This document shows positions 1 through 64,000 of a stretch of 64,000 nt of DNA, piece after piece (positions within the stretch are counted from its first letter, which is position 1; every line of letters starts with the position of its first letter). This stretch comes from an uncultured bacterium (GTDB taxonomy: Bacteria; Zhuqueibacterota; QNDG01; DTFT01): positions 128,001 through 192,000 of the forward strand of contig CAVTNR010000014.1 of assembly GCA_963736115.1 (NCBI GenBank), given 5' to 3'. The translations under genes and the position numbers were made by a program. Below the pieces are notes generated by a model. It was not told the DNA's origin and did not search any database. It was given only the letters and a program-made list of their open reading frames with translations.

Positions 1-37
1 GTCCGAAAGCGTTCAAACCTGGATTCGGAAGCACCAT

Positions 38-2335
38 GTGATCCATGCCGTGGCGCTTGCGTTGACGCTGTCTTTTTTCGCGTTGGGCCTGGCCGCCTTG
101 ATTTTCCGGCTGGACCCGCCGGTGACCGCCCGGCTCCTGATGGCGGGATGCCTGGGGGGAGGCGCGACCGCTCTCCTGCTCGCATTTCTGCTCTGGCGGC
201 GGGACGTCACGCCCTATGCACGGCTCTCGAAACTCGGACGGATGCTCAACGAGGAGGACCTGACCAACCTGACCTATGCGGTGACGGAACTGGCCCAGGG
301 CAACCTGGCCGTCCGATACCAGGTCGGTTCCCAGCCTGTTCCCGAGAAGGACGGCGGAAACGAGGGTGCCCTCGCGCGGATCATGAACGGGATGGTCCAG
401 AATCTGAAGAACATGTCCATGGAGTTCAACAGCCTCACGGATGTCCCCTGCCGCCGTCTGTGCTACGTGGGCGCAGATTCGTTCCTCGAAGGCCAGAAGT
501 GCGGAGAGGTGATGGGGGAGCTCTTGGCGGGCAAGGGTAAAATCGCCATCACGACGGGTTCTTTTACCTCCACCGGACTCGAACTGCGCCGCAAGGGATT
601 TCAGTGCGTCATGCGCGAGCGATACCCGGAGATCGAGATCGTCCACATTTTCGAAAACGGCGAGAAACCCGAACTGGCGTTCAAGGGAACGCTTGAAGCC
701 ATCGCCAAATACCCGCACCTCGGCGCGGTTTACGTCACCGAAGGCGCCACCCCGTCCGCGGTGGCGCAGGCCGTCAAGGAATCCGGCAAGGCGGGACAGA
801 TCCGGGTCGTCGGCCACGACATCACGGAGGAATCCGTCTACTACATCCAGGACGGAACCATCTCCGCGACACTGGGGCAGAATCCGTTCGCCCAGGGCCA
901 TGATCCGGTCATCCACCTTTTCAATCATCTGGTGGCGGGCTGGCAGCCGTCGGTGCCGCGGCTGCTCACCTCCATGGAGGTGATCAACCCCTCCAACGTC
1001 AAGCAATTCTGGGAAATCGGGAAAGGGATGATCCAGTCCCAGGCGGCCATGCGCGAAATGGCCCATCCCATCCGTCAGATGCCCCGGAATCCGCTCCGTC
1101 TGGCCGTGATCGGCCGCGAGGACTCGGCCTTCTGGACCCCGGTCAAAAACGGCGTCCTGCAGGCCGCCCGGGAGCTCTCGGAATACAACACCGCGGTGGA
1201 ATGGATCATCCCCGAACGGTCCATGCGCTTCAAGGATTTCAGCGCCGCGGTCTACGGCGAAGCCATCGAATCGCTTCTGGAAAAGGGGTACAACGGGCTG
1301 GCCACCTGCGTCACGGACCGGGCCCTGGTTCCGTTCATCAACCGAGCCGTCGAAAAGGGCGTTCCTGTCATCACCTTCAACAGCGAGCCCCTGAGCCTGC
1401 GGAGCCTGGTCGCAACCATCATGGCGCAGGCCGGAAACCTGATGGGCGTCAGCGAACAGCTCGCCGCCTCCACCGTCCAGGTCAGCACCGCCACATCCCA
1501 CATCAACACCACCATGGGTGAAGTCGCGCGGGGGACCGTCCAGCAGAACGACCAGATCAAGCGGACCGAGGAGGATCTGGAATCCCTTCTGGGCAACATC
1601 GACCGGGTCAGCCACGAGGCTTCGGAAAGCGCGGTCTCCGCCGAAAGCACGGCCAAGGCCGTTCATGAGAGTACGACGGCCATGGACCGGACGATCGGCA
1701 CAATTCAGTCCATCGAACAATCGGTCGGCGAAACCGGCCGCGTCATCGGAGAGCTCAGCGGGCATTCCGAGCGCATCGACGTGGCGGTCGAGCTTATCGA
1801 CGACATCGCCTCCATGGTGAACGTGCTGGCGCTGAACGCCTCCATCGAGGCGACCCGGGCCGGAGAGGCGGGGAAGGGGTTCATGGTGGTGGCCAACGAG
1901 ATCCGCCGGCTGGCCAAACGGACGGCCGAGGCCACGCGCGAGGTCAACGAATTGATCAGCACCGTTCAGCGGGGGATTGTGAACGTGCAGAAATCCATGG
2001 AGGAGGGTCTGTCGAAAGTGCATGATTCCGCGGTCATGACCGACAAGGCCAAGGCCCTCCTGGGCGGCATCCGCGACCTGGTCGAGGCGAACCAGACCCG
2101 GATGAACAAGATCGCATCGGCCATCAGCAACATGCAGCGTCTTTCCCACCAGGTGGGGGGCGCCATGCAGAATGTGGCGTCGGTCAGCGGACGGAACGTG
2201 CAGGCTGTGGAGGATATCAACGTGGCCACCCGCCAGCTTTCGGACCAGTTCACCGACGTCGCGGGACTGGCCCAGTCGCTCGAAGTCATCTCCCAAAGCC
2301 AGCAGAAACTGCTTGCCAAATTCACGGTTTCCTGA
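38..2335 (+). CDS. Methyl-accepting chemotaxis protein with 2 TM helices, HAMP-like segment and a circularly permuted RbsB-type sugar-binding domain
   Basis: C-terminal MCP hairpin motif 'IASMVNVLALNASIEATRAGEAGKGFMVVANEIRRLA'; sugar-binding motifs 'YVGADS...RRKGF...VVGHD...ISATLGQNP' and 'LAVIG..SAFW..VKNG...GVPVITFNSE'. The frame is open to the window start, so the true start may lie upstream. Confidence 0.9.
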   Translation: MIHAVALALTLSFFALGLAALIFRLDPPVTARLLMAGCLGGGATALLLAFLLWRRDVTPYARLSKLGRMLNEEDLTNLTYAVTELAQGNLAVRYQVGSQPVPEKDGGNEGALARIMNGMVQNLKNMSMEFNSLTDVPCRRLCYVGADSFLEGQKCGEVMGELLAGKGKIAITTGSFTSTGLELRRKGFQCVMRERYPEIEIVHIFENGEKPELAFKGTLEAIAKYPHLGAVYVTEGATPSAVAQAVKESGKAGQIRVVGHDITEESVYYIQDGTISATLGQNPFAQGHDPVIHLFNHLVAGWQPSVPRLLTSMEVINPSNVKQFWEIGKGMIQSQAAMREMAHPIRQMPRNPLRLAVIGREDSAFWTPVKNGVLQAARELSEYNTAVEWIIPERSMRFKDFSAAVYGEAIESLLEKGYNGLATCVTDRALVPFINRAVEKGVPVITFNSEPLSLRSLVATIMAQAGNLMGVSEQLAASTVQVSTATSHINTTMGEVARGTVQQNDQIKRTEEDLESLLGNIDRVSHEASESAVSAESTAKAVHESTTAMDRTIGTIQSIEQSVGETGRVIGELSGHSERIDVAVELIDDIASMVNVLALNASIEATRAGEAGKGFMVVANEIRRLAKRTAEATREVNELISTVQRGIVNVQKSMEEGLSKVHDSAVMTDKAKALLGGIRDLVEANQTRMNKIASAISNMQRLSHQVGGAMQNVASVSGRNVQAVEDINVATRQLSDQFTDVAGLAQSLEVISQSQQKLLAKFTVS

Positions 2336-2954
2336 CAGGAGCCCCGTTCCGGCCGCCGTCCTGTTCGATCTGGGCGGCGTTTTCATCGATGTTCGGGTCG
2401 CGGACGGCCTGTCCGCATTCCGGCGTCTCCGGCCGGGGCTCAGCCCGGACCGGTTCCGGCGCGTCATTCTGGATGAGGGCCTTCTCGGACGCTACGAACG
2501 AGGCCGCATCGAAAGCCGGGAGTTCCATGCGGAGGCGGTGCGGCGTCTTGGTTGGCCGATTTCTTTCCCGGATTTCGTCCGGTGCTGGGGCGCCATGCTG
2601 GCCGCTCCGGACCGGAGAATGACCGGATTGCTCAGGCGCCTGGACGGACGCGCACTCCGGGTCGCCCTCTCCAACACCAACGAACTCCATATCCGGTCCA
2701 TCGAACGGAAATACCGGCTGCTCGGGCATTTCGACCGACGGGTGTACTCCTTTGCCTGCGGTTTCGCGAAGCCCGAACCGGGCATCTACCGGGCGGCCCT
2801 GGCTTCGGCGGCCGTGGAACCGGCCGCGTGCCTGTTCGTGGATGATCGGGAGGAAAACGTCCGTGCGGCGCGTCGGATGGGCATTCCGTCGGTCCGTTTC
2901 GAGGGAACCGTCGCGTTTTTGAGGTTCTGGGAGGAGCGTTTCGGACGGGTTTGA
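2313..2954 (+). CDS. HAD-superfamily phosphatase (YihX/Cof-like, subfamily IA)
   Basis: Motifs 'LFDLGGV', 'LSNTN', 'KPEPGIY', 'FVDDREENV'. Start placed at the in-frame TTG 2313 overlapping the MCP stop; start uncertain. Confidence 0.85.
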   Translation: MPNSRFPDRSPVPAAVLFDLGGVFIDVRVADGLSAFRRLRPGLSPDRFRRVILDEGLLGRYERGRIESREFHAEAVRRLGWPISFPDFVRCWGAMLAAPDRRMTGLLRRLDGRALRVALSNTNELHIRSIERKYRLLGHFDRRVYSFACGFAKPEPGIYRAALASAAVEPAACLFVDDREENVRAARRMGIPSVRFEGTVAFLRFWEERFGRV

Positions 2955-2966
2955 ATCGGGGCGGGT

Positions 2967-3929
2967 CTATTCAAGCAGAAAATGGATGGGATTCCGGGCG
3001 TCCCCGTCCTGCATGACCGAGTAATGGATGTGCGGGGCCGTGGATTTGCCGGTGTCTCCGGTGAGCCCGATCAGGTCCCAGCGTTTGACCTGCTGGCCGG
3101 ATTTCACAAAGACTTTGGACAGGTGGGCGTACAGGGTCGTATAGCCGAACCCGTGGTCGAGCATGATGTAGATGCCGTAGCCCTTGTTCGGCACGGCCCG
3201 AGTGACCGCCTCCTTCACCGTGCCGGCGCCGACCGCATACACCTCGGATCCCGGCTTGATGGATATGTCGATGCCGTTGTGCTCCTCGATCTTGCCGGTG
3301 AAGGGATCGATGCGTTTTCCGAATGAAGAGGACAGCCATCCGCCGCGCACCGGATGGATGGACGGGTAGTGGGCGATCTCCCGCTGTTTCTTCGAAATGA
3401 CGGTCTCCAACTCGGACGTATTCGCCTCCAGAGCGCGGACCTGGACGGTGATCCGGTTCAGGTCCCATTCGATGGGACGGACTTCCGAAAACTCGAACAG
3501 GCCGTCCTGCTTGAGAAACGATTCGGACCCGCCGATGCCGTAATCCACCTCGGGGAGGGACAGAAAAGCGGTGGTCCGGAGCTGGTGATTCCGCCGCTGG
3601 ACGTCCTTGACCTCGGTTTCCAGCTTGCGGACGCGGTTCTCCCAACTCTTGAACGTCTTTTCCAAAACAGCGTTTTTACGGCCCAGTTCGCGTTCTCGGA
3701 GGGTCTTGTCCGCGCGGCCGGCCAGCAGATTAACGCCGAGCACGATGAGAATCAGCGCCGCGGCGGTTCCTGCGGCAAGGGCCGCCAGTTTCCATCGGGT
3801 GAACGAGTGGGTCGAGAAGTAATCGCCGTCTTCATTCAGGACGGCGACCATGAAGTGTTTCGGGAGCACCGGGTTTCCGTACCTCAGAAAAGAATTGCTT
3901 CTTTCACGCGCTTTTTGTAAACTATTCAT
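2967..3929 (-). CDS. M23 family metallopeptidase with N-terminal TM and coiled coil
   Basis: 'HNGIDI', 'YAHLS', 'TGKSTAPHIHY' motifs. Confidence 0.92.
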   Translation of the reverse strand: MNSLQKARERSNSFLRYGNPVLPKHFMVAVLNEDGDYFSTHSFTRWKLAALAAGTAAALILIVLGVNLLAGRADKTLRERELGRKNAVLEKTFKSWENRVRKLETEVKDVQRRNHQLRTTAFLSLPEVDYGIGGSESFLKQDGLFEFSEVRPIEWDLNRITVQVRALEANTSELETVISKKQREIAHYPSIHPVRGGWLSSSFGKRIDPFTGKIEEHNGIDISIKPGSEVYAVGAGTVKEAVTRAVPNKGYGIYIMLDHGFGYTTLYAHLSKVFVKSGQQVKRWDLIGLTGDTGKSTAPHIHYSVMQDGDARNPIHFLLE

Positions 3930-4064
3930 GCCGCCGGGCGCCGGCCGCGCCGCGGCGTTCCAGAATCAATATATAAAACAGCCTCGATTAAAGCAACGGA
4001 CAATTTGGCCGGTCCGCTGAACCGACGCCTGGATCCGGGGTTCACGGACACAGGGGACGGGCGG

Positions 4065-4094
4065 GGTGCCTCACGGACGCGTCCGTGAGGCACC
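4065..4094. repeat. Perfect 30-bp palindrome with no spacer (REP-like)
   Basis: GGTGCCTCACGGACG|CGTCCGTGAGGCACC is its own reverse complement. Confidence 0.85.
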
Positions 4095-4129
4095 TGAGAA
4101 ACAGGGACCGGCGTCCGAGGGGTGACCGC

Positions 4130-6814
4130 ATGACCGAAGCCAGGGCCAAAATCCTTGTGGTCGAGGACGAGCGCATCGTCGCGGAGGACATTCGGCGCAG
4201 TCTCCGAAAACTCGGATACGATGTGTGCGGCGTTGTCTCAACCGGCCAGGAAGCCGTCCGCAAGGCGCTTCAGCTCCGCCCCGATCTTGTCCTGATGGAC
4301 ATTGTGCTGCGCATGCCCATGAACGGCATCCAGGCCGCCGCGGCCATACATGAAAAGATCGACGTCCCCGTCATCTACCTCACCGCGTACGCTGATTCAG
4401 ACACCCTCGAAAAGGCAAAGCAGACCGAACCCTACGGATATCTTCTGAAGCCGTTTGAGAACCGGGAACTGCAGACCGCCATTGAAATGTCCCTCTACAA
4501 GCACCGGACGGAGAGACGGCTCCGGGAAAACGAGGCCTGGCTTTCAACCACGCTCCGCAGTCTGGCGGAAGGCGTCATCGCCACGAACGAGCGCGCGGAG
4601 ATCCTCTTCATGAATCCCGTGGCCGAACGATTGACCGGCTGGACGTTCGGGGAGGTCAACGGCAAACCTTTCTCCTCGGTGTTCCGGCTTGCCTCCTCCC
4701 GGACCGGCGACCTCCGGCCGGTCGAGAAGGTCCTCAAGTCCCGCACCGTGGTGAGCCTGCCGGAAGCGGCGCGCCTGATGCGCAAGGACGGTGAGGCCTT
4801 TGACGTCGACTTTCATGCCTCGCCCATACGGGACGAGCGGGGGAGAATTTTCGGCGCCGTGGCGGCTTTTCAGGACGTCACCCTGCGCAACCGGACGGAA
4901 GAAGCGCTGAAGAAATCCGAGCGGGAGAAGGGTCTCATCCTCAGCAGTGTCTCGGACATGGTTGTCTACCTGAACCGCGATCTCGAGATCATCTGGGCCA
5001 ATGCCGCCGCCGGCAAGGCGATGCGGAAAACGCCGGAGAAGATCATTGGATCCCGCTGTCATCAGATGTGGCACCGGAGAAACGCCCCCTGCCCGGACTG
5101 TGCCGTGCAGACGGCCTTGAATACGGGCGCGGCCTCGGACCGCATCATCGAAACCCGGAAAGGGCGCGTTTGGACGGCAAAAGCTTTTCCGGTCCGGAAC
5201 GACGCGGGCGAAATCACCGGCGCCGTCGAGGTCATCCGGGACGTCTCCGAGCAGAAGCGGGCGGAGGAACAGCTGGAAAAGGAGAGGGATTTCATCAACA
5301 CCCTGATCCAGACATCGCCGGCCTTCTACGCCGCGGTGGACGGGAAGGCCCGGACCCTGCTGGTGAATCAGACTCTGCTCGGCGCCGCCGGTTATGACGC
5401 GCAGGAGGTGATCGGGAAGGATTTTATCGACCGGTTCATCCATCCCGAGGACCGGGAATCCGCCCGCAGGGGTCTTTTGAGTCTCATCCGCCGAAAAGAA
5501 TCTTCGCTCCAGGCGTGCCGGATCAAGACGCGCGCCGGGGACGAGTTCGCCGTCGAATGGCACGGCCAGTGCGTGACGAGCCGGCGGGGGCGATTCGAAT
5601 ACGCATTCCTTCTTGGAATCGACGTCACGGAGCGGAAGCGGGCAGAGAAGGAGAAGGAACACATCGAGCATCAGCTCCTCCAGGCCCAGAAAATGGAGGC
5701 CATCGGGACGCTAACCGGCGGCGTGGCCCATGACTTCAATAATCTGCTCACCGCGATACAGGGCTGCACCGACATGGCCCTCCAGCGGGTCACTCCGTCC
5801 GACGTCATCCACCGGGATCTCCGGGAAGTCCAGGCCGCGGCTGTCCGGGCGGCGGAACTGACCCGCCAGCTCCTGCTGTTCAGCAGCAAGCATCCGACCC
5901 GTTTCGTTCCCATAGACGTCAATCAGACGGTGGGCAACCTGCTCCGGATGCTGCATCGTCTGATCGGGGAGGATATCGACGTGCGGACGCAGCTGCAGGG
6001 CAACCTGTGGACGATCCGGGCGGACAAGGGAAGTATCGAACAGGTCATCATGAACCTGACGGTGAATGCGCGCGACGCGATGGTGAAGGGAGGCCGCATC
6101 ACCATCAAGACGGAGAATGCGATTCTCCGGACGCCGAATCCGGCCGACCGGCCGGAAGCGAGGTCCGGGGATTTCGTTCTGCTGTCGGTCAACGACACGG
6201 GAACCGGCATTCCCGAGGACATCCGGTCGAGAATTTTCGAGCCGTTCTTCAGCACCAAAGGTCCCGGCGGGGGAACCGGACTGGGCCTTTCGGTCGTGTA
6301 CGGTATCGTGCGCCAGCACGAGGGCTGGATCGAAGTCCACAGCGAAATCGGCCGGGGCAGCCGCTTCGACATCTATTTCCCGGCCGTAAAGGAGCGCATC
6401 GCGGTGACGCATGACACGGCCGTCAGCCTCGAATCGCTCCGCGGCAACGGGGAGCGGATCCTCGCGGTCGAAGATTCGGACGGCATCCAGGAATTTCTGC
6501 GGGTCGCACTCCGGGAGAACGGGTACCTGGTCACGGTCGCGTCCAACGCGGAGGAGGCGCTCCGTTTGTACAGCCAGCACCGGGGGAATTTCGACCTCAT
6601 TTTCAGCGACGTGGTGCTGCCGGACCAGAGCGGCATCGATCTGGTTGAAAAACTGCGGAAAGAAAAACCCGGGCTCCGCGTTCTGCTGAGCAGCGGATAC
6701 ACGGATCATAAAAGCCAGTGGACTGTCATTCAGGAAAGAAATTATCCCTTCATCCAGAAACCGTACAGTCTTATACAGCTTCTGAGCACAATAAAGGAAA
6801 TGGTCAAGAAATAA
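4130..6814 (+). CDS. Hybrid sensor histidine kinase REC-PAS-PAS-PAS-HisKA-HATPase-REC (CckA-like)
   Basis: N-terminal receiver 'ILVVEDE...DLVLMDI...KPF', three PAS/PAC units, H-box '[11 protein letters not shown]', G-boxes 'DTGTGI', 'GTGLGLS', C-terminal receiver. ATG 4130 follows GAGGGG. Confidence 0.93.
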
Positions 6815-7176
6815 TACGAATTTGTATTTTAATTTCGTATGTTTACGATATTGTCGTTTTTCCTTCCTCGACAAAGCTCATTTTATTCCCCCGGCGCCGG
6901 CGCGGGCCACCATTTCTGATCCGATCTTTCCTGTTTTGTGATCTTTTTTGCTTTTCAGACGACCAAATGGAATTCTGGCAGGTCTGATGTAATCCTTCTG
7001 GGGTTTGAAAAGCTTTCGTTTGCTACTATTTTGTCAAATGAATTTTCTAAAAATACAATATTGTATTATTTTTTTCCTGTATTTACAATTAATTTAATTT
7101 CTCCCTCCCACTTTAATTATTGATTATAAATGTTTTATCTCGAATCCAAGCGATCGTTCCTATCTCGCTTGTTCAT

Positions 7177-7191
7177 CGGCATTGCATTTGC
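7177..7191 (+). promoter_or_regulatory. Candidate sigma54 -24/-12 promoter of the GSIII-gltBD operon
   Basis: CGGCATTGCATTTGC gives exact GG-N10-GC spacing with TTTGC; preceded by a ~300-bp AT-rich region. Confidence 0.6.
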
Positions 7192-7312
7192 CTTGTTCTT
7201 GGCAGAAAATAGCTGTGCTTTCCGTCCGGATCTGTTCCGAGATTGACCGGCTACCGGAACCGGAAGAACCATAAAATCAAAGAACCGTTCCACCAACTGC
7301 GAGGGAATCGTC

Positions 7313-9502
<2,190 letters not shown>

Positions 9503-9650
9503 GCGCGCGGTCTCCGGCCGCCTGGATTTTCCGTGAAAGGCGGGTCCCCCGGTTAACGGGGGACCCACATCAACGGGAATGCGGCACTTCCGGCGATCCG
9601 CTGAGCCGGCTGTCAGCAGTCCGGCCGGAATGACTCTGTGAGGGGAATTC

Positions 9651-12600
9651 ATGCAATCATCGAACCCGTTTCAAACCGATGCCGCGGGACGCATGCGGCC
9701 TTTCGGCCTGTATGACCCGGCGAACGACCGGGACAGCTGCGGCGTGGGTTTCGTCGCGCGCGTGGACGGCACGGCGCATCATGCGATGCTCCGCGACGGC
9801 ATCCGCATTCTCGTGAATCTGGAGCACCGGGGAGCTGTTGGCGGGGATAAAAGCACCGGGGACGGGGCCGGCATCATGGCCCAGGTTCCGGACGGTTTCT
9901 TCCGAAAAGTGTGGACGGGGCTGCGGCTTCCCCCGCCCGGGGATTACGCCGTCGGCATGACGTTTCTGCCGACCGACGCGGCCCTGGCCGAGCGCTGCAT
10001 GCAGGCCTTCGAGAGGACCGTGAAAGCCGAACGATGCGAAGTGCTCGGCTGGCGCGAGGTGCCGACGGACCGTTCGACGCTCGGACCGCTGGCGCGATCC
10101 ACCGAACCCCGGGTCGGACAGTTGTTCGTCAGCCGGGGCGAAACCCCGGCCGATGCCTTTGAAGCCAGGCTGTACGTCATCCGGCGGCTGGTCGAGAAGG
10201 AAATCCTGTCCTGGAAAAACTCCGCCGCCGCCGCTTTTTATGTCGTGAGTCTGTCGAGCCGCACCCTCGTCTACAAGGGCCTGCTCAACGGGCACCAGCT
10301 TCCGGAATACTTCCCCGACCTTCTGGACGAGCGTTTCATCAGCCCGTTCTCGCTCGTGCACCAGCGGTACAGCACCAATACCCTGCCGACCTGGGCGCTG
10401 GCCCAGCCCTTCCGGTACGTGGGGCACAACGGAGAGATCAACACGCTCCGCGGCAACATCAACCGTATGCAGGGCCGCGAGGCGCTCATGCGATCCCCGG
10501 CTTTTCCCGGGGATGACATCGATAAGATCAAGCCCGTGATCATGGAAGGCGGCAGTGACTCCGCGGTCTTCGACAATGTCCTCGAACTGCTCGTGCTCGC
10601 GGGGCGTTCCCTGCCGCACGCCGTCATGATGATGATACCCGAGGCATACGGCGGCAGGACCGGCCTCACGGAAGACAAACACGCTTTCTACGAGTTCCAT
10701 TCCTCTCTCATGGAGCCCTGGGACGGACCCGCGGCGATGGCCTTCTGCGACGGCCGCTGGATCGGCGCCACGCTCGACCGGAACGGCCTGCGGCCCGCCC
10801 GGTTCACGGTGACCCGCGACGGACTGATCGCCCTGGCTTCGGAAACCGGCGTCCTGGAATTCGCGGCCGAACAGATCCACCAGCACGGCAAACTCCAGCC
10901 CGGGAAAATGCTGCTCGTGGACCTGAAGCAGAACCGGATCGTGCCGGACAACGAGATCAAGGCGGAGATTTCCCGCCGCAAGCCGTACCGCCGGTGGCTC
11001 CGCGAGAACCGGATCGAACTGCGGGGCCTGTTCATGCCCTCCCAGGCGCCCCACGTGGACCCGGAGAAGCTGACGCGGCTTCAGCACGCCTTCGGATACA
11101 CGGACGAGGACCTGCGGATCCTGATCAACCCGATGGCGTCTCGCGGCCAGGAGGCCGTGGGGTCGATGGGGAACGACGCGGGACTCCCGGTTCTCTCCTC
11201 GCGTCCCCAGCTCCTGTTCTCCTATTTCAAGCAGTTGTTCGCGCAGGTGACCAATCCGCCCATTGATCCGCTCCGCGAGGAGCGGGTCATGTCGCTCGAA
11301 AGCAACGTGGGCCGCGAACGGAATTTCCTCGATGAAAGCCCGGAGCACTGCCGGGGCCTTCGCCTGCACCACCCCATTCTCACGATCGACGACATGGTCC
11401 GGATCGCCGAGGCCCGGCATCCCGACCTCCTGAGCCGGCGCATCGACATGCGTTTCCGGGCGGACGGCGGCGGGGCGGCCCTGGCCGAGGCGATGGAACG
11501 CATCTTCGCGGAGTCAGAGGCGGCGATCGCATCCGGCGCCGCCATTCTCATCCTTTCGGACCGGGACGTGGACGCCGAATGGGCGCCCGTCCCCTGCCTG
11601 ATGGCCACGGCCGGACTGCACCATCACCTGCTGCGGAAAGGGCTCCGGACATCCACCGGCATCGTCGTGGAATCCGGGGAACCGAGGGAGATATTCCATT
11701 TCGCCCTGCTGATCGGTTACGGCGCGGACGCCGTATGCCCGACCCTGGCGTTCCAGACGGTGCGTAGCCTGAGCGAGTCCAGCCTGCTCGAACAGCCGCT
11801 GCCGCCGGAAAACGCCATGGACAACTACATCACGGCGGTCAAGAAGGGCCTGCTGAAGACCTTCAGCCGCATGGGTATTTCCACGGTGCACAGCTTTTAC
11901 GGATCGCAGATATTCGAGGCGGTCGGCATCGGTCCGGACGTCATCCGCCGGTTTTTCCCCGGCACCGCGTCCCCGATCGGAGGCGCGGGCCTGGAGGCCA
12001 TCGCGGCGGAATCCGTGCAGCGTCTCCGCAGGGCGTTTCCCGCGGACGGTCGGGTTTCAAAACTGCTCGACGCCGGAGGGCAGTACGCCGTGCGCAACGA
12101 CGGGGAGAAGCATCTGTGGACCCCCGAGGCCGTTTTCACGCTCCAGACCGCGGCGAAGCTGAATGATTACGGCCTGTACCTGAAATTCGCGGAATTGATG
12201 GACCGGCTCACGGCGGGGAACACGACGCTCCGGGGCCTGCTCCGGTTCAAACCCCGCGATCCGGTTCCCCTCGACGAAGTGGAGCCGGTCGAAGCCATAT
12301 TGCCGCGCTTCGTGTCCGCGGCCATGTCGTTCGGATCCATCAGCCGCGAGGCCCACGAGGCCGTGGCCGCGGCCATGAACCGGATCGGCGGCCGCAGCAA
12401 TTCCGGAGAGGGGGGCGAGGATCCCGGCCGGACCGTTCCCCTGCCGAACGGCGACCGGCTGTTCTCGCGGATCCGGCAAGTGGCCTCCGGCCGTTTCGGA
12501 GTCACGACCGAATACCTCGTGCATGCGGACGAGCTCCAGATCAAGATCGCGCAGGGCGCCAAGCCCGGCGAAGGGGGACAGCTCCCCGGGCACAAGGTCA

Positions 12601-14222
12601 CGGAAGAAATCGCGCGCGTCCGGCACACCACACCCGGCGTGACCCTGATTTCACCGCCCCCGCACCATGACATCTATTCCATCGAGGACCTGGCCCAGCT
12701 GATCCACGATCTGCGCACCGTGAATCCGTCCGCGCGGGTGTCCGTGAAGCTGGTGTCGGAGGTCGGCGTCGGCACCGTGGCCGCGGGCGTGGCCAAGGCG
12801 CGCGCCGATCTCGTGCTGATCTCGGGACAGGAGGGAGGCACGGGCGCTTCGCCGCTCACGGCCATCAAGCACGCCGGCCTTCCCTGGGAACTCGGCCTGG
12901 CCGAGGCTCAGCAGGCGCTCATGGCCAACCAGCTCCGCGGCCAGATTCGCGTTCAGGTCGACGGACAGCTCAAGACCGGCCGCGACCTTGCCGTGGCGGC
13001 CCTGCTGGGCGCGGAGGAATTCGGATTCGGAACCGCCCTGCTCATCACCCTCGGGTGCGTGATGGTCCGCAAGTGCCACCTGAACTCCTGCCCAACGGGC
13101 GTGGCCACGCAGGATCCCGTGCTCCGGTCCCGGTTCGGCGGCAAGGCCGATTACGTGGAGCGTTTCCTGCGTTTCACCGCGCAGAATCTGCGCGAACACA
13201 TGGCGTCACTGGGTTTCCGGACCGTGGATGAAATGGTCGGCCGCGCCGATGTTCTGGAATTCACGCCGCCGGCCGGGCACTGGAAGGCGTCGGGCCTCGA
13301 CCTTTCGCCCCTGCTTGTCACCGCGCCCGAGGGCGTCTGCCGGCGCTGCACCTCGGGGCCCGGCCCCCGGGACGAGATCGACCTCGAAGTCCGTATCCGC
13401 GAACTGGCGGAGGCCGCGATCGCGGATGGCCGGAAAACGGAAATCGATCTTCCGGTGCGGAACGTGCACCGGACCGTCGGCGCCGGCATCAGCGGGGAGA
13501 TCGTCCGGCGGCACGGCCCCGGCGGGCTTCCGGACGGCACGCTGGCCATCCGGCTGAAAGGATCCGCGGGCCAGAGCCTGGGCGCGTTTCTCGCGCCGGG
13601 CGTTGAAATACGCGTCGAGGGAGACGCGAACGACTATGTCGGAAAAGGCCTGTCGGGCGGACGCATCGTCCTGGTACCGCCCGCGGGCGCGGCATTCATG
13701 CCGCATGAAAACGTGCTGATCGGAAATGTGGCGCTGTACGGCGCGACCTCCGGGGAGCTCTTTGTCAATGGCATCGCGGGAGAGCGGTTCGCCGTCCGAA
13801 ACAGCGGCGCCGTCGCGGTGGTCGAGGGCATCGGGGATCACGGCTGTGAATACATGACCGGCGGGACCGTTGTGGTCATCGGCCAGACGGGAAACAATTT
13901 CGCCGCGGGCATGAGCGGCGGCATCGCGTACGTGTACGACCCCACGGAACGCTTCGATACGCGGTGCAATTTCGATATGGTCGACCTCGAGAGCGTTTCG
14001 GACCCGAAGGACCGGGTCCTTCTCCGCGGCCTGATCGAGAGGCATTTCGAGAGGACCGCCAGCCCGCGCGCAAAAACCCTTCTGGAAAACTGGGAAGCGC
14101 ACCTGCCCCTGTTCGTGAAGGTCGTGCCCGTCGATTACCGCCAGGTGCTCGAGCGGATGCGGCGGAAGGAGGACACGGAGCAGGAAACAGTGGCCGCGAC
14201 CGAGGAGGTGTTTCATGGGTAA
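9651..14222 (+). CDS. gltB: Glutamate synthase large subunit
   Basis: 'DSCGVGFVA' Ntn start, 'HQRYSTNT', 'EPWDGPA', 'IKIAQGAKPGEGGQLPG', Cys cluster 'CVMVRKCHLNSCPTGVATQ', GXGXG domain. Confidence 0.98.
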   Translation: MQSSNPFQTDAAGRMRPFGLYDPANDRDSCGVGFVARVDGTAHHAMLRDGIRILVNLEHRGAVGGDKSTGDGAGIMAQVPDGFFRKVWTGLRLPPPGDYAVGMTFLPTDAALAERCMQAFERTVKAERCEVLGWREVPTDRSTLGPLARSTEPRVGQLFVSRGETPADAFEARLYVIRRLVEKEILSWKNSAAAAFYVVSLSSRTLVYKGLLNGHQLPEYFPDLLDERFISPFSLVHQRYSTNTLPTWALAQPFRYVGHNGEINTLRGNINRMQGREALMRSPAFPGDDIDKIKPVIMEGGSDSAVFDNVLELLVLAGRSLPHAVMMMIPEAYGGRTGLTEDKHAFYEFHSSLMEPWDGPAAMAFCDGRWIGATLDRNGLRPARFTVTRDGLIALASETGVLEFAAEQIHQHGKLQPGKMLLVDLKQNRIVPDNEIKAEISRRKPYRRWLRENRIELRGLFMPSQAPHVDPEKLTRLQHAFGYTDEDLRILINPMASRGQEAVGSMGNDAGLPVLSSRPQLLFSYFKQLFAQVTNPPIDPLREERVMSLESNVGRERNFLDESPEHCRGLRLHHPILTIDDMVRIAEARHPDLLSRRIDMRFRADGGGAALAEAMERIFAESEAAIASGAAILILSDRDVDAEWAPVPCLMATAGLHHHLLRKGLRTSTGIVVESGEPREIFHFALLIGYGADAVCPTLAFQTVRSLSESSLLEQPLPPENAMDNYITAVKKGLLKTFSRMGISTVHSFYGSQIFEAVGIGPDVIRRFFPGTASPIGGAGLEAIAAESVQRLRRAFPADGRVSKLLDAGGQYAVRNDGEKHLWTPEAVFTLQTAAKLNDYGLYLKFAELMDRLTAGNTTLRGLLRFKPRDPVPLDEVEPVEAILPRFVSAAMSFGSISREAHEAVAAAMNRIGGRSNSGEGGEDPGRTVPLPNGDRLFSRIRQVASGRFGVTTEYLVHADELQIKIAQGAKPGEGGQLPGHKVTEEIARVRHTTPGVTLISPPPHHDIYSIEDLAQLIHDLRTVNPSARVSVKLVSEVGVGTVAAGVAKARADLVLISGQEGGTGASPLTAIKHAGLPWELGLAEAQQALMANQLRGQIRVQVDGQLKTGRDLAVAALLGAEEFGFGTALLITLGCVMVRKCHLNSCPTGVATQDPVLRSRFGGKADYVERFLRFTAQNLREHMASLGFRTVDEMVGRADVLEFTPPAGHWKASGLDLSPLLVTAPEGVCRRCTSGPGPRDEIDLEVRIRELAEAAIADGRKTEIDLPVRNVHRTVGAGISGEIVRRHGPGGLPDGTLAIRLKGSAGQSLGAFLAPGVEIRVEGDANDYVGKGLSGGRIVLVPPAGAAFMPHENVLIGNVALYGATSGELFVNGIAGERFAVRNSGAVAVVEGIGDHGCEYMTGGTVVVIGQTGNNFAAGMSGGIAYVYDPTERFDTRCNFDMVDLESVSDPKDRVLLRGLIERHFERTASPRAKTLLENWEAHLPLFVKVVPVDYRQVLERMRRKEDTEQETVAATEEVFHG

Positions 14223-15654
14223 GCCGACCGGATTTCTGGAGGTGCGGCGGGAGGATCCGGCCAAGCGCAAGGCGGCAGACCGCATCCGGGATTACCGGGA
14301 ATTCGAACTGCCTCTGCCGGCCGAACGGCTCCAGAAGCAGGCGTCCCGGTGCATGGACTGCGGTGTGCCGTACTGCCACGCCTACGGGTGTCCGCTGGCC
14401 AACCGCATCCCTGATTTCAACCACATGGTGTATCTGGGCCAGTGGCAAAAGGCCCTCGACCTTCTGCACGAGACGAACAATTTTCCCGAATTCACGGGAC
14501 GGCTGTGCCCCGCGCCCTGCGAGGCCGCCTGCACATTGTCCGTGAACCAGGACCCCGTTACCATCCGCCACATCGAACAGCAGATCGTGGAATGGGGATG
14601 GCGGGAGGGCGCCATTCGCCCGGAACCGGCGTCCCGGAAGTCCGGCATGCGGGTGGCGGTGGTCGGGTCCGGGCCCGCGGGTCTGGCCGCGGCCCAGCAG
14701 CTCGGCCGCGCCGGGCACGAGGCCGTCGTGTTCGAGCGCGCGGACCGGGCCGGCGGGCTTCTCCGGTACGGTATTCCTGATTTCAAGCTCGAGAAATGGA
14801 TGATCGACCGCCGTATCGAGCAGATGCAGTTGGAGGGCGTGACTTTCGAGACGCAGGTGGACGTGGGCACGGACGTTTCCGCCCGGTACCTGCGGCGCAG
14901 TTTCAAGGCCATTCTGATCGCAGCCGGCGCCTCAGCGCCGCGGGACTTGTCCGTCCCGGGCCGGACCTTGTCCGGCATCCACTTCGCGATGGATTTCCTG
15001 ACCCGGCAGAACCGGCTGGTCGCCGGGGAATCGCAGGACGCGTTCACGCCGATCTCCGCGGCCGACAAGACCGTGGTGGTCATCGGCGGGGGCGACACCG
15101 GTTCCGATTGCGTGGGCACGGCGCGGCGCCAGGGGGCCAGGAGCATCCGGCAGATTGAAATCCTGCCAAGACCCCCGGAGTCGCGGGAACCGTTCAATCC
15201 CTGGCCGGCCTGGCCGAACATCATGCGGCATTCCAGCTCGCATGAGGAGGGATGCGAACGCGACTGGGCGGTTTCCACGGTGTCCTTTTCCGGAGCGGAC
15301 GGGAAAGTGACCGGCCTCCAGTGCAGGCGCGTGGAATGGGATGCCACGGATACGACCGGCCGCAAGGCATTCCGTGAAATTCCAGAATCGGATTTCGAGA
15401 TCAAAGCCGACCTCGTTCTGCTCGCGCTCGGATTTACCCACGTCGAGCACGGCGTTCTTCTTCAGCATCTCGGCGCCCGGCTGGACGACAGGGGCGGTCT
15501 GATCCTCGGTCCGGACGGCATGACCACCCATCCCGGGGTTTTCGCGGCCGGCGACGCGGTGCTCGGCGCAAGCCTCGTCGTGCGGGCCATCCAGAGCGGA
15601 CGCCAGGCGGCTTCGGACGTTTCCCGATTTCTGGCGGGTCTTCCCCCGCGATAA
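14215..15654 (+). CDS. gltD: Glutamate synthase small subunit
   Basis: 'MGKPTGF', 'RCMDCGVPYCH', 'NNFPEFTGRLCPAPCE', FAD/NAD motifs; overlaps gltB. Confidence 0.97.
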   Translation: MGKPTGFLEVRREDPAKRKAADRIRDYREFELPLPAERLQKQASRCMDCGVPYCHAYGCPLANRIPDFNHMVYLGQWQKALDLLHETNNFPEFTGRLCPAPCEAACTLSVNQDPVTIRHIEQQIVEWGWREGAIRPEPASRKSGMRVAVVGSGPAGLAAAQQLGRAGHEAVVFERADRAGGLLRYGIPDFKLEKWMIDRRIEQMQLEGVTFETQVDVGTDVSARYLRRSFKAILIAAGASAPRDLSVPGRTLSGIHFAMDFLTRQNRLVAGESQDAFTPISAADKTVVVIGGGDTGSDCVGTARRQGARSIRQIEILPRPPESREPFNPWPAWPNIMRHSSSHEEGCERDWAVSTVSFSGADGKVTGLQCRRVEWDATDTTGRKAFREIPESDFEIKADLVLLALGFTHVEHGVLLQHLGARLDDRGGLILGPDGMTTHPGVFAAGDAVLGASLVVRAIQSGRQAASDVSRFLAGLPPR

Positions 15655-15687
15655 AACGACTTATTTCTCAGGACAACCCCCTCACAG

Positions 15688-15726
15688 AAACCGGTCCGCG
15701 TCTTCATCAAGCGGGCCGGTTTTTTT
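15688..15726 (+). terminator. Rho-independent terminator after gltD
   Basis: AAACCGGTCCGC...GCGGGCCGGTTT stem followed by a T-run. Confidence 0.8.
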
Positions 15727-15847
15727 ATTTTCCTTTCTGACGCGGAGTTTGTATCTTATAAGAGGCAAAGCGCATGGCGCACAGAGCAAAGAGCACAGGG
15801 TAAAACGTCTGTCGTTGTTCATCGATCATAGAGGGGAGAAAGTCCGG

Positions 15848-16822
15848 TTGAAAATCCAAACCATAGAATACCGCGGATGGAAGGATTCGGTGGAGATATT
15901 GAACGTGGATTGCAGGGTCGTTGTCGTGCCTGCCATCGGGCGCATCATGCATTACGGGTTCCGGGACGCGGAGAACATGCTGTGGGAAAATCCGGCGCTC
16001 TCCGGCATCCGTCTGCCGGATCCGGATACCGGATCCTTTCCGGGGACGATGGAGTGGATGAATTTCGGGGGGGACAAGGTCTGGCCCATGGAGCAGGGAA
16101 GATGGTCGGCCGTGAACGGGTCCGCCTGGCCGCCGGATCCGTGGTTCGACGGAGCGGCGCACACCGCCCGTCTTACTCCGGAGGGATGCGTCATCACAGG
16201 ACCGGTCAGCCGTTTCAACGGCGGACGTTCCGTGCGCGAAATCCGTCTTGCGGCCTCGGGCACTCGCCTGTCCATCCGCCAGCGCATCGAAAAAATGATG
16301 CCGGTTCCTGCAGTAGCCGGAGGACCGGTTCTATTCACGAACTGGAACGTCACCCAGGTCCGCAGGCCAGAACGCATTCTGTTCCCGGCCGTGCCCCGGG
16401 ATCCTTCCGGGCCGTGGTTTCACGATTATGTTTTCGAGGGAGCATCCGCGTCGGACCGTGCGCGAAAATGGCCGGGGCCCGGAGAGGGAACGGGCATCTT
16501 CACGCCGGACCCGGTCCGTTCATTGAAAATCGGGGCGGACACTGAAGGATGGCTGGCCGGCCTCGTCGGAGAGGACCTGATCGTTGAACGGTTCGAACGC
16601 GTTCCTGATGCCGCGTATCCGGACGGCGGGCTCACCGTGGCGGCCTATTCCTGTCCGGAATACGCGGAACTGGAAATCATGAGTCCCTTGCGTCCGCTCA
16701 CGCCCGGAGACACGCTCTTGTTTGATATCGAATGGGAACTGACCACCCTGTCCTCTGTTTCCGGAGAGGAACGGCTGGAGGAGGCGGTCGGGGTTCTCAC
16801 CGGGATGAAGCCCGGCGCGTGA
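15848..16822 (+). CDS. Hypothetical protein, DUF4380-like
   Basis: 'YRGWKDS...VVPAIGRIMHY', 'NFGGDKVWP', 'YPDGG', 'YAELEIMSP'. Start uncertain (TTG 15848 or 15749). Confidence 0.65.
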   Translation: MKIQTIEYRGWKDSVEILNVDCRVVVVPAIGRIMHYGFRDAENMLWENPALSGIRLPDPDTGSFPGTMEWMNFGGDKVWPMEQGRWSAVNGSAWPPDPWFDGAAHTARLTPEGCVITGPVSRFNGGRSVREIRLAASGTRLSIRQRIEKMMPVPAVAGGPVLFTNWNVTQVRRPERILFPAVPRDPSGPWFHDYVFEGASASDRARKWPGPGEGTGIFTPDPVRSLKIGADTEGWLAGLVGEDLIVERFERVPDAAYPDGGLTVAAYSCPEYAELEIMSPLRPLTPGDTLLFDIEWELTTLSSVSGEERLEEAVGVLTGMKPGA

Positions 16823-16850
16823 ACGACCGTCCCGGCGATCCGGGCCCGTC

Positions 16851-17219
16851 CTACCGGAACGTCTTGCCGAAGGGAGACAGGGCGAGGCCGGTGAGCTTGA
16901 CGTGCTGTTTCGCGAAAGGCAGTCCGATCACGGTGATCGCCAGCAGCAGGGCGAAGACCAGGTGGCAGACCGCGATCCAGATTCCGCCGACGAGAATCCA
17001 GAGGATGTTCATGAGGATCGAGAGAATGGTCGGCGGTTCCCGTTTTTCAATCACCTTTTTGCCGAACGGAAAAAGCGCCAGCAGGGACAGCTTGATACAC
17101 TGCACGCCGAAGGGGATGCCGATGATCGTGAGGCAGAGGATCAGGCCGCCGATCAGGTAACCGATGAAGATCAGTATCCCGCCGAAGACCATCCAGACCA
17201 GGTTGCCGAGAACGCTCAA
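16851..17219 (-). CDS. yccF: YccF-domain inner membrane protein
   Basis: Duplicated 'GNLVW..FGG...TIIGIPFG.Q..KL....PFGK' motif. Confidence 0.88.
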   Translation of the reverse strand: MSVLGNLVWMVFGGILIFIGYLIGGLILCLTIIGIPFGVQCIKLSLLALFPFGKKVIEKREPPTILSILMNILWILVGGIWIAVCHLVFALLLAITVIGLPFAKQHVKLTGLALSPFGKTFR

Positions 17220-17260
17220 GTCATCTCCCTGATGTTGATTCCGGTTCGTCGTTCACTCCG

Positions 17261-17344
17261 GTGCGGAGGCTCCCGCCTCCGCACTTGCGGGGTGAAATGA
17301 TAATCCGAGATTGCCACGCCCCGCGGAGTGGGGCTCGCAATGAC
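17261..17344. repeat. Two adjacent REP-like hairpins
   Basis: GTGCGGAGGC-TCCC-GCCTCCGCAC (17261-17284) and GAGATTGCCACGCCCC...GGGGCTCGCAATGAC (17307-17344). Confidence 0.6.
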
Positions 17345-17362
17345 AGGTCCGTGTCCGCCGGC

Positions 17363-18829
17363 CTACAATTCCTTCATATAGATATTTTTGAAATACACCG
17401 GCGCGCGGGAATCGTGGTTCTGCAGGCCGATGTATCCCCGGTCCGCGACCGAACGGATTTTACCCGCGGGCATGGCTTCCCAGTCGATCACGGGAACGCC
17501 GTTGAGTTCAACCGCGATGCGTTTCCCCTGAAACGTGATTTTAATGTGATTCCACTCCCGGGGGCCATTGAAAGCCCTGACCGAAGGGGCCTTGGCGTCG
17601 TACACGGCGGCCGTGTTGTGGATGCCGGGGCTTGCGTCGTCGATCTGAATCTCGAACGATTTGTAAATGTAATCGTCGCTCGACGGCATCTCGGGCACGC
17701 GGAGGAAAATGCCGGAATTCGAGAACACCTCGGAGACCTTGTAATCCAGTTCGAGCGTGAAATCGCCGAACATCTTCTCGCTGAACCAGAGCAGGCCCAT
17801 CCCGTCCTGGGGCGTGAGCACGCCGGTTTTCGGATCAACGAGAAAATAGCCGGGCCCGTAATGGTTCCAGCCGTGCAGGTTGTACGAGCCGTTCCACCGC
17901 TTGATCAGGGGCAGATACCCCTTGAAGTATGTGATGCCGTCGATATACCGGAGTCCTTTCGAGATCGAAGGCGAAGGGTTCATCAGCTCGGCCTCGTTCT
18001 CGTGCTCGATGGACACGTAACCGTCGTAATCCTGCAGTGTCAATTCAGCCAGGATGTCCCGGATATTGGCTTTTCCGGAACCGAAGGGAACGTCTCGGGC
18101 GTCGTTTTTCCCGAACGCGTCCAGATCCTTCAGATGGCAGTGGACGATTCGGCCGCGGAGCAGGCGCAGGGCCTCCAGCGGGTTCACACCGGACCGCATC
18201 CAGTGGCCGGTGTCCGCGCCTGAACCGATCCGCTCGTCCAGGCCCTTAACCCGGTCGAGTACGGTTTCCGGCAGGCCGAATCGGCTCCAGTCCGATCCCG
18301 TGGGATGGTTGTGTATGGAAACCCGAATCCCGGTTTCCTTCACCAGCCGATCGAGCACGGACCAGCCCTCCCAGGCCGGCTCGGTGTTGATCACATCGAT
18401 GCCCATGTCACGGCAGAAATCGAACACCTCCCGCACCTCAGGTTCGGATGGGCCGAAGGACACCACGCCGTACGCCACGAGCCGCATTCCGGCTTCCTTC
18501 AGACGGTTCCGAACCCAGTCCTTCTGTTCCGTGTTCATTTTGTGGTCGAACACGGCTCCGGGCATGGAGGGCGACAGGGGCTGTCCGGGATAGGCCTCGA
18601 GATACCGTATCCCGAGGGCCATTGTTTTTTCAACGGCTTCGTCGAACGTGAATTTGTGGAACGTCCAGCACTGCATGGCGATCTTGAACTCCTTGATGCG
18701 GACGTTTTCATAACGGCCGGCGCATGAGCAGGCGCCTGTCGGCTTCGCTTTCGGTCCGGATAACAGCGCGGCCGGGAGCAGGACAGCGGCGGCGATCATT
18801 GAAACAGCGGCGCGGGAAACGGGTCTCAT
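17363..18829 (-). CDS. Exported sugar-phosphate isomerase/epimerase-type TIM barrel fused to a DUF1080 domain
   Basis: Signal peptide; 'SIHNHP', 'ADTGHW', 'HLKD', 'SIEHE'; C-terminal 'GDFTLELDYK...NSGIF...EIQI...WNH...GYIGLQNH...FKNI'. ATG 18829 overlaps the MFS stop. Confidence 0.85.
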   Translation of the reverse strand: MRPVSRAAVSMIAAAVLLPAALLSGPKAKPTGACSCAGRYENVRIKEFKIAMQCWTFHKFTFDEAVEKTMALGIRYLEAYPGQPLSPSMPGAVFDHKMNTEQKDWVRNRLKEAGMRLVAYGVVSFGPSEPEVREVFDFCRDMGIDVINTEPAWEGWSVLDRLVKETGIRVSIHNHPTGSDWSRFGLPETVLDRVKGLDERIGSGADTGHWMRSGVNPLEALRLLRGRIVHCHLKDLDAFGKNDARDVPFGSGKANIRDILAELTLQDYDGYVSIEHENEAELMNPSPSISKGLRYIDGITYFKGYLPLIKRWNGSYNLHGWNHYGPGYFLVDPKTGVLTPQDGMGLLWFSEKMFGDFTLELDYKVSEVFSNSGIFLRVPEMPSSDDYIYKSFEIQIDDASPGIHNTAAVYDAKAPSVRAFNGPREWNHIKITFQGKRIAVELNGVPVIDWEAMPAGKIRSVADRGYIGLQNHDSRAPVYFKNIYMKEL

Positions 18830-20046
18830 GAGCGTGCTCCTTTCTTTTGAACCGGGGATCCTGAATCGTCCCGGAACAGCAGCCCGAACAGGACCAGGAC
18901 TGCGGCCGCGAAACCGGCCGGAATCCACCAGAACGACTGCCACTGGGGAAGCGCGGCGGCCCCGGTTTCCGTGATCGTGGCGTTGAATATCCAGCCCGTG
19001 ACCTGCGCGCCGATCAGCATGCCGATGCCGTAGGTGACCAGAACGATGAATCCCTGCGCCTGCCCCCGGATGTCCGCGGAAGCCTTCTTGTCCACGTAGA
19101 TCTGGCCTGTCACGAAGAAGAAGTCATAGCAGATGCCGTGCAGAAGAATGCCGCCGTAGATCATCCACACGACCGCGTCCGACGCGCCCAGGGCGAAGAG
19201 CACGTAGCGCAGCACCCAGGCCAGCATGCCCACGAACAGGGTCCACTTCACCTTCAGAAAACGGAAGAAGAAGGGCAGGAGCACGATGAAAACGGCCTCG
19301 GACATCTGGCCGAAGGACAGGCTGAAGCCGGGCTTGGCGAAACCGGCGTGGGCCACGAACATCTGTGCGTAGGAGTAATACGCGGCCAGCGGAATGCAGA
19401 TCAGAAGCGAACTCAGGATGAAGATATTGAAGGAACGGCTGCTCAGCCGGCTGATGGCGTCGATGCCCATGATCTCGCGGAACGACGTCTTTTTTCCCGC
19501 GGCCGGGGGAGGCGTGTGTGGAAGGGTGAAGCTGTAAAGGCCCATAAGCACGCCCGCGACGCCCGCCACGTGCAGTGGAATCGCGGTCTTGTCCGCGGCC
19601 AGGAGGCCGCTGACCAGCACGCCTGCGACGATCCAGCCGATGGTGCCGAAGGCCCGGATCAGGGGGAATTCCTTCTCCTGGGACCGTATGTGGTGAAAGG
19701 CGAGCGTGTTCGCCAGGCCGATGGTCGGCTGGTAGCACAGCATATGGAGCAGCAGCATGCCGATGAATGCGGCTGGCGACGACACGACGAACGGCGCGCA
19801 GAACATCGCGATGCCGCCGAGTATGTGCATGACACCCAGCACCCGTTCCGTCGGGAAGAAGCGATCCGCGATCATGCCCAGGAAAAACGGGGAGACAATG
19901 GCGCCGATCGGACCGACTGTGAAGGCCAGATACACGTATTTGGCCATCCCAAGCTCGCCCATGTAGTTGGCCACGGTGACGTACCAGGCCCCCCAGACGA
20001 AGAATTCAAGGAACATCATGATACTGAGGCGGAATTTGGTGCCCAT
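18826..20046 (-). CDS. MFS nucleoside:H+ symporter family permease (NupG/YegT-like)
   Basis: 'RLSIMMFLEFFVWGAW', 'IRAFGTIGWI', 'HGICYDFFFVTGQIYVD'. Confidence 0.9.
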   Translation of the reverse strand: MGTKFRLSIMMFLEFFVWGAWYVTVANYMGELGMAKYVYLAFTVGPIGAIVSPFFLGMIADRFFPTERVLGVMHILGGIAMFCAPFVVSSPAAFIGMLLLHMLCYQPTIGLANTLAFHHIRSQEKEFPLIRAFGTIGWIVAGVLVSGLLAADKTAIPLHVAGVAGVLMGLYSFTLPHTPPPAAGKKTSFREIMGIDAISRLSSRSFNIFILSSLLICIPLAAYYSYAQMFVAHAGFAKPGFSLSFGQMSEAVFIVLLPFFFRFLKVKWTLFVGMLAWVLRYVLFALGASDAVVWMIYGGILLHGICYDFFFVTGQIYVDKKASADIRGQAQGFIVLVTYGIGMLIGAQVTGWIFNATITETGAAALPQWQSFWWIPAGFAAAVLVLFGLLFRDDSGSPVQKKGARS

Positions 20047-20504
20047 GTGTCCTCCGGTCGATGGATGAGAGTGATCTCGTGAAGGTCAGCGGGAGCGTTC
20101 ACCGCTTCGGCGTGCAATGAAAATATTGACATTTTTCCCGGCAAATTCAAGCGAAAAATGCCCCATAGGGGTACCCGAAGGGGTACTCGTAGGGGCGCCC
20201 GAATAGACGCCTTCCGGGCTACTCACGGGAATATCCGCAGGGAGAGGCACCCGGACCGGTGGCCTGGGCGATCGGGAGCGGCGTGGATGTAAAATCTTGT
20301 CATCCAACGGTTTAAAACCGGATGGACAGGAGCGGCAGGCCCCGGTTGCCCTGTTTTCACTTTACGCAGGCCATAAAAAACCGTATATTAACAGCATAAC
20401 ACCGGCTGCGGATCGCGGTCGGAACGGTGTTTCGGAAGGCGGTCGTCCGTATTCGCGGGGACTGGCGGGAAACGGTCCTCTCTTTTTATAATTCAGTCAG
20501 GACC

Positions 20505-22178
20505 ATGATGCGAGATATCAGCTCTGGAAAGCGCTGCGTTTTCCTCATAATATCGATACTGGCCGTTTCGGCCGCGACGGTTTCCGCCTCCAGTCGCGAT
20601 CACAGGGACTGGAGCGCCGGTCTCTCCATCTACGAGGTGAATGTCCGCGCGTACTCGGATGCAGGGACGTTCGGGGCCTTTCGAGCCGAACTGCCCCGGT
20701 TGCAGGAAATGGGCGTGGGCGTACTCTGGTTCATGCCGATACACCCCATCGGCGTTGAAAATCGTCTCGGCAGTCTGGGCAGTCCATACTCCGTTCGGGA
20801 TTACCTGGACGTCAATCCGGAATTCGGCGATCTCGACGATTTCCGCGATCTGGTCCGCGACATACACGACCGCGGCATGTTCGTGATCATCGACTGGGTC
20901 GCCAACCACACGGCCTGGGACAATGACCTGACCGTGGAGCATCCCGAATGGTATGTTCGCGATGCGCTCGGAGGTTTCATACCGCCTCCGGGAACCAATT
21001 GGACCGACGTGATCGAGCTGGACTATTCGAATCCGGACCTCCGCCGCTGGATGATCGATGCCATGAAGTTCTGGGTAACGGACATCGGCGTGGATGGATT
21101 CCGCTGCGACGCGGTGTCCATGGTCCCGAGGGATTTCTGGGAGGAAGCGATCGCCGCCTTGAAATCAACCCGTTCCGACCTCTTCCTCCTCGCCGAGGCG
21201 GACGGGCCGGAATGGCACGCGGCCGGATTCAACATGACCTACGGCTGGGGATTGTACGGTTTCGGAGCGGGCGTCCTGAAAAGGATAGCGGACGGCACAG
21301 CGGACGCGGACGACCTGAACGCGTACGCGGTGGAGGAAAGGCGGCGTTTTCCGGCTGAGGCGTACCGGATGTATTTCACGTCCAATCACGACGAGAACGC
21401 CTGGCACGGAACAACGTCCGAACTGTTCGGCCAGGCCGCGGTCGCGTTTTCCGTTTTGGCGGCCACGTTCAACGGCATGCCGCTGGTGTACGGCGGCCAG
21501 GAGGCCGGGCTGAAAGACAGGCTCCTGTTTTTCGACAAGGATGAAATCGAGTGGAGAGATCTGTCGGCGTCCAGCCTCTACGGCCCGATCCTCCGTCTGA
21601 AGCGGGAGAATCGGGCGCTGTGGAATGGCGGCTCGGGCGGATCCCTCACTCGGATCCCGACGCAGGATCCAAAACGGTTCTTCGCGTTTCTCAGGGATAA
21701 GGACGGAGACCGGGTTCTGGCTGTTCTGAATCTGTCCGATGAAGATCGGAACGTGACCCTGTCCGGGGCCTTTTTCAGCGGGATTTACAAGAACGTATTT
21801 AACGGAGAAGAAACAACGCTCGGAGATGGATCCGTCCTCAACCTGCCGGACTGGGGATACGCGGTTTTCGAGTCGCGGGCGGCCTCATCGGCCCGGCCGG
21901 ATCGGGACGCTCCGTCGCGTTTCGGGATACAGCGGATTTATCCGAATCCCTTTAACTCGGCCGCTCGGATTTCGTTCACGATCGATCGGGCCGCGGATAC
22001 GCGGCTGACGGTTTTCGATTCAGCCGGCCGCGAGGTCCAGGAGCTGAGCGCCGGACGGGCGGAGCCGGGTTTTCACGACATCGCATTCGATGCCGGCGGT
22101 CTGCCGAGCGGCCTGTATATTGCGCGTCTGACCTCGGGAAGACGCTCCGCCTCCGGCCGGATGATGCTCCTCCGGTGA
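20505..22178 (+). CDS. Secreted GH13 alpha-amylase-family glycosidase with T9SS-A-like C-terminal domain
   Basis: 'IYEVNVR', 'DWVANHT', 'GFRCDAV', 'LAEA', 'SNHDEN'; tail 'YPNPFN...LPSGLY'. Confidence 0.92.
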   Translation: MMRDISSGKRCVFLIISILAVSAATVSASSRDHRDWSAGLSIYEVNVRAYSDAGTFGAFRAELPRLQEMGVGVLWFMPIHPIGVENRLGSLGSPYSVRDYLDVNPEFGDLDDFRDLVRDIHDRGMFVIIDWVANHTAWDNDLTVEHPEWYVRDALGGFIPPPGTNWTDVIELDYSNPDLRRWMIDAMKFWVTDIGVDGFRCDAVSMVPRDFWEEAIAALKSTRSDLFLLAEADGPEWHAAGFNMTYGWGLYGFGAGVLKRIADGTADADDLNAYAVEERRRFPAEAYRMYFTSNHDENAWHGTTSELFGQAAVAFSVLAATFNGMPLVYGGQEAGLKDRLLFFDKDEIEWRDLSASSLYGPILRLKRENRALWNGGSGGSLTRIPTQDPKRFFAFLRDKDGDRVLAVLNLSDEDRNVTLSGAFFSGIYKNVFNGEETTLGDGSVLNLPDWGYAVFESRAASSARPDRDAPSRFGIQRIYPNPFNSAARISFTIDRAADTRLTVFDSAGREVQELSAGRAEPGFHDIAFDAGGLPSGLYIARLTSGRRSASGRMMLLR

Positions 22179-22288
22179 CCGGACGGCCGGTCCGCGGAAA
22201 GCGGGTCCGGTCCGCGATTGCAATTCCGTTAACTGACCTTCGGCCGGTCAAATGCCGGCACGAGAAGTCCGATTTGAGGAGACCGACC

Positions 22289-24343
22289 ATGAGAAAATCT
22301 GCCCTGTTTCTGATCCTGCTTCCGTTCGCGGCCGGTCTGGCCGACGACGCGGCGGAGCGGATACGCGTGAACCAGATCGGCTATTATCCCCGCGGCCCGA
22401 AGGCCGTTGTGGTGATCGATCCGGTTTCCGCCGGCTTTTCAATCATCAGCGAAACGGACGGGAGCGCTGTTTACACCGGAACGCTCGGCCCGGCCTCGGT
22501 CTGGGCCCCTTCCCAGGAGAATGCGGCCATCGCGGATTTCTCCGATTTCGAAGGAGCCGGCGTGTTCCGGGTCCGCGTCGAAGGCATCGGCGACAGCTGG
22601 CCTTTTGATATCGGGTCTTTTGTTCACGAATCCGTTTCAGCGGCCGCCCTGAAAAGCTTCTACTTTCAGCGCGCGTCAATGCCCCTGGACGAGGCCTGGG
22701 CCGGAAAGTGGAAAAGGGCCGCGGGCCATCCGGACACATCCGTGTGGGTGCACGCCTCGGCCGCCACGGAAACGCGGCCCGAGAAAACGGTGATCCGGTC
22801 GCCGAAGGGCTGGTACGACGCTGGCGATTACAACAAGTACATCGTGAATTCCGGCATCACCATGTGGACCCTGCTCGCGGTTGTCGAGCATTTTCCTGAA
22901 TACGCGGCCGCGTTCCGGACGGACATCCCCGAATCCGGAAACGGCCTTCCCGACCTGCTCGATGAGATTCTCTGGAACCTGCGCTGGATGCTCTTCATGC
23001 AGGACCCGGACGACGGGGGCGTGTACCACAAGTGCACGAACGCGAATTTTGACGGCTTCGTCATGCCGAACCAGGCCCGATCCCAGCGTTATGTGGTGCA
23101 GAAAAGCGTCACCGCGACGCTCGATTTCGCCGCGGTTATGGCGCAGGCAGCACGGGTTTTGAGGGCATACGACCCGGCGCTTCCGGGTCTGGCCGATTCC
23201 TGCCTGTTTGCGGCTGAGGACGCCTGGATGTGGGCTGAGGCTAATCCGGCCCTGCTGTACAACCAGACCGCCATGAACACGGCCTTCAACCCGGATATCA
23301 ACACGGGCGCGTACGGGGACGGGAACGCGGCGGACGAATTCGACTGGGCCGCTGCCGAAATGTACCTCACGACCGGCGAAGCCGGTTACCTGGCCGCTGC
23401 GGATCCGTTCGGAAGCCCGGATATCCGGGTACCATCCTGGCCCAATGTATCCACGCTCGGCATTATTTCCATGCTGATGCAGGCAGACCGCATGACAAAG
23501 CCAGGCGTCGACACCGGAACATTGCAGGCCATGTTTCTGTCCTTCTGTGACGGCCTGGTCCGGAGCCAAAACCTCTCCGCCTATGGCGTGGTCATGGGCA
23601 CGGGCTCGAACGATTTCGTCTGGGGATCGAACGCTGTCGCGGCCAACCAGGCGCTCTGCCTGATGGTGGCCCACCGACTGACCGGCGAGGCGGATTATCT
23701 GGACGCCGCGCTCTCGAATCTCGATTACTGCCTGGGCCGCAACGCGACCGGGTATTCCTTTGTCACGGGCCACGGGGACAAGACCCCGATGCGCATCCAT
23801 CACCGCCAGTCCGGCTCGGACGGCATCGCGGACCCGGTGCCCGGTTTTCTCGCGGGCGGCCCGAATCCAAGCCAGCAGGACAGGAACGACGGCGCGGTTT
23901 ACACGAGCAGTCTAGCCGCCAAATCGTATTCCGACATGCAGGCCAGCTACGCATCGAACGAGAACTGCATCAACTGGAACGCGCCCCTGGTGTACATCCT
24001 GTTCGGAATCGAGGCACTGATGTCGGAAAATGGACTGCCTTCCGGCGCCAACAGCGTGGTCTCGCGGGAATCCGCGCCCCGCGGATTCCGCATCCGCGGA
24101 AATTACCCCAATCCCTTCAATGCGTCCACCCGGATCGCATATACACTCGACGCGCCCGCGGAAGTCCGGCTGACCGTGCACGACGCACTGGGCCGGGAAG
24201 TGCGGACGCTCCAATCGGGTCCGCAGACCAAGGGAAGGCATGAGGCCTCATTCCACGCTTCGGACCTTCCGAGCGGCGTCTATGTGGTCCGTCTCCAGGC
24301 GGGGACCTGTTCCACGGCAGGAAGAATGCTGCTGTTGAAGTGA
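22289..24343 (+). CDS. Secreted GH9 endoglucanase (Ig-like N-domain) with T9SS-A-like tail
   Basis: 'RVNQIGY', 'GWYDAGDYNKY', 'HHR', 'YASNENCINWNAPL'; RBS GAGGAG before ATG 22289. Confidence 0.94.
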   Translation: MRKSALFLILLPFAAGLADDAAERIRVNQIGYYPRGPKAVVVIDPVSAGFSIISETDGSAVYTGTLGPASVWAPSQENAAIADFSDFEGAGVFRVRVEGIGDSWPFDIGSFVHESVSAAALKSFYFQRASMPLDEAWAGKWKRAAGHPDTSVWVHASAATETRPEKTVIRSPKGWYDAGDYNKYIVNSGITMWTLLAVVEHFPEYAAAFRTDIPESGNGLPDLLDEILWNLRWMLFMQDPDDGGVYHKCTNANFDGFVMPNQARSQRYVVQKSVTATLDFAAVMAQAARVLRAYDPALPGLADSCLFAAEDAWMWAEANPALLYNQTAMNTAFNPDINTGAYGDGNAADEFDWAAAEMYLTTGEAGYLAAADPFGSPDIRVPSWPNVSTLGIISMLMQADRMTKPGVDTGTLQAMFLSFCDGLVRSQNLSAYGVVMGTGSNDFVWGSNAVAANQALCLMVAHRLTGEADYLDAALSNLDYCLGRNATGYSFVTGHGDKTPMRIHHRQSGSDGIADPVPGFLAGGPNPSQQDRNDGAVYTSSLAAKSYSDMQASYASNENCINWNAPLVYILFGIEALMSENGLPSGANSVVSRESAPRGFRIRGNYPNPFNASTRIAYTLDAPAEVRLTVHDALGREVRTLQSGPQTKGRHEASFHASDLPSGVYVVRLQAGTCSTAGRMLLLK

Positions 24344-24444
24344 CGGTGGGTCTTGGTTGTCCGGCCGGTCCGAGCCGTCCCATCGAACAGGCGCGACCAT
24401 CCACCGAAAAGCGTTCGTACTAAAAAAAAGAGAGGTTTTCATAA

Positions 24445-24876
24445 ATGATTGATCCGCGGATGTGGAAAGTGATGCAAAAGAGACTGGGATACAATGAATC
24501 GGAACTGGAGTTATTCCGCAATAATCCGAGGAACGAACAGGTCCTGTCCAAGCTGGAACTGCTTCAGCGAACCCGTTTCGTTGTCGAGGTCGTGGAATCG
24601 CACGGCTGCAACACCCGGCACAAGAAAGGCGACACGTTCCAGATCGACGGGCACGGGAATCTGGTGACGGCAGCCGGACCCGGCAGGATATGCCTGTATG
24701 CCCTCGGCTCGCTGACGACGCTCCTGCACGCGGCGCAGGAACTCATCTATGCCGGTGTGGATCCGAACGAGATGCGATTCAAATCCGCGGGCTGCCGGGA
24801 TATCGGACTGAATTGCGGGGGATGGGGGAAGATCGTCATGAGGCTTTCCGCCGTCCGGACGGAGGCGGAGGATTAA
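24445..24876 (+). CDS. Small Cys-containing protein, TIGR04076-like
   Basis: 'EVVESHGC...HKKGDTF', 'GRICLYAL', 'GCRDIGLNCGGWGKIVM'. Confidence 0.6.
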   Translation: MIDPRMWKVMQKRLGYNESELELFRNNPRNEQVLSKLELLQRTRFVVEVVESHGCNTRHKKGDTFQIDGHGNLVTAAGPGRICLYALGSLTTLLHAAQELIYAGVDPNEMRFKSAGCRDIGLNCGGWGKIVMRLSAVRTEAED

Positions 24877-24889
24877 ACCAGGGAGGCAC

Positions 24890-26752
24890 ATCAAGACGGC
24901 GCTTTCCCGAGGGATTTCCCTTTACGCCCTGTTCCTCTTCGGAACCGCGTTCGCCGGCGACTGCCGCCTCCGGATCGGCACGAACCTCGCGGGACCCGCG
25001 GACTGGGGCTCCGAGTGGCCCTTCGTGGATATCATGAAATACTCCCGGTCCTGGATCACCTTCAATTCCGTATGGCTGGAGGAGGGCGAAAATCCTTGGG
25101 ACACCGGCGCGGTGGACCGGATTCCAGCGGATGATAACGGCTATCCACTGGAACTGCCGTTTACGGTCGCGGGAACGGAGACGACCCAGGTCGTGCGCAC
25201 GGTCTGGGCCAACACATCCAGCCTCCCGGAGGGCGTCTATACGGTCCTATACGACGGGGAAGGGACGATCGATGTGGAGTTCGACGGTTCGATCCTAAGC
25301 CGCGAACCGGGCCGCGTCCTTTTTAATTTGAGACACCGCGATGATATTCTGTCCCTGAATCTCTTCGAATCCCGCAAGGGCAATCATGTCCGCAACATCC
25401 GGGTTCTGATGCCCGGAATGGAAGCCACGCACACGGACCAGCCCTGGTGCGCGGAATGGCTGGAAAAGCTGGAGCCTTTCCGTGCCCTGCGTTTCATGGA
25501 CTGGGGCCTGACCAACAATTCCACTTTGAAACAGTGGGAAGACCGGCCGCATATCGATGACTACACCTACACCCTGCGGGGCGTGCCGTACGAGTGGATG
25601 ATCCACATCTGCAACCGGAAAAAGGCCGACTGCTGGGTCTGCATTCCGCACGAAGCGGACGATCTCTATATCCGGAGCATGGCCGAATTGTTCCGTGACG
25701 GGCTGGATCCTTCGCTGAAGATTTATGTCGAATACTCGAACGAGACATGGAACTGGATGTTCGATCAGACCCACTGGTTGTTCGAAAACGGGAACCCCGG
25801 CGTCGAATGGCCGGAGCGCATCGTCCCCTTCATCCAGAACAGCCTGGACATCTGGTCGGATGTTTTCAGCGGCCAAACCGACAGGCTGGTCCGTACGGTC
25901 GGCGTACAGGGGTCCTGGCAGGACGTCAGCAACCGAGTGGTTTTCAATATGCGGCCCGGCAGTTTCGACGCTTTCTCGCCGGCCGCCTATTTCGGATTTC
26001 CTGATTCGGCGATCGCGGCTCTCTCGAGTCTCGGTGAGGCGGCCACGGCCGTGGATGTCCTGTATTGGGCGCGGCAGTCCGTGACCGGACAGTCCTCCTC
26101 CTGGCTCCGGTCCCAGTTCGAGACGATTTCGCGGCCGACCGGCCTGCCGATGATCTATTACGAGGGCGGCCAGCATCTCACGCCGGATCCTTTCGGTTCC
26201 GATCAGCCGTACGGCCGGGCGCTGATGGACGCCCAGATCCATCCGGATATGTATGACCTGTATGCCCAATGGTTCGATACCCTGGCCTCGTTCGTGCCGG
26301 ACGGCGGCACCGGCCTGCTGATGAATTTTTCGTTCATCGGGGAAAGGGACGGAAAATACGGAAGCTGGGGTGTGCTCGAAAGCCAGTTTCACCAGAGCCC
26401 TCCGTACCGAGAGACCGCGCCCAAGTATCAGGCGATACTTGACGCGCTCTGCGATCCGGGTTCCGGTATATCCCGCACCGACCTCAGGCGGGACGGGCTG
26501 TCCCTGTCCCTGAATCCGAATCCGTTCAACGCATCCGTGCGGATCCGTTTTTATCTTCCGGATCGACAGAGGGTCACGCTGACCGCATTCGACGCACGGG
26601 GCCGCAGAATCGCTGTGCTGATGGATGAAGAACGGCCCGCGGGCGAAACCGTGAAGCATTGGGACGCTTCCTCTTTTGCATCAGGGCCGGTCCTGATCCG
26701 GCTGAAGGCCGGACCGCGTACCGAGACAAGGAAATGCCTGCTGATCAGATAA
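24890..26752 (+). CDS. Secreted unclassified glycoside-hydrolase-like protein with T9SS-A-like tail; apparent ATC start
   Basis: The frame extends 45 codons upstream of GTG 25025 as a signal peptide plus 'IGTNLAGPADW'; motifs 'LRFMDW', 'YVEYSNETWN', 'YEGGQH'. Confidence 0.75.
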   Translation: MKTALSRGISLYALFLFGTAFAGDCRLRIGTNLAGPADWGSEWPFVDIMKYSRSWITFNSVWLEEGENPWDTGAVDRIPADDNGYPLELPFTVAGTETTQVVRTVWANTSSLPEGVYTVLYDGEGTIDVEFDGSILSREPGRVLFNLRHRDDILSLNLFESRKGNHVRNIRVLMPGMEATHTDQPWCAEWLEKLEPFRALRFMDWGLTNNSTLKQWEDRPHIDDYTYTLRGVPYEWMIHICNRKKADCWVCIPHEADDLYIRSMAELFRDGLDPSLKIYVEYSNETWNWMFDQTHWLFENGNPGVEWPERIVPFIQNSLDIWSDVFSGQTDRLVRTVGVQGSWQDVSNRVVFNMRPGSFDAFSPAAYFGFPDSAIAALSSLGEAATAVDVLYWARQSVTGQSSSWLRSQFETISRPTGLPMIYYEGGQHLTPDPFGSDQPYGRALMDAQIHPDMYDLYAQWFDTLASFVPDGGTGLLMNFSFIGERDGKYGSWGVLESQFHQSPPYRETAPKYQAILDALCDPGSGISRTDLRRDGLSLSLNPNPFNASVRIRFYLPDRQRVTLTAFDARGRRIAVLMDEERPAGETVKHWDASSFASGPVLIRLKAGPRTETRKCLLIR

Positions 26753-26994
26753 CCGGGACGGTTCGGGCCCGGAAACTACGGGTGTCGTTCGGCGTATCAT
26801 TATATACAGGGGTTACACGGGTGACGCCTGTTTCGGGGAACAGAAGGGATTTTTTCCGTTATACAGCCGTTCATCGGCAATTTTATACCCCAAACGGTGT
26901 TTTATCGGGCGGCCAGAAGCCTGGTCATTCTGGTTCCAGTTTTTCTGGATGATCGGAGATTGGGCTTCTGGCCGCTCCGACGGGTCTGGTTCAC

Positions 26995-27062
26995 CGCCGC
27001 TTGCGGCGTCCATCATCCAAGTTTCCTGAGATACTCCGCTGCTTGCGGCGGAGTCCTTCATT
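26995..27062 (+). repeat. Pair of GC-TT-GC hairpins resembling an IS200/IS605 right end remnant
   Basis: CGCCGC-TT-GCGGCG and ACTCCGCTGC-TT-GCGGCGGAGT followed by CCTTCA; same loop as the 55.9-kb element. Confidence 0.5.
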
Positions 27063-27116
27063 CATCGGGCGACCCGGCCGATCCGGGTGCATTTCAATCT
27101 ATCTGAAAGGTTCGGA

Positions 27117-29141
27117 ATGAAAAAGATCCTGCTTCTGGCGCTTGCATTGGTCGCGGGGAAGGCCGCGGCGAACGGCATCGTCATCAATGAAATCATGTAC
27201 CACGCGGCGAATTCGGATCTGGAATTCGTGGAACTGTACAATGCAACCGGCGCCGCCGTCAATGTGCAGGACTGGACCCTGCTCGACGACAGCGACAGCC
27301 ACACACCCTGCCGGCTGACCGGCGTCATGGAACCCGGCGGCTACCTGGTGGTCGCCAGCAGTGTCGGCCTGTTCACGCTGAACTATCCCGGCGTTTCGCC
27401 TGTCAGCGCCAACGGATTCAACACCGGCGCCGGCGCATGGGCGCTCGGAAACGCGAATGACGCGGTGCGGTTGTTTGACGCGTCCGGCATTCTGCGCGAC
27501 CGGGTCGCGTATTCGGACGGCGGCGAATGGCCCGGATCCCCGGACGGGGACGGGCCCTCATTGGAACTGCTGAATCCCGGGCTGGACAATACGCTGGCCT
27601 CGAGCTGGGATCCCAGCCTGTCGGCGGGCGGAACGCCCGGACGGATGAACAGTGTCCACACTCTGGACGCGGCGCCCATCTGCCGCGACGGCCGACGTCC
27701 GACCGAATGGCCGGACGCTTCCAGCCCGGTCCTGATTACGGTTTTCGCGTTCGACGCTGAGGGCCCGGTGACGGTGCGGCTGATGGTGGATACGGGCGCC
27801 GGATTTTCGGCTATTTCCATGAATGACAACGGCACGGACGGGGACAGGGCCGCGGGGGATTCGGTTTTCAGCGCGGTCATTCCGGTTCATCCGGCAGGCA
27901 CGCTCGTCCGCTATTACGCGATCGCGACCGATCAGGCCGGCCAGTCCAACCTCTGGCCCGGCGCCGCGCCTGTCGATTACCACGCATACACCGTCGGCCA
28001 CCAGCCGCCCAGCCTGCGCATCACGGAGCTGATGGCCGCGAATCGGGGATATGTCCGGGATCCGTTCGGAGATTCGGATGACTGGTTCGAAATTAAAAAC
28101 GAGGGCGCCGTTCCGGTGGACCTCGGCGGCATGTTCGTTTCCGCGGACCTCGGGTCTTCGCGCAAATTCCGGCTGCCGGGCCGCTCGCTCGCGGCCGGAG
28201 CGACTCTGCTCATCTGGGCGGACGACGAGACGGACCAGGGAACGCTTCACGCGGATTTCAAGCTGTCCGCGGAAGGCGAGGAAATCGGGCTTTTCGAGAC
28301 AGTGGACCACGGCAACAGCCTGATCCACGGGTGGAAGTACGGCCGCCTGGGGCCGGACCAGGCCATGGGGTTCCGGACGGCCAATGACACAGTCCCCGAG
28401 TATCTGTCGCCGCCCACGCCAGGTGCGGACAATGCATCGGCTTCGTTCTACTCCCCGGTGTGCATCAATGAATTTCAGTGCACCAGCGATTTCGGCGGAC
28501 CGGACGACTGGGTCGAGCTCTACAACCGCGGATCCGCGGCCTATGATCTGTCGGGGTGTTTCCTGTCCGACCAGCGTGGAGAGAACACCAAATGGACCTT
28601 TCCGCAGGGCGCGATGCTGGCGCCCGGGCAGTATCTCGTGGTGTACGAAGACGCGCTGGGATTCGGATTTGCCTCCGAAGGGACCGACGTGATCCAGCTC
28701 ACGGCTCCGGACAGCGCCACGGGCCTCGATTTCTATGACTTCGGACCCCAGACCGCGGATCACAGCGAGGGTCGGTTTCCGGACGGAACGCCGTCCTGGA
28801 TTTTCTTCAATCAGCCCACCAAGGGAAGCGGCAACAGACTCTCAGCCGTGGAGGATCGGGAACATGCCGCGATTCCCTCGACGATCTCGCTGAATCCGAA
28901 CCATCCGAATCCATTCAACCCGGAGACGGTTCTTTCCTTCACACTGCCGGTCCGTCAGCGGATTTCCCTGAAGATCTTCGATTCGAGGGGCCGCGAGGCC
29001 GCGAAACTGGCGGACGGCCCGTTCGATGCGGGCCGGCATGAAGTGACCTGGAGACCCGAAGGCCTGGCCAGCGGCCTCTATTTCGCGGTTCTGGAGGCGG
29101 ATGGCGTCAGACGCACCGGAAAAATGCTGCTGGTCCGCTGA
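27117..29141 (+). CDS. Secreted protein with three lamin-tail-like domains and T9SS-A-like tail
   Basis: Three repeats of '(I/V)(N/T)E...D/E(W/F)VELYN...DL.G..LSD'; tail 'NHPNPFN'. Confidence 0.85.
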   Translation: MKKILLLALALVAGKAAANGIVINEIMYHAANSDLEFVELYNATGAAVNVQDWTLLDDSDSHTPCRLTGVMEPGGYLVVASSVGLFTLNYPGVSPVSANGFNTGAGAWALGNANDAVRLFDASGILRDRVAYSDGGEWPGSPDGDGPSLELLNPGLDNTLASSWDPSLSAGGTPGRMNSVHTLDAAPICRDGRRPTEWPDASSPVLITVFAFDAEGPVTVRLMVDTGAGFSAISMNDNGTDGDRAAGDSVFSAVIPVHPAGTLVRYYAIATDQAGQSNLWPGAAPVDYHAYTVGHQPPSLRITELMAANRGYVRDPFGDSDDWFEIKNEGAVPVDLGGMFVSADLGSSRKFRLPGRSLAAGATLLIWADDETDQGTLHADFKLSAEGEEIGLFETVDHGNSLIHGWKYGRLGPDQAMGFRTANDTVPEYLSPPTPGADNASASFYSPVCINEFQCTSDFGGPDDWVELYNRGSAAYDLSGCFLSDQRGENTKWTFPQGAMLAPGQYLVVYEDALGFGFASEGTDVIQLTAPDSATGLDFYDFGPQTADHSEGRFPDGTPSWIFFNQPTKGSGNRLSAVEDREHAAIPSTISLNPNHPNPFNPETVLSFTLPVRQRISLKIFDSRGREAAKLADGPFDAGRHEVTWRPEGLASGLYFAVLEADGVRRTGKMLLVR

Positions 29142-29186
29142 CCCGGTCCCATTTCGCGCCCAACAGGCGGAGAGGAGAGATAAAAG

Positions 29187-30812
29187 ATGAAACGATCATT
29201 CTTCCCGAACAAAGTCGAGACGAGAGGTATTCTGGCCGGGCTCCTGCTGATCGGAACCCTGTCCTGCGGCGGCCGCAAAGATAGGACTTTCGTCAATCCG
29301 GTGCTTCCGGGTTTTTTCCCGGACCCCAGCATATGCCGGGTTGGGAACGATTATTATATGGTGAACAGTTCGTTCGAATACTTTCCGGGTGTGCCGGTTT
29401 CCCACAGCCGCGATCTGGTGAACTGGCGGCTGATCGGATACTGTCTCACGCGCAGCAGCCAACTGCCGCTCGATAAGGCCCGCGCCTCTGCGGGCATATA
29501 CGCTCCGACGCTCCGCTATCATGACGGTTTGTTCTACATGGTTACGACGAATGTCAGCGGAGGCGGCAATTTTTACGTCACGGCTGAAAATCCCGCGGGC
29601 CCCTGGTCCGAGCCTGTGTGGCTGGACAAGGAAGGCATGGATCCATCACTGTTCTTCGACGACGACGGCAAGGTGTATTACACCCGTCACGTGGGCGGGG
29701 GGGACGGGTACATCGGGCAGACAACACTCGACCTGGCTTCAGGGAAATTGCAGGGCGAGCTGAAGAACATCTGGGCCGGCACGGGAGGACAGTGGGCTGA
29801 AGGGCCCCACCTCTACAAGATCAAGGGCCGGTATTACCTGATGATTTCCGAAGGCGGCACGAGCTATGACCACTGTCTCACGGTCGCGGCCAGTGATTCC
29901 CCGTGGGGGCCCTTCGAATCCGATCCGTCCAATCCCATTTTCACGCACCGCGACCTGCCGGAAGATCCCATTCAGGCGCTGGGGCACGCGGACTGGGTCG
30001 AAACTCCGGACGGATGGTGGCTGGTCTGTCTCGGAATACGACCGCAGGGCGGCCGTTTCCACCACATGGGCCGCGAGACGTTTCTCGCGCCTTTCCGCTT
30101 CGATGAAGCCGGTTGGCCGGTGGTGAACGGAAATGGGAAGCTTCAGACCGTGATGCCCGCCCCCGGATTGCGTGAACAGGTATGGCCCAAGCCGCAGACG
30201 CGGGACGATTTCATCGGTGACGGACTGGCTCTGGAATGGAATTACCTGCGGAATCCGGTCGAAGCCGATTATTCACTGACCGCGAGGCCGGGCTTCCTCC
30301 GTTTGCAGGGTTCCGCGGTCAGGCTCACGGACACGGATTCCCCGACTTTCGTCGGCCGCAGGCAGACGGATTTCAACTGCCGGGTTTCAACGCTTCTTGA
30401 TTTTGATCCGGTTCGTGAGGGTGAAGAGGCCGGGCTGACGGTCCGCCAAACCGACAAGTATCATTATGAGACCGGTGTGACGCTGAAGCGCGGAAAGCGG
30501 GTCGCCTTCTTCCGCCGCGTTCTCGACGGCCGGGTATCCGGTCCGGTCGCGTACGAGAAGCTTCCCGAAGGACCGGTCACCCTGTCCGTTGTGGCGGATT
30601 CATTGTCCTACAAATTCTCCGTGACGCCCGCGTCCGGAGATCCGATCGCCATGGGAGAGGCCCTGGCCCGCGATCTGTCCGTCGAACGGATCGGGTTCAA
30701 GGACGGCATGTGCTTCACGGGCGCGTATTTCGGGCTCTATGCCACGGGTAATGGTCGGGCCTCCTCGGCGCCCGCGGATTTTGACTGGATGGAGATCGCA
30801 GCGGCGCAATGA
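29187..30812 (+). CDS. GH43 beta-xylosidase/arabinofuranosidase, probable lipoprotein
   Basis: 'NPVLPGFFPDPSICRVG', 'SSFEYFPG', 'IYAPTLRYH', 'EGPHLY', 'MGRETFL', C-terminal beta-sandwich; lipobox 'TLSC'. Confidence 0.93.
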   Translation: MKRSFFPNKVETRGILAGLLLIGTLSCGGRKDRTFVNPVLPGFFPDPSICRVGNDYYMVNSSFEYFPGVPVSHSRDLVNWRLIGYCLTRSSQLPLDKARASAGIYAPTLRYHDGLFYMVTTNVSGGGNFYVTAENPAGPWSEPVWLDKEGMDPSLFFDDDGKVYYTRHVGGGDGYIGQTTLDLASGKLQGELKNIWAGTGGQWAEGPHLYKIKGRYYLMISEGGTSYDHCLTVAASDSPWGPFESDPSNPIFTHRDLPEDPIQALGHADWVETPDGWWLVCLGIRPQGGRFHHMGRETFLAPFRFDEAGWPVVNGNGKLQTVMPAPGLREQVWPKPQTRDDFIGDGLALEWNYLRNPVEADYSLTARPGFLRLQGSAVRLTDTDSPTFVGRRQTDFNCRVSTLLDFDPVREGEEAGLTVRQTDKYHYETGVTLKRGKRVAFFRRVLDGRVSGPVAYEKLPEGPVTLSVVADSLSYKFSVTPASGDPIAMGEALARDLSVERIGFKDGMCFTGAYFGLYATGNGRASSAPADFDWMEIAAAQ

Positions 30813-30846
30813 TGTCCCTGGAACATGAAGCGTCCAGCCCTATGAT

Positions 30847-30885
30847 AAAACGCTCCGGGAGGTTTCAAACCTCCCGGAGCGTTTT
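30847..30885. terminator. Perfect 19-bp inverted repeat, likely a bidirectional terminator or REP
   Basis: AAAACGCTCCGGGAGGTTT-C-AAACCTCCCGGAGCGTTTT between convergent genes. Confidence 0.8.
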
Positions 30886-30904
30886 GTTTCTCGATCTGCC
30901 TGAA

Positions 30905-31021
30905 TCTGTCAGCGAGCGCATTCCCCAGTCCCGCGATGCGGGATCAATCTGCGGATGATGGCTATTGAAGACTTTGCGGGACCAAGCTATCGGATTATTT
31001 CAATATTGAAGGCCCGCGGCT
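30905..31021 (+). mobile_element. Partial non-autonomous IS200/IS605-like element end carrying two nested short inserts
   Basis: TGAA|TCTGTCAGCGAGCGCATTCCC matches the reverse complement of 56163-56188; host hairpin arm CCCGCGGCT resumes at 31013. Confidence 0.6.
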
Positions 31022-31091
31022 ACAGCGACCAAACCAGGCCGGTTTAAAAACGCGGAACCCGAAACCCGAAATTCGGGAATGACAAAAATAG

Positions 31092-33406
31092 TTAGAACTC
31101 GTACTCCATCCCCAGAATCGGCATCAGGGACCATTGATACACCTTGTCCGGTCTGTTCGTCACCGGGTTCCAGAAAACCGTCTGAACGTTTTTGTGATTA
31201 TAGGCGTTCCAGACGCACAGGTAGGCGATCAGGTTCGAGGCCCTGAAATGGAAACGGCGGTCCAGGCGCAGGTTCAATGAATGATAGGCCGGAAGCCTGG
31301 CCGCGTTGATCCGTTCCCCCTCCATCACTCCCCGATTCAAAGCCGTGGACGCATCCGCGTCGAAAGGCGTGTAGGGCGCTCCGCCTTCCACGATCCAGCG
31401 GCCGCTGATCTCCCAATTCCGGTCCGGTTTGAATCCGCCCTCCGCGGATAGAAGATACCGGACATCGAGCACGCGGTCTCTCCAGACACCGAGACCGTCC
31501 CGGTACCGGGTGCGGAACCAGGACGCGCCGATCAGGCCGTAGAAATTCCGGGCCATTTTCTTCTGAAGCAGTATTTCCAGCCCCTGTGAGAGGGCCTTTC
31601 CATCGCTGCGCAGAGGACCGTGTGAAGTGAAATAGGTGTAGCGATATTCCTGCTCGTCAAGAAGAAACAGTGCCGGCTGGACAGGGTCCATCGGGAAATT
31701 CCGGTAATCCTTCCGATAGACCTCTACGCTGAGCCTGGCGCTTTCGCCGAGCATCCGGCTGATGCCAAGAGCGCAATTCAGGGCCGAAGGATCGTCCAAT
31801 TTTCGATTCCGATCATTCTGGCTCATGAGCACCATCGGCAGGGTCTGACTGTACAGTCCGGTGGCCGCGGAAAGAGTGGTCCGGTCCGTGACACGCCAGG
31901 CCGCGGAAAGCCGAGGGGAAAACTCCGAACTCCCGTTGAAGGTGAAGCGGTCCCATCGTCCGCCGGCGTTCAGCGTCAGCAGGGGATGCGGCGACACTTC
32001 GACCGAGGCGAATGCCCCGAGTTTCCATCCGGAGAAGGTCCCGTAGACGCGGGCCGAGTCCGACGCCTCGCCGAGCGCGCCCGTCAAAGCCCCGTAACCC
32101 GTCCGGTAACGGTTGGAGATCCGACCCGCTTCAGCGCCGAACTCGACGGAGAGAGACGGTCCCACGATCAGGCGGTTCCGTCCGCGCAGTCGGATGGATT
32201 CCTCGGTCGAACGGTTCCGGATGACCGGAATCCCGGACCCTGTCTCGTCCCATTTTTCACGGTAAACGGTCGAGTTCCATCCCAGGGTCACGTTCGAAAA
32301 TCCGATAGAGCCCCAGAGGCCGCGCCACCCGATGCCTGCCGAGCTTTCCCGCGTGTCCTGGCTTCCGTAATACAGCATGTCGCCGGCGATCGCGGCGTCC
32401 CGGTCCGGCGCGTTGTGATCGTCCGCAGTGATGCCGATGAAGGACAGACGGTGCCTGGGGGAGAGATCCCAGACCGCCTTGCCCTGAACGTCGCCCCAGT
32501 TCGGCGGCGCCGTGCTCCCGATGTCCACGACTTTCGCGATCAGGTCGAAATAACTGCGGCGGGCCGAGGCCAGCCAGGATCCCTTTCCGCGGCCGAGCGG
32601 TCCCTCTCCGACTGCCCCGAAACCCGTGATGTTCATGTCCACCTGCCCCTCGTGACGGCTGCGATTGCCCTCGCGGAAGTCGACCGCCATGACCGAGGAG
32701 AGCCGGTCCCCGTACGCCGGGGAGAATCCGCCGGCCATGAACGTCACGTCCCGGATGAAATCGACATTGAGAATACCCATGGCGCCGCCCGATGCGCCCT
32801 GGGAGGGGAAGTGGTTGATGTTCGGAATTTCGATGTCGTCCACGTAATAGGCGTTCTCCATCGAGCTTCCGCCCCGGACGATCAGCTTGTTCGTCTGGTC
32901 GTTCACCTTCGCCACTGAGGGGAGGCTCATGACGATGCGGCTGACGTCTCCGGCGGATCCGGGAGCGCGGCGGATTTCCTCGTAGGAGAAGCCAACCGCG
33001 CCGACCGGGCGAATCCTCTGAATCCGAGAAATAACGCGCCCCTCACAGTGACGCCATCCATTCGCACCGCGGAAGGCTTGAGCCGCGCCTCTTCGAAAAC
33101 CATCCGGTCCGATTTGACGATGACATCGGGTTTTCGAAGCGTCTCATAACCGATATAACTGAAACGGAGGACGTAATGACCGACCGGGACGCCGGTGATC
33201 AGGAACCGGCCCTCTCCATCCGTCACTGCACCGAGCGGAGTGTTCTCCACGGTCACATTGGCCATGGGCAGGGGGGACTGTGTTACCCGGTCGAGAACGA
33301 TTCCCTGTATGGAACCGGAAAATGAGTTCTCAGCATGAACAGAAGAAGGGATCGATATTAAAATGGATTTAAGCATGTAAGTCAAAACAAAACAGATGTT
33401 TTTCAT
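31092..33406 (-). pseudogene. TonB-dependent receptor with carboxypeptidase-regulatory-like N-domain, split by two +1 frameshifts (or assembly errors)
   Basis: Frames join as VTVRG-/YFSDSEDSP/VGAVGFSYEEIRRAPGSAGDVSRIVMSLPSV; plug motif 'IVRGGS..EN....D...IPNINHF'; terminal 'MEYEF'. Confidence 0.8.
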
Positions 33407-33432
33407 GTATTTTCTCCGTCAAAAAACAAGCC

Positions 33433-33490
33433 TTTAAAACAATTGATTAAAACAATGGTTTAAATATACGGAAAAAAAATATTTTGTCAA
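33433..33490 (-). promoter_or_regulatory. sigma70 promoter of the TonB receptor with a tandem putative TetR operator
   Basis: Minus strand TTGACA-N16-TATATT (33490-33463); operator-like TTTAAAACAATTGATTAAAACAATGGTTTAAA. Confidence 0.6.
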
Positions 33491-33571
33491 TAGGGAATCT
33501 TTTGTTTCAGCCATTGTTGGAACGAGTCGTTATCTGCCATGGCTCTCTCCATCAGCCTTTCACCGGACATT

Positions 33572-34189
33572 TCAAGGATTGATACTACCGGCGCCGGATG
33601 CGGTCAGATATCTCTCCAGAAGATGATCTACATACGCCTTTCGTACGGTTTCATCCCTGAATCCTTTTCCCAGAAAATCATTGAAAAAATCAGGCAACAG
33701 CACGACCAGAGTCAAGGCGCTGAGTATCTGGACCACGGAATAACGGATTTTTTCTTCAGGTATGTTCGAACCGGACTCCCGAAGTCCTTCTGTGAACCGT
33801 TCGAGAAGCGCGTTGAACCGCGGCACGAACAGGTTTTCGTAACGCTCCTGCATGGCGGATTCGAACAGATAGGCGCGCGTCATGCCGGGGAACCGCATGC
33901 CCCCTTCGAAAAAATCCGTCAGAAAACCGCGGAACCGTTCGATCGGGGTAAGCTCCGGGTTGCTGAGGTACAGTTCCCAGTCGGAGAAGGCATGGTGGAG
34001 CGATGTCCGGACAGCCTCGGCGATCAGCAGATCCTTGGACCTGAAGTAATAATTGATGGCCGCGCTGTTCACGCCCGCTGTCTTTGGCGATGTTGACCGT
34101 ATGGTCAGGTTGTCGATGCCGTGCTTTTCGATGCATTCGATTGTCGCGTAAACGATTTTATCACGCGGGGTGACAATGTCGCTTTCCAT
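33572..34189 (-). CDS. TetR/AcrR family regulator
   Basis: 'RDKIVYATIECI...G...LTIR...AGVNSAAINYYFRSKDLL' HTH. Confidence 0.9.
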   Translation of the reverse strand: MESDIVTPRDKIVYATIECIEKHGIDNLTIRSTSPKTAGVNSAAINYYFRSKDLLIAEAVRTSLHHAFSDWELYLSNPELTPIERFRGFLTDFFEGGMRFPGMTRAYLFESAMQERYENLFVPRFNALLERFTEGLRESGSNIPEEKIRYSVVQILSALTLVVLLPDFFNDFLGKGFRDETVRKAYVDHLLERYLTASGAGSINP

Positions 34190-34208
34190 GGATGACCTCG
34201 ATCGTCCG

Positions 34209-34257
34209 TTTCAAACAGGTGATTGAAAAATATACAATGTTTTCAGGGTATAATCAA
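34209..34257 (-). promoter_or_regulatory. tetR promoter with putative autoregulatory operator
   Basis: Minus strand TTGATT-N17-TATATT; imperfect palindrome TTTCAAACAGGTGATTGAAA just downstream. Confidence 0.55.
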
Positions 34258-34327
34258 GGGGCAGGGAAAAATCGGTACTGCGCCGCGGCGCCGCATGGTC
34301 GAAGTCCCGGCGAAACGGATTGAAGCG

Positions 34328-37300
34328 TCAGCGTATGCAGACGAATTTCCGCGCTGCGATGAACCGCAGTCCTTCCCGGACGGCGCTCATCCGCACGATG
34401 TACACGCCGCTGGGAGCAGGCTCGGCCCATTGGCGCCGGTACTGTCCCGGTTCCATTTCTTCCTCCGCCACTGCGCTGACGCGCCTGCCGCGGACATCGA
34501 AAACCGCGACGGTCACTCTCGACCGGACCGGAACGTCCCATCGGATCGTGGTCGATCCGTTGAAGGGATTGGGGAAACACGGATGCAGTTCGAATGCCAC
34601 GGGAACGCCGGATTCACGGCGATTCACGGGCACGTTGAAGGAATTGGGTCGGCCCGGTGTTCCGCCCGTCTGCCGGCTCGCGGACCAGGCAGCGGGATCC
34701 GCATTGTCGTTTCCGGGATCGTCGAGCGAAAGCGTGGGACCCGATCCATCCGCCTCGTCGGGCCAGGGGTTTTCATCACCGAAAAAAATCGAATCCACCA
34801 TGTCGCCGTCATGGTCCGTGAGGGTGAGCGAATCCCCCGAGTTCTTGAAATTGAAAAGGATGCCGATCACGGGGTAGGGAACGTCGGGATGGAGAAGCCG
34901 GAACGCGGCCGGGTCCGCAGCCAGAACGGTATATCCGCGCGCATCGAGGACGGAACCCGGGGGAACCTCGAAGGGAGGATTGCGGAGGCCGGCGCGGAAA
35001 ATCCATCCGGACAGGTCCAGCGAGGCGTCCGACGGGTTGACCAGTTCCACCCAGTCGCCGGTGTCAAAGGAATCGGAAGAATGATAATTGATTTCGTTGA
35101 TGACCGGCCGATGCCGGCCGGAGTCGGGTTCGAACCGGGCCGTGAGGCTGAGAGGGCCGGTCGGGTCGATGGAGATTGTGATGGAGTCGCCGGTCCCGGG
35201 AATGGACCATCCGGTGAAGCGGTAACCGGGATTCGGCCTTGCGGTGATTTCGACCGGCACGCGCTTGAAATACGTGCCCGACCAGGGAAAGGCGTTCAGG
35301 TCCAGCGAATTGACGCGCAAGCCGCCCCCGGCCGCATCCGAGACGTTCAGCGTGATCTGTGCCGTTCCGGAAAGGCTGAATTGACTCATGAGGTGGCTCC
35401 GCAGAACGGGGATACGACGATCCGCGAAATCACGAAGACGGTCCACCTGGTTGTTCCAGCCCGGCGCCGAACCCGGCCACCGGATCCGGTGAAAGGGGAT
35501 TTCCGGCGCGATCAGGGCCGAAAGGCTGTCGATGACGTTCCGCACCCTGCGTTTCTCGAAAGTGGAGTTGAGATGATCCGCGGCCCGGTTGATGAAGCGG
35601 TTCCGGAAAACGGGATTTTCGACCAGCCGGCGGAAGAGAAATGTCGAGACGGGCGGATTCGGCCAGGCCGGGCCGGCGGGATCCAGCGCGAAGGCCAGGG
35701 TGTTGTGATGGACGCCGTCCGAATCGTATAATCCGAATCCGAAATCCGTGTCGTACAGGATCCACCGCCACCGGGCGCCCGGCGTCCTCGATTTCCAGAA
35801 TTTGATGTTGTTTCCCGGCCAATCCGTATTGTCGAAGTAGATCTCGGCACACATGTAGTCCATGTAATTGTCGAGATCGATGCGGTCGTGAATGAACACG
35901 TAAGCCTCATTGGAGGACATGTCCATCCCGGCCAGAGCGGTTGTCATGTCGTGATACGCGTCCGCTTGTCCTTCGATGACGCCGATTCCTGCGTCCCCCT
36001 CGAGTGCGAGCAGATCGATTCCGTCCGGATCCACGCCATGGTGCGAGGCAAGATAGTGGGCGTCCGGTTTTTCCCGGATGTTCATGATTCCCCAGTATTC
36101 ACCGTTGAGGAACACCGACGCCGGCCTGAAGGCGAGCGCGTCGATGGCCGTCCGGCTCCGCACCAGCGTCTGCATGAGTCCGTCACGGAACATCGTATAC
36201 TGCCAGTCGTTCCCCGAGTTCCGCAGGAGGAACGTCTCGAACCGGCGGATGTCCATGTCCGGAAAGAGTCGGTGATCGATCCTCCGCTCGTCGTAGACGT
36301 CCCTGAAATAAACCGCCAGAGACTTCTGGTCGAAGGCGCGGCTCCAGCCGCCGTATATCCGGATCCCCGTGTCGAGGCTGAAGGCGGGTGAGCCGTCGGT
36401 TTCGAAGAACTCGACGTGCGCGGGCCGCTCCCAGTCCTGCCAGAAGTTGGCGCCGAAATTCGGATTGTCCGGACTCGCGCCGGGGCCTAGGATGTAAATG
36501 CCGGATTCCCAGTCCCACAAGTCGGGGGGATCCACGGTCAGGGAAACGACAGGCAGGGTTTTTCGTTCCCCGACGAGGAAGGTCTGTGTGGTTATCGTAC
36601 TCGGCAGTAAACCCGGGCGGAACGAGCGGCCGCGGAGCACTCCGGTTTTCTTCATCGTCAGGAGCCGGCCGGCCGGGGGGGAATCTTCAGAAGGAACGGA
36701 GCCGTCCGTCGTGACCCGGACGGAATCCCCTGGGACGGCGGGAGATACGGAGACGACGCATTCGCCGGAATAGAAACCCGCGGGCGGATCGAATCGCGGG
36801 GCCGGAGTCACGCCGGTCACGAAAGGTGGATGGTTCGCAGTTCCGGGAGTCGCGGAGGACATCATACGCCACGCGTCTCTGCCGTCCGGAAAACGGCCCC
36901 AGGAGACCGATGCCGGGAGCGCCGGAACGGTCAGCGAATCCAGCAGGACACCCGCCGGATCGGAAAATACAAGCGTTTCTCCGGCTTTGATCTTGAAGTT
37001 CGCGTCAAGCGGGGGCGCGAACAGCGGAAGGCCCGGCCGCACACTGAAGGCGGGCCGGGAGGAGATTTTTCCGATGGTCAGAAAAGGAATCAGCGTCAAA
37101 TCGCCTGTGCCCTTGGCCGCGGCGTGGACCTGAATCGCCAGAACATTGGCGCCTTCCCGGAAAAGGCTCGCGTCGACGGTGATCGGAAACGCCACGGGCG
37201 GATCGCCCCTGCGCATCCGCGTCTCGGCCGGCGTGGTCGCGACCCGGTCCCACACCGGATGGTCCCCGCGGGGGCCCATGTTTCGACGCGCCACCTCGCG

Positions 37301-37873
37301 GCTGTTGATGTAGGCGACGAAACCGTCCTGGTAATCGACATGAAGAACGGCGAATGTGATCGAGTCCGATCCCGAGAGAATGAAGGTCCGTCTCGCGAAG
37401 AGGGAGGGCGCGCGTGGGACGGCGGTAGAGTCCGCCGAGTCTCCGGTCCCGAATCCGCTCGGGCCTTCGGGCCAGGAGGCGTCGTTGAAACGGGCCGTGT
37501 ACCAGGAACGGGAGAGTGCCGCGCTCCCGGGCTGGACTCTCCACACGTCGCCCCGATCCACCACGGTTTCAAACGCCATTCGATCCCGGAGGTCCTCGTC
37601 CGACGCGCGGATCAAGGCGAAGGATTTGGCCGGTATTTCGAGCCAGGGAAGCGTCCACTTGTCCGGCCGGTTCGGATCGTCCGAGAGACGGTATCCCTCG
37701 AGCCGGACGGCCTGCAGCGATGGATTGTACAGCTCGATCCAGTCGTGAAAGTCACCATTCGCGTCGGGAAGCAGCGAGACGTTGCGGGTCATGACCTCAT
37801 TGATGACGACGGTCTGGGGCGTCAGCCGGCCCCAGACCAGAACGATGATGAGCGGCAGGAAAATCCGTCTCAA
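34328..37873 (-). CDS. Secreted CotH-kinase-family protein with lamin-tail domains and T9SS-A-like tail
   Basis: 'LRNSGNDW', 'FLNGEYWGIMNIRE', 'DWPGNN', 'WRWILYDTDFG'; lamin-tail motifs at both ends; 'FPNPFN'. Confidence 0.9.
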   Translation of the reverse strand: MRRIFLPLIIVLVWGRLTPQTVVINEVMTRNVSLLPDANGDFHDWIELYNPSLQAVRLEGYRLSDDPNRPDKWTLPWLEIPAKSFALIRASDEDLRDRMAFETVVDRGDVWRVQPGSAALSRSWYTARFNDASWPEGPSGFGTGDSADSTAVPRAPSLFARRTFILSGSDSITFAVLHVDYQDGFVAYINSREVARRNMGPRGDHPVWDRVATTPAETRMRRGDPPVAFPITVDASLFREGANVLAIQVHAAAKGTGDLTLIPFLTIGKISSRPAFSVRPGLPLFAPPLDANFKIKAGETLVFSDPAGVLLDSLTVPALPASVSWGRFPDGRDAWRMMSSATPGTANHPPFVTGVTPAPRFDPPAGFYSGECVVSVSPAVPGDSVRVTTDGSVPSEDSPPAGRLLTMKKTGVLRGRSFRPGLLPSTITTQTFLVGERKTLPVVSLTVDPPDLWDWESGIYILGPGASPDNPNFGANFWQDWERPAHVEFFETDGSPAFSLDTGIRIYGGWSRAFDQKSLAVYFRDVYDERRIDHRLFPDMDIRRFETFLLRNSGNDWQYTMFRDGLMQTLVRSRTAIDALAFRPASVFLNGEYWGIMNIREKPDAHYLASHHGVDPDGIDLLALEGDAGIGVIEGQADAYHDMTTALAGMDMSSNEAYVFIHDRIDLDNYMDYMCAEIYFDNTDWPGNNIKFWKSRTPGARWRWILYDTDFGFGLYDSDGVHHNTLAFALDPAGPAWPNPPVSTFLFRRLVENPVFRNRFINRAADHLNSTFEKRRVRNVIDSLSALIAPEIPFHRIRWPGSAPGWNNQVDRLRDFADRRIPVLRSHLMSQFSLSGTAQITLNVSDAAGGGLRVNSLDLNAFPWSGTYFKRVPVEITARPNPGYRFTGWSIPGTGDSITISIDPTGPLSLTARFEPDSGRHRPVINEINYHSSDSFDTGDWVELVNPSDASLDLSGWIFRAGLRNPPFEVPPGSVLDARGYTVLAADPAAFRLLHPDVPYPVIGILFNFKNSGDSLTLTDHDGDMVDSIFFGDENPWPDEADGSGPTLSLDDPGNDNADPAAWSASRQTGGTPGRPNSFNVPVNRRESGVPVAFELHPCFPNPFNGSTTIRWDVPVRSRVTVAVFDVRGRRVSAVAEEEMEPGQYRRQWAEPAPSGVYIVRMSAVREGLRFIAARKFVCIR

Positions 37874-37929
37874 GGGATGCCCTTCAGCGATTCGATCTCG
37901 GAACGGAACATCATTGGGCGTTCCGCAGT

Positions 37930-37964
37930 AAAAAACGCCCGCGGGCCGAAGGTCCGCGGGCGTC
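37930..37964 (-). terminator. Rho-independent terminator after the PPIase gene
   Basis: Minus strand GACGCCCGCGGACC-TTC-GGCCCGCGGGCG-TTTTTT. Confidence 0.75.
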
Positions 37965-37987
37965 CGGAAAACCGTTTGTATGCCGGA

Positions 37988-39802
37988 TTAAAAATACCAG
38001 TCCCTGTAATCCTCAATTTTCCCCTTGTCCATGAGATCCTTCATCCACGCGGAATAGAACTGATTCTGCTTGCGCTGAAGGAGTTGACGTTTGTACGCAT
38101 CTTTCTGCGTCTCCCATGCCTGCATGTCCGCCGGCTGTTCAGCCAGCCCCATGAGTACGAAGGCGCCGCGGCTGCCTTCCACCGCGTCGGAGATCTGTCC
38201 GGGTTTCAGTTTGAAAGCCGCGGCCGAGAAGGCCTGATCGCGGCCCAGTTGGGGGATATAGCCAAGCGCCGTGAAGAAGCCCGTTTCGCGGACTTCCAAA
38301 CTGTCTCCGGCCGCTTCCGCTTCGAACCGGTCGGCGGACTGCACTTTCGCGCGGAAGGATTTGGCCGCGTTCAGCGCGGAGGCTTTCATCTTTTCGTTCC
38401 GGAGCAGGCCTTCGATGGTCGGTTTCAGGTCTTCGAGAGGCTTCACCCTGGCTTTCTGAATCTCCAGAATACGGAATACGACAATCGCATTGTCCATGTA
38501 TATGGGCGAACTCAGCCAGCCTTCGTCCTGCGCGAAGGCCAGGTGGTTGACGCGCGGGGCAAGGCCGATTCCGGGGACGAAGGATCCTTTTCTGAAAAGC
38601 GGTGTCTCCTGCGGCGTGTTTCCTTCACCTTCCGCTATTTCCTTGAACGCCTCGCCTTTGCTGGCCTGGAGTGATTTGACAAAGAATTCGGCACGCTGAT
38701 TGACGCTCTCCTGCGATTCCTGGCTGGTCTTGAAGGTCAGGAGAATATGGCTGGCCTGAACCGTGGTCTCGCCCTTTTCCTGCTTTCGCGCCGCCACCTT
38801 GATGAGATGGAGCCCGAATGGCGTCTGGACCGGACCGACCAGGTCGCCCGGCCTGGCCGAGAAAACCGCGTCTTCGAACGGCTTCACCATGGTACCCTTG
38901 CGGATGAATCCGAGGTCGCCGCCGTTCTCGGCATTGGACTTGTCCTCGGAATAATCCCTGGCCATTTCCGCGAAATCCGCGCCTTCCCGGATCTGCTGGA
39001 GGATGTCCCGGGCGTCCGCGCGCGTCGCCGCGCTGTCCTCGATCGTGGGCCGCATTTCAAACCGCACGTACTGTATCTTTCTCTGCTCCGGCTCCTCGTA
39101 GTCCTTCTGGTGCGACTTGTAATAGGAGGCGACGGCCTTGTCCGTAACGGAGGGGTCGTCCAGAACGGTGCGTGCCGGATCGAAGAAAACATACTTCACG
39201 TTGACTTTCGCGTTTTCCATGCGGTACGCGGTTTCAGCCTCGCCTTCCGAGACGCGTACCGAAGCGATGACCGACTGCTGGAGTTTCTGCACGGGAATCG
39301 CGGACCGGAAATAGCTTTCCACCGGGGTCCAGGCCTGAAAATAGCGCGTGTCGGATAGGGCCTCAAGGTACTTCTGCTGGTCGAACTGGCCGTCGGTCTG
39401 GAACTGCTCTGAGTTGCGGACGAAATCCGGCGGCGCGTTGCGCATGAAAAAGACGACTTCTTCCGGAGAGGCGGTGATGCCCTGGCGCTCGACCTCCTGC
39501 GCCATCAGCTTCTCGCGCACGACCTGCTGCCAGACCTGGTCGCGGATCTGGTTCCGCCTGAATTCCGTCAGGTCCTCGGCTTTCTCCTGCTCCCGCACGC
39601 GTCTGTATTCATCGTCGAGCATCTGCGCGAACTGCTGGTAATGGATGCGTTCGCCGTTGATCGATCCGATGATGCCCTCCTCGGTGACGTCCCCCCGGCG
39701 CTTGAATCCGCCCATGCCCCAGCTGAAGACGATGGTGCCGATGAACGTCAGCGCCACGATCCACATGATGATCTTCATGTTGTTACGGAGAGTCTGCATC
39801 AT
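37988..39802 (-). CDS. ppiD: Periplasmic chaperone/PPIase (PpiD/SurA-like, parvulin domain)
   Basis: N-terminal TM, SurA-like N-domain, 'FAEMARDYSED..NAENGGDLG...MVKPFE...TPFGLHLIK'. Confidence 0.85.
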   Translation of the reverse strand: MMQTLRNNMKIIMWIVALTFIGTIVFSWGMGGFKRRGDVTEEGIIGSINGERIHYQQFAQMLDDEYRRVREQEKAEDLTEFRRNQIRDQVWQQVVREKLMAQEVERQGITASPEEVVFFMRNAPPDFVRNSEQFQTDGQFDQQKYLEALSDTRYFQAWTPVESYFRSAIPVQKLQQSVIASVRVSEGEAETAYRMENAKVNVKYVFFDPARTVLDDPSVTDKAVASYYKSHQKDYEEPEQRKIQYVRFEMRPTIEDSAATRADARDILQQIREGADFAEMARDYSEDKSNAENGGDLGFIRKGTMVKPFEDAVFSARPGDLVGPVQTPFGLHLIKVAARKQEKGETTVQASHILLTFKTSQESQESVNQRAEFFVKSLQASKGEAFKEIAEGEGNTPQETPLFRKGSFVPGIGLAPRVNHLAFAQDEGWLSSPIYMDNAIVVFRILEIQKARVKPLEDLKPTIEGLLRNEKMKASALNAAKSFRAKVQSADRFEAEAAGDSLEVRETGFFTALGYIPQLGRDQAFSAAAFKLKPGQISDAVEGSRGAFVLMGLAEQPADMQAWETQKDAYKRQLLQRKQNQFYSAWMKDLMDKGKIEDYRDWYF

Positions 39803-39893
39803 AAGGCCTGCATCTCCTATGCTAATTCACTAAAAACCAAGATGTTTTGAACTCTTAATTTAATATATCAGGGCCTGAAAAGCAAGGTAATTC

Positions 39894-39922
39894 TTGACAT
39901 TAAAAGGGGGAATGGGTATATT
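39894..39922 (+). promoter_or_regulatory. sigma70 promoter of uvrB-purD
   Basis: TTGACA-N17-TATATT. Confidence 0.75.
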
Positions 39923-39930
39923 AAAAAACA

Positions 39931-40027
39931 GTTCATCGTTCATGGTTCATAGTTCATAGTTGTTAAAAAGTGAATCCTGCACTCAATCGCTCTTTTAACT
40001 ATGAACCATGAACTATGAATTATGAAC
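39931..40027. repeat. Inverted heptamer-array cassette 1
   Basis: (GTTCATN)x4 ... (AACYATG-like)x4 around a ~30-nt spacer. Confidence 0.9.
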
Positions 40028-40070
40028 TTATCATCCAACCCTGAAATTCCACCATACCCGGTCCACTCCC

Positions 40071-42098
40071 ATGCCCGATTTCGAGCTGATTTCCCCTTTC
40101 AAGCCCAAGGGCGACCAGCCCAGAGCCATTCTCGAACTGGCGGAAGGCCTGGGGCGCGGCGACCGGTTCCAGACCCTTCTCGGCGTGACCGGATCCGGCA
40201 AGACGTTTACGCTGGCCAGCGTGGTCGCGCAATTCAACCGGCCCACGCTGGTCATCTCGCACAACAAGACCCTGGCCGCCCAGCTCTACGGCGAATTCAA
40301 GTCGTTTTTTCCCAACAACGCCGTGGAGTACTTCGTCAGTTACTACGATTACTACCAGCCCGAAGCCTACGTTCCCAGCAGCGACACCTACATCGAGAAG
40401 GACACTTCGATCAATGACGAGATCGACCGGCTCCGCCTGAAGGCGACCAGCAGCCTGCTCGAGCGCAGGGATGTGCTCATTGTGGCATCGGTGTCCTGCA
40501 TTTACGGGCTCGGCTCCCCGACCGATTTCAAGAATCTCCTGCTGTTCCTGGAGAAGGGAGCGGAGGCGGACCGCCGGACGGTTTTCGAACGTCTCATCGA
40601 CATCCACTATACCCGGAACGACCTGGACTTCAGGCGCGGAACGTTCCGCGTGCGGGGGGACACATTGGAAATTTTTCCCGCATACGAGGAAATCGCGTTC
40701 CGGGTGGAAATGTTCGGCGACACGGTGGAGCGGATATCCGAAATCCGGCCCCTGACCGGGGAAGTGATCCGCGAACGCGAAAAAATCGCGGTGTATCCGG
40801 CCAAGCACTTTGTGACCACCACGCCCAAACTCGAGGCCGCGGTCGTCGCCATCGAGGCCGAATTGAAGGAGAGGCTCGAAACGCTACGCGGACAGGGCAA
40901 GCTCCTCGAGGCCCAGCGGCTGGAGATGCGCACCCGGTACGACCTCGAGATGATGCAGGAGATCGGGTACTGCAGCGGCATAGAGAATTACTCCCGGCAC
41001 ATGGCCGGCCGCAGTCCCGGCGAACGGCCGGAATGCCTGTTCGATTATTTCCCGAAGGACTTTCTGCTGATCCTCGACGAATCGCACGCCACCGTCCCCC
41101 AGATCCGGGCGATGTACAACGGCGACCGCGCCCGCAAGGAGACCCTGGTCGAATTCGGTTTCCGCCTCCCGTCCGCGCTGGACAACCGTCCGTTGAAGTT
41201 CGAGGAATTCGAGGCCATGATCCCGGCCGTGATCTTCGTCTCCGCGACCCCGGCTGATTACGAGCTGGAAAAAAGCGGGGGCGTGGTGGTCGAACAGATC
41301 ATCCGTCCGACCGGCCTGACGGATCCGGAAGTCGTGGTGCGGCCCTCGGCGAACCAGATCGACGATCTCGTCGCTGAAATCCGGAACCGGACGGCGCGGA
41401 AGGAGCGGGTGCTGGTCACGACTCTGACCAAGCGCATGGCCGAGGACCTGACGGACTACCTCGCGGAGCTGGACGTGCGCGTCCGGTATCTGCATTCCGA
41501 AATCGACGCGCTGGACCGCGTCGACATCATCCGCAGTCTGCGTCTGGCCGATTTCGACGTGCTTGTGGGCATCAATCTGCTTCGGGAGGGGCTCGATCTG
41601 CCGGAAGTGTCGCTGGTCGCGATTCTCGACGCGGACAAGGAGGGTTTTCTGCGTTCGGCCCGGTCGCTGATGCAGATCGCCGGACGCGCCGCCCGCAACC
41701 TGAACGGGACGGTGATTCTCTACGCGGACCGGGAGACGGATTCGATCCGCTTTCTGCTGGACGAAACCGCCCGAAGGCGCAGCCTGCAGTCACGGTACAA
41801 CGAGGCCAATGGAATCGTTCCGGAAACCGTGTACAAGAGCGTGCAGGACATTCTGTCCGCCACCGCGGTGGCGGATTCGAACGCCGCGGAGCCGGAGGCC
41901 GAAGAGGGTTTCCGGAATCTGGGCGCGGCCGAGCGGGAGGATCTGCTCTCGGTACTCACGGCGCAGATGCGGATGGCCGCGGAACAGCTTGAATTCGAGC
42001 GGGCGGCGGAATTGCGCGATGAAATCGACCGGATACAGGGGATGAAGAAGAAACCGGCCGCGTCCGGTTCTTACCGGTATTCAAGGAGAAAAAAATGA
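40071..42098 (+). CDS. uvrB: Excinuclease ABC subunit B
   Basis: '[10 protein letters not shown]', '[14 protein letters not shown]', 'DESH', '[14 protein letters not shown]', UVR domain. Confidence 0.98.
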
Positions 42099-43366
42099 AT
42101 GTTCTGGTGGTCGGCGGGGGCGGGCGGGAGCACGCGCTGATCTGGAAAATTTCCAGGAGCCCCTACACCGAAAAAATATTCTGCGCGCCCGGCAACGCGG
42201 GCATCGCGGAGCTGGCGGAATGCGTGGACATTCCGGTCACGGACGTCAAGGGGCTGGTTCAGTTCGCGGAAAGGAACCGCATCGATCTGACCGTGGTCGG
42301 CCCGGAACTCCCCCTGAGTCTCGGGCTCGTCGACGCGCTGACCAAACGCGGTTTGACCGCGTTCGGCCCGACGAAGAAGGCGGCGCAGGTGGAAGGGAGC
42401 AAAGCCTACGCGAAGTCCCTGATGGTCCGTTTCGGAATTCCCACGGCCGCATACAAGGAGTTCACGAAACCGGATCCGGCATCCGACTACCTCATGAAAG
42501 CGGCTTATCCCTGCGTGATCAAGGCGGACGGCCTGGCCGAAGGCAAGGGCGTCCTGATCTGCGCGACCCGGGAGGAGGCGTTGGACGGACTGGACCGGAT
42601 CATGCGGCGCAGGGATTTCGGAGATGCGGGCAAAAAGCTGATCGTCGAGGAGATGCTCACGGGCGAGGAAGCCTCGGTTCTGGCCCTGACGGACGGGGAG
42701 AAAATCGTCCTGCTGCCGTCGGCCCAGGATCACAAGGCCGTTTTCGAGGGCGACCGGGGCCCGAATACAGGCGGCATGGGCGCGTATTCGCCCGCTCCGG
42801 TCATGACGCCTCAACTTCTGAAGACGGTCCGCGAGGCCGTGTTTGTCCCCATGATCGCGGGCATGCGGAGCATGGGCATTCCGTACCGCGGCGTCCTGTA
42901 CGCGGGCCTGATGATCGCGCCGTCCGGTCCCAAGGTTCTCGAATTCAACTGCCGTTTCGGAGATCCTGAGACCCAGGCCATACTGCCGCTGGTGAAGACC
43001 GATCTTGTGGATCTCATGATCGAATGCGCTGAAGGAAGACTCAAGAATGAAAGCGTGGAACTCGAGGAGGGTTCGTCCGTATGCGTGGTGATGGCGTCCG
43101 GCGGATACCCCGGCTCCTATGAAAAGGGGAAGGTGATACAGGGACTGGCTTCGATTCCCGCCGGCGTCCGCGTGTTCCACGCCGGGACGAAGATGAAGGA
43201 CGGGAACGTCGTCACCTCCGGCGGCCGCGTGCTCGGCGTGACTGCCGCGGCCGAATCCATCGGACGCGCGATCGAGAAAGCCTACCAGGCGGTGGGAAAG
43301 ATCACGTTCGACGGCGCCTATTATCGGAGGGATATCGGCTACCGGGCCCTGAAGCGGAAGCATTAG
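42095..43366 (+). CDS. purD: Phosphoribosylamine-glycine ligase
   Basis: 'GGGGREHAL', '[11 protein letters not shown]', 'QDHK...[12 protein letters not shown]', 'RFGDPETQ'. Confidence 0.98.
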
Positions 43367-43411
43367 GAGGCGCCGTCCTCTCCGGTCGGGGTTCTCGCCT
43401 GTGTCGGGCGG

Positions 43412-44158
43412 TCAGTCCCTGCGGATCAGGAGGCATTCACAGCCGAAGGTCCAGAATTCCCTCATCACCGGCAAATTCCAAGCCCGCCGGGCGGGGATTC
43501 CAAAACGAAGCGCGTAAACCGGGCGGAAGAGGAAAAGCTCTCGGACCACTTGATGGAATCCGGCGATGCGGGCCAGCCTGTCGAATGCGCGTATGGAAAG
43601 TCCGTTTCTGAAATTCAGTGCCGCGTTTTGCGTGATATGCGGATATTCGCCCAGCATACGGCCGAGGCTGCGTATCCAGGATCCGGGCAGCAGGTGCAGC
43701 CAGGGCCAGAAACGCAGCAGACTTCGACCGTTCTGGTGGTGTCCGCCGAAGGGCGAAAACCTTGGCGGAAAAGAGATGTAGAGATAACCTCCCGGTTCAA
43801 TGAGTGCACACAGGTTCCGGAATGCGGCTTCCCTGTCCGGCACGTGCTCGATTACGTCCCGCAGAACAACCACGCCGAAAGGCGCGCCGAAACGCCGGAC
43901 GACCGAGGAGTCGGTGATGTCGCCGACGGTCAGGTCCAGACCCGGATGCAAAGTGCGGGACAGATCCACGCGTGAGGACTCCATTTCCAGCCCCGCGGGC
44001 CGCATTCCGAGACCGGTCAGCGCGGCGAGGAATCCCGCTTCCGCGCACCCGACTTCCAGGACGCGGCGGCCGCGGAAACCGGGTACGTGGCTGTCCAGAT
44101 ACGGAATCAGATAAGCTTCCGCGTGCTTTTTCTGTTCGATGAAATGTTTTTCGGACAT
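43412..44158 (-). CDS. Class I SAM-dependent methyltransferase
   Basis: 'VLEVGCAEAG', 'DVIEHVPD', 'PGGYLY..FPP..SPFGGH'. Confidence 0.85.
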   Translation of the reverse strand: MSEKHFIEQKKHAEAYLIPYLDSHVPGFRGRRVLEVGCAEAGFLAALTGLGMRPAGLEMESSRVDLSRTLHPGLDLTVGDITDSSVVRRFGAPFGVVVLRDVIEHVPDREAAFRNLCALIEPGGYLYISFPPRFSPFGGHHQNGRSLLRFWPWLHLLPGSWIRSLGRMLGEYPHITQNAALNFRNGLSIRAFDRLARIAGFHQVVRELFLFRPVYALRFGIPARRAWNLPVMREFWTFGCECLLIRRD

Positions 44159-44260
44159 ATTTCAATGTTAGCCAATCGAATCCGTAAATTCAAGTAAAAA
44201 CCGAGCCGGTGACCGGGTGACGCCCGATGGCCGGGCGACCGGACCGGGGGAGAAACCGCC

Positions 44261-45472
44261 ATGCACAGTCGGACAGGGGAAAGCACCAGTGAAAAAGCAA
44301 CGGGACAGGACCGCCGCACATTTCTGAAAGCCGCTGGGCTCGCGGGCGCGGCGCTTGTACTCGGCCGGCCGGAATCCTGGGCGCGGCAGGCAGGGCCGGA
44401 ACGTATCGCCACCAATGTCTCGGACGGCCTGAAAATCCCGAGAACCCGATTTTCCCTGCCCGGTCTTTTCCCCGGATGCGTGGTCGAGGCCCGCGCCGAG
44501 AAAATGACTGCCGGCGGCCGGTCCGACGCGGAACAGGTCAAGCTCCTGTTCGAGAAGGGACTGGCTGGCCTCACCGGGCGTTCCGCGGACGAGAGCTTCG
44601 GCCTTTTCTTCACGCCGGAGGATGTTGTCGGCATCAAGGTGAATCCGGTTGGCGCCGGCCTGATCAGCACGTGTCCGGAAACCGTGGAAGCGGTGATCGC
44701 CTGGCTGGTCCGGAACGGTCTGCCGAAGCGGAACATCGTCATCTGGGACCGTTTCGACTATATGCTCGCGGACGCGGGATTCACACCGGACCGTTTCCCC
44801 GGCATCGCGATCGAGGGGCTTCAGACCATGGACGAGGCCGCGGCAGAGGGGAAGAAGGCGGACAACTCCGGATGGCTGCGGCAGGACGGAACGCATGTGA
44901 GCGCCGACCGGTTCGACTCGGGTCGTTTCTACTGGGCCGACGTTGAGGCTGACAAAGACGAAGCCACACTCAACCAGCATGTGTTCACCGGAAAGCATTC
45001 CTATTTCGGAAAACTCGTCACCTCACGGCTCACGAAAATCATCAATGTCCCCGTTTTCAAGAACTGCGGCAACGGCATTTCCATGGCGGCCAAGAACCTG
45101 GCGTACGGATCGATCTGTAACACGGGGCGCCTGCACAAGCCCCTGTTTTTCGACGTGTGCGTCGAAGTGCTCGCTTTTCCCGAGATCCGTGACAAGCTGG
45201 TGCTGAACGTGACGGACGGCCTCAACGGCCAGTACGATGGCGGGCCCTCGGCCGCGGCCCAGTTCATTTGGCCCTTCAACACCCTTTTTCTCGGAACCGA
45301 CCCCTTCGTCATGGATTCCGTCTGTCACGGCATCATGGTCGCGAAGCGGAAGACCATGGGCGTGACGGTGAATGAACATCCCCGGTTCACGGATTACTTC
45401 CGTTACGCTGAACGACTCGGTCTCGGCGTCACCGATCCCGGCCTGCGGAAGCACGTCAAGCTGGAGGTGTGA
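44261..45472 (+). CDS. Tat-exported DUF362-domain protein
   Basis: Tat motif 'DRRTFLK'; 'VGIKVN', 'IINVPVFK', 'KNLAYG', 'DPFVMD'. Confidence 0.8.
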   Translation: MHSRTGESTSEKATGQDRRTFLKAAGLAGAALVLGRPESWARQAGPERIATNVSDGLKIPRTRFSLPGLFPGCVVEARAEKMTAGGRSDAEQVKLLFEKGLAGLTGRSADESFGLFFTPEDVVGIKVNPVGAGLISTCPETVEAVIAWLVRNGLPKRNIVIWDRFDYMLADAGFTPDRFPGIAIEGLQTMDEAAAEGKKADNSGWLRQDGTHVSADRFDSGRFYWADVEADKDEATLNQHVFTGKHSYFGKLVTSRLTKIINVPVFKNCGNGISMAAKNLAYGSICNTGRLHKPLFFDVCVEVLAFPEIRDKLVLNVTDGLNGQYDGGPSAAAQFIWPFNTLFLGTDPFVMDSVCHGIMVAKRKTMGVTVNEHPRFTDYFRYAERLGLGVTDPGLRKHVKLEV

Positions 45473-46452
45473 GCGTGGGCCGTCGATCCGCCGGATCTGT
45501 CATGCGGAGGCCGCTTCTCCGGGCATTCGTTCAGTCCGCAGTCTGCATGGCGATCGCCGGGAACGTGTCCGGGTCGACCGGACCCGGAGTCATGATCCCT
45601 CCCGGCGGTTTTGTGAAGGGCTGGAAAAAGGACGGGCCGGTCAGGCGGTTTATCCCGTCCGATCTGACCTGGCACATCAATGGCGGCGCCGAGCTGGTGC
45701 TCGAATTCGGATTTGAGGAACTTTTCGTTCAGCATTACAGCCGGCGAGACGCCGACCTGTCGCTCGAACTGTACCGAATGCAGAGCCCGGAAGCGTCGCT
45801 CGGACTCTATCTGTCCCGGGGCGGCGCGTTGCCGGATTCCGGTTCAGGGACTTCGGGAAAGGATGCGTCGGACCCGGAGTGGATCACGGCCAATCCGTCG
45901 CAATGGCTGGCCCGCAGCGGCCCGTATTTTTTGACAGTCGAAAATCCGGAAGGCGACCGGATGCTCGAGCCCGTGATGGAAACGTTGATCGGGGAATTGC
46001 TGAGCAGACTGCCCTCCGGAGAACCGCTGCCGATCCTCGGACAAGTGGCGCGGCAGGAATGGATCCCCGGCTCCGTGCGCCTGTTCCGCGGTCCCGTGGC
46101 GCTGGAGGCGGCCTACACATTCGGAACGGGCGACGTGTTCGGCCTCCACGGCGGTTTCGGTGTGTACGGCGGATGGAGGGATCCGGACGGCACGGTCGTC
46201 ACGCGGTTTCACATCTCCTTTCCGGACCAGGCGCGGGCGGCCGCGGCCCTGGATTCGCTCCCGGCGCGGCTGGATGCTTCGATCCGGCTTCTCGGCGACT
46301 TCAAGGGCGGATTTATTTTTACGGATTATTCCGGCGAATACGGGGATGCGCGGCTGGAAGGTTCGGCACTGATTGTCCGGGTTCATCTGAAGGAAAAACC
46401 GGTCCCGATGCGAAGACCGGATCATCCGAAGGCGGAGAAGGAGGACCCATGA
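45469..46452 (+). CDS. Exported hypothetical protein, DUF6599-like
   Basis: 'DL..HINGGAE...EFGF', 'LELYRMQSPEASLGLY'; overlaps both neighbours. Confidence 0.65.
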   Translation: MSVGRRSAGSVMRRPLLRAFVQSAVCMAIAGNVSGSTGPGVMIPPGGFVKGWKKDGPVRRFIPSDLTWHINGGAELVLEFGFEELFVQHYSRRDADLSLELYRMQSPEASLGLYLSRGGALPDSGSGTSGKDASDPEWITANPSQWLARSGPYFLTVENPEGDRMLEPVMETLIGELLSRLPSGEPLPILGQVARQEWIPGSVRLFRGPVALEAAYTFGTGDVFGLHGGFGVYGGWRDPDGTVVTRFHISFPDQARAAAALDSLPARLDASIRLLGDFKGGFIFTDYSGEYGDARLEGSALIVRVHLKEKPVPMRRPDHPKAEKEDP

Positions 46453-47402
46453 TGCGCAGGGATTTCATCAAGTCGGCATTCGCGGGCGGCGCGGGACTGA
46501 CGTTTCTTTCCTGCCTTCGCGGCCGCAGGCGCTCCGTTCTTTCCAGGCGGGAATTGGGGAAAACCGGAGAACGGCTTTCGGTCGTGGGATTCGGCGGCGT
46601 TCTGGTCATGAACGAGGAACCGGCCGTTGCCCAGCGTCTGGTGGCCGAGGCTGTGGATCTCGGAGTGAATTACTTCGATGTCGCTCCTTCTTACGGCAAT
46701 GCCCAGGGAAGGCTCGGGCCCGCGCTCCAGCCTTATCGGAAAAACTGCTTTCTCGCCTGCAAGACGACGGAAAGGAGCCGGGAGGGATCGCGGAAGGATC
46801 TTGAGGAATCCCTGCGCCTGATGCGGACGGACCGCTTCGACCTGTACCAGCTCCATGCCATGACCACGGACGAGGATGTGGAAAAAGCGTTCGGTCCCGA
46901 AGGCGCCATGGAGACGCTGATCCGGGCCAGGGAAGAGGGGCTGGTACGACATCTCGGTTTTTCCGCGCACTCCGAAAAAGCCGCGCTGGACTGCATCCAC
47001 CGCTTTGATTTCGACTCAGTTCTTTTTCCGGTCAACTGCGTCTGCTGGTTGAACGGGAATTTCGGACCGGCCGTGGCCGAGGCCGCGGCAGCAAAGGGCA
47101 TGGGTCTGCTTGCGCTTAAATCGCTGGCCCTGGGTCCGGTCCAGGAAGGGGAGGAGAAACCGTTTCCAAAATGCTGGTACAGGCCCATCGAAGACGACGA
47201 CCTTTCGGACCTGGCGGTCCGGTTCACACTGTCGAAGGGCGTGACGGCCCTGCTTCCGCCGGGCGAACCCCGATTTTTCGGTCCTGCCGTCGCAAGCGCC
47301 TCAAATTTCAAGCCCTTGACCGAATCTGAAGAAGAGCGGCTGTTCCGGTCGATTGGGGGATTGACGCCGCTTTTCGCATCGGCCCACCCGACATCCAAAT
47401 GA
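46449..47402 (+). CDS. Aldo/keto reductase with Tat signal
   Basis: 'MRRDFIK'; 'LGKTGERLSVVGFGG', 'NYFDVAPSYG', 'DLYQLH', 'GFSAH'. Confidence 0.9.
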   Translation: MMRRDFIKSAFAGGAGLTFLSCLRGRRRSVLSRRELGKTGERLSVVGFGGVLVMNEEPAVAQRLVAEAVDLGVNYFDVAPSYGNAQGRLGPALQPYRKNCFLACKTTERSREGSRKDLEESLRLMRTDRFDLYQLHAMTTDEDVEKAFGPEGAMETLIRAREEGLVRHLGFSAHSEKAALDCIHRFDFDSVLFPVNCVCWLNGNFGPAVAEAAAAKGMGLLALKSLALGPVQEGEEKPFPKCWYRPIEDDDLSDLAVRFTLSKGVTALLPPGEPRFFGPAVASASNFKPLTESEEERLFRSIGGLTPLFASAHPTSK

Positions 47403-47433
47403 ACGAACGGTCGTCACAAACCCAGGAGGGGAT

Positions 47434-47640
47434 ATGATTCTCCGGATCAAGGTTTTCACCGTGCTGGCCATTCTCAGTTTGATCGTCATTTTCATGCTGC
47501 AGAACGTTCAGCCGGTGACCATCCGGTTTCTCACGTTCGAGCAGCCGGTACCGCTCATCGGTGTGATCAGCATTCTCGCCCTGGCCGGATTCATCGCCGG
47601 GTTTCTGACGGGTTTGATGGGCGGCCGCCGGCGGAAATAA
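47434..47640 (+). CDS. Small membrane protein, LapA/DUF1049-like
   Basis: Two TM helices with 'IFMLQNVQPV.IRFL'; RBS AGGAGG. Confidence 0.75.
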   Translation: MILRIKVFTVLAILSLIVIFMLQNVQPVTIRFLTFEQPVPLIGVISILALAGFIAGFLTGLMGGRRRK

Positions 47641-47754
47641 CGTTCGGGACCGTCCGGATTGCGCATCCGGTCCGTCCCCGGCCTCCGGCGCCGGATGATG
47701 TTTTCTCTGTCTCGCGGAAACGGTCCCACTGATTCCATTTTTCGTTACGAAAAA

Positions 47755-47787
47755 AAGTGCCGGGCACCTCACAGGTGCCCGGCACTT
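47755..47787. repeat. REP-like hairpin or bidirectional terminator
   Basis: AAGTGCCGGGCACCT-CAC-AGGTGCCCGGCACTT. Confidence 0.75.
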
Positions 47788-47837
47788 CTCGTTCGAGGCG
47801 TCGACTGAAATCGGTTACGGACTCCGGTCGTCCGGGT

Positions 47838-50372
47838 TCATTTCACATACGTCATTTTTCGAATGAACTGGCCGGTCTTTGATTTCATGAGCAGGAAATA
47901 TGAGCCGGTCGGGACGCCGTTTCCGCCGTCGTCTTTCGCGTCCCATTCGAATTCGTGGCGTCCCGCGCTCCGGAATCCGTTTGCCAGAACCCGCACCTGA
48001 CGGCCCGATGCGTCCAGTACCGCGATGCGAACGTCGCCCGCGGCCGGCATTTCGAAGTAGAATCGGGTGGACGGATTGAACGGATTGGGATAATTGTGGG
48101 ACAGCCATATCCGTCCGGGAAGCCGCGAGTCGCCCGGCCGTCCGTCCGCCGCAGAGGGAGTCGCGGGACCGGCGATCGTGAGGTAGCAGAACTCCCGGAC
48201 CTTGACGAATATGAAATGACCGACCGGGTCCACGCTTTGCGTCTCGAGCGCAGACCACTTGCCGTTCAGGGTGTGGTAATACCAGATCTTCAACTCCGAG
48301 GGATCCGCGATGCCTGCGCGGTCCAGGTCGTCCTGTGTGTAGGGAACGCGCACCGTGACCCAATCCTCGAATTGAAGTCCGTCCGGCCCGAAGTGCACGG
48401 CCAGGGCCAGGCCGTTCACGTCCTCCGGCAGCGGGGGCAAAGTGTCCGGCTTCTGGATCGAAATTTCGATTTCCGACCCGAGCGCGTTTTCCGGGATGTT
48501 CAGTTCGAGTCCGCTTTCCGCGTGCGACACCAGGCCGCCGGCCGTGTCCATGGGAACGGAAACCAAAGTGTCCACGTTCGCGAGACCGACTGAGAACGTG
48601 AAGGTCGAATCCAGATGATGGGCCGGGGAAGCCGCGTCGTCCGCGGCCACACGCACGGTCACCGTGCTTCCGTTCGAAAACGGCTCGTCCGGATGATAGA
48701 CGACCGTCATCTTTTTTGCGGATCGGCCGATGCTCGCGCCGGCGCTCTCTCCGTTTTCGACCACGGCCGTTCCGTTCACCCAGGCCGTGAGGGTGCCGGG
48801 ATTCACGCCCGCGCCGTTGTCCCTGACCTTGAACTGTATTTTCGTGTTCCGGGGAACGAACTGCGCGCCGTCCGCCGGATAACAATCGGTCAGGAAGGGC
48901 GGCGTCTCGTCGATGACCCGGAACCGGGCGGTCACGTCCTTGTCCTCGTCCAGTACGACTTCGGTCGCGGAAAGCGTGGAATCCTCGACGCCTCCGCTCC
49001 AGGAGACGAAGGCGAATCCCGGCTTGGCCGAGGCTTCGATTGCGACGCGTTCTCCGGTCCGGAATCGGTGTTCTCCCGCGGCTGGGACTGTGCGGCCGCC
49101 GTTTTCAGGTTCGGCCCGGAGGATCAGGGTTTTGAAATCAGAAGCGAAAAAGGCCTTCAGGGTTTTATCGCCGTTGATGAACACTTCGGTGACGGCTTTC
49201 GCCGGATCCTTCACTCCGCCCTCCCAGCGCAGGAAAACCCAGCCGGGAGCGGTGGTCGCTGAAACCGGGATCCATTCCCCTCGGCTGACCGTGTGCCCGC
49301 CGGGCGCGGGTTCCGTGCTCCCGCCTTCAGCCGGTTCCGCGATCATCCACAGTTCATGCGAGTTTCGCGAAAACTCGATCCACACGGTCTTGTCCGCGTC
49401 CATCTGTACGGTCGTCTTCGGAACCGACGGGTCCGCGACCGGCCCGTGCCATCGGTCGAAGCGGTGGTCGCCGTCAGGTTTCGCTTCCAATTCCACCACG
49501 GTCCCCGGATCAAACTGGTGAACGCCGACCGGCGGCACCGTACCGCCGCCTGCGTCGTTCTTGAGCCGGATGTCCAGCGCGTACCGGATCTTTTCGAAGA
49601 CAGCGGTGACTGTCTCGTTCTGGTTCATGGCCACGGTGGTGACTGGGTTGTAACGGTCCGCAACCGGGCAGTCCCACCGCACGAAACGGTACCCGTCGGC
49701 CGGGATGGCCCGGATCTCCGGGTTGGATCCGTTGTCCACGAGATGGCCGCCCGGGGCCGGTTCCGTGGTACCGCCCTCGACGGGATTCACGGCCAAAGTG
49801 AGCGTGACCTTGAGGGGCGCGAATTCAGCAGTGACGTTCTCGTCTCCGTGCATGGTCACCGTGGTGCTGGCGCTGTAAAAATCAGCCACCCAGCAGTGCC
49901 ACTGGACGAATTTGTATCCCGCGGCCGGTACGGCCTCGATCGGAACGACGGCCTCCTGCTTGTGCCACTGGTCGGTTTCCGGATCGGGATGCGTGGTGCC
50001 TGTGCCGGGCGGCTCGACATGCATCGTGAGCTTGTAGAAATTGAGGAACTTGGCTGTGACGGACCGGTTTTTCCACATCGGGAGGGACAGAAGGGAGTCT
50101 GTCGAAGTCGTGTCACCCTCCCATTTCCAGAAATAATAACCCACAGCGGGAGAGGGTGTCAGCTGGACGATTTCTCCGGGCGAATAGGCGGTCTTGTCCG
50201 GATTCCTGGTAATCGATCCTCCTCCGGCCGGATACACGTTTACAGTGAGGCTGTAATTCGGATCGATGATGACATTAGGGGAAGCAGGTCCCGGGCCGTC
50301 CGCGGACAAAGCAGGCAGCATTCCCGAGAGAAACGCCGCAAGGAAGAACACAGCGCGGTATCCTCTTTTCAT
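47838..50372 (-). CDS. Secreted surface protein with about six InlB-B-like repeats, Ig-like domains and a FlgD/T9SS-A-like tail
   Basis: Repeats of 'L...P..GG.T.P..G.H......V.I.A....GY.F..W.G.V.D.....T.V.M.....V.A.F'; 'NYPNPFNPST'. Confidence 0.85.
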   Translation of the reverse strand: MKRGYRAVFFLAAFLSGMLPALSADGPGPASPNVIIDPNYSLTVNVYPAGGGSITRNPDKTAYSPGEIVQLTPSPAVGYYFWKWEGDTTSTDSLLSLPMWKNRSVTAKFLNFYKLTMHVEPPGTGTTHPDPETDQWHKQEAVVPIEAVPAAGYKFVQWHCWVADFYSASTTVTMHGDENVTAEFAPLKVTLTLAVNPVEGGTTEPAPGGHLVDNGSNPEIRAIPADGYRFVRWDCPVADRYNPVTTVAMNQNETVTAVFEKIRYALDIRLKNDAGGGTVPPVGVHQFDPGTVVELEAKPDGDHRFDRWHGPVADPSVPKTTVQMDADKTVWIEFSRNSHELWMIAEPAEGGSTEPAPGGHTVSRGEWIPVSATTAPGWVFLRWEGGVKDPAKAVTEVFINGDKTLKAFFASDFKTLILRAEPENGGRTVPAAGEHRFRTGERVAIEASAKPGFAFVSWSGGVEDSTLSATEVVLDEDKDVTARFRVIDETPPFLTDCYPADGAQFVPRNTKIQFKVRDNGAGVNPGTLTAWVNGTAVVENGESAGASIGRSAKKMTVVYHPDEPFSNGSTVTVRVAADDAASPAHHLDSTFTFSVGLANVDTLVSVPMDTAGGLVSHAESGLELNIPENALGSEIEISIQKPDTLPPLPEDVNGLALAVHFGPDGLQFEDWVTVRVPYTQDDLDRAGIADPSELKIWYYHTLNGKWSALETQSVDPVGHFIFVKVREFCYLTIAGPATPSAADGRPGDSRLPGRIWLSHNYPNPFNPSTRFYFEMPAAGDVRIAVLDASGRQVRVLANGFRSAGRHEFEWDAKDDGGNGVPTGSYFLLMKSKTGQFIRKMTYVK

Positions 50373-50484
50373 GGGGATTCCTCCATGAGTGGATGAGACG
50401 ATGATGGATGGAAGTGTCAGGCTGGGACGCCCCGCCAAGCGCCCATGAGAATGACGAAAGGAGAAATGTTACCGATAAAAAATA

Positions 50485-50500
50485 TGCAAAGGCTATACCA
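50485..50500 (-). promoter_or_regulatory. Candidate sigma54 promoter of the repeat surface protein
   Basis: Minus strand TGGTATAGCCTTTGCA (GG-N10-GC). Confidence 0.6.
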
Positions 50501-50595
50501 GAGGCAGGAGGGGACGCTAAATGAATGAAAAATATTGATTTAGTTAAGAATCGGAGCGTGTGTGAACAGAGAAAATCCGGCAGAAACGGCCCGGT

Positions 50596-51246
50596 TCATG
50601 CGTCTTTCTTTGCCGGTGTGTCTGACACTGACTGATTCCGGTTTTCAAGACTCCGCCGGACCACGCGCCAGGCGGACCGGAATACGGAATCCCTGTCTCC
50701 GGTTGCATCCAGAACGCGGATGAATGGACGTTGTATCCCCAGGAAAATGGAACGGACCCGCTCCAGTGCGGTATGGTTTTCGAAGAGATCCGGTCCGGCC
50801 GGCCTGGAGGCCGCGATGCGGCTGAGCCCGTCCTGAACCGGCGTGTCGAGTAGCAGGACGAGATCCGGGATGACCGCGATTTTTTCGTTGCGTTCCAGTA
50901 TCATTCGCGGATCGAGGCCCAGTGCGCCCTGGTAGGCGACGGAGGAGAGATAGTATCGGTCCATGACCACGCAATCCCCCCTCTCGAGCGCGGGGCGGAT
51001 ATGGTCGCGGCAGTTCTCGATCCGATCCTGAATGAACAACTCCAGTTCCTCTTCCGGCCGGACGTTCTGCCGTCCTTCCTTCGCCAGACTGCGGATGCGC
51101 TGTCCGAAAGGCCCGTCCGTCGGCTCACGCAGGAGCACCACGCTCCGGCCCGTCCTGCGGATCCGCTCCGCGAGTTTGGCCGCAAGAGTGGTCTTGCCTG
51201 TTCCGTCGATGCCCTCTATTACTAGGAGGAAGCCTTTGTTCTGCAA
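50596..51246 (-). CDS. tmk: Thymidylate kinase
   Basis: 'IEGIDGTGKTT', 'REP', 'MDRYYLSSVAYQG'. Confidence 0.95.
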   Translation of the reverse strand: MQNKGFLLVIEGIDGTGKTTLAAKLAERIRRTGRSVVLLREPTDGPFGQRIRSLAKEGRQNVRPEEELELFIQDRIENCRDHIRPALERGDCVVMDRYYLSSVAYQGALGLDPRMILERNEKIAVIPDLVLLLDTPVQDGLSRIAASRPAGPDLFENHTALERVRSIFLGIQRPFIRVLDATGDRDSVFRSAWRVVRRSLENRNQSVSDTPAKKDA

Positions 51247-51286
51247 ACTGAAAACCTTCCGGTTATGATCATTGATCCGGTATTCA

Positions 51287-51403
51287 GTTCATAGTTCATG
51301 GTTCATAGTTCATAAAAAAATTACATTCATTGTTATGGAGGGTAAAAGCCTGAAATCCATGATGCTGTTTAAAACTATGAACTATGAACTATGAACCATG
51401 AAC
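51287..51403. repeat. Inverted heptamer-array cassette 2
   Basis: (GTTCATR)x4 ... (AACYATG)x4 around a ~58-nt AT-rich spacer. Confidence 0.9.
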
Positions 51404-52582
51404 CAGGTAAAGCGTCTCCTGCGGCTTGCTTAGGAACCGGCACCCCGCATCCGTCACCACCACGATTTCCTCGACTGTTGCCACACCGTGCCCGGCTACG
51501 GTCAGTCTGGGTTCGAGTGTGTATATCTGATCCTTCTCGATCGGCAGAAGGGGAAGATGCTTGTACCGGTCCCATCTGGGCGCGAGCAGGCCGCCTCCGT
51601 CATGCGCTTTGCGGCCGACCTGATGCCCCAGCGCATGCGGATACTCGGCATAGCCTGCGGCCGTGATATGGGTCCTCGCGGCTGCGTCCACCTCCCATCC
51701 GGTGATGCCCGGGCGGAGAATCTCAGCGGCCAGGCGGATGGATTCCAGAAGAACCGTGAAACCGCGACGGACCGATTCCGGCGGCGCGGTTTCTTCGGGC
51801 TTGAGAAAATACCAGGTGCGCTGGAGATCCGACACATAACCGTTGCGGCGCACGCCGAAATCAATATTCATCAGATGTCCCGGTTCAATGAAACGGAGCG
51901 TCGGCGAGGCGTGCGCGCCCGCGCTTTCGGGCCCGGTGAACACGGCCGGGCATTGATCCGGCTCCCACGCCGTTTCGAGCCCTCGGCCGGCCGTCCGGCC
52001 GAGGATGAAATCCGCTACATCCTTTTCGGAAAGACCGGGTTTCAGGAATCCCGTCAATTCATCGAAAATCGCCAGAGTTGTATCCACGGCAGACCGCACG
52101 GATTCGATTTCCTCGGGACTCTTCCTGCTGCGCAGTCGGGCCAGGACGGGTTCCGATGACTCGAACCGGTCCGGATAAGGCGTCCCCTCCAGTATCTCGA
52201 GGAGCAGGCGGTGCATGCCGAGCGTGAGTCCATCGGCCATCACATCCGCGGAGGAAGTATTCAGCAGGATGCGTTTCGGATCCATCCGCTCCAGCGCCGT
52301 GCGGAGCGGATCGCGTATGGAATCCACGTATCCCGTGACCTCGAAAGGGGCATGGTCGCGGATGTTCTGGACATCCAGGGAGCCCACGATTGCGGAGGCC
52401 CGGCCCTGTGCCGGGATGAGGAAAGCGGAGGGCCATACGCAGTTCGCGCCCAGAATCAGGTCCAGTGCCGGATCCGGAAGCGTCGCGGTTTCCCGCGCAA
52501 ACGTCAGCCAGCAGTCCGCTCCGGCTTCCCGCAGCAGGGACTGGGCCTGGAGGATCTTTTCCGAAGTCAGGGAAAGGCTCAT
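51389..52582 (-). CDS. Xaa-Pro aminopeptidase (M24 family)
   Basis: 'IDFG....YVSDLQRT', 'HALGHQVG..AHD', 'TLEP', 'VEE'. Confidence 0.92.
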   Translation of the reverse strand: MSLSLTSEKILQAQSLLREAGADCWLTFARETATLPDPALDLILGANCVWPSAFLIPAQGRASAIVGSLDVQNIRDHAPFEVTGYVDSIRDPLRTALERMDPKRILLNTSSADVMADGLTLGMHRLLLEILEGTPYPDRFESSEPVLARLRSRKSPEEIESVRSAVDTTLAIFDELTGFLKPGLSEKDVADFILGRTAGRGLETAWEPDQCPAVFTGPESAGAHASPTLRFIEPGHLMNIDFGVRRNGYVSDLQRTWYFLKPEETAPPESVRRGFTVLLESIRLAAEILRPGITGWEVDAAARTHITAAGYAEYPHALGHQVGRKAHDGGGLLAPRWDRYKHLPLLPIEKDQIYTLEPRLTVAGHGVATVEEIVVVTDAGCRFLSKPQETLYLVHGS

Positions 52583-52594
52583 GGGTTCTCTTGA

Positions 52595-52700
52595 GTTCAT
52601 AGTTGATAGTTCATGGTTCATAGTTCAAAGAAAAAGAGGCAGCTGAGTCGATTACATGTTTTCTTTTTCAACTATGAACTATGAACAATGAACCATGAAC
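52595..52700. repeat. Inverted heptamer-array cassette 3
   Basis: GTTCATA GTTGATA GTTCATG GTTCATA GTTCAAA ... AACTATG AACTATG AACAATG AACCATG AAC. Confidence 0.9.
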
Positions 52701-52706
52701 TGACTT

Positions 52707-54350
52707 TCAGTCTTTGATATACAGAAACCGTTTGACTTTGTTCGTCGGCGTGAGCTCGAACGGCTCGGCCTGGCGGATCATGCGGTGAATCGCCGAGAAA
52801 GAGGGGAGTTCCCGGTTAAGGCTGGTCCGGATCTCCTCCAGCAGGGCCTCGACCGCCGCGTCCGCGGCCGGCTGCGGCTTCTTGGACACCTGGTGCTCCG
52901 CCTCGAGCGTTTCCGGATCGAGGAAGGCCTTGCACAGCAGGCGTCCCTGTTTCTGGTACACGACCGCCTGCTGGACAACCGGGTGTTTCTCCAACAGCCG
53001 GCTTTCGATGATTTCCGGATAGATGTTCTCCCCGTTGGGCCCGATCAGGACGTTCTTCGAGCGTCCCTTGATGAACAGGTACCCGTCCGCGTCAAAGAAT
53101 CCGAGATCCCCGGTCCGCAGCCATCCGTCCGGCAGGAGCACTTCGGCCGTGGCTTTCGGATTGTTGTAGTATCCCTTCATGACGATGGGGCCCCGGACCT
53201 GTATTTCACCGACGCCCGTGGCCGTGTCCGGTTCGTGTATGCGCATTTCGATTCCCGGAATCGGCTGTCCGCACGAGAGGACACGGACCTTTCCGAAGGG
53301 ATTGATGGTCATGATGGGGGAGGTTTCGGTCATGCCGTAACCGGTCGAGTACTCGATTCCCGCGTCGCGCATGAAGATTTCGACGTCCCGGTTCAAGGCC
53401 GCGCCGCCGAACATGAAGAACCGGAGATTGCCACCGAGAGTGCGGATGAGTTTGCGTCCGGCCACCGCGTGCAGGCGGACACGGAAGAACGGGATTTTCA
53501 TCAGACCGCGCGTGACCGCATTGCCGTGGAGTTTCGGCAGGATCCGTTTCCGGTAGATTTTATCCATCACCAGCGGGACGGTCAGGACACCCGTGGGTTT
53601 CGCCGTTTCCATCGACTGCAGCAGCTTCTGCGGCGTGGGCAGACCCTGCATGTACTGGATGAAGACGCCCATGGTCAGGGGACAGAGCATTCCACCGGTG
53701 GCCTCGAATGTGTGCGAGAGCGGGAGTATGGACAGGAACCGGTCTTCCGAGGTCAGCGGAAATTTCTCGAGCGCGTGAATGACATCGTAAACGATGTTCT
53801 CGTGGGTGAGCATCACGCCCTTGGAATGACCCGTGGTGCCGGACGTGTAGATGATGACCGCGAGATCCGAGGGTTCCGGGGATTTGCGGCCGGTTTCGGG
53901 CCGGGCGGCCCGGTCCGCGCCGTCCGCCTTCCAGGCCGGGGCGAAGTCCTCCAGCTCCCAGACGATACGGAGATTTCCCGCGGCCTGCAGCCGGGGCGTG
54001 TATTTCGCGGCGGCGAATGCGGCCACGGCGCCCGAGTCGACGACGATGTGCCGCACGTTCTCCTCCGAGAAACCCGGCAGGACGGGCACGGCCACCGCGC
54101 CTGAAAAAGTCACGGCCAGATAGGCGATCACCCAGTTCGGGCTGTTGTCGCTCAGAATCACGACGCGGTCGCCGGCCGCGATGCCGTTCCGCGCCAGATC
54201 CGCGGCGCGTTCGCCCACCGCCCGCTTCAGACCGGCGTATGTCAGCGGCGTTTCCCCGGCGTAAGCGACCGAGGGAAGGGAAGCGTACTGATCGAATGCC
54301 TGCTCCAGCAGGGCCTCGATGGTGAGTTTTTTAAGCTGAATCATGTCCAC
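52707..54350 (-). CDS. Long-chain fatty acid-CoA ligase (AMP-binding)
   Basis: 'IIYTSGTTGHSKGVMLTH', 'GYGMTE', 'TGDLG', 'GENIYPE'. Confidence 0.92.
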   Translation of the reverse strand: MDMIQLKKLTIEALLEQAFDQYASLPSVAYAGETPLTYAGLKRAVGERAADLARNGIAAGDRVVILSDNSPNWVIAYLAVTFSGAVAVPVLPGFSEENVRHIVVDSGAVAAFAAAKYTPRLQAAGNLRIVWELEDFAPAWKADGADRAARPETGRKSPEPSDLAVIIYTSGTTGHSKGVMLTHENIVYDVIHALEKFPLTSEDRFLSILPLSHTFEATGGMLCPLTMGVFIQYMQGLPTPQKLLQSMETAKPTGVLTVPLVMDKIYRKRILPKLHGNAVTRGLMKIPFFRVRLHAVAGRKLIRTLGGNLRFFMFGGAALNRDVEIFMRDAGIEYSTGYGMTETSPIMTINPFGKVRVLSCGQPIPGIEMRIHEPDTATGVGEIQVRGPIVMKGYYNNPKATAEVLLPDGWLRTGDLGFFDADGYLFIKGRSKNVLIGPNGENIYPEIIESRLLEKHPVVQQAVVYQKQGRLLCKAFLDPETLEAEHQVSKKPQPAADAAVEALLEEIRTSLNRELPSFSAIHRMIRQAEPFELTPTNKVKRFLYIKD

Positions 54351-54427
54351 TCCGCGGTTGGAATGATCGGTGACTCCCGGCGCGCCGGGATGGAAACGCA
54401 GGACCGCTTCTCAGGCCGACGGCCGGC

Positions 54428-55819
54428 TCAGTTCAGCAGGGAATTGTAAGTCGTGTCGTGGATTTCGTTCAGAACCGTCGAGTGAACCAGGCGGTAATCG
54501 CCGTATCCAGATTCATCCACGAAAATGAATTCGGATCCGCCTTCGACCCGGTCAAACCGCCAGATCTCGTAATTGCGTCCGGTATCGTTCATGGTACTCC
54601 GCCGGACGTCATCCGGTTCGCCGTACACCATGAGAACCCGTCCGCGGTCGGTTTTCCATCCCTCTTTCATGGCGCCGGAGAACCGCGCATCCGCCTGCCG
54701 GACCCTTTCGTAGAAGACATCCTTGTAGGAGGCGCCGCCGCCGGTCCATCCTGCGTTTCTTGCGATCCAGAAATCCCGCAGGAAACGGCGTTTGCCCTCC
54801 AGATTCAGCTTTTTGTAGATTTTCGATTCGTTGCGGCCGATCATGTACTTGAGGTATGCGAAATGGACGTCCGCGGTTGCTTCGTCCATGACGAGGAACT
54901 CGGATCCCGTGGGATCGGCCCCTCCGCGTCCTTCATCCGGCCGGGCCGCCATGTCCTGGGCGCGGTAGACGAAGAAAGTTTTCTCCTGGGATACCGTATC
55001 CAGCCTCGCGTTGTCCGAAACTTCTACACGCAGGCGGTACGAACCTGTGAGAAGGGATCCCGCCTGCAGGCCGCCGACGTCCACCAGTGAGGCGCCGGCC
55101 CGGATCATCCGGCGCGGAGAAGCCGGAACGGCCGTGCGGCCCTGTGAATCAATGACTGAAACGTTCACCGAGACGGTGGAATCCGTTCCGGCCGAGAGCG
55201 GGGAGAGTCCGTACATTTCGAAATAGTGGTAGCACACCGGCATCGAGACGCCGTAAACGCCGCTCGGATTGGGCAGGACCCGGTAGCCGTTTTTGGTGAA
55301 TCGGCTCTCCGTGGTGTCCCGCGCGATGAGAGTGGCCAATTGAATGTCGCTCAGGGACAGCCGTTCTTCCGGCCGGGCGCCGCAGGTCAGATTGAATTCC
55401 CGCGTTTTGGCTTTCAAACCCGCCGGATCCGAAACCGATGCGCGGATCCGGTAGACTCCCGGCTTCAGATAGATTTCGTGGACATCCTGGAGCATCTGGC
55501 CCTGCTGGATCGAAGCCGTTGATTCCGCCTGGTCCTGCCGTTCCCAAGTGCGTGAGAGGATCACGGAATCCGAAGACAGCACTTTCAGATCGAAACGGAT
55601 GACCGCCCGGACTTTTCCGTCCGACGATTCATAGCGGAGGGCGTCGCGCGGCACGCCGAAATAGAGCTCCACGCACTCGAAATCCCCTTCCGCGTCGAAG
55701 CGGGCGTAATCCATGTAGCAGTCCATGGTCCCGGCGCCGGGGGCCTGGCCGAAGGCCGGCGGCCGGGCCGCGGCGGCCATCAGGAAGGCCGTGAAGAGAC
55801 TTTTTCCGAAAAAAGACAT
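54428..55819 (-). CDS. Exported GWxTD-domain protein
   Basis: 'EGWKTDRGRVLMVYGEPD'; signal peptide. Confidence 0.9.
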   Translation of the reverse strand: MSFFGKSLFTAFLMAAAARPPAFGQAPGAGTMDCYMDYARFDAEGDFECVELYFGVPRDALRYESSDGKVRAVIRFDLKVLSSDSVILSRTWERQDQAESTASIQQGQMLQDVHEIYLKPGVYRIRASVSDPAGLKAKTREFNLTCGARPEERLSLSDIQLATLIARDTTESRFTKNGYRVLPNPSGVYGVSMPVCYHYFEMYGLSPLSAGTDSTVSVNVSVIDSQGRTAVPASPRRMIRAGASLVDVGGLQAGSLLTGSYRLRVEVSDNARLDTVSQEKTFFVYRAQDMAARPDEGRGGADPTGSEFLVMDEATADVHFAYLKYMIGRNESKIYKKLNLEGKRRFLRDFWIARNAGWTGGGASYKDVFYERVRQADARFSGAMKEGWKTDRGRVLMVYGEPDDVRRSTMNDTGRNYEIWRFDRVEGGSEFIFVDESGYGDYRLVHSTVLNEIHDTTYNSLLN

Positions 55820-55898
55820 GCATCCTCCTCAGTTCATTTTTACCGGTCCGCGCCGCGGGAACGGACTCCGAAAACGGAGCCGTCCGTAAGGAACCGGA

Positions 55899-56184
55899 TT
55901 GAAGCTCCCCGCGTCGCGGGAAATGCACTCGCTGTCAGATTGAAGCTCCCCGCCGCCCGCTGCGCGGGATCAAGCCATTATATGCCTTCTTGTTGAAGAC
56001 AAGCGGCGGGGAATCTTCTATCTGTAGAGAAGAGACATCTGATATTCGCTCGCTTACCCCGCGGCCCGCTGCGCGGGATCAAGTTATTGTATTTGTGAAT
56101 TATTGAAGACAAGCCGCGGGCCTTCAATGAGAAAGAATCCGGTTGCTTGGTCCGGCGAAGCCGGGAAATGCGCTCGCTGTCAGA
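55899..56184 (-). mobile_element. Head-to-tail pair of non-autonomous IS200/IS605-like (PATE-type) elements with three short inserts
   Basis: Minus strand TGAA|TCTGACAGCGAGCG-hairpin...GATTCCCCGCCGC/GCGGCGGGGAGCTTCAA, then a 41-nt mini copy also ending GAGCTTCAA. Confidence 0.7.
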
Positions 56185-56185
56185 T

Positions 56186-57274
56186 TCATTTTCGTATCCG
56201 GAACGTCACCCAGTCCCCGTCCCGGACGGTGTAATCCCGGCCGTGGATCTGCGCGAGTCCCAGGTCATGTAGCTCCTTCAGTGTCCGGTGCGCCTCAAGG
56301 GCGGAGAAGGGGATCACCTCCGCCTTGATGAATGCCCGCTCGAAATCCGTGTGAACCCGTCCCGCGGCCTCTACGACCGGCGTGCCCGCAGGCACGGTCC
56401 AGGCACGCGCTTCGTTCTCATTGGCCGTGAAGAAAGTGATCAGCCGGAGCACGGCGGTTCCGGCCTGGATCAGCATCTGCACGCCATTCTCCCGGATGCC
56501 CATGGTCTTCAGAAATACAGCCTGCTCCCCGTCCGGCAATTCGGCGATTTCGGACTGTATCTTCGCGGAAAAGGGGAGACAGAGGCTGTTCCGCGAGGCC
56601 GCGAATGCGGCCAATCGTTCCTGCCAGGCCGATCCGGCCGACCCGGTTTCCCCGATGTTGGCCAGGTAGATGACGGGCTTGAAGGACAGGAGGTTCAACT
56701 CGCGGATCGCTTCCTGTTCCGCGTCTCCCAGACCGTCGCGGCCCGGAGGACGACGGCTGATCCGGGTCGTCAGGGATTCATAGGACGCGAGCCTGCGCGC
56801 CAGTTCCGCGTTTCCGCTTCTCGCCGCGGCTCGCACCTTGGCCGCGTTGCGTTCCAGCACGTCCATGTCCTTGAGCGCCAGTTCGGTTTCGACGATTTCC
56901 GCGTCCCGCTCCGGGTCCGGCGAGCCGTACGGGTGGGAAACGTTGGCGTCCTCGAAGCACCGCACCACGTGCGCGATGGCATCCACGGCCTGGATATGGG
57001 AGAGAAACTGGTTGCCCAGGCCTTCGCCCTTGCTGGCCCCTTCGACCAGACCCGCGATATCGACGAATTCCAGAATCGTCGGAGTTTTCTTCAAGGATCC
57101 GGCCACTTCCCGGATGCGGTCCAGGCGGCCGTCCTCCAGCGGTACGATTCCGAAATGAGGGTCTATGGTGCAGAACGGATAGGCGGAGGCTTCGACGCCG
57201 AGGCGTGTCAGGGCGTTGAAAACGGTCGATTTACCGGCATTCGGAAGCCCGACCAGGCCGCATTTAAAGCCCAT
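56186..57274 (-). CDS. ychF: Redox-regulated ATPase YchF
   Basis: 'GLVGLPNAGKST', 'YPFCTIDP', 'DIAGLVEGASKGEGLGNQFL', TGS domain. Confidence 0.96.
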   Translation of the reverse strand: MGFKCGLVGLPNAGKSTVFNALTRLGVEASAYPFCTIDPHFGIVPLEDGRLDRIREVAGSLKKTPTILEFVDIAGLVEGASKGEGLGNQFLSHIQAVDAIAHVVRCFEDANVSHPYGSPDPERDAEIVETELALKDMDVLERNAAKVRAAARSGNAELARRLASYESLTTRISRRPPGRDGLGDAEQEAIRELNLLSFKPVIYLANIGETGSAGSAWQERLAAFAASRNSLCLPFSAKIQSEIAELPDGEQAVFLKTMGIRENGVQMLIQAGTAVLRLITFFTANENEARAWTVPAGTPVVEAAGRVHTDFERAFIKAEVIPFSALEAHRTLKELHDLGLAQIHGRDYTVRDGDWVTFRIRK

Positions 57275-57309
57275 GCAATGACCCTTCGGGTGACTGTTTT
57301 ATATTCTTG

Positions 57310-57338
57310 AATTTAGGGCGTTTGGCTTTGAATGTCAA
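57310..57338 (-). promoter_or_regulatory. sigma70 promoter of ychF
   Basis: Minus strand TTGACA-N17-TAAATT. Confidence 0.6.
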
Positions 57339-57518
57339 GTATTATCGGGACGGTACGCCGGTGTTTTTCTCATATTCCTCATTGAAATGGTGTAGAATCT
57401 TTTTATATTTACCGGACGCTGAAACCGATGCAAACCGTTCTCTATATATAGCAACCTTTCAAGTCTTCATAACGGGAGACACATCCTGATAAACCCTCCA
57501 CGTTCCGGCGGAAAACGG

Positions 57519-58589
57519 ATTAAAATCACGTCCATCGTCGGCGCGCGGCCGCAGTTCATCAAGGCGGCCCCGCTCAGCCGCGCCCTGCGCGCCGAGGCGG
57601 ACGAAATCCTGATTCATACGGGACAGCATTATGACGACAATATGTCCCGGACTTTTTTTGACGAGCTGGACATCCCCCGGCCGGACCATCATCTCGGCGT
57701 GGGCTCCGGTTCCCACGGTCTTCAGACCGGGCTGATGCTGGAACGCATTGAGACGATTTTGCTGAACGAAAAGCCCGATGCGGTGCTGGTGTACGGGGAT
57801 ACCAATTCCACTCTGGCCGGAGCCATGGTCGCAGCCAAGCTCCTCATCCCGCTCGCGCATGTGGAGGCCGGCCTCCGGAGCTTCAACCGCGCCATGCCCG
57901 AGGAAATCAACCGGATCGTGGCGGATCACTGCGCCGATCTGCTTTTCTGCCCCACGCAGACCGCCGTGGAGAATCTGAAACGCGAGGGCGTGCACCGGGG
58001 CGTCCACCTGACCGGAGATGTCATGTTCGACGCCGCCCTGCGATTCGCCGGTCTCGCCGAAACGCGATCCCGCGTGCTGGAAACGCTTTCGCTCCGGAAG
58101 GGCGGATATGTGCTGTGCACCGTTCACCGGGCGGAGAATACGGACGACCGGTCCCGTCTCGGCGGCATCGTGCAGGCCCTCCGGCGCTGCGGCCGGACCG
58201 TGGTTTTTCCCCTGCATCCCAGAACCCGTAAAATGCTCGAGGCCTGGGGACTGGACGCGGATCTGTCCGCGTCTTCCTCCGTCCGGCTGATCGAGCCCGT
58301 CGGGTATCTCGACATGATCCGGCTGGAGCGGAATGCTTCGGCGATTCTGACGGATTCCGGAGGCGTCCAGAAGGAGGCCTATTTTTACCGGGTTCCGTGC
58401 GTCACCCTGCGGAACGAAACGGAATGGGTGGAGACGGTGCAGGACGGGTGGAACCGCCTCGCGGGTTCGGATCCGGAAGCGATTCTGCAGGCTCTCGAAA
58501 ATCGCGATGTGCCGGCGGGAGCGGCCGTGTCTTTCGGAGACGGACGGGCGGCGGAAGTCATCGTCCGGCTAATCCATGAAAATTTTTAA
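57519..58589 (+). CDS. wecB: Non-hydrolysing UDP-GlcNAc 2-epimerase; non-canonical start
   Basis: In-frame '(I)KITSIVGARPQFIK', 'HTGQHYD', 'HVEAGLRS', 'DSGGVQKEA'; no in-frame ATG/GTG/TTG upstream of the conserved N-terminus. Confidence 0.92.
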   Translation: MKITSIVGARPQFIKAAPLSRALRAEADEILIHTGQHYDDNMSRTFFDELDIPRPDHHLGVGSGSHGLQTGLMLERIETILLNEKPDAVLVYGDTNSTLAGAMVAAKLLIPLAHVEAGLRSFNRAMPEEINRIVADHCADLLFCPTQTAVENLKREGVHRGVHLTGDVMFDAALRFAGLAETRSRVLETLSLRKGGYVLCTVHRAENTDDRSRLGGIVQALRRCGRTVVFPLHPRTRKMLEAWGLDADLSASSSVRLIEPVGYLDMIRLERNASAILTDSGGVQKEAYFYRVPCVTLRNETEWVETVQDGWNRLAGSDPEAILQALENRDVPAGAAVSFGDGRAAEVIVRLIHENF

Positions 58590-58605
58590 ATACTAATTTT
58601 TTCGC

Positions 58606-58634
58606 TTGACTAAACAATCGGGAACCCTTATATT
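58606..58634 (+). promoter_or_regulatory. sigma70 promoter of the ArsR-family gene
   Basis: TTGACT-N17-TATATT. Confidence 0.65.
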
Positions 58635-58687
58635 GTCCACGGCTAAAAAATGAATTGGGCGATGCCTGAAACAACTAAGGAGGAAAC

Positions 58688-58984
58688 ATGGTCGACCCTC
58701 AGGTTAAAAATAAGATAAAGGAATGCGAAAAGGTCATTCCTTTCCTGCGGATGGTCTCCAACACAACCCGTCTGAAGATTCTGTGCATTTTGACGGAAGG
58801 GGAACGCAGAGTGGGTGAAATCCAGGAAATGCTCGGCGCCAAGCAGTCCTACATCTCCCAGCAGCTGAAATTCCTCAAATCCAACGGTTATCTGACGAAC
58901 CGTCGTGAAGGAACCCAGATTTATTACAAGCTGGTGGATCCTAAATTCATCCGTATCATGAAATCGTTCAGGGAAATCCTGTAA
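58688..58984 (+). CDS. ArsR/SmtB family transcriptional regulator
   Basis: 'SNTTRLKILCIL.EGE..VGEI......QSYISQQL..L......RREG.QIYY'; RBS AAGGAGG. Confidence 0.9.
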   Translation: MVDPQVKNKIKECEKVIPFLRMVSNTTRLKILCILTEGERRVGEIQEMLGAKQSYISQQLKFLKSNGYLTNRREGTQIYYKLVDPKFIRIMKSFREIL

Positions 58985-59007
58985 ACCGGTATTTCGTGAA
59001 TCTGCCC

Positions 59008-59043
59008 GCCCGTCCCCCCATCAACGAGGGACGGGCTTTTTTT
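59008..59043 (+). terminator. Rho-independent terminator
   Basis: GCCCGTCCC...GGGACGGGC-TTTTTTT. Confidence 0.85.
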
Positions 59044-59194
59044 ATGCGGTTGCACGTTCCGAGAATTCGTTTGCTGTGCAATCATTTGATGTGGTTCAGA
59101 ATCAGCCAGTCGAGAGACAGCCGGCCGGTTCAGCTGTCCGATGAATCGGTATAATCGTTTGAAATTAAGATGATTATATGACTGGACGGCTCAG

Positions 59195-59210
59195 AGGCAC
59201 GACAATTGCA
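59195..59210 (+). promoter_or_regulatory. Candidate sigma54 promoter of the CsgG/TPR/LVIVD operon
   Basis: AGGCACGACAATTGCA, near consensus TGGCAC-N5-TTGCA. Confidence 0.65.
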
Positions 59211-59337
59211 GAAAACGAATCGAATCATTCGGATTTGATAAGATTAAAATATTTCTTGACAAAGATGTAAATTTTTATTAAAGTATAGCTAACTCAATTG
59301 GTTTCAGATGGTTGACTATTTTTGGAGCCGGAATCCA

Positions 59338-60015
59338 ATGCGAGTTGTCCGTTTTTTCCTTCTTCTTGCGCCTTTTATCACGTTCCACGCCCAGGCTTCG
59401 GAACCCATCCGAACGCTTGCCGTACTGGATTTTGAAAACAACAGCTTTTTCAATGCGGATGAGGTTCAGCCCCTGTCCAAAGGGCTCGGCCAGATGATGG
59501 CCACTGAGCTCAGCCGCTGTCCTTCGGTCCGGATTGTGGAGCGGCGAAAACTCCAGCGCCTGGTGGACGAGTTGAAACTGGCCCAGGCGGGCGTCACGGA
59601 CGAGGAAAACGCCGTCCAGGTCGGCCGGATGGCCGGCGCACAGAACCTGGTATTCGGCGGTTATCTGGTCATGCCGGACGGCAAGATGCGGATGGATATG
59701 CGCATCGTTGAAGTGGAGACCGGGCTCACCCTGCAGGCAGGGGAGGTGACCGGCCGGACCCGGGACGCACTTTCCCTCGTGCGCAAGCTGAGCCGCAAGG
59801 TGCTCAAGGATCTCGAACTCCGGCTGACGGCGCCGGATGACCGGCCGCCCGGAAACGTCAGTCTCGAAGCGCTCACCCAGTTTTCCAAGGGGGTCGAATT
59901 TGAAGATCAGGGCGATGCGGACCGCGCCGCGGAATGCTTTCGGAAAGCCCTGGTCCTGGAGCCCGATTTCGGGCCTGCGAAGGACCGGCTCAGCCGTCTT
60001 TCGAAAAAAAGATAA
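59338..60015 (+). CDS. Exported CsgG/HfaB-like domain protein with C-terminal TPR
   Basis: 'LAVLDFEN', 'IVERRKL...DELKL', 'GRMAGA', 'RIVEVETG'; alternative start 59308. Confidence 0.75.
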   Translation: MRVVRFFLLLAPFITFHAQASEPIRTLAVLDFENNSFFNADEVQPLSKGLGQMMATELSRCPSVRIVERRKLQRLVDELKLAQAGVTDEENAVQVGRMAGAQNLVFGGYLVMPDGKMRMDMRIVEVETGLTLQAGEVTGRTRDALSLVRKLSRKVLKDLELRLTAPDDRPPGNVSLEALTQFSKGVEFEDQGDADRAAECFRKALVLEPDFGPAKDRLSRLSKKR

Positions 60016-60102
60016 GGCATTCGTTTAAGACAAACCTCACTTTTCTCCCTCTCGGGTTTCGCCGCGTGCCTCAGGGGGAATCACAGGAGCTTAGGAGGCC
60101 CT

Positions 60103-61524
60103 ATGAAATGCTGGAGAGTGGTGGGAGTGGTCGTCGCGTCCGTGTTTCTGGGATGCGCGGTTGCTCCTTACCGGCAGGCCGAGACTTATATTTCTCAAAA
60201 AGAATATAGGCAGGCGCTGCAGATTTACCTCAAAGCTCTCAACCCCCGGATGCAGAACGGCAAACGGGTGATCGCTTATGAGCCCGAGGCCATGACCGGG
60301 GTCGGCGTGGTGCTCTGGCATATGAAGCGCTACAACACGTCGGTGCGTGTCCTCGGGCAGGTGGTCCGCAGGACGCCCCAGTACGGCAAGGCGCTGTACT
60401 ATCTCGGCGGCAGTTACGAATCGCTGAACAAGCTCGACAAGGCCGGCGAAATCTACCGCCGATACGCCCTGCTCGACCAGTCCGATCCGTACCGGGAATT
60501 TCTCCGCTGGCGTTCGGACTGGTGCGACCGGCGCCTGGCCGGCCAGAACGCGCGGAAAGCCGTGGCCGATGAGGCGTCCGTCAATCTCGCCTCGCTTCCG
60601 AAGGAATCCGTGGCCGTCCTCTACTTCCAGAATCTCTCGAGAAGCGCCTGGTCGCCCCTTCAGAAGGGACTGGCCCAGCTGATCATCAACGATCTGTCCA
60701 GCGTGGAGCCGCTTGTGGTCGCGGACCGGGAGAAGGTGCAGCGGTCCATGGAAGCCATGGGCTGGACGGTTCAGGCCATGGCCCAGGACAATCGGTCGGT
60801 CCAGGTCGCCAGACTGCTCGGATCCAGGACGCTGGTGAAAGGTTCATTCAAAATCCTCCCGAATCAGCGCATCGAGTTGAGTTACGGTTCGGTGTATGTC
60901 TCCGAATCCAGAACCCCGGAATATGTCAAGCTGACGGGCGCGCTTCAGGATCTGATCCCTTTGGAAAAGCGGATGGTCCGGCGCCTGATTGCGGACATGG
61001 GCATCCGGCTGAATGCGGAGCAGGATCGGCTGATTTCAGCTTCCGGCACCCGTGAACTCAAGGCCTTTCTCCATTACTGCAACGGATTGAACGACATGGA
61101 CGCCGGAAAATTCGAATCGGCGCAGGGCAATTTCAAGAAAGCGCTGGCCCTGGATCCTGATTTCTTTCTGGCCCAGGACTGGGTGGCGGATCCGGCCGTG
61201 TACCGGGCCGCGCACGCTTCGCAGTTCGCCGCGATGAACGCGGTGGTCGAACGCATGATGTCCGGAACCGGCCATGGTCCGGGACCCGGCGCGGCCGCCG
61301 GACTCTACACCGTATCGACCGCCGGAAGGCTTGAGGAACTCGGCGTTCTGATGGACGCGGGTTTCCTTCCCGGCAATGATTCACGCGACATGGCAGACAC
61401 GGATTTCGCAGCGACGGGCGGACCGGACATCCTTCCGGGCGCCCTGCCCGCGGCGCCGGCGCCTCCGTACACGCCGGCCCGCTGGGTTTTGCCCGGGCCC
61501 CCGAGCCCGCCGAGCCGGCGCTAG
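60103..61524 (+). CDS. TPR plus CsgG-like lipoprotein with Pro-rich tail
   Basis: Lipobox 'FLGC'; TPR helices; 'VAVLYFQN...LQKGLAQL...DL'. Confidence 0.75.
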   Translation: MKCWRVVGVVVASVFLGCAVAPYRQAETYISQKEYRQALQIYLKALNPRMQNGKRVIAYEPEAMTGVGVVLWHMKRYNTSVRVLGQVVRRTPQYGKALYYLGGSYESLNKLDKAGEIYRRYALLDQSDPYREFLRWRSDWCDRRLAGQNARKAVADEASVNLASLPKESVAVLYFQNLSRSAWSPLQKGLAQLIINDLSSVEPLVVADREKVQRSMEAMGWTVQAMAQDNRSVQVARLLGSRTLVKGSFKILPNQRIELSYGSVYVSESRTPEYVKLTGALQDLIPLEKRMVRRLIADMGIRLNAEQDRLISASGTRELKAFLHYCNGLNDMDAGKFESAQGNFKKALALDPDFFLAQDWVADPAVYRAAHASQFAAMNAVVERMMSGTGHGPGPGAAAGLYTVSTAGRLEELGVLMDAGFLPGNDSRDMADTDFAATGGPDILPGALPAAPAPPYTPARWVLPGPPSPPSRR

Positions 61525-61571
61525 GCATTTTTCATGCGGATTTCAAACACCGAACGCAAAAGGAGACAAAG

Positions 61572-64000
61572 ATGAAAAGAGCGACCGTTTTCGCGATGTG
61601 GGCCGTTTTAGCGGCGGCCGCATTCGCGCTTCCGGCCAACGCCCAGCAGACGTTGGAGACGCTCAACATGACCGAAATCGGGCGGAATGCCTCCGGGCCG
61701 AACCGCGCCGCTTACGTGTCCGATAATTACGTGCTGGCGGGAAACGGCGCCTACCTCGAAATCTACGAAGTCAAGGGCACCCTGCCGTACCTGGAGAAGA
61801 GGGGAAGCCTGCTGCTTCCGGATGTCGTGGAGGACATCTACGCCGTCGATCAGAGAGCGTACGTCGCCTGCAACGGCGCCGGCCTGCAGATCGTCGATAT
61901 TTCCAGCCCCACGGCCCCCTTTCTGAGGGGTTCGTATGATACGCCCGGAACGGCGATGGGCGTGTTTGTGTGGGAAAACCGGGCCTATGTCGCGGACGGG
62001 CCGGCCGGTCTGCGCGTGGTGAACGTCGCTTCCTCCGTCTCCCCGTATTCGGTCGGGGTTTTCTCCCTGAACAACCGCATTGTCCGCGATGTCAAGGTCG
62101 ACCTCTGGGCGAGCGGCGGCGGCATCCGGACCGTCGCCTACGTGGCCGCGGACACCGCGGGCATCTGGGCGCTCGACGTCACACAGGACAGTGAAATCAT
62201 CCGACTGGGCGCGCTTCGTCTCTCGGGCGCCGCCACCCGGCTTTTCCTGTCTACGACCATCGCCTATGTGGCCGCCGGAGCCGGCGGGCTCAGCCAAGTG
62301 AGCATCACCAATCCCACGGCCATGGCGGTGTACCGCACCTGGGTTCCCGGGGAAGAGGAGCGCGTCGCGATCACCGATGTATTCGTCCAGTCCTCCCGGG
62401 CCTATCTGGCCGATTCGCTGTCCGGCGTCCGCGTGCTGGATGTCAGCGACGTCCCGAACGAAATCGCGCGCCTGGCGACGGACGGCTCGGCCTTGCGGAT
62501 CACGCACAGCATGCCCAGCACGGCGCCGAACACCGCTTTCGTGTCCGACTGCGGCGGCGGACTGCTCATGCTGAACGTCTTCAACCCCCAGCCCTCGCTG
62601 ATCCGCTCGGTCCAGACGGGCGATTCCTTCGTGGACGTTGCCTTCCGCGGAAATGTGCTGTTTGCCGCGGGCCGCCAATCCGGTCTCTGGATTCTGAACC
62701 GGCAGGCCGCGACCCTCACGGACATTCCGGTTCTGGCGCATGTCGACACTCTCGAAACCTGCCAGGGCGTCGCGGTCCGCGACACCCTCCTGCTCGTCTC
62801 GAACGGCCCCCACGGCGTCAAGGTGATGAGCGTCCGGAATCCGCAGAGCCCGCGCATGCTCGCCAGCATTCTCGTCGCGGACGAGGCGCATGACGTGTCC
62901 TTCGACGGGAACCGCGCGGTCATCGCCGGCGGATCCGGCGGCGTGCACATCTACAACATCCTCGATCCCCGTCACCCGACTTTCCTGGGGACCGTTTCCC
63001 TCGGCACCCTTCCGGCCCTTTCGATCGAAGTGGACGAGACGCGGCACGTGGCCTTCGTCTCCACGGATGCGGCGGTCCAGGTGGTCAACCTGGACGACCG
63101 CTCGCTCATGACTTCCTGCGAAGGGACCAACAATTCGCAATCGTCCGACCTCAGCGCGGACGGTAAGACGCTGTACATCGCGGACGGCGTGAACGGCATG
63201 CGCGTTTATGACGTGACGAACGCCGGAGCGCCGCGCGCCGTCACCGGCATGTCCTACAACACGCCCGGCTTCGCCGCCGATATCCGGATGAGCGGGGACG
63301 CGGCGATCCTGGCCGACGGCAACGGCACGGTGAGGATTCTCTCCGTCTCACAGTCCCCGGTGGAGGTGGGGTACGCCCATACCGCCGGATTCAGCGCGGC
63401 CGTCGACCTGTCCGGCGACACGATCGCTGTGGCCGACGGCGCGGCCGGCCTCTACCTGTTCAAGGCGAATTTCACGGGCCATCTGGAGGCCCGGTCGTCG
63501 GTCCTGGATTTCGGGACCGTGGTTCAGTACCGGACCCGCACCCTCTATCTGACCCTGCAGAACACCGGCACCCGGGTCGTGCGCATCCAGTCCGTGAGCT
63601 CCGCGACCGGCAGTTTCAAGACGGGCACGGCCATGCCGATCACCATTTATCCGAACCGGTCCTATACGCTGGGGGTTTATTTTCAGCCCACGGCCGCCCA
63701 GGCCTATGACGACATTCTGACCATCGCCAGCGACGCGGAAAACCCGACGGTAACCGTGCGGGTCATGGGTCTGGGGATCAGCGACACGCCCCTGGCTCCG
63801 TACACGCCGGATTATTACACCTACCTGCTGTACCGGATGGAAGCCCTGCCGGGCGACACGCTCGTGCCCGATTCCTCTCTGTACGGCTACCTGGACGGCC
63901 GGAACACCGGCGCCAGGCTGGTCTCCGCGGATTCGGGAAAAGCAGGTTTCGGCCGCGCGATGAAATTCGAAGCGGCCGACCGGGTGGCGGTGAGACTCGA
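61572..64000 (+). CDS. Large secreted LVIVD-repeat (beta-propeller) protein with an Ig-like domain; runs off the window end
   Basis: Missing from the ORF track because it has no stop. My translation: MKRATVFAMWAVLAAAAFALPANAQ...RAYVACNGAGLQIVDISSPTAP...AYVADGPAGLRVVNV...; later 'LDFGTV...L.LQNTG'. RBS AGGAG. Confidence 0.85.
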   Translation, partial: MKRATVFAMWAVLAAAAFALPANAQQTLETLNMTEIGRNASGPNRAAYVSDNYVLAGNGAYLEIYEVKGTLPYLEKRGSLLLPDVVEDIYAVDQRAYVACNGAGLQIVDISSPTAPFLRGSYDTPGTAMGVFVWENRAYVADGPAGLRVVNVASSVSPYSVGVFSLNNRIVRDVKVDLWASGGGIRTVAYVAADTAGIWALDVTQDSEIIRLGALRLSGAATRLFLSTTIAYVAAGAGGLSQVSITNPTAMAVYRTWVPGEEERVAITDVFVQSSRAYLADSLSGVRVLDVSDVPNEIARLATDGSALRITHSMPSTAPNTAFVSDCGGGLLMLNVFNPQPSLIRSVQTGDSFVDVAFRGNVLFAAGRQSGLWILNRQAATLTDIPVLAHVDTLETCQGVAVRDTLLLVSNGPHGVKVMSVRNPQSPRMLASILVADEAHDVSFDGNRAVIAGGSGGVHIYNILDPRHPTFLGTVSLGTLPALSIEVDETRHVAFVSTDAAVQVVNLDDRSLMTSCEGTNNSQSSDLSADGKTLYIADGVNGMRVYDVTNAGAPRAVTGMSYNTPGFAADIRMSGDAAILADGNGTVRILSVSQSPVEVGYAHTAGFSAAVDLSGDTIAVADGAAGLYLFKANFTGHLEARSSVLDFGTVVQYRTRTLYLTLQNTGTRVVRIQSVSSATGSFKTGTAMPITIYPNRSYTLGVYFQPTAAQAYDDILTIASDAENPTVTVRVMGLGISDTPLAPYTPDYYTYLLYRMEALPGDTLVPDSSLYGYLDGRNTGARLVSADSGKAGFGRAMKFEAADRVAVRL

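What the first reader, a model, noticed from the sequence alone, without database searches (positions are those of the whole stretch)
55957..56165. Candidate new system: ~45-nt 'fixed flank - variable core - hairpin' units that insert precisely into transposon-end hairpins
Seen: A (55957-56000) CCGCTGCGCGGGATCAA-[GCCATTATATGCCTTCTTG]-TTGAAGAC; B (56066-56110) the same flanks with [GTTATTGTATTTGTGAATTA]; C (56121-56165, opposite strand) CCGGCTTCGCCGGACCAA-[GCAACCGGATTCTTTCTCA]-TTGAAGG(C). Deleting A and B restores perfect host hairpins CCCCGCCGC-AA-GCGGCGGGG and CCCGCGGC-AA-GCCGCGGG. Deleting C restores GCGGG-AAATGC, as in the adjacent mini copy. There is no target duplication beyond 1 nt. With D and E at 30.9 kb the consensus is GYCTTCAA-N17-20-TTGRTCCSGC-loop-GCSGG, and the hairpin co-varies in C. 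Established: TTCAA and TTGAT are the ISDra2 right-end and target/TAM motifs, and TnpB guides are the short sequence following the right end. Inference: a hyper-parasitic HUH-mobilised micro-element, or dispersed single-guide cassettes that inactivate or reprogram IS ends. No effector gene is in this window.
Basis: partly seen in the sequence, partly recalled or inferred. Interest (0 to 1): 0.85.

Follow-up and report, generated by a model that had tools for sequence, protein, structure and literature searches.

The report
Tiny mobile DNA nesting inside hairpins
A 43-46-base DNA element, one of the smallest mobile elements seen, has copied itself some 150 times in this genome by slotting precisely into the hairpins of other repeats and of its own copies, building Russian-doll stacks; the enzyme that moves it is unknown.

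Summary
Units A (55956-56000), B (56065-56110), C (56120-56165, minus strand), D and E exist as described. They belong to a family of at least 144 intact copies in this 3.3-Mb genome.

They are true insertions:
- Unit-free copies of the host 115-nt repeat carry the intact hairpins.
- 96 of 144 sites lie in perfect hairpins, against 15% of random positions.
- Copies nest inside each other's hairpins. A sister species shows 7 stacked 5' arms at the orthologous locus.

The cores are not guides. They are diverged subfamilies of one AT-rich sequence with no targets elsewhere, and no TnpB was found in 5 genomes searched.

New findings:
- The Y of GGAYCAA and the R of TTGAAGR covary as a Watson-Crick pair (137 of 144). 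The two bases come together only if the element's two ends are joined, which extends the hairpin. This points to a circular or joined-end intermediate.
- Subfamilies have distinct targets.
- The host repeat looks like a gene-less IS200/IS605-type element.

The mover is unidentified. Three RAYT (HUH) genes are present; only one is conserved across the genus, and none is flanked by units.

Closest analogues are REP/RAYT repeats and the nested small dispersed repeats of cyanobacteria. Verdict: a real, new variant of a known kind.

The parts
55956..56000 (+). Unit A. Hairpin CCCGC-TGC-GCGGG, linker ATCAA, 19-nt core, tail TTGAAGA(C). It sits in the loop of the first hairpin of the host repeat.
   Evidence: empty hairpin copies
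56065..56110 (+). Unit B. Same flanks as A with a 20-nt core. It sits in the loop of the second hairpin of the host repeat.
56120..56165 (-). Unit C. Hairpin CCGGC-TTC-GCCGG, linker ACCAA, 19-nt core, tail TTGAAGG(C). It is inserted at the 5' foot of the second hairpin as read on the minus strand. This subfamily uses that kind of site in 23 of 26 copies.
55940..56184 (-). Host repeat, about 115 nt without the three units. On the minus strand it reads: (T)GAA target, then TCTGWCAGCG..., a hairpin 18 nt in, a second hairpin, and the end ...AGCTTCAA. This is the layout of a gene-less IS200/IS605-type element (PATE-like).
55899..55939 (-). 41-nt internally deleted mini copy of the host repeat (both ends plus one hairpin), lying in tandem with the full copy.
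30930..30972 (+). Unit D, 17-nt-core subfamily, nested inside the hairpin of unit E.
30925..31013 (+). Unit E. Its hairpin is split by D and slightly decayed (CCCAG...TTTGCGGG). Linker ACCAA, 20-nt core, tail TTGAAGGC.
30902..30924 (+). Left-end fragment of a host repeat (GAATCTGTCAGCGAGCGCATTCC). Unit E sits at the foot of what was its hairpin.
31015..31023 (-). GTAGCCGCG, the start of a classical REP of the family that flanks the RAYT gene on contig C2. It abuts the tail of unit E.

Best explanation
The units are a family of non-autonomous mobile DNA micro-elements of 43-46 nt.

Anatomy (5' to 3'):
- an optional T;
- a 5-bp GC hairpin;
- A-YCAA;
- a 17-20-nt AT-rich core;
- TTGAAGR.

Shown:
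- They insert precisely, with no target duplication, into GC-rich hairpins.
- The usual cut is between the last G and C of the 5' arm, at the arm/loop boundary.
- Targets are the end hairpins of a PATE-like repeat, two REP families, a terminator-like palindrome and the hairpins of other units.
- Because only the newest copy keeps an intact hairpin, repeated hits build nested stacks.
- Subfamilies differ in their preferred site.

Inferred:
- The element passes through a form in which its 3' end is joined to its 5' end, either a circle or a joined-end synapse. Only then do tail G-R and linker Y-C pair and lengthen the hairpin. With the 5' T present this gives a perfect 8-bp stem.
- A single-strand-DNA enzyme of the HUH/Y1 type most likely acts in trans. 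A dimer could hold the element's one hairpin in one site and a look-alike target hairpin in the other.
- The genus-conserved RAYT at C19:57393-57902 is the leading candidate, without direct evidence.

I put about 0.9 on 'mobile hairpin-targeting micro-element', about 0.6 on a joined-end intermediate, and about 0.4 on an HUH/RAYT mover.
For: Insertion:
- Empty and filled paralogous copies of the host repeat differ by exactly the unit.
- Of 40 near-full-length host copies, 22 carry 1-4 units and 18 carry none.
- The same site holds units of different subfamilies.

Hairpin targeting:
- 96 of 144 sites lie in a perfect hairpin of 5 bp or more, against 14.9% of 20,000 random positions.
- 46 of 144 lie at the 5' arm/loop boundary, against 1.85%.

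Nesting:
- 7 units in G000 became visible only after the inner unit was removed.
- G002:C116 has 7 stacked 5' arms (six CCYGT plus one CCCGC) followed by identical unit bodies.
- Three- and four-deep stacks occur in G002:C136 and G003:C182.

Subfamily and target association: 17-nt cores into unit hairpins 15 of 20; CCGG and GCCGC hairpin types at hairpin feet 23 of 26.

Turnover: at the orthologous locus G003 is empty, G000 and G001 carry independently inserted host repeats, and G002 has the stack.

Joined ends:
- Linker Y against tail R gives C:G 93, T:A 44, discordant 7 of 144. At 0.64 bits this is the strongest pair in the unit.
- One core occurs with both states.
- By my reading of the rows listed, 132 of 137 copies in other genomes are concordant.
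- In DNA folds the Y:R pair forms in 77 of 144 circular folds and in 4 of 144 linear folds.
- A T precedes the hairpin in 12 of 13 class-3 copies.

Candidate enzymes: three genes score above the NCBIfam cut-off for REP-associated tyrosine transposase. The C19 gene has orthologs of 70-77% identity in all 4 genomes of the genus.
Against: - No enzyme is linked to the units. None of the three RAYT genes is flanked by units; two are flanked by their own, different REPs.
- The C17 gene was found only in G000, and the C2 gene was not found in G003.
- Unit-bearing genomes of another family have only distant (36% or less) relatives of the C19 RAYT.
- There is no orientation bias relative to GC skew: 70 against 66, p = 0.8. 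IS200/IS605 elements show such a bias.
- There is no common 4-5-nt target, and each unit has one hairpin rather than two.
- Most copies in host-repeat loops lack the 5' T (34 of 50 have G directly before the hairpin). For them the joined-end stem has a bulged or mismatched A.
- Many copies may have spread passively with the host repeat, so the number of independent insertions is well below 144.
- 48 of 144 sites showed no perfect hairpin after my peeling.
- The genome is 87% complete, so an autonomous partner could be unassembled.
Confidence: 0.6

Rival explanations
1. The units move by a recombinase that acts on folded hairpins but is not HUH: an integron-integrase-like tyrosine recombinase, an IS110-type enzyme, or a so far unrecognised protein. 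The joined-end hairpin would serve as the recombination site, much as an attC site is split on integration.
For: - The joined-end hairpin is split on integration: two bases go to the 3' end and the rest to the 5' end.
- The targets are hairpins.
- There is no replication-strand bias.
- IS110-family elements are known from my own recall, not from a call, to target REP hairpins without duplication.
Against: - An IS110 transposase domain was found only in G000 and G001 of the 5 genomes searched. The G000 copy lies in an AT-rich island with ends unlike the unit.
- The cut positions in donor (hairpin foot) and target (top of the 5' arm) are not equivalent, unlike attC x attC recombination.
- There are no RYYYAAC/GTTRRRY boxes, by inspection.
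- Integrase genes were not surveyed.
Confidence: 0.15
2. The units spread through an RNA copy and reverse transcription, or another RNA-templated step. I recall, not from any call, that Elhai 2008 proposed this for the very small nested repeats of Nostoc.
For: - The behaviour is analogous to that recalled for the Nostoc repeats: very small, hairpin-bearing and nested.
- Insertion is precise, with no identifiable transposase.
Against: - No reverse transcriptase domain (PF00078) was found in G000, which is 87% complete.
- The Y:R pair needs joined ends, which a linear transcript does not give.
Confidence: 0.1
3. The units are not mobile on their own. They are modules of composite repeats that spread only with the host repeat, by recombination and by tandem duplication.
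For: - Whole composites recur. For example C8:149888-150137 is 94% identical over 251 nt to the window composite and shares unit C's core.
- Tandem identical units could arise by slippage.
- Most loop insertions have the same orientation in the host repeat.
Against: - Slippage cannot produce the stacked 5' arms upstream of the repeated bodies.
- Units occur in six or more unrelated contexts, including two REP families and a terminator-like palindrome.
- The same site holds different subfamilies.
- Empty sites are exact.
Confidence: 0.1
4. The units are dispersed guide cassettes, or a CRISPR-like record, for an RNA-guided effector.
For: - Fixed flanks surround a 17-20-nt middle.
- Nested stacks superficially resemble a repeat-spacer array.
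- TTGAT and TTGAA-like motifs are present.
Against: - The cores are homologous subfamilies. In stacks the 'spacers' are identical.
- By my reading, about 4 matches at 2 mismatches or fewer lie outside unit contexts, against 5 such matches for shuffled cores.
- No TnpB was found in the 5 genomes searched.
- No scaffold RNA: Rfam gave no match in the window.
- No phage or plasmid match. Of 57 pattern matches in viral contigs, none has the hairpin.
Confidence: 0.03

Closest known systems
REP / BIME / REPIN repeats moved by RAYT (REP-associated tyrosine transposases, HUH Y1)
   Same: - Short non-coding GC hairpins at high copy number, presumably moved in trans by a single-copy enzyme and vertically inherited within a genus.
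- The genome holds three RAYT genes and two classical REP families.
- With joined ends the unit reads GAAG + GTCCCGC hairpin, close to the GTAG + GTCCG start of the REP beside the C19 RAYT. This is a lead only.
   Different: - The units carry an AT-rich core and a TTGAAGR tail.
- They are not flanking any RAYT gene.
- They are single rather than inverted doublets.
- They insert inside other hairpins and inside themselves. Nested insertion is not a described REP property as far as my two searches and my recall go.
Small dispersed repeats (SDR1-8) of Nostocaceae (Elhai et al. 2008, Genome Res 18:1484)
   Same: From recall of the abstract: very small (21-27 nt) repeats with a conserved hairpin, found inside other repeats and inside copies of themselves, with no known mover. 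The passage I read in PMC5861425 confirms only that SDR5 may use HIP1 as its insertion site and is confined to Nostocaceae.
   Different: - A different phylum, and no sequence relation could be tested. The paper is not held, so this comparison rests on recall plus one passage.
- The units here are twice as long.
- They target hairpin arm/loop boundaries rather than an octamer or heptamer repeats.
- They show the end-to-end covarying pair.
IS200/IS605 family and its gene-less derivatives (PATEs); ISDra2 and IS608
   Same: - No target duplication, hairpin-dependent ends, and a single-strand circular intermediate in the known mechanism (passages of PMC8612924 and PMC2806898).
- The host repeat itself fits this family's layout.
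- PATEs appear in the listing (PMC3119063, PMC7290912), which I saw as a listing only.
   Different: - The unit has one hairpin, not two.
- It has no fixed 4-5-nt target.
- It shows no strand bias.
- It is 43-46 nt long.
- No IS200/IS605 TnpA gene with unit-like ends was seen among the Y1 loci inspected in G000, G001, G002, G004, G026 and G028.
Integron attC sites and cassettes
   Same: A folded single-strand hairpin is the recombination site, and it is split between the two ends of the integrated element.
   Different: There are no R''/R' core boxes, no cargo gene and no attI platform, and donor and target are cut at non-equivalent positions. The integrase was not tested.

Membership tests
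IS200/IS605-type non-autonomous element (PATE): the unit | Subterminal hairpins at both ends (LE and RE) | tested here: not met
   There is one hairpin, at the 5' end. A second one (GYCTTC...GAAGRC) appears only in the 19-nt-core subfamily and is often mismatched.
IS200/IS605-type non-autonomous element (PATE): the unit | Insertion 3' of one fixed 4-5-nt target, with no duplication | tested here: not met
   There is no duplication (met), but the 5' flanks differ by class..CCG..GGY..TCC..CTC..TTT.
IS200/IS605-type non-autonomous element (PATE): the unit | Orientation bias with respect to replication (lagging-strand template) | tested here: not met
   70 against 66 relative to local GC skew, p = 0.8, with 8 sites in weak-skew regions set aside.
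IS200/IS605-type non-autonomous element (PATE): the host 115-nt repeat | Two subterminal hairpins, a conserved target 5' of the left end, and no duplication | tested here: met
   Hairpins lie 18 nt from the left end and 8 nt from the right end. GAA precedes 43 of the 44 left ends aligned (the other looks like a misplaced alignment), with T before it in 34 of 44 by my reading of the listing. One orthologous empty site (G003) retains TGAA. The partner transposase is unknown.
REP/REPIN-RAYT system: the unit as the REP | Conserved 5' tetranucleotide (GTAG) followed by a GC-rich imperfect palindrome | tested here: inconclusive
   Only in the joined-end form does GAAG precede the hairpin. The genome's true REPs have GTAG.
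REP/REPIN-RAYT system: the unit as the REP | The RAYT gene is flanked by its cognate REPs | tested here: not met
   The flanks of the three RAYT genes carry other palindromes. The nearest units are 2-4 kb away or absent within 6 kb.
TnpB / omega-RNA guide cassette | A TnpB (or IscB) gene and a scaffold RNA next to the guide | tested here: not met
   PF07282 gave no match in G000-G003 and G026. Rfam gave no match in the window. IscB was not searched separately.
TnpB / omega-RNA guide cassette | A guide that matches a target next to the TAM | tested here: not met
   Core matches outside units are at the level of shuffled cores. There was no phage or plasmid match.
Small dispersed repeats of cyanobacteria (SDR) | Sequence or structure membership in SDR1-8 | not testable with these tools
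   The paper and its sequences are not held. The resemblance is one of behaviour only.
IS110-family mini-element | A DEDD transposase present wherever the element is present | tested here: not met
   PF01548 matched in G000 and G001 only, of the 5 unit-bearing genomes searched.
IS91 / rolling-circle (Y2) element | A Y2 transposase present | tested here: not met
   PF04986 matched only in G026 and in none of the four genomes of the genus.

The most novel reading that the evidence does not exclude
The units are a new class of micro-transposon. In this reading the whole element is little more than a recombination hairpin plus a short AT-rich loop, it exists transiently as a ~43-nt circle, and it is integrated by an enzyme that recognises shape (a GC hairpin) rather than sequence. 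The enzyme would be either a RAYT working in a way not yet described or a protein not yet linked to transposition. The self-targeting would make each locus a growing, ordered stack of insertions with the newest innermost. It would also progressively disable the end hairpins of the genome's other single-strand transposons, making the element a parasite of parasites.
Probability: 0.25. Interest if true: 0.85.

Novelty: new variant of a known kind. Interest (0 to 1): 0.66.

Why it matters
At 43-46 nt these are among the smallest elements with clear evidence of precise, repeated insertion. The evidence is of a kind rarely available: exact empty sites, nested stacks of identical copies, and four different states of one orthologous spacer in four species.

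Three points give a concrete handle on how such hairpin repeats move, a question still open for REPs and for the cyanobacterial small repeats:
- The elements show hairpin-structure targeting.
- They show subfamily-specific sites.
- They carry an end-to-end covarying base pair that predicts a joined-end intermediate.

The element and its target fit on one synthetic oligonucleotide, so the chemistry is directly testable with the three RAYTs of this genome.

There is also a practical point for annotation. Nested stacks can be mistaken for CRISPR-like arrays, and they break assemblies.

Tried and rejected
- Guide or 'spacer' reading: rejected.
- Known RNA family: none in the window at gathering score. 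None at E up to 0.1 in six loci of related genomes that hold a longer repeat.
- Long, gene-carrying versions with the same head: 25 'orphan' heads in G000 are decayed units or chance coding matches.
- Y1 genes of relatives: the five loci inspected have other REPs or no repeat at their flanks.
- IS110, IS91 and reverse transcriptase: no distribution that fits.
- Replication-strand bias: none.
- Promoter idea: many cores read TATAAT on the minus strand, but I found no -35 at usable spacing by inspection. I make no claim.
- 'Filled host copies are older or dead': filled copies are not more diverged from the reference copy (93.0% against 88.6% mean identity). The comparison is confounded by host subfamilies, so no conclusion follows.
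- Taxon: the record titles of true hits say only 'bacterium' or 'uncultured bacterium'. The Atlas look-up of YchF gave no usable taxon.
Only 26 of 108 matches have the hairpin, so it gives no full range.
- My first site-mapping scripts under-counted host-repeat sites because of the shared C. I replaced them with rule-based classes, whose class 7 ('other', 20 units) includes obvious host-loop sites with CCCCGGGG stems.
- Literature: four searches found no description of such units. This covers only the held open-access library. Supplementary files were not consulted.
Full report
WHAT IS THERE

The window is contig C14:128001-192000 of a 3.34-Mb, 31-contig, roughly 60% GC genome estimated 87% complete. 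At 55899-56184 the sequence reads as a 41-nt mini copy and a full copy of a repeat, and the full copy carries three extra pieces.
- Unit A, 55956-56000, plus strand.
- Unit B, 56065-56110, plus strand.
- Unit C, 56120-56165, minus strand.
- At 30.9 kb, unit D (30930-30972) sits inside the hairpin of unit E (30925-31013).

Each unit has the same layout: a 5-bp GC hairpin, then A-YCAA, then 17-20 AT-rich bases, then TTGAAGR followed usually by C.

IS IT MORE THAN CHANCE?

Yes.
- A loose expression finds 160 places in the genome.
- The exact pattern GCGGGAYCAA-N17-20-TTGAAGRC occurs 92 times, against 0 for the pattern read backwards.
- A stricter definition that demands an intact hairpin gives 144 units. 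Of these, 137 were found directly and 7 only after an inner, nested unit had been removed.
- A further couple of dozen are decayed copies.

THE UNITS ARE INSERTIONS

The host is a repeat of about 115 nt with roughly 54 copies.
With at most one mismatch there are 32 copies of the first empty hairpin and 18 of the second.
- Of 40 near-full-length host copies, 18 have no unit and 22 have one to four.
- Filled and empty copies differ by the unit alone. The junction is ambiguous by one C and there is no duplication.

I removed all 144 units and asked where the joints lie.
- 96 of 144 fall inside a perfect hairpin of at least 5 bp, against 14.9% of 20,000 random positions.
- 46 of 144 fall at the boundary between the 5' arm and the loop, against 1.85% of random positions.
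- The remaining 48 include sites next to decayed units and imperfect stems.

TARGETS AND SUBFAMILIES

My rule-based classes are:
- loops of host-type hairpins, 55;
- the 5' foot of such hairpins, 34;
- hairpins of other units, 15;
- the REP family that flanks the RAYT on C2, 10;
- the REP family that flanks the RAYT on C19, 4;
- a long terminator-like palindrome, 6;
- other, 20 (several of these are plainly host loops with a variant stem).

The subfamilies are selective.
- Units with 17-nt cores lie in hairpins of other units in 15 of 20 cases.
- Units whose own hairpin is CCGGC/GCCGG or GCCGC/GCGGC lie at hairpin feet in 23 of 26 cases, in at least three different flanking contexts.
- CCCGC-type units with 19- or 20-nt cores account for 50 of the 55 loop sites.

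Part of this pattern could come from passive spread with the host repeat. The same relative site in different contexts argues for real specificity.

NESTING

G000 has stacks two and three deep, for example at C9:80391-80490. Related genomes give the clearest case.
- The end of G002:C116 shows seven 5' arms in a row: six ending in T, then CCCGC. These are followed by loop, 3' arm, linker, an identical 17-nt core and tail, again and again until the contig ends.
- The start of G002:C70 shows the other side of such an array.
- These two contig ends flank the orthologue of the window's own intergenic spacer. The gap between them is not closed, so the depth is 'seven arms, at least five bodies seen'.
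- Tandem duplication can repeat the bodies but cannot stack the matching arms upstream. Only successive insertion into the one intact, newest hairpin does that.

The arms ending in T fix the borders for this subfamily. The element begins with T and ends with TTGAAGA. The target is opened between G and C at the top of its 5' arm, so the C after the tail belongs to the target. In G000 the base before the hairpin is T in 12 of 13 class-3 copies, G (no extra base) in 34 of 50 loop copies, and never A in 117 copies.

TURNOVER

The spacer between the GWxTD-domain gene and ychF has four states in four species of the genus.
- G003 is empty, with the two flanks 2 nt apart.
- G000 has a mini and a full host repeat with three units.
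- G001 has a host repeat in the opposite orientation, inserted about 40 nt away and carrying three other units.
- G002 has the stack.

RANGE

Counts of the exact pattern:
- 45-92 copies in each of the 4 genomes of the genus;
- 12-15 in two genomes of another family of the order, and 3 in a third;
- 1-2 in three further genomes;
- 0 in the other 31 of the 41 genomes searched.

In that other family the unit sits directly after a hairpin at one or both ends of a 300-400-nt non-coding repeat. That repeat is conserved between genera and matches no Rfam family.

Only 26 of 108 matches had the hairpin, all in records titled simply 'bacterium' apart from one GC-rich chance-looking match. None of the 57 matches in viral contigs had the hairpin. 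Phage and plasmid collections gave no match.

THE CORES ARE NOT GUIDES

- The 124 distinct cores share a 5' half (GCWAY..GAT / GCTATTATAT) and fall into length classes of 17, 19 and 20 nt.
- After removal of the 144 units, cores still match 62 places at 2 mismatches or fewer. By my reading of the listing nearly all are decayed units; about 4 are not, against 5 for shuffled cores.
- At 3 mismatches the counts are 62 against 19.
- No TnpB domain was found in five unit-bearing genomes.

THE END-TO-END PAIR

The strongest statistical coupling inside the unit is between the Y of the linker and the R of the tail. It gives C:G 93, T:A 44 and discordant 7 of 144, or 0.64 bits. The known stem pair gives 0.55 bits.
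- One and the same core occurs with both states.
- In the rows listed for other genomes I count 132 of 137 concordant. The rows for G001 and part of G000 were not listed.
- In the integrated element the two bases are about 30 nt apart and cannot extend any helix. If the 3' end is placed before the 5' end they lie two bases either side of the hairpin.
- The joined stem then reads G-R-(T)-CCCGC ... GCGGG-A-Y-C. It is a perfect 8 bp when the 5' T is present, and has one bulged or mismatched A when it is not.
- DNA folding forms the Y:R pair in 77 of 144 circular folds and in 4 of 144 linear folds.

This is inference. It predicts a circular or joined-end intermediate, as in the peel-and-paste mechanism described for ISDra2 (PMC8612924 passages).

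THE HOST REPEAT

Read on the minus strand of the window, the host repeat has this order: a conserved (T)GAA, the left end TCTGWCAGCG, a hairpin 18 nt in, a second hairpin, and the end AGCTTCAA.
- GAA precedes 43 of the 44 left ends aligned; the other looks like a misplaced alignment.
- T precedes that GAA in 34 of 44, by my reading of the listing.
- The empty site in G003 keeps TGAA.

This is the layout of gene-less IS200/IS605-type elements.

WHO MOVES THE UNITS?

Three genes pass the NCBIfam cut-off for REP-associated tyrosine transposase.
- The gene on C2 is flanked by inverted GTAGCCGCAG-type REPs. About 74 copies of that motif occur in the genome.
- The gene on C19 is flanked by TAGGTCCGAAA-type REPs, about 58 copies.
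- The gene on C17 is flanked by a palindrome seen only twice.
- None is flanked by units.
- Only the C19 gene has close orthologues in all four genomes of the genus (70-77% identity). The C17 gene was found only in G000, and the C2 gene was not found in G003.
- Y1 genes are common throughout the order (39 of 41 genomes), so presence alone says nothing.
- IS110, IS91, TnpB and reverse transcriptase do not track the units.
- There is no orientation bias against GC skew (70:66).

I therefore rank an HUH/RAYT enzyme first. The grounds are single-strand hairpin substrates, no duplication, end recognition by a base pair, and availability in every genome of the genus. I give it only about 0.4. A dimer that binds the element's single hairpin and a look-alike target hairpin would explain why targets resemble the element's own hairpin and why the element hits itself. 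That remains a proposal.

COMPARISON WITH WHAT IS KNOWN

The units work most like two things: REP-type repeats, and the very small nested repeats of Nostocaceae. The latter comparison rests on my recall of Elhai 2008 and one passage in PMC5861425; the paper itself is not held.

They fail the membership tests for IS200/IS605 derivatives (one hairpin, no fixed target, no strand bias), for guide cassettes, and for IS110 or IS91 mini-elements.

My searches of the held literature found no description of such units. This covers open-access papers only.

VERDICT

A real family of hairpin-targeting, self-nesting micro-elements: a new variant of the REP/small-repeat kind, with an unidentified mover and a testable joined-end model.

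Noticed in passing
G000:C2:71370-71915, G000:C19:57393-57902 and G000:C17:75006-75746 (all outside the window): Three RAYT genes. Two have classical flanking REP or REPIN families (about 74 GTAGCCGC[AG] and about 58 TAGGTCCGA[AT]A motifs genome-wide). The third has almost no cognate repeats (2 copies) and was not found in the sister species.
   Followed up: partly
window 30847-30885: A 39-nt perfect palindrome (terminator-like, after the upstream gene). It is itself a dispersed repeat: many 35-41-nt matches of 88-100% identity, on both strands, in three sister genomes. It also serves as a unit target (class 6).
   Followed up: partly
L147:826-1219, L148:834-1190, L154:971-1330 and L158:866-1160 (genomes G028, G026, G023): A 300-400-nt non-coding repeat bounded by one or two units. 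It is 76-87% identical within and between genera of another family, has no open reading frame of 70 aa or more inside (L147), and has no Rfam match. It could be a structured RNA or a larger non-autonomous element.
   Followed up: partly
window 55899-55939: A 41-nt mini version of the host repeat (both ends plus a single hairpin) sits head-to-tail with the full copy. This suggests repeated use of the same (T)GAA/TCAA-type site.
   Followed up: no
G000:C14:87545-88628 (about 40 kb upstream of the window): A single IS110-family transposase gene (361-aa frame) in a markedly AT-rich stretch that looks foreign to this 60% GC genome.
   Followed up: partly
L132 (G001:C169) and L134 (G002:C212): Stronger IS200-like Y1 genes in two sister species are surrounded by a third REP family (GGGTAGCCCACGRCT...). 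This family was not examined in G000.
   Followed up: no
genome-wide; unit cores: The base before the unit hairpin is never A (0 of 117). Many 19- and 20-nt cores read TATAAT on the opposite strand. No function was tested for either.
   Followed up: no
G003:C182:34000-34320 and G003:C228:16780-17020 (L181, L182): Identical units also occur as head-to-tail tandems, at hairpin feet and in host-repeat loops. They could arise by repeated insertion at one border or by slippage; the two were not distinguished.
   Followed up: no
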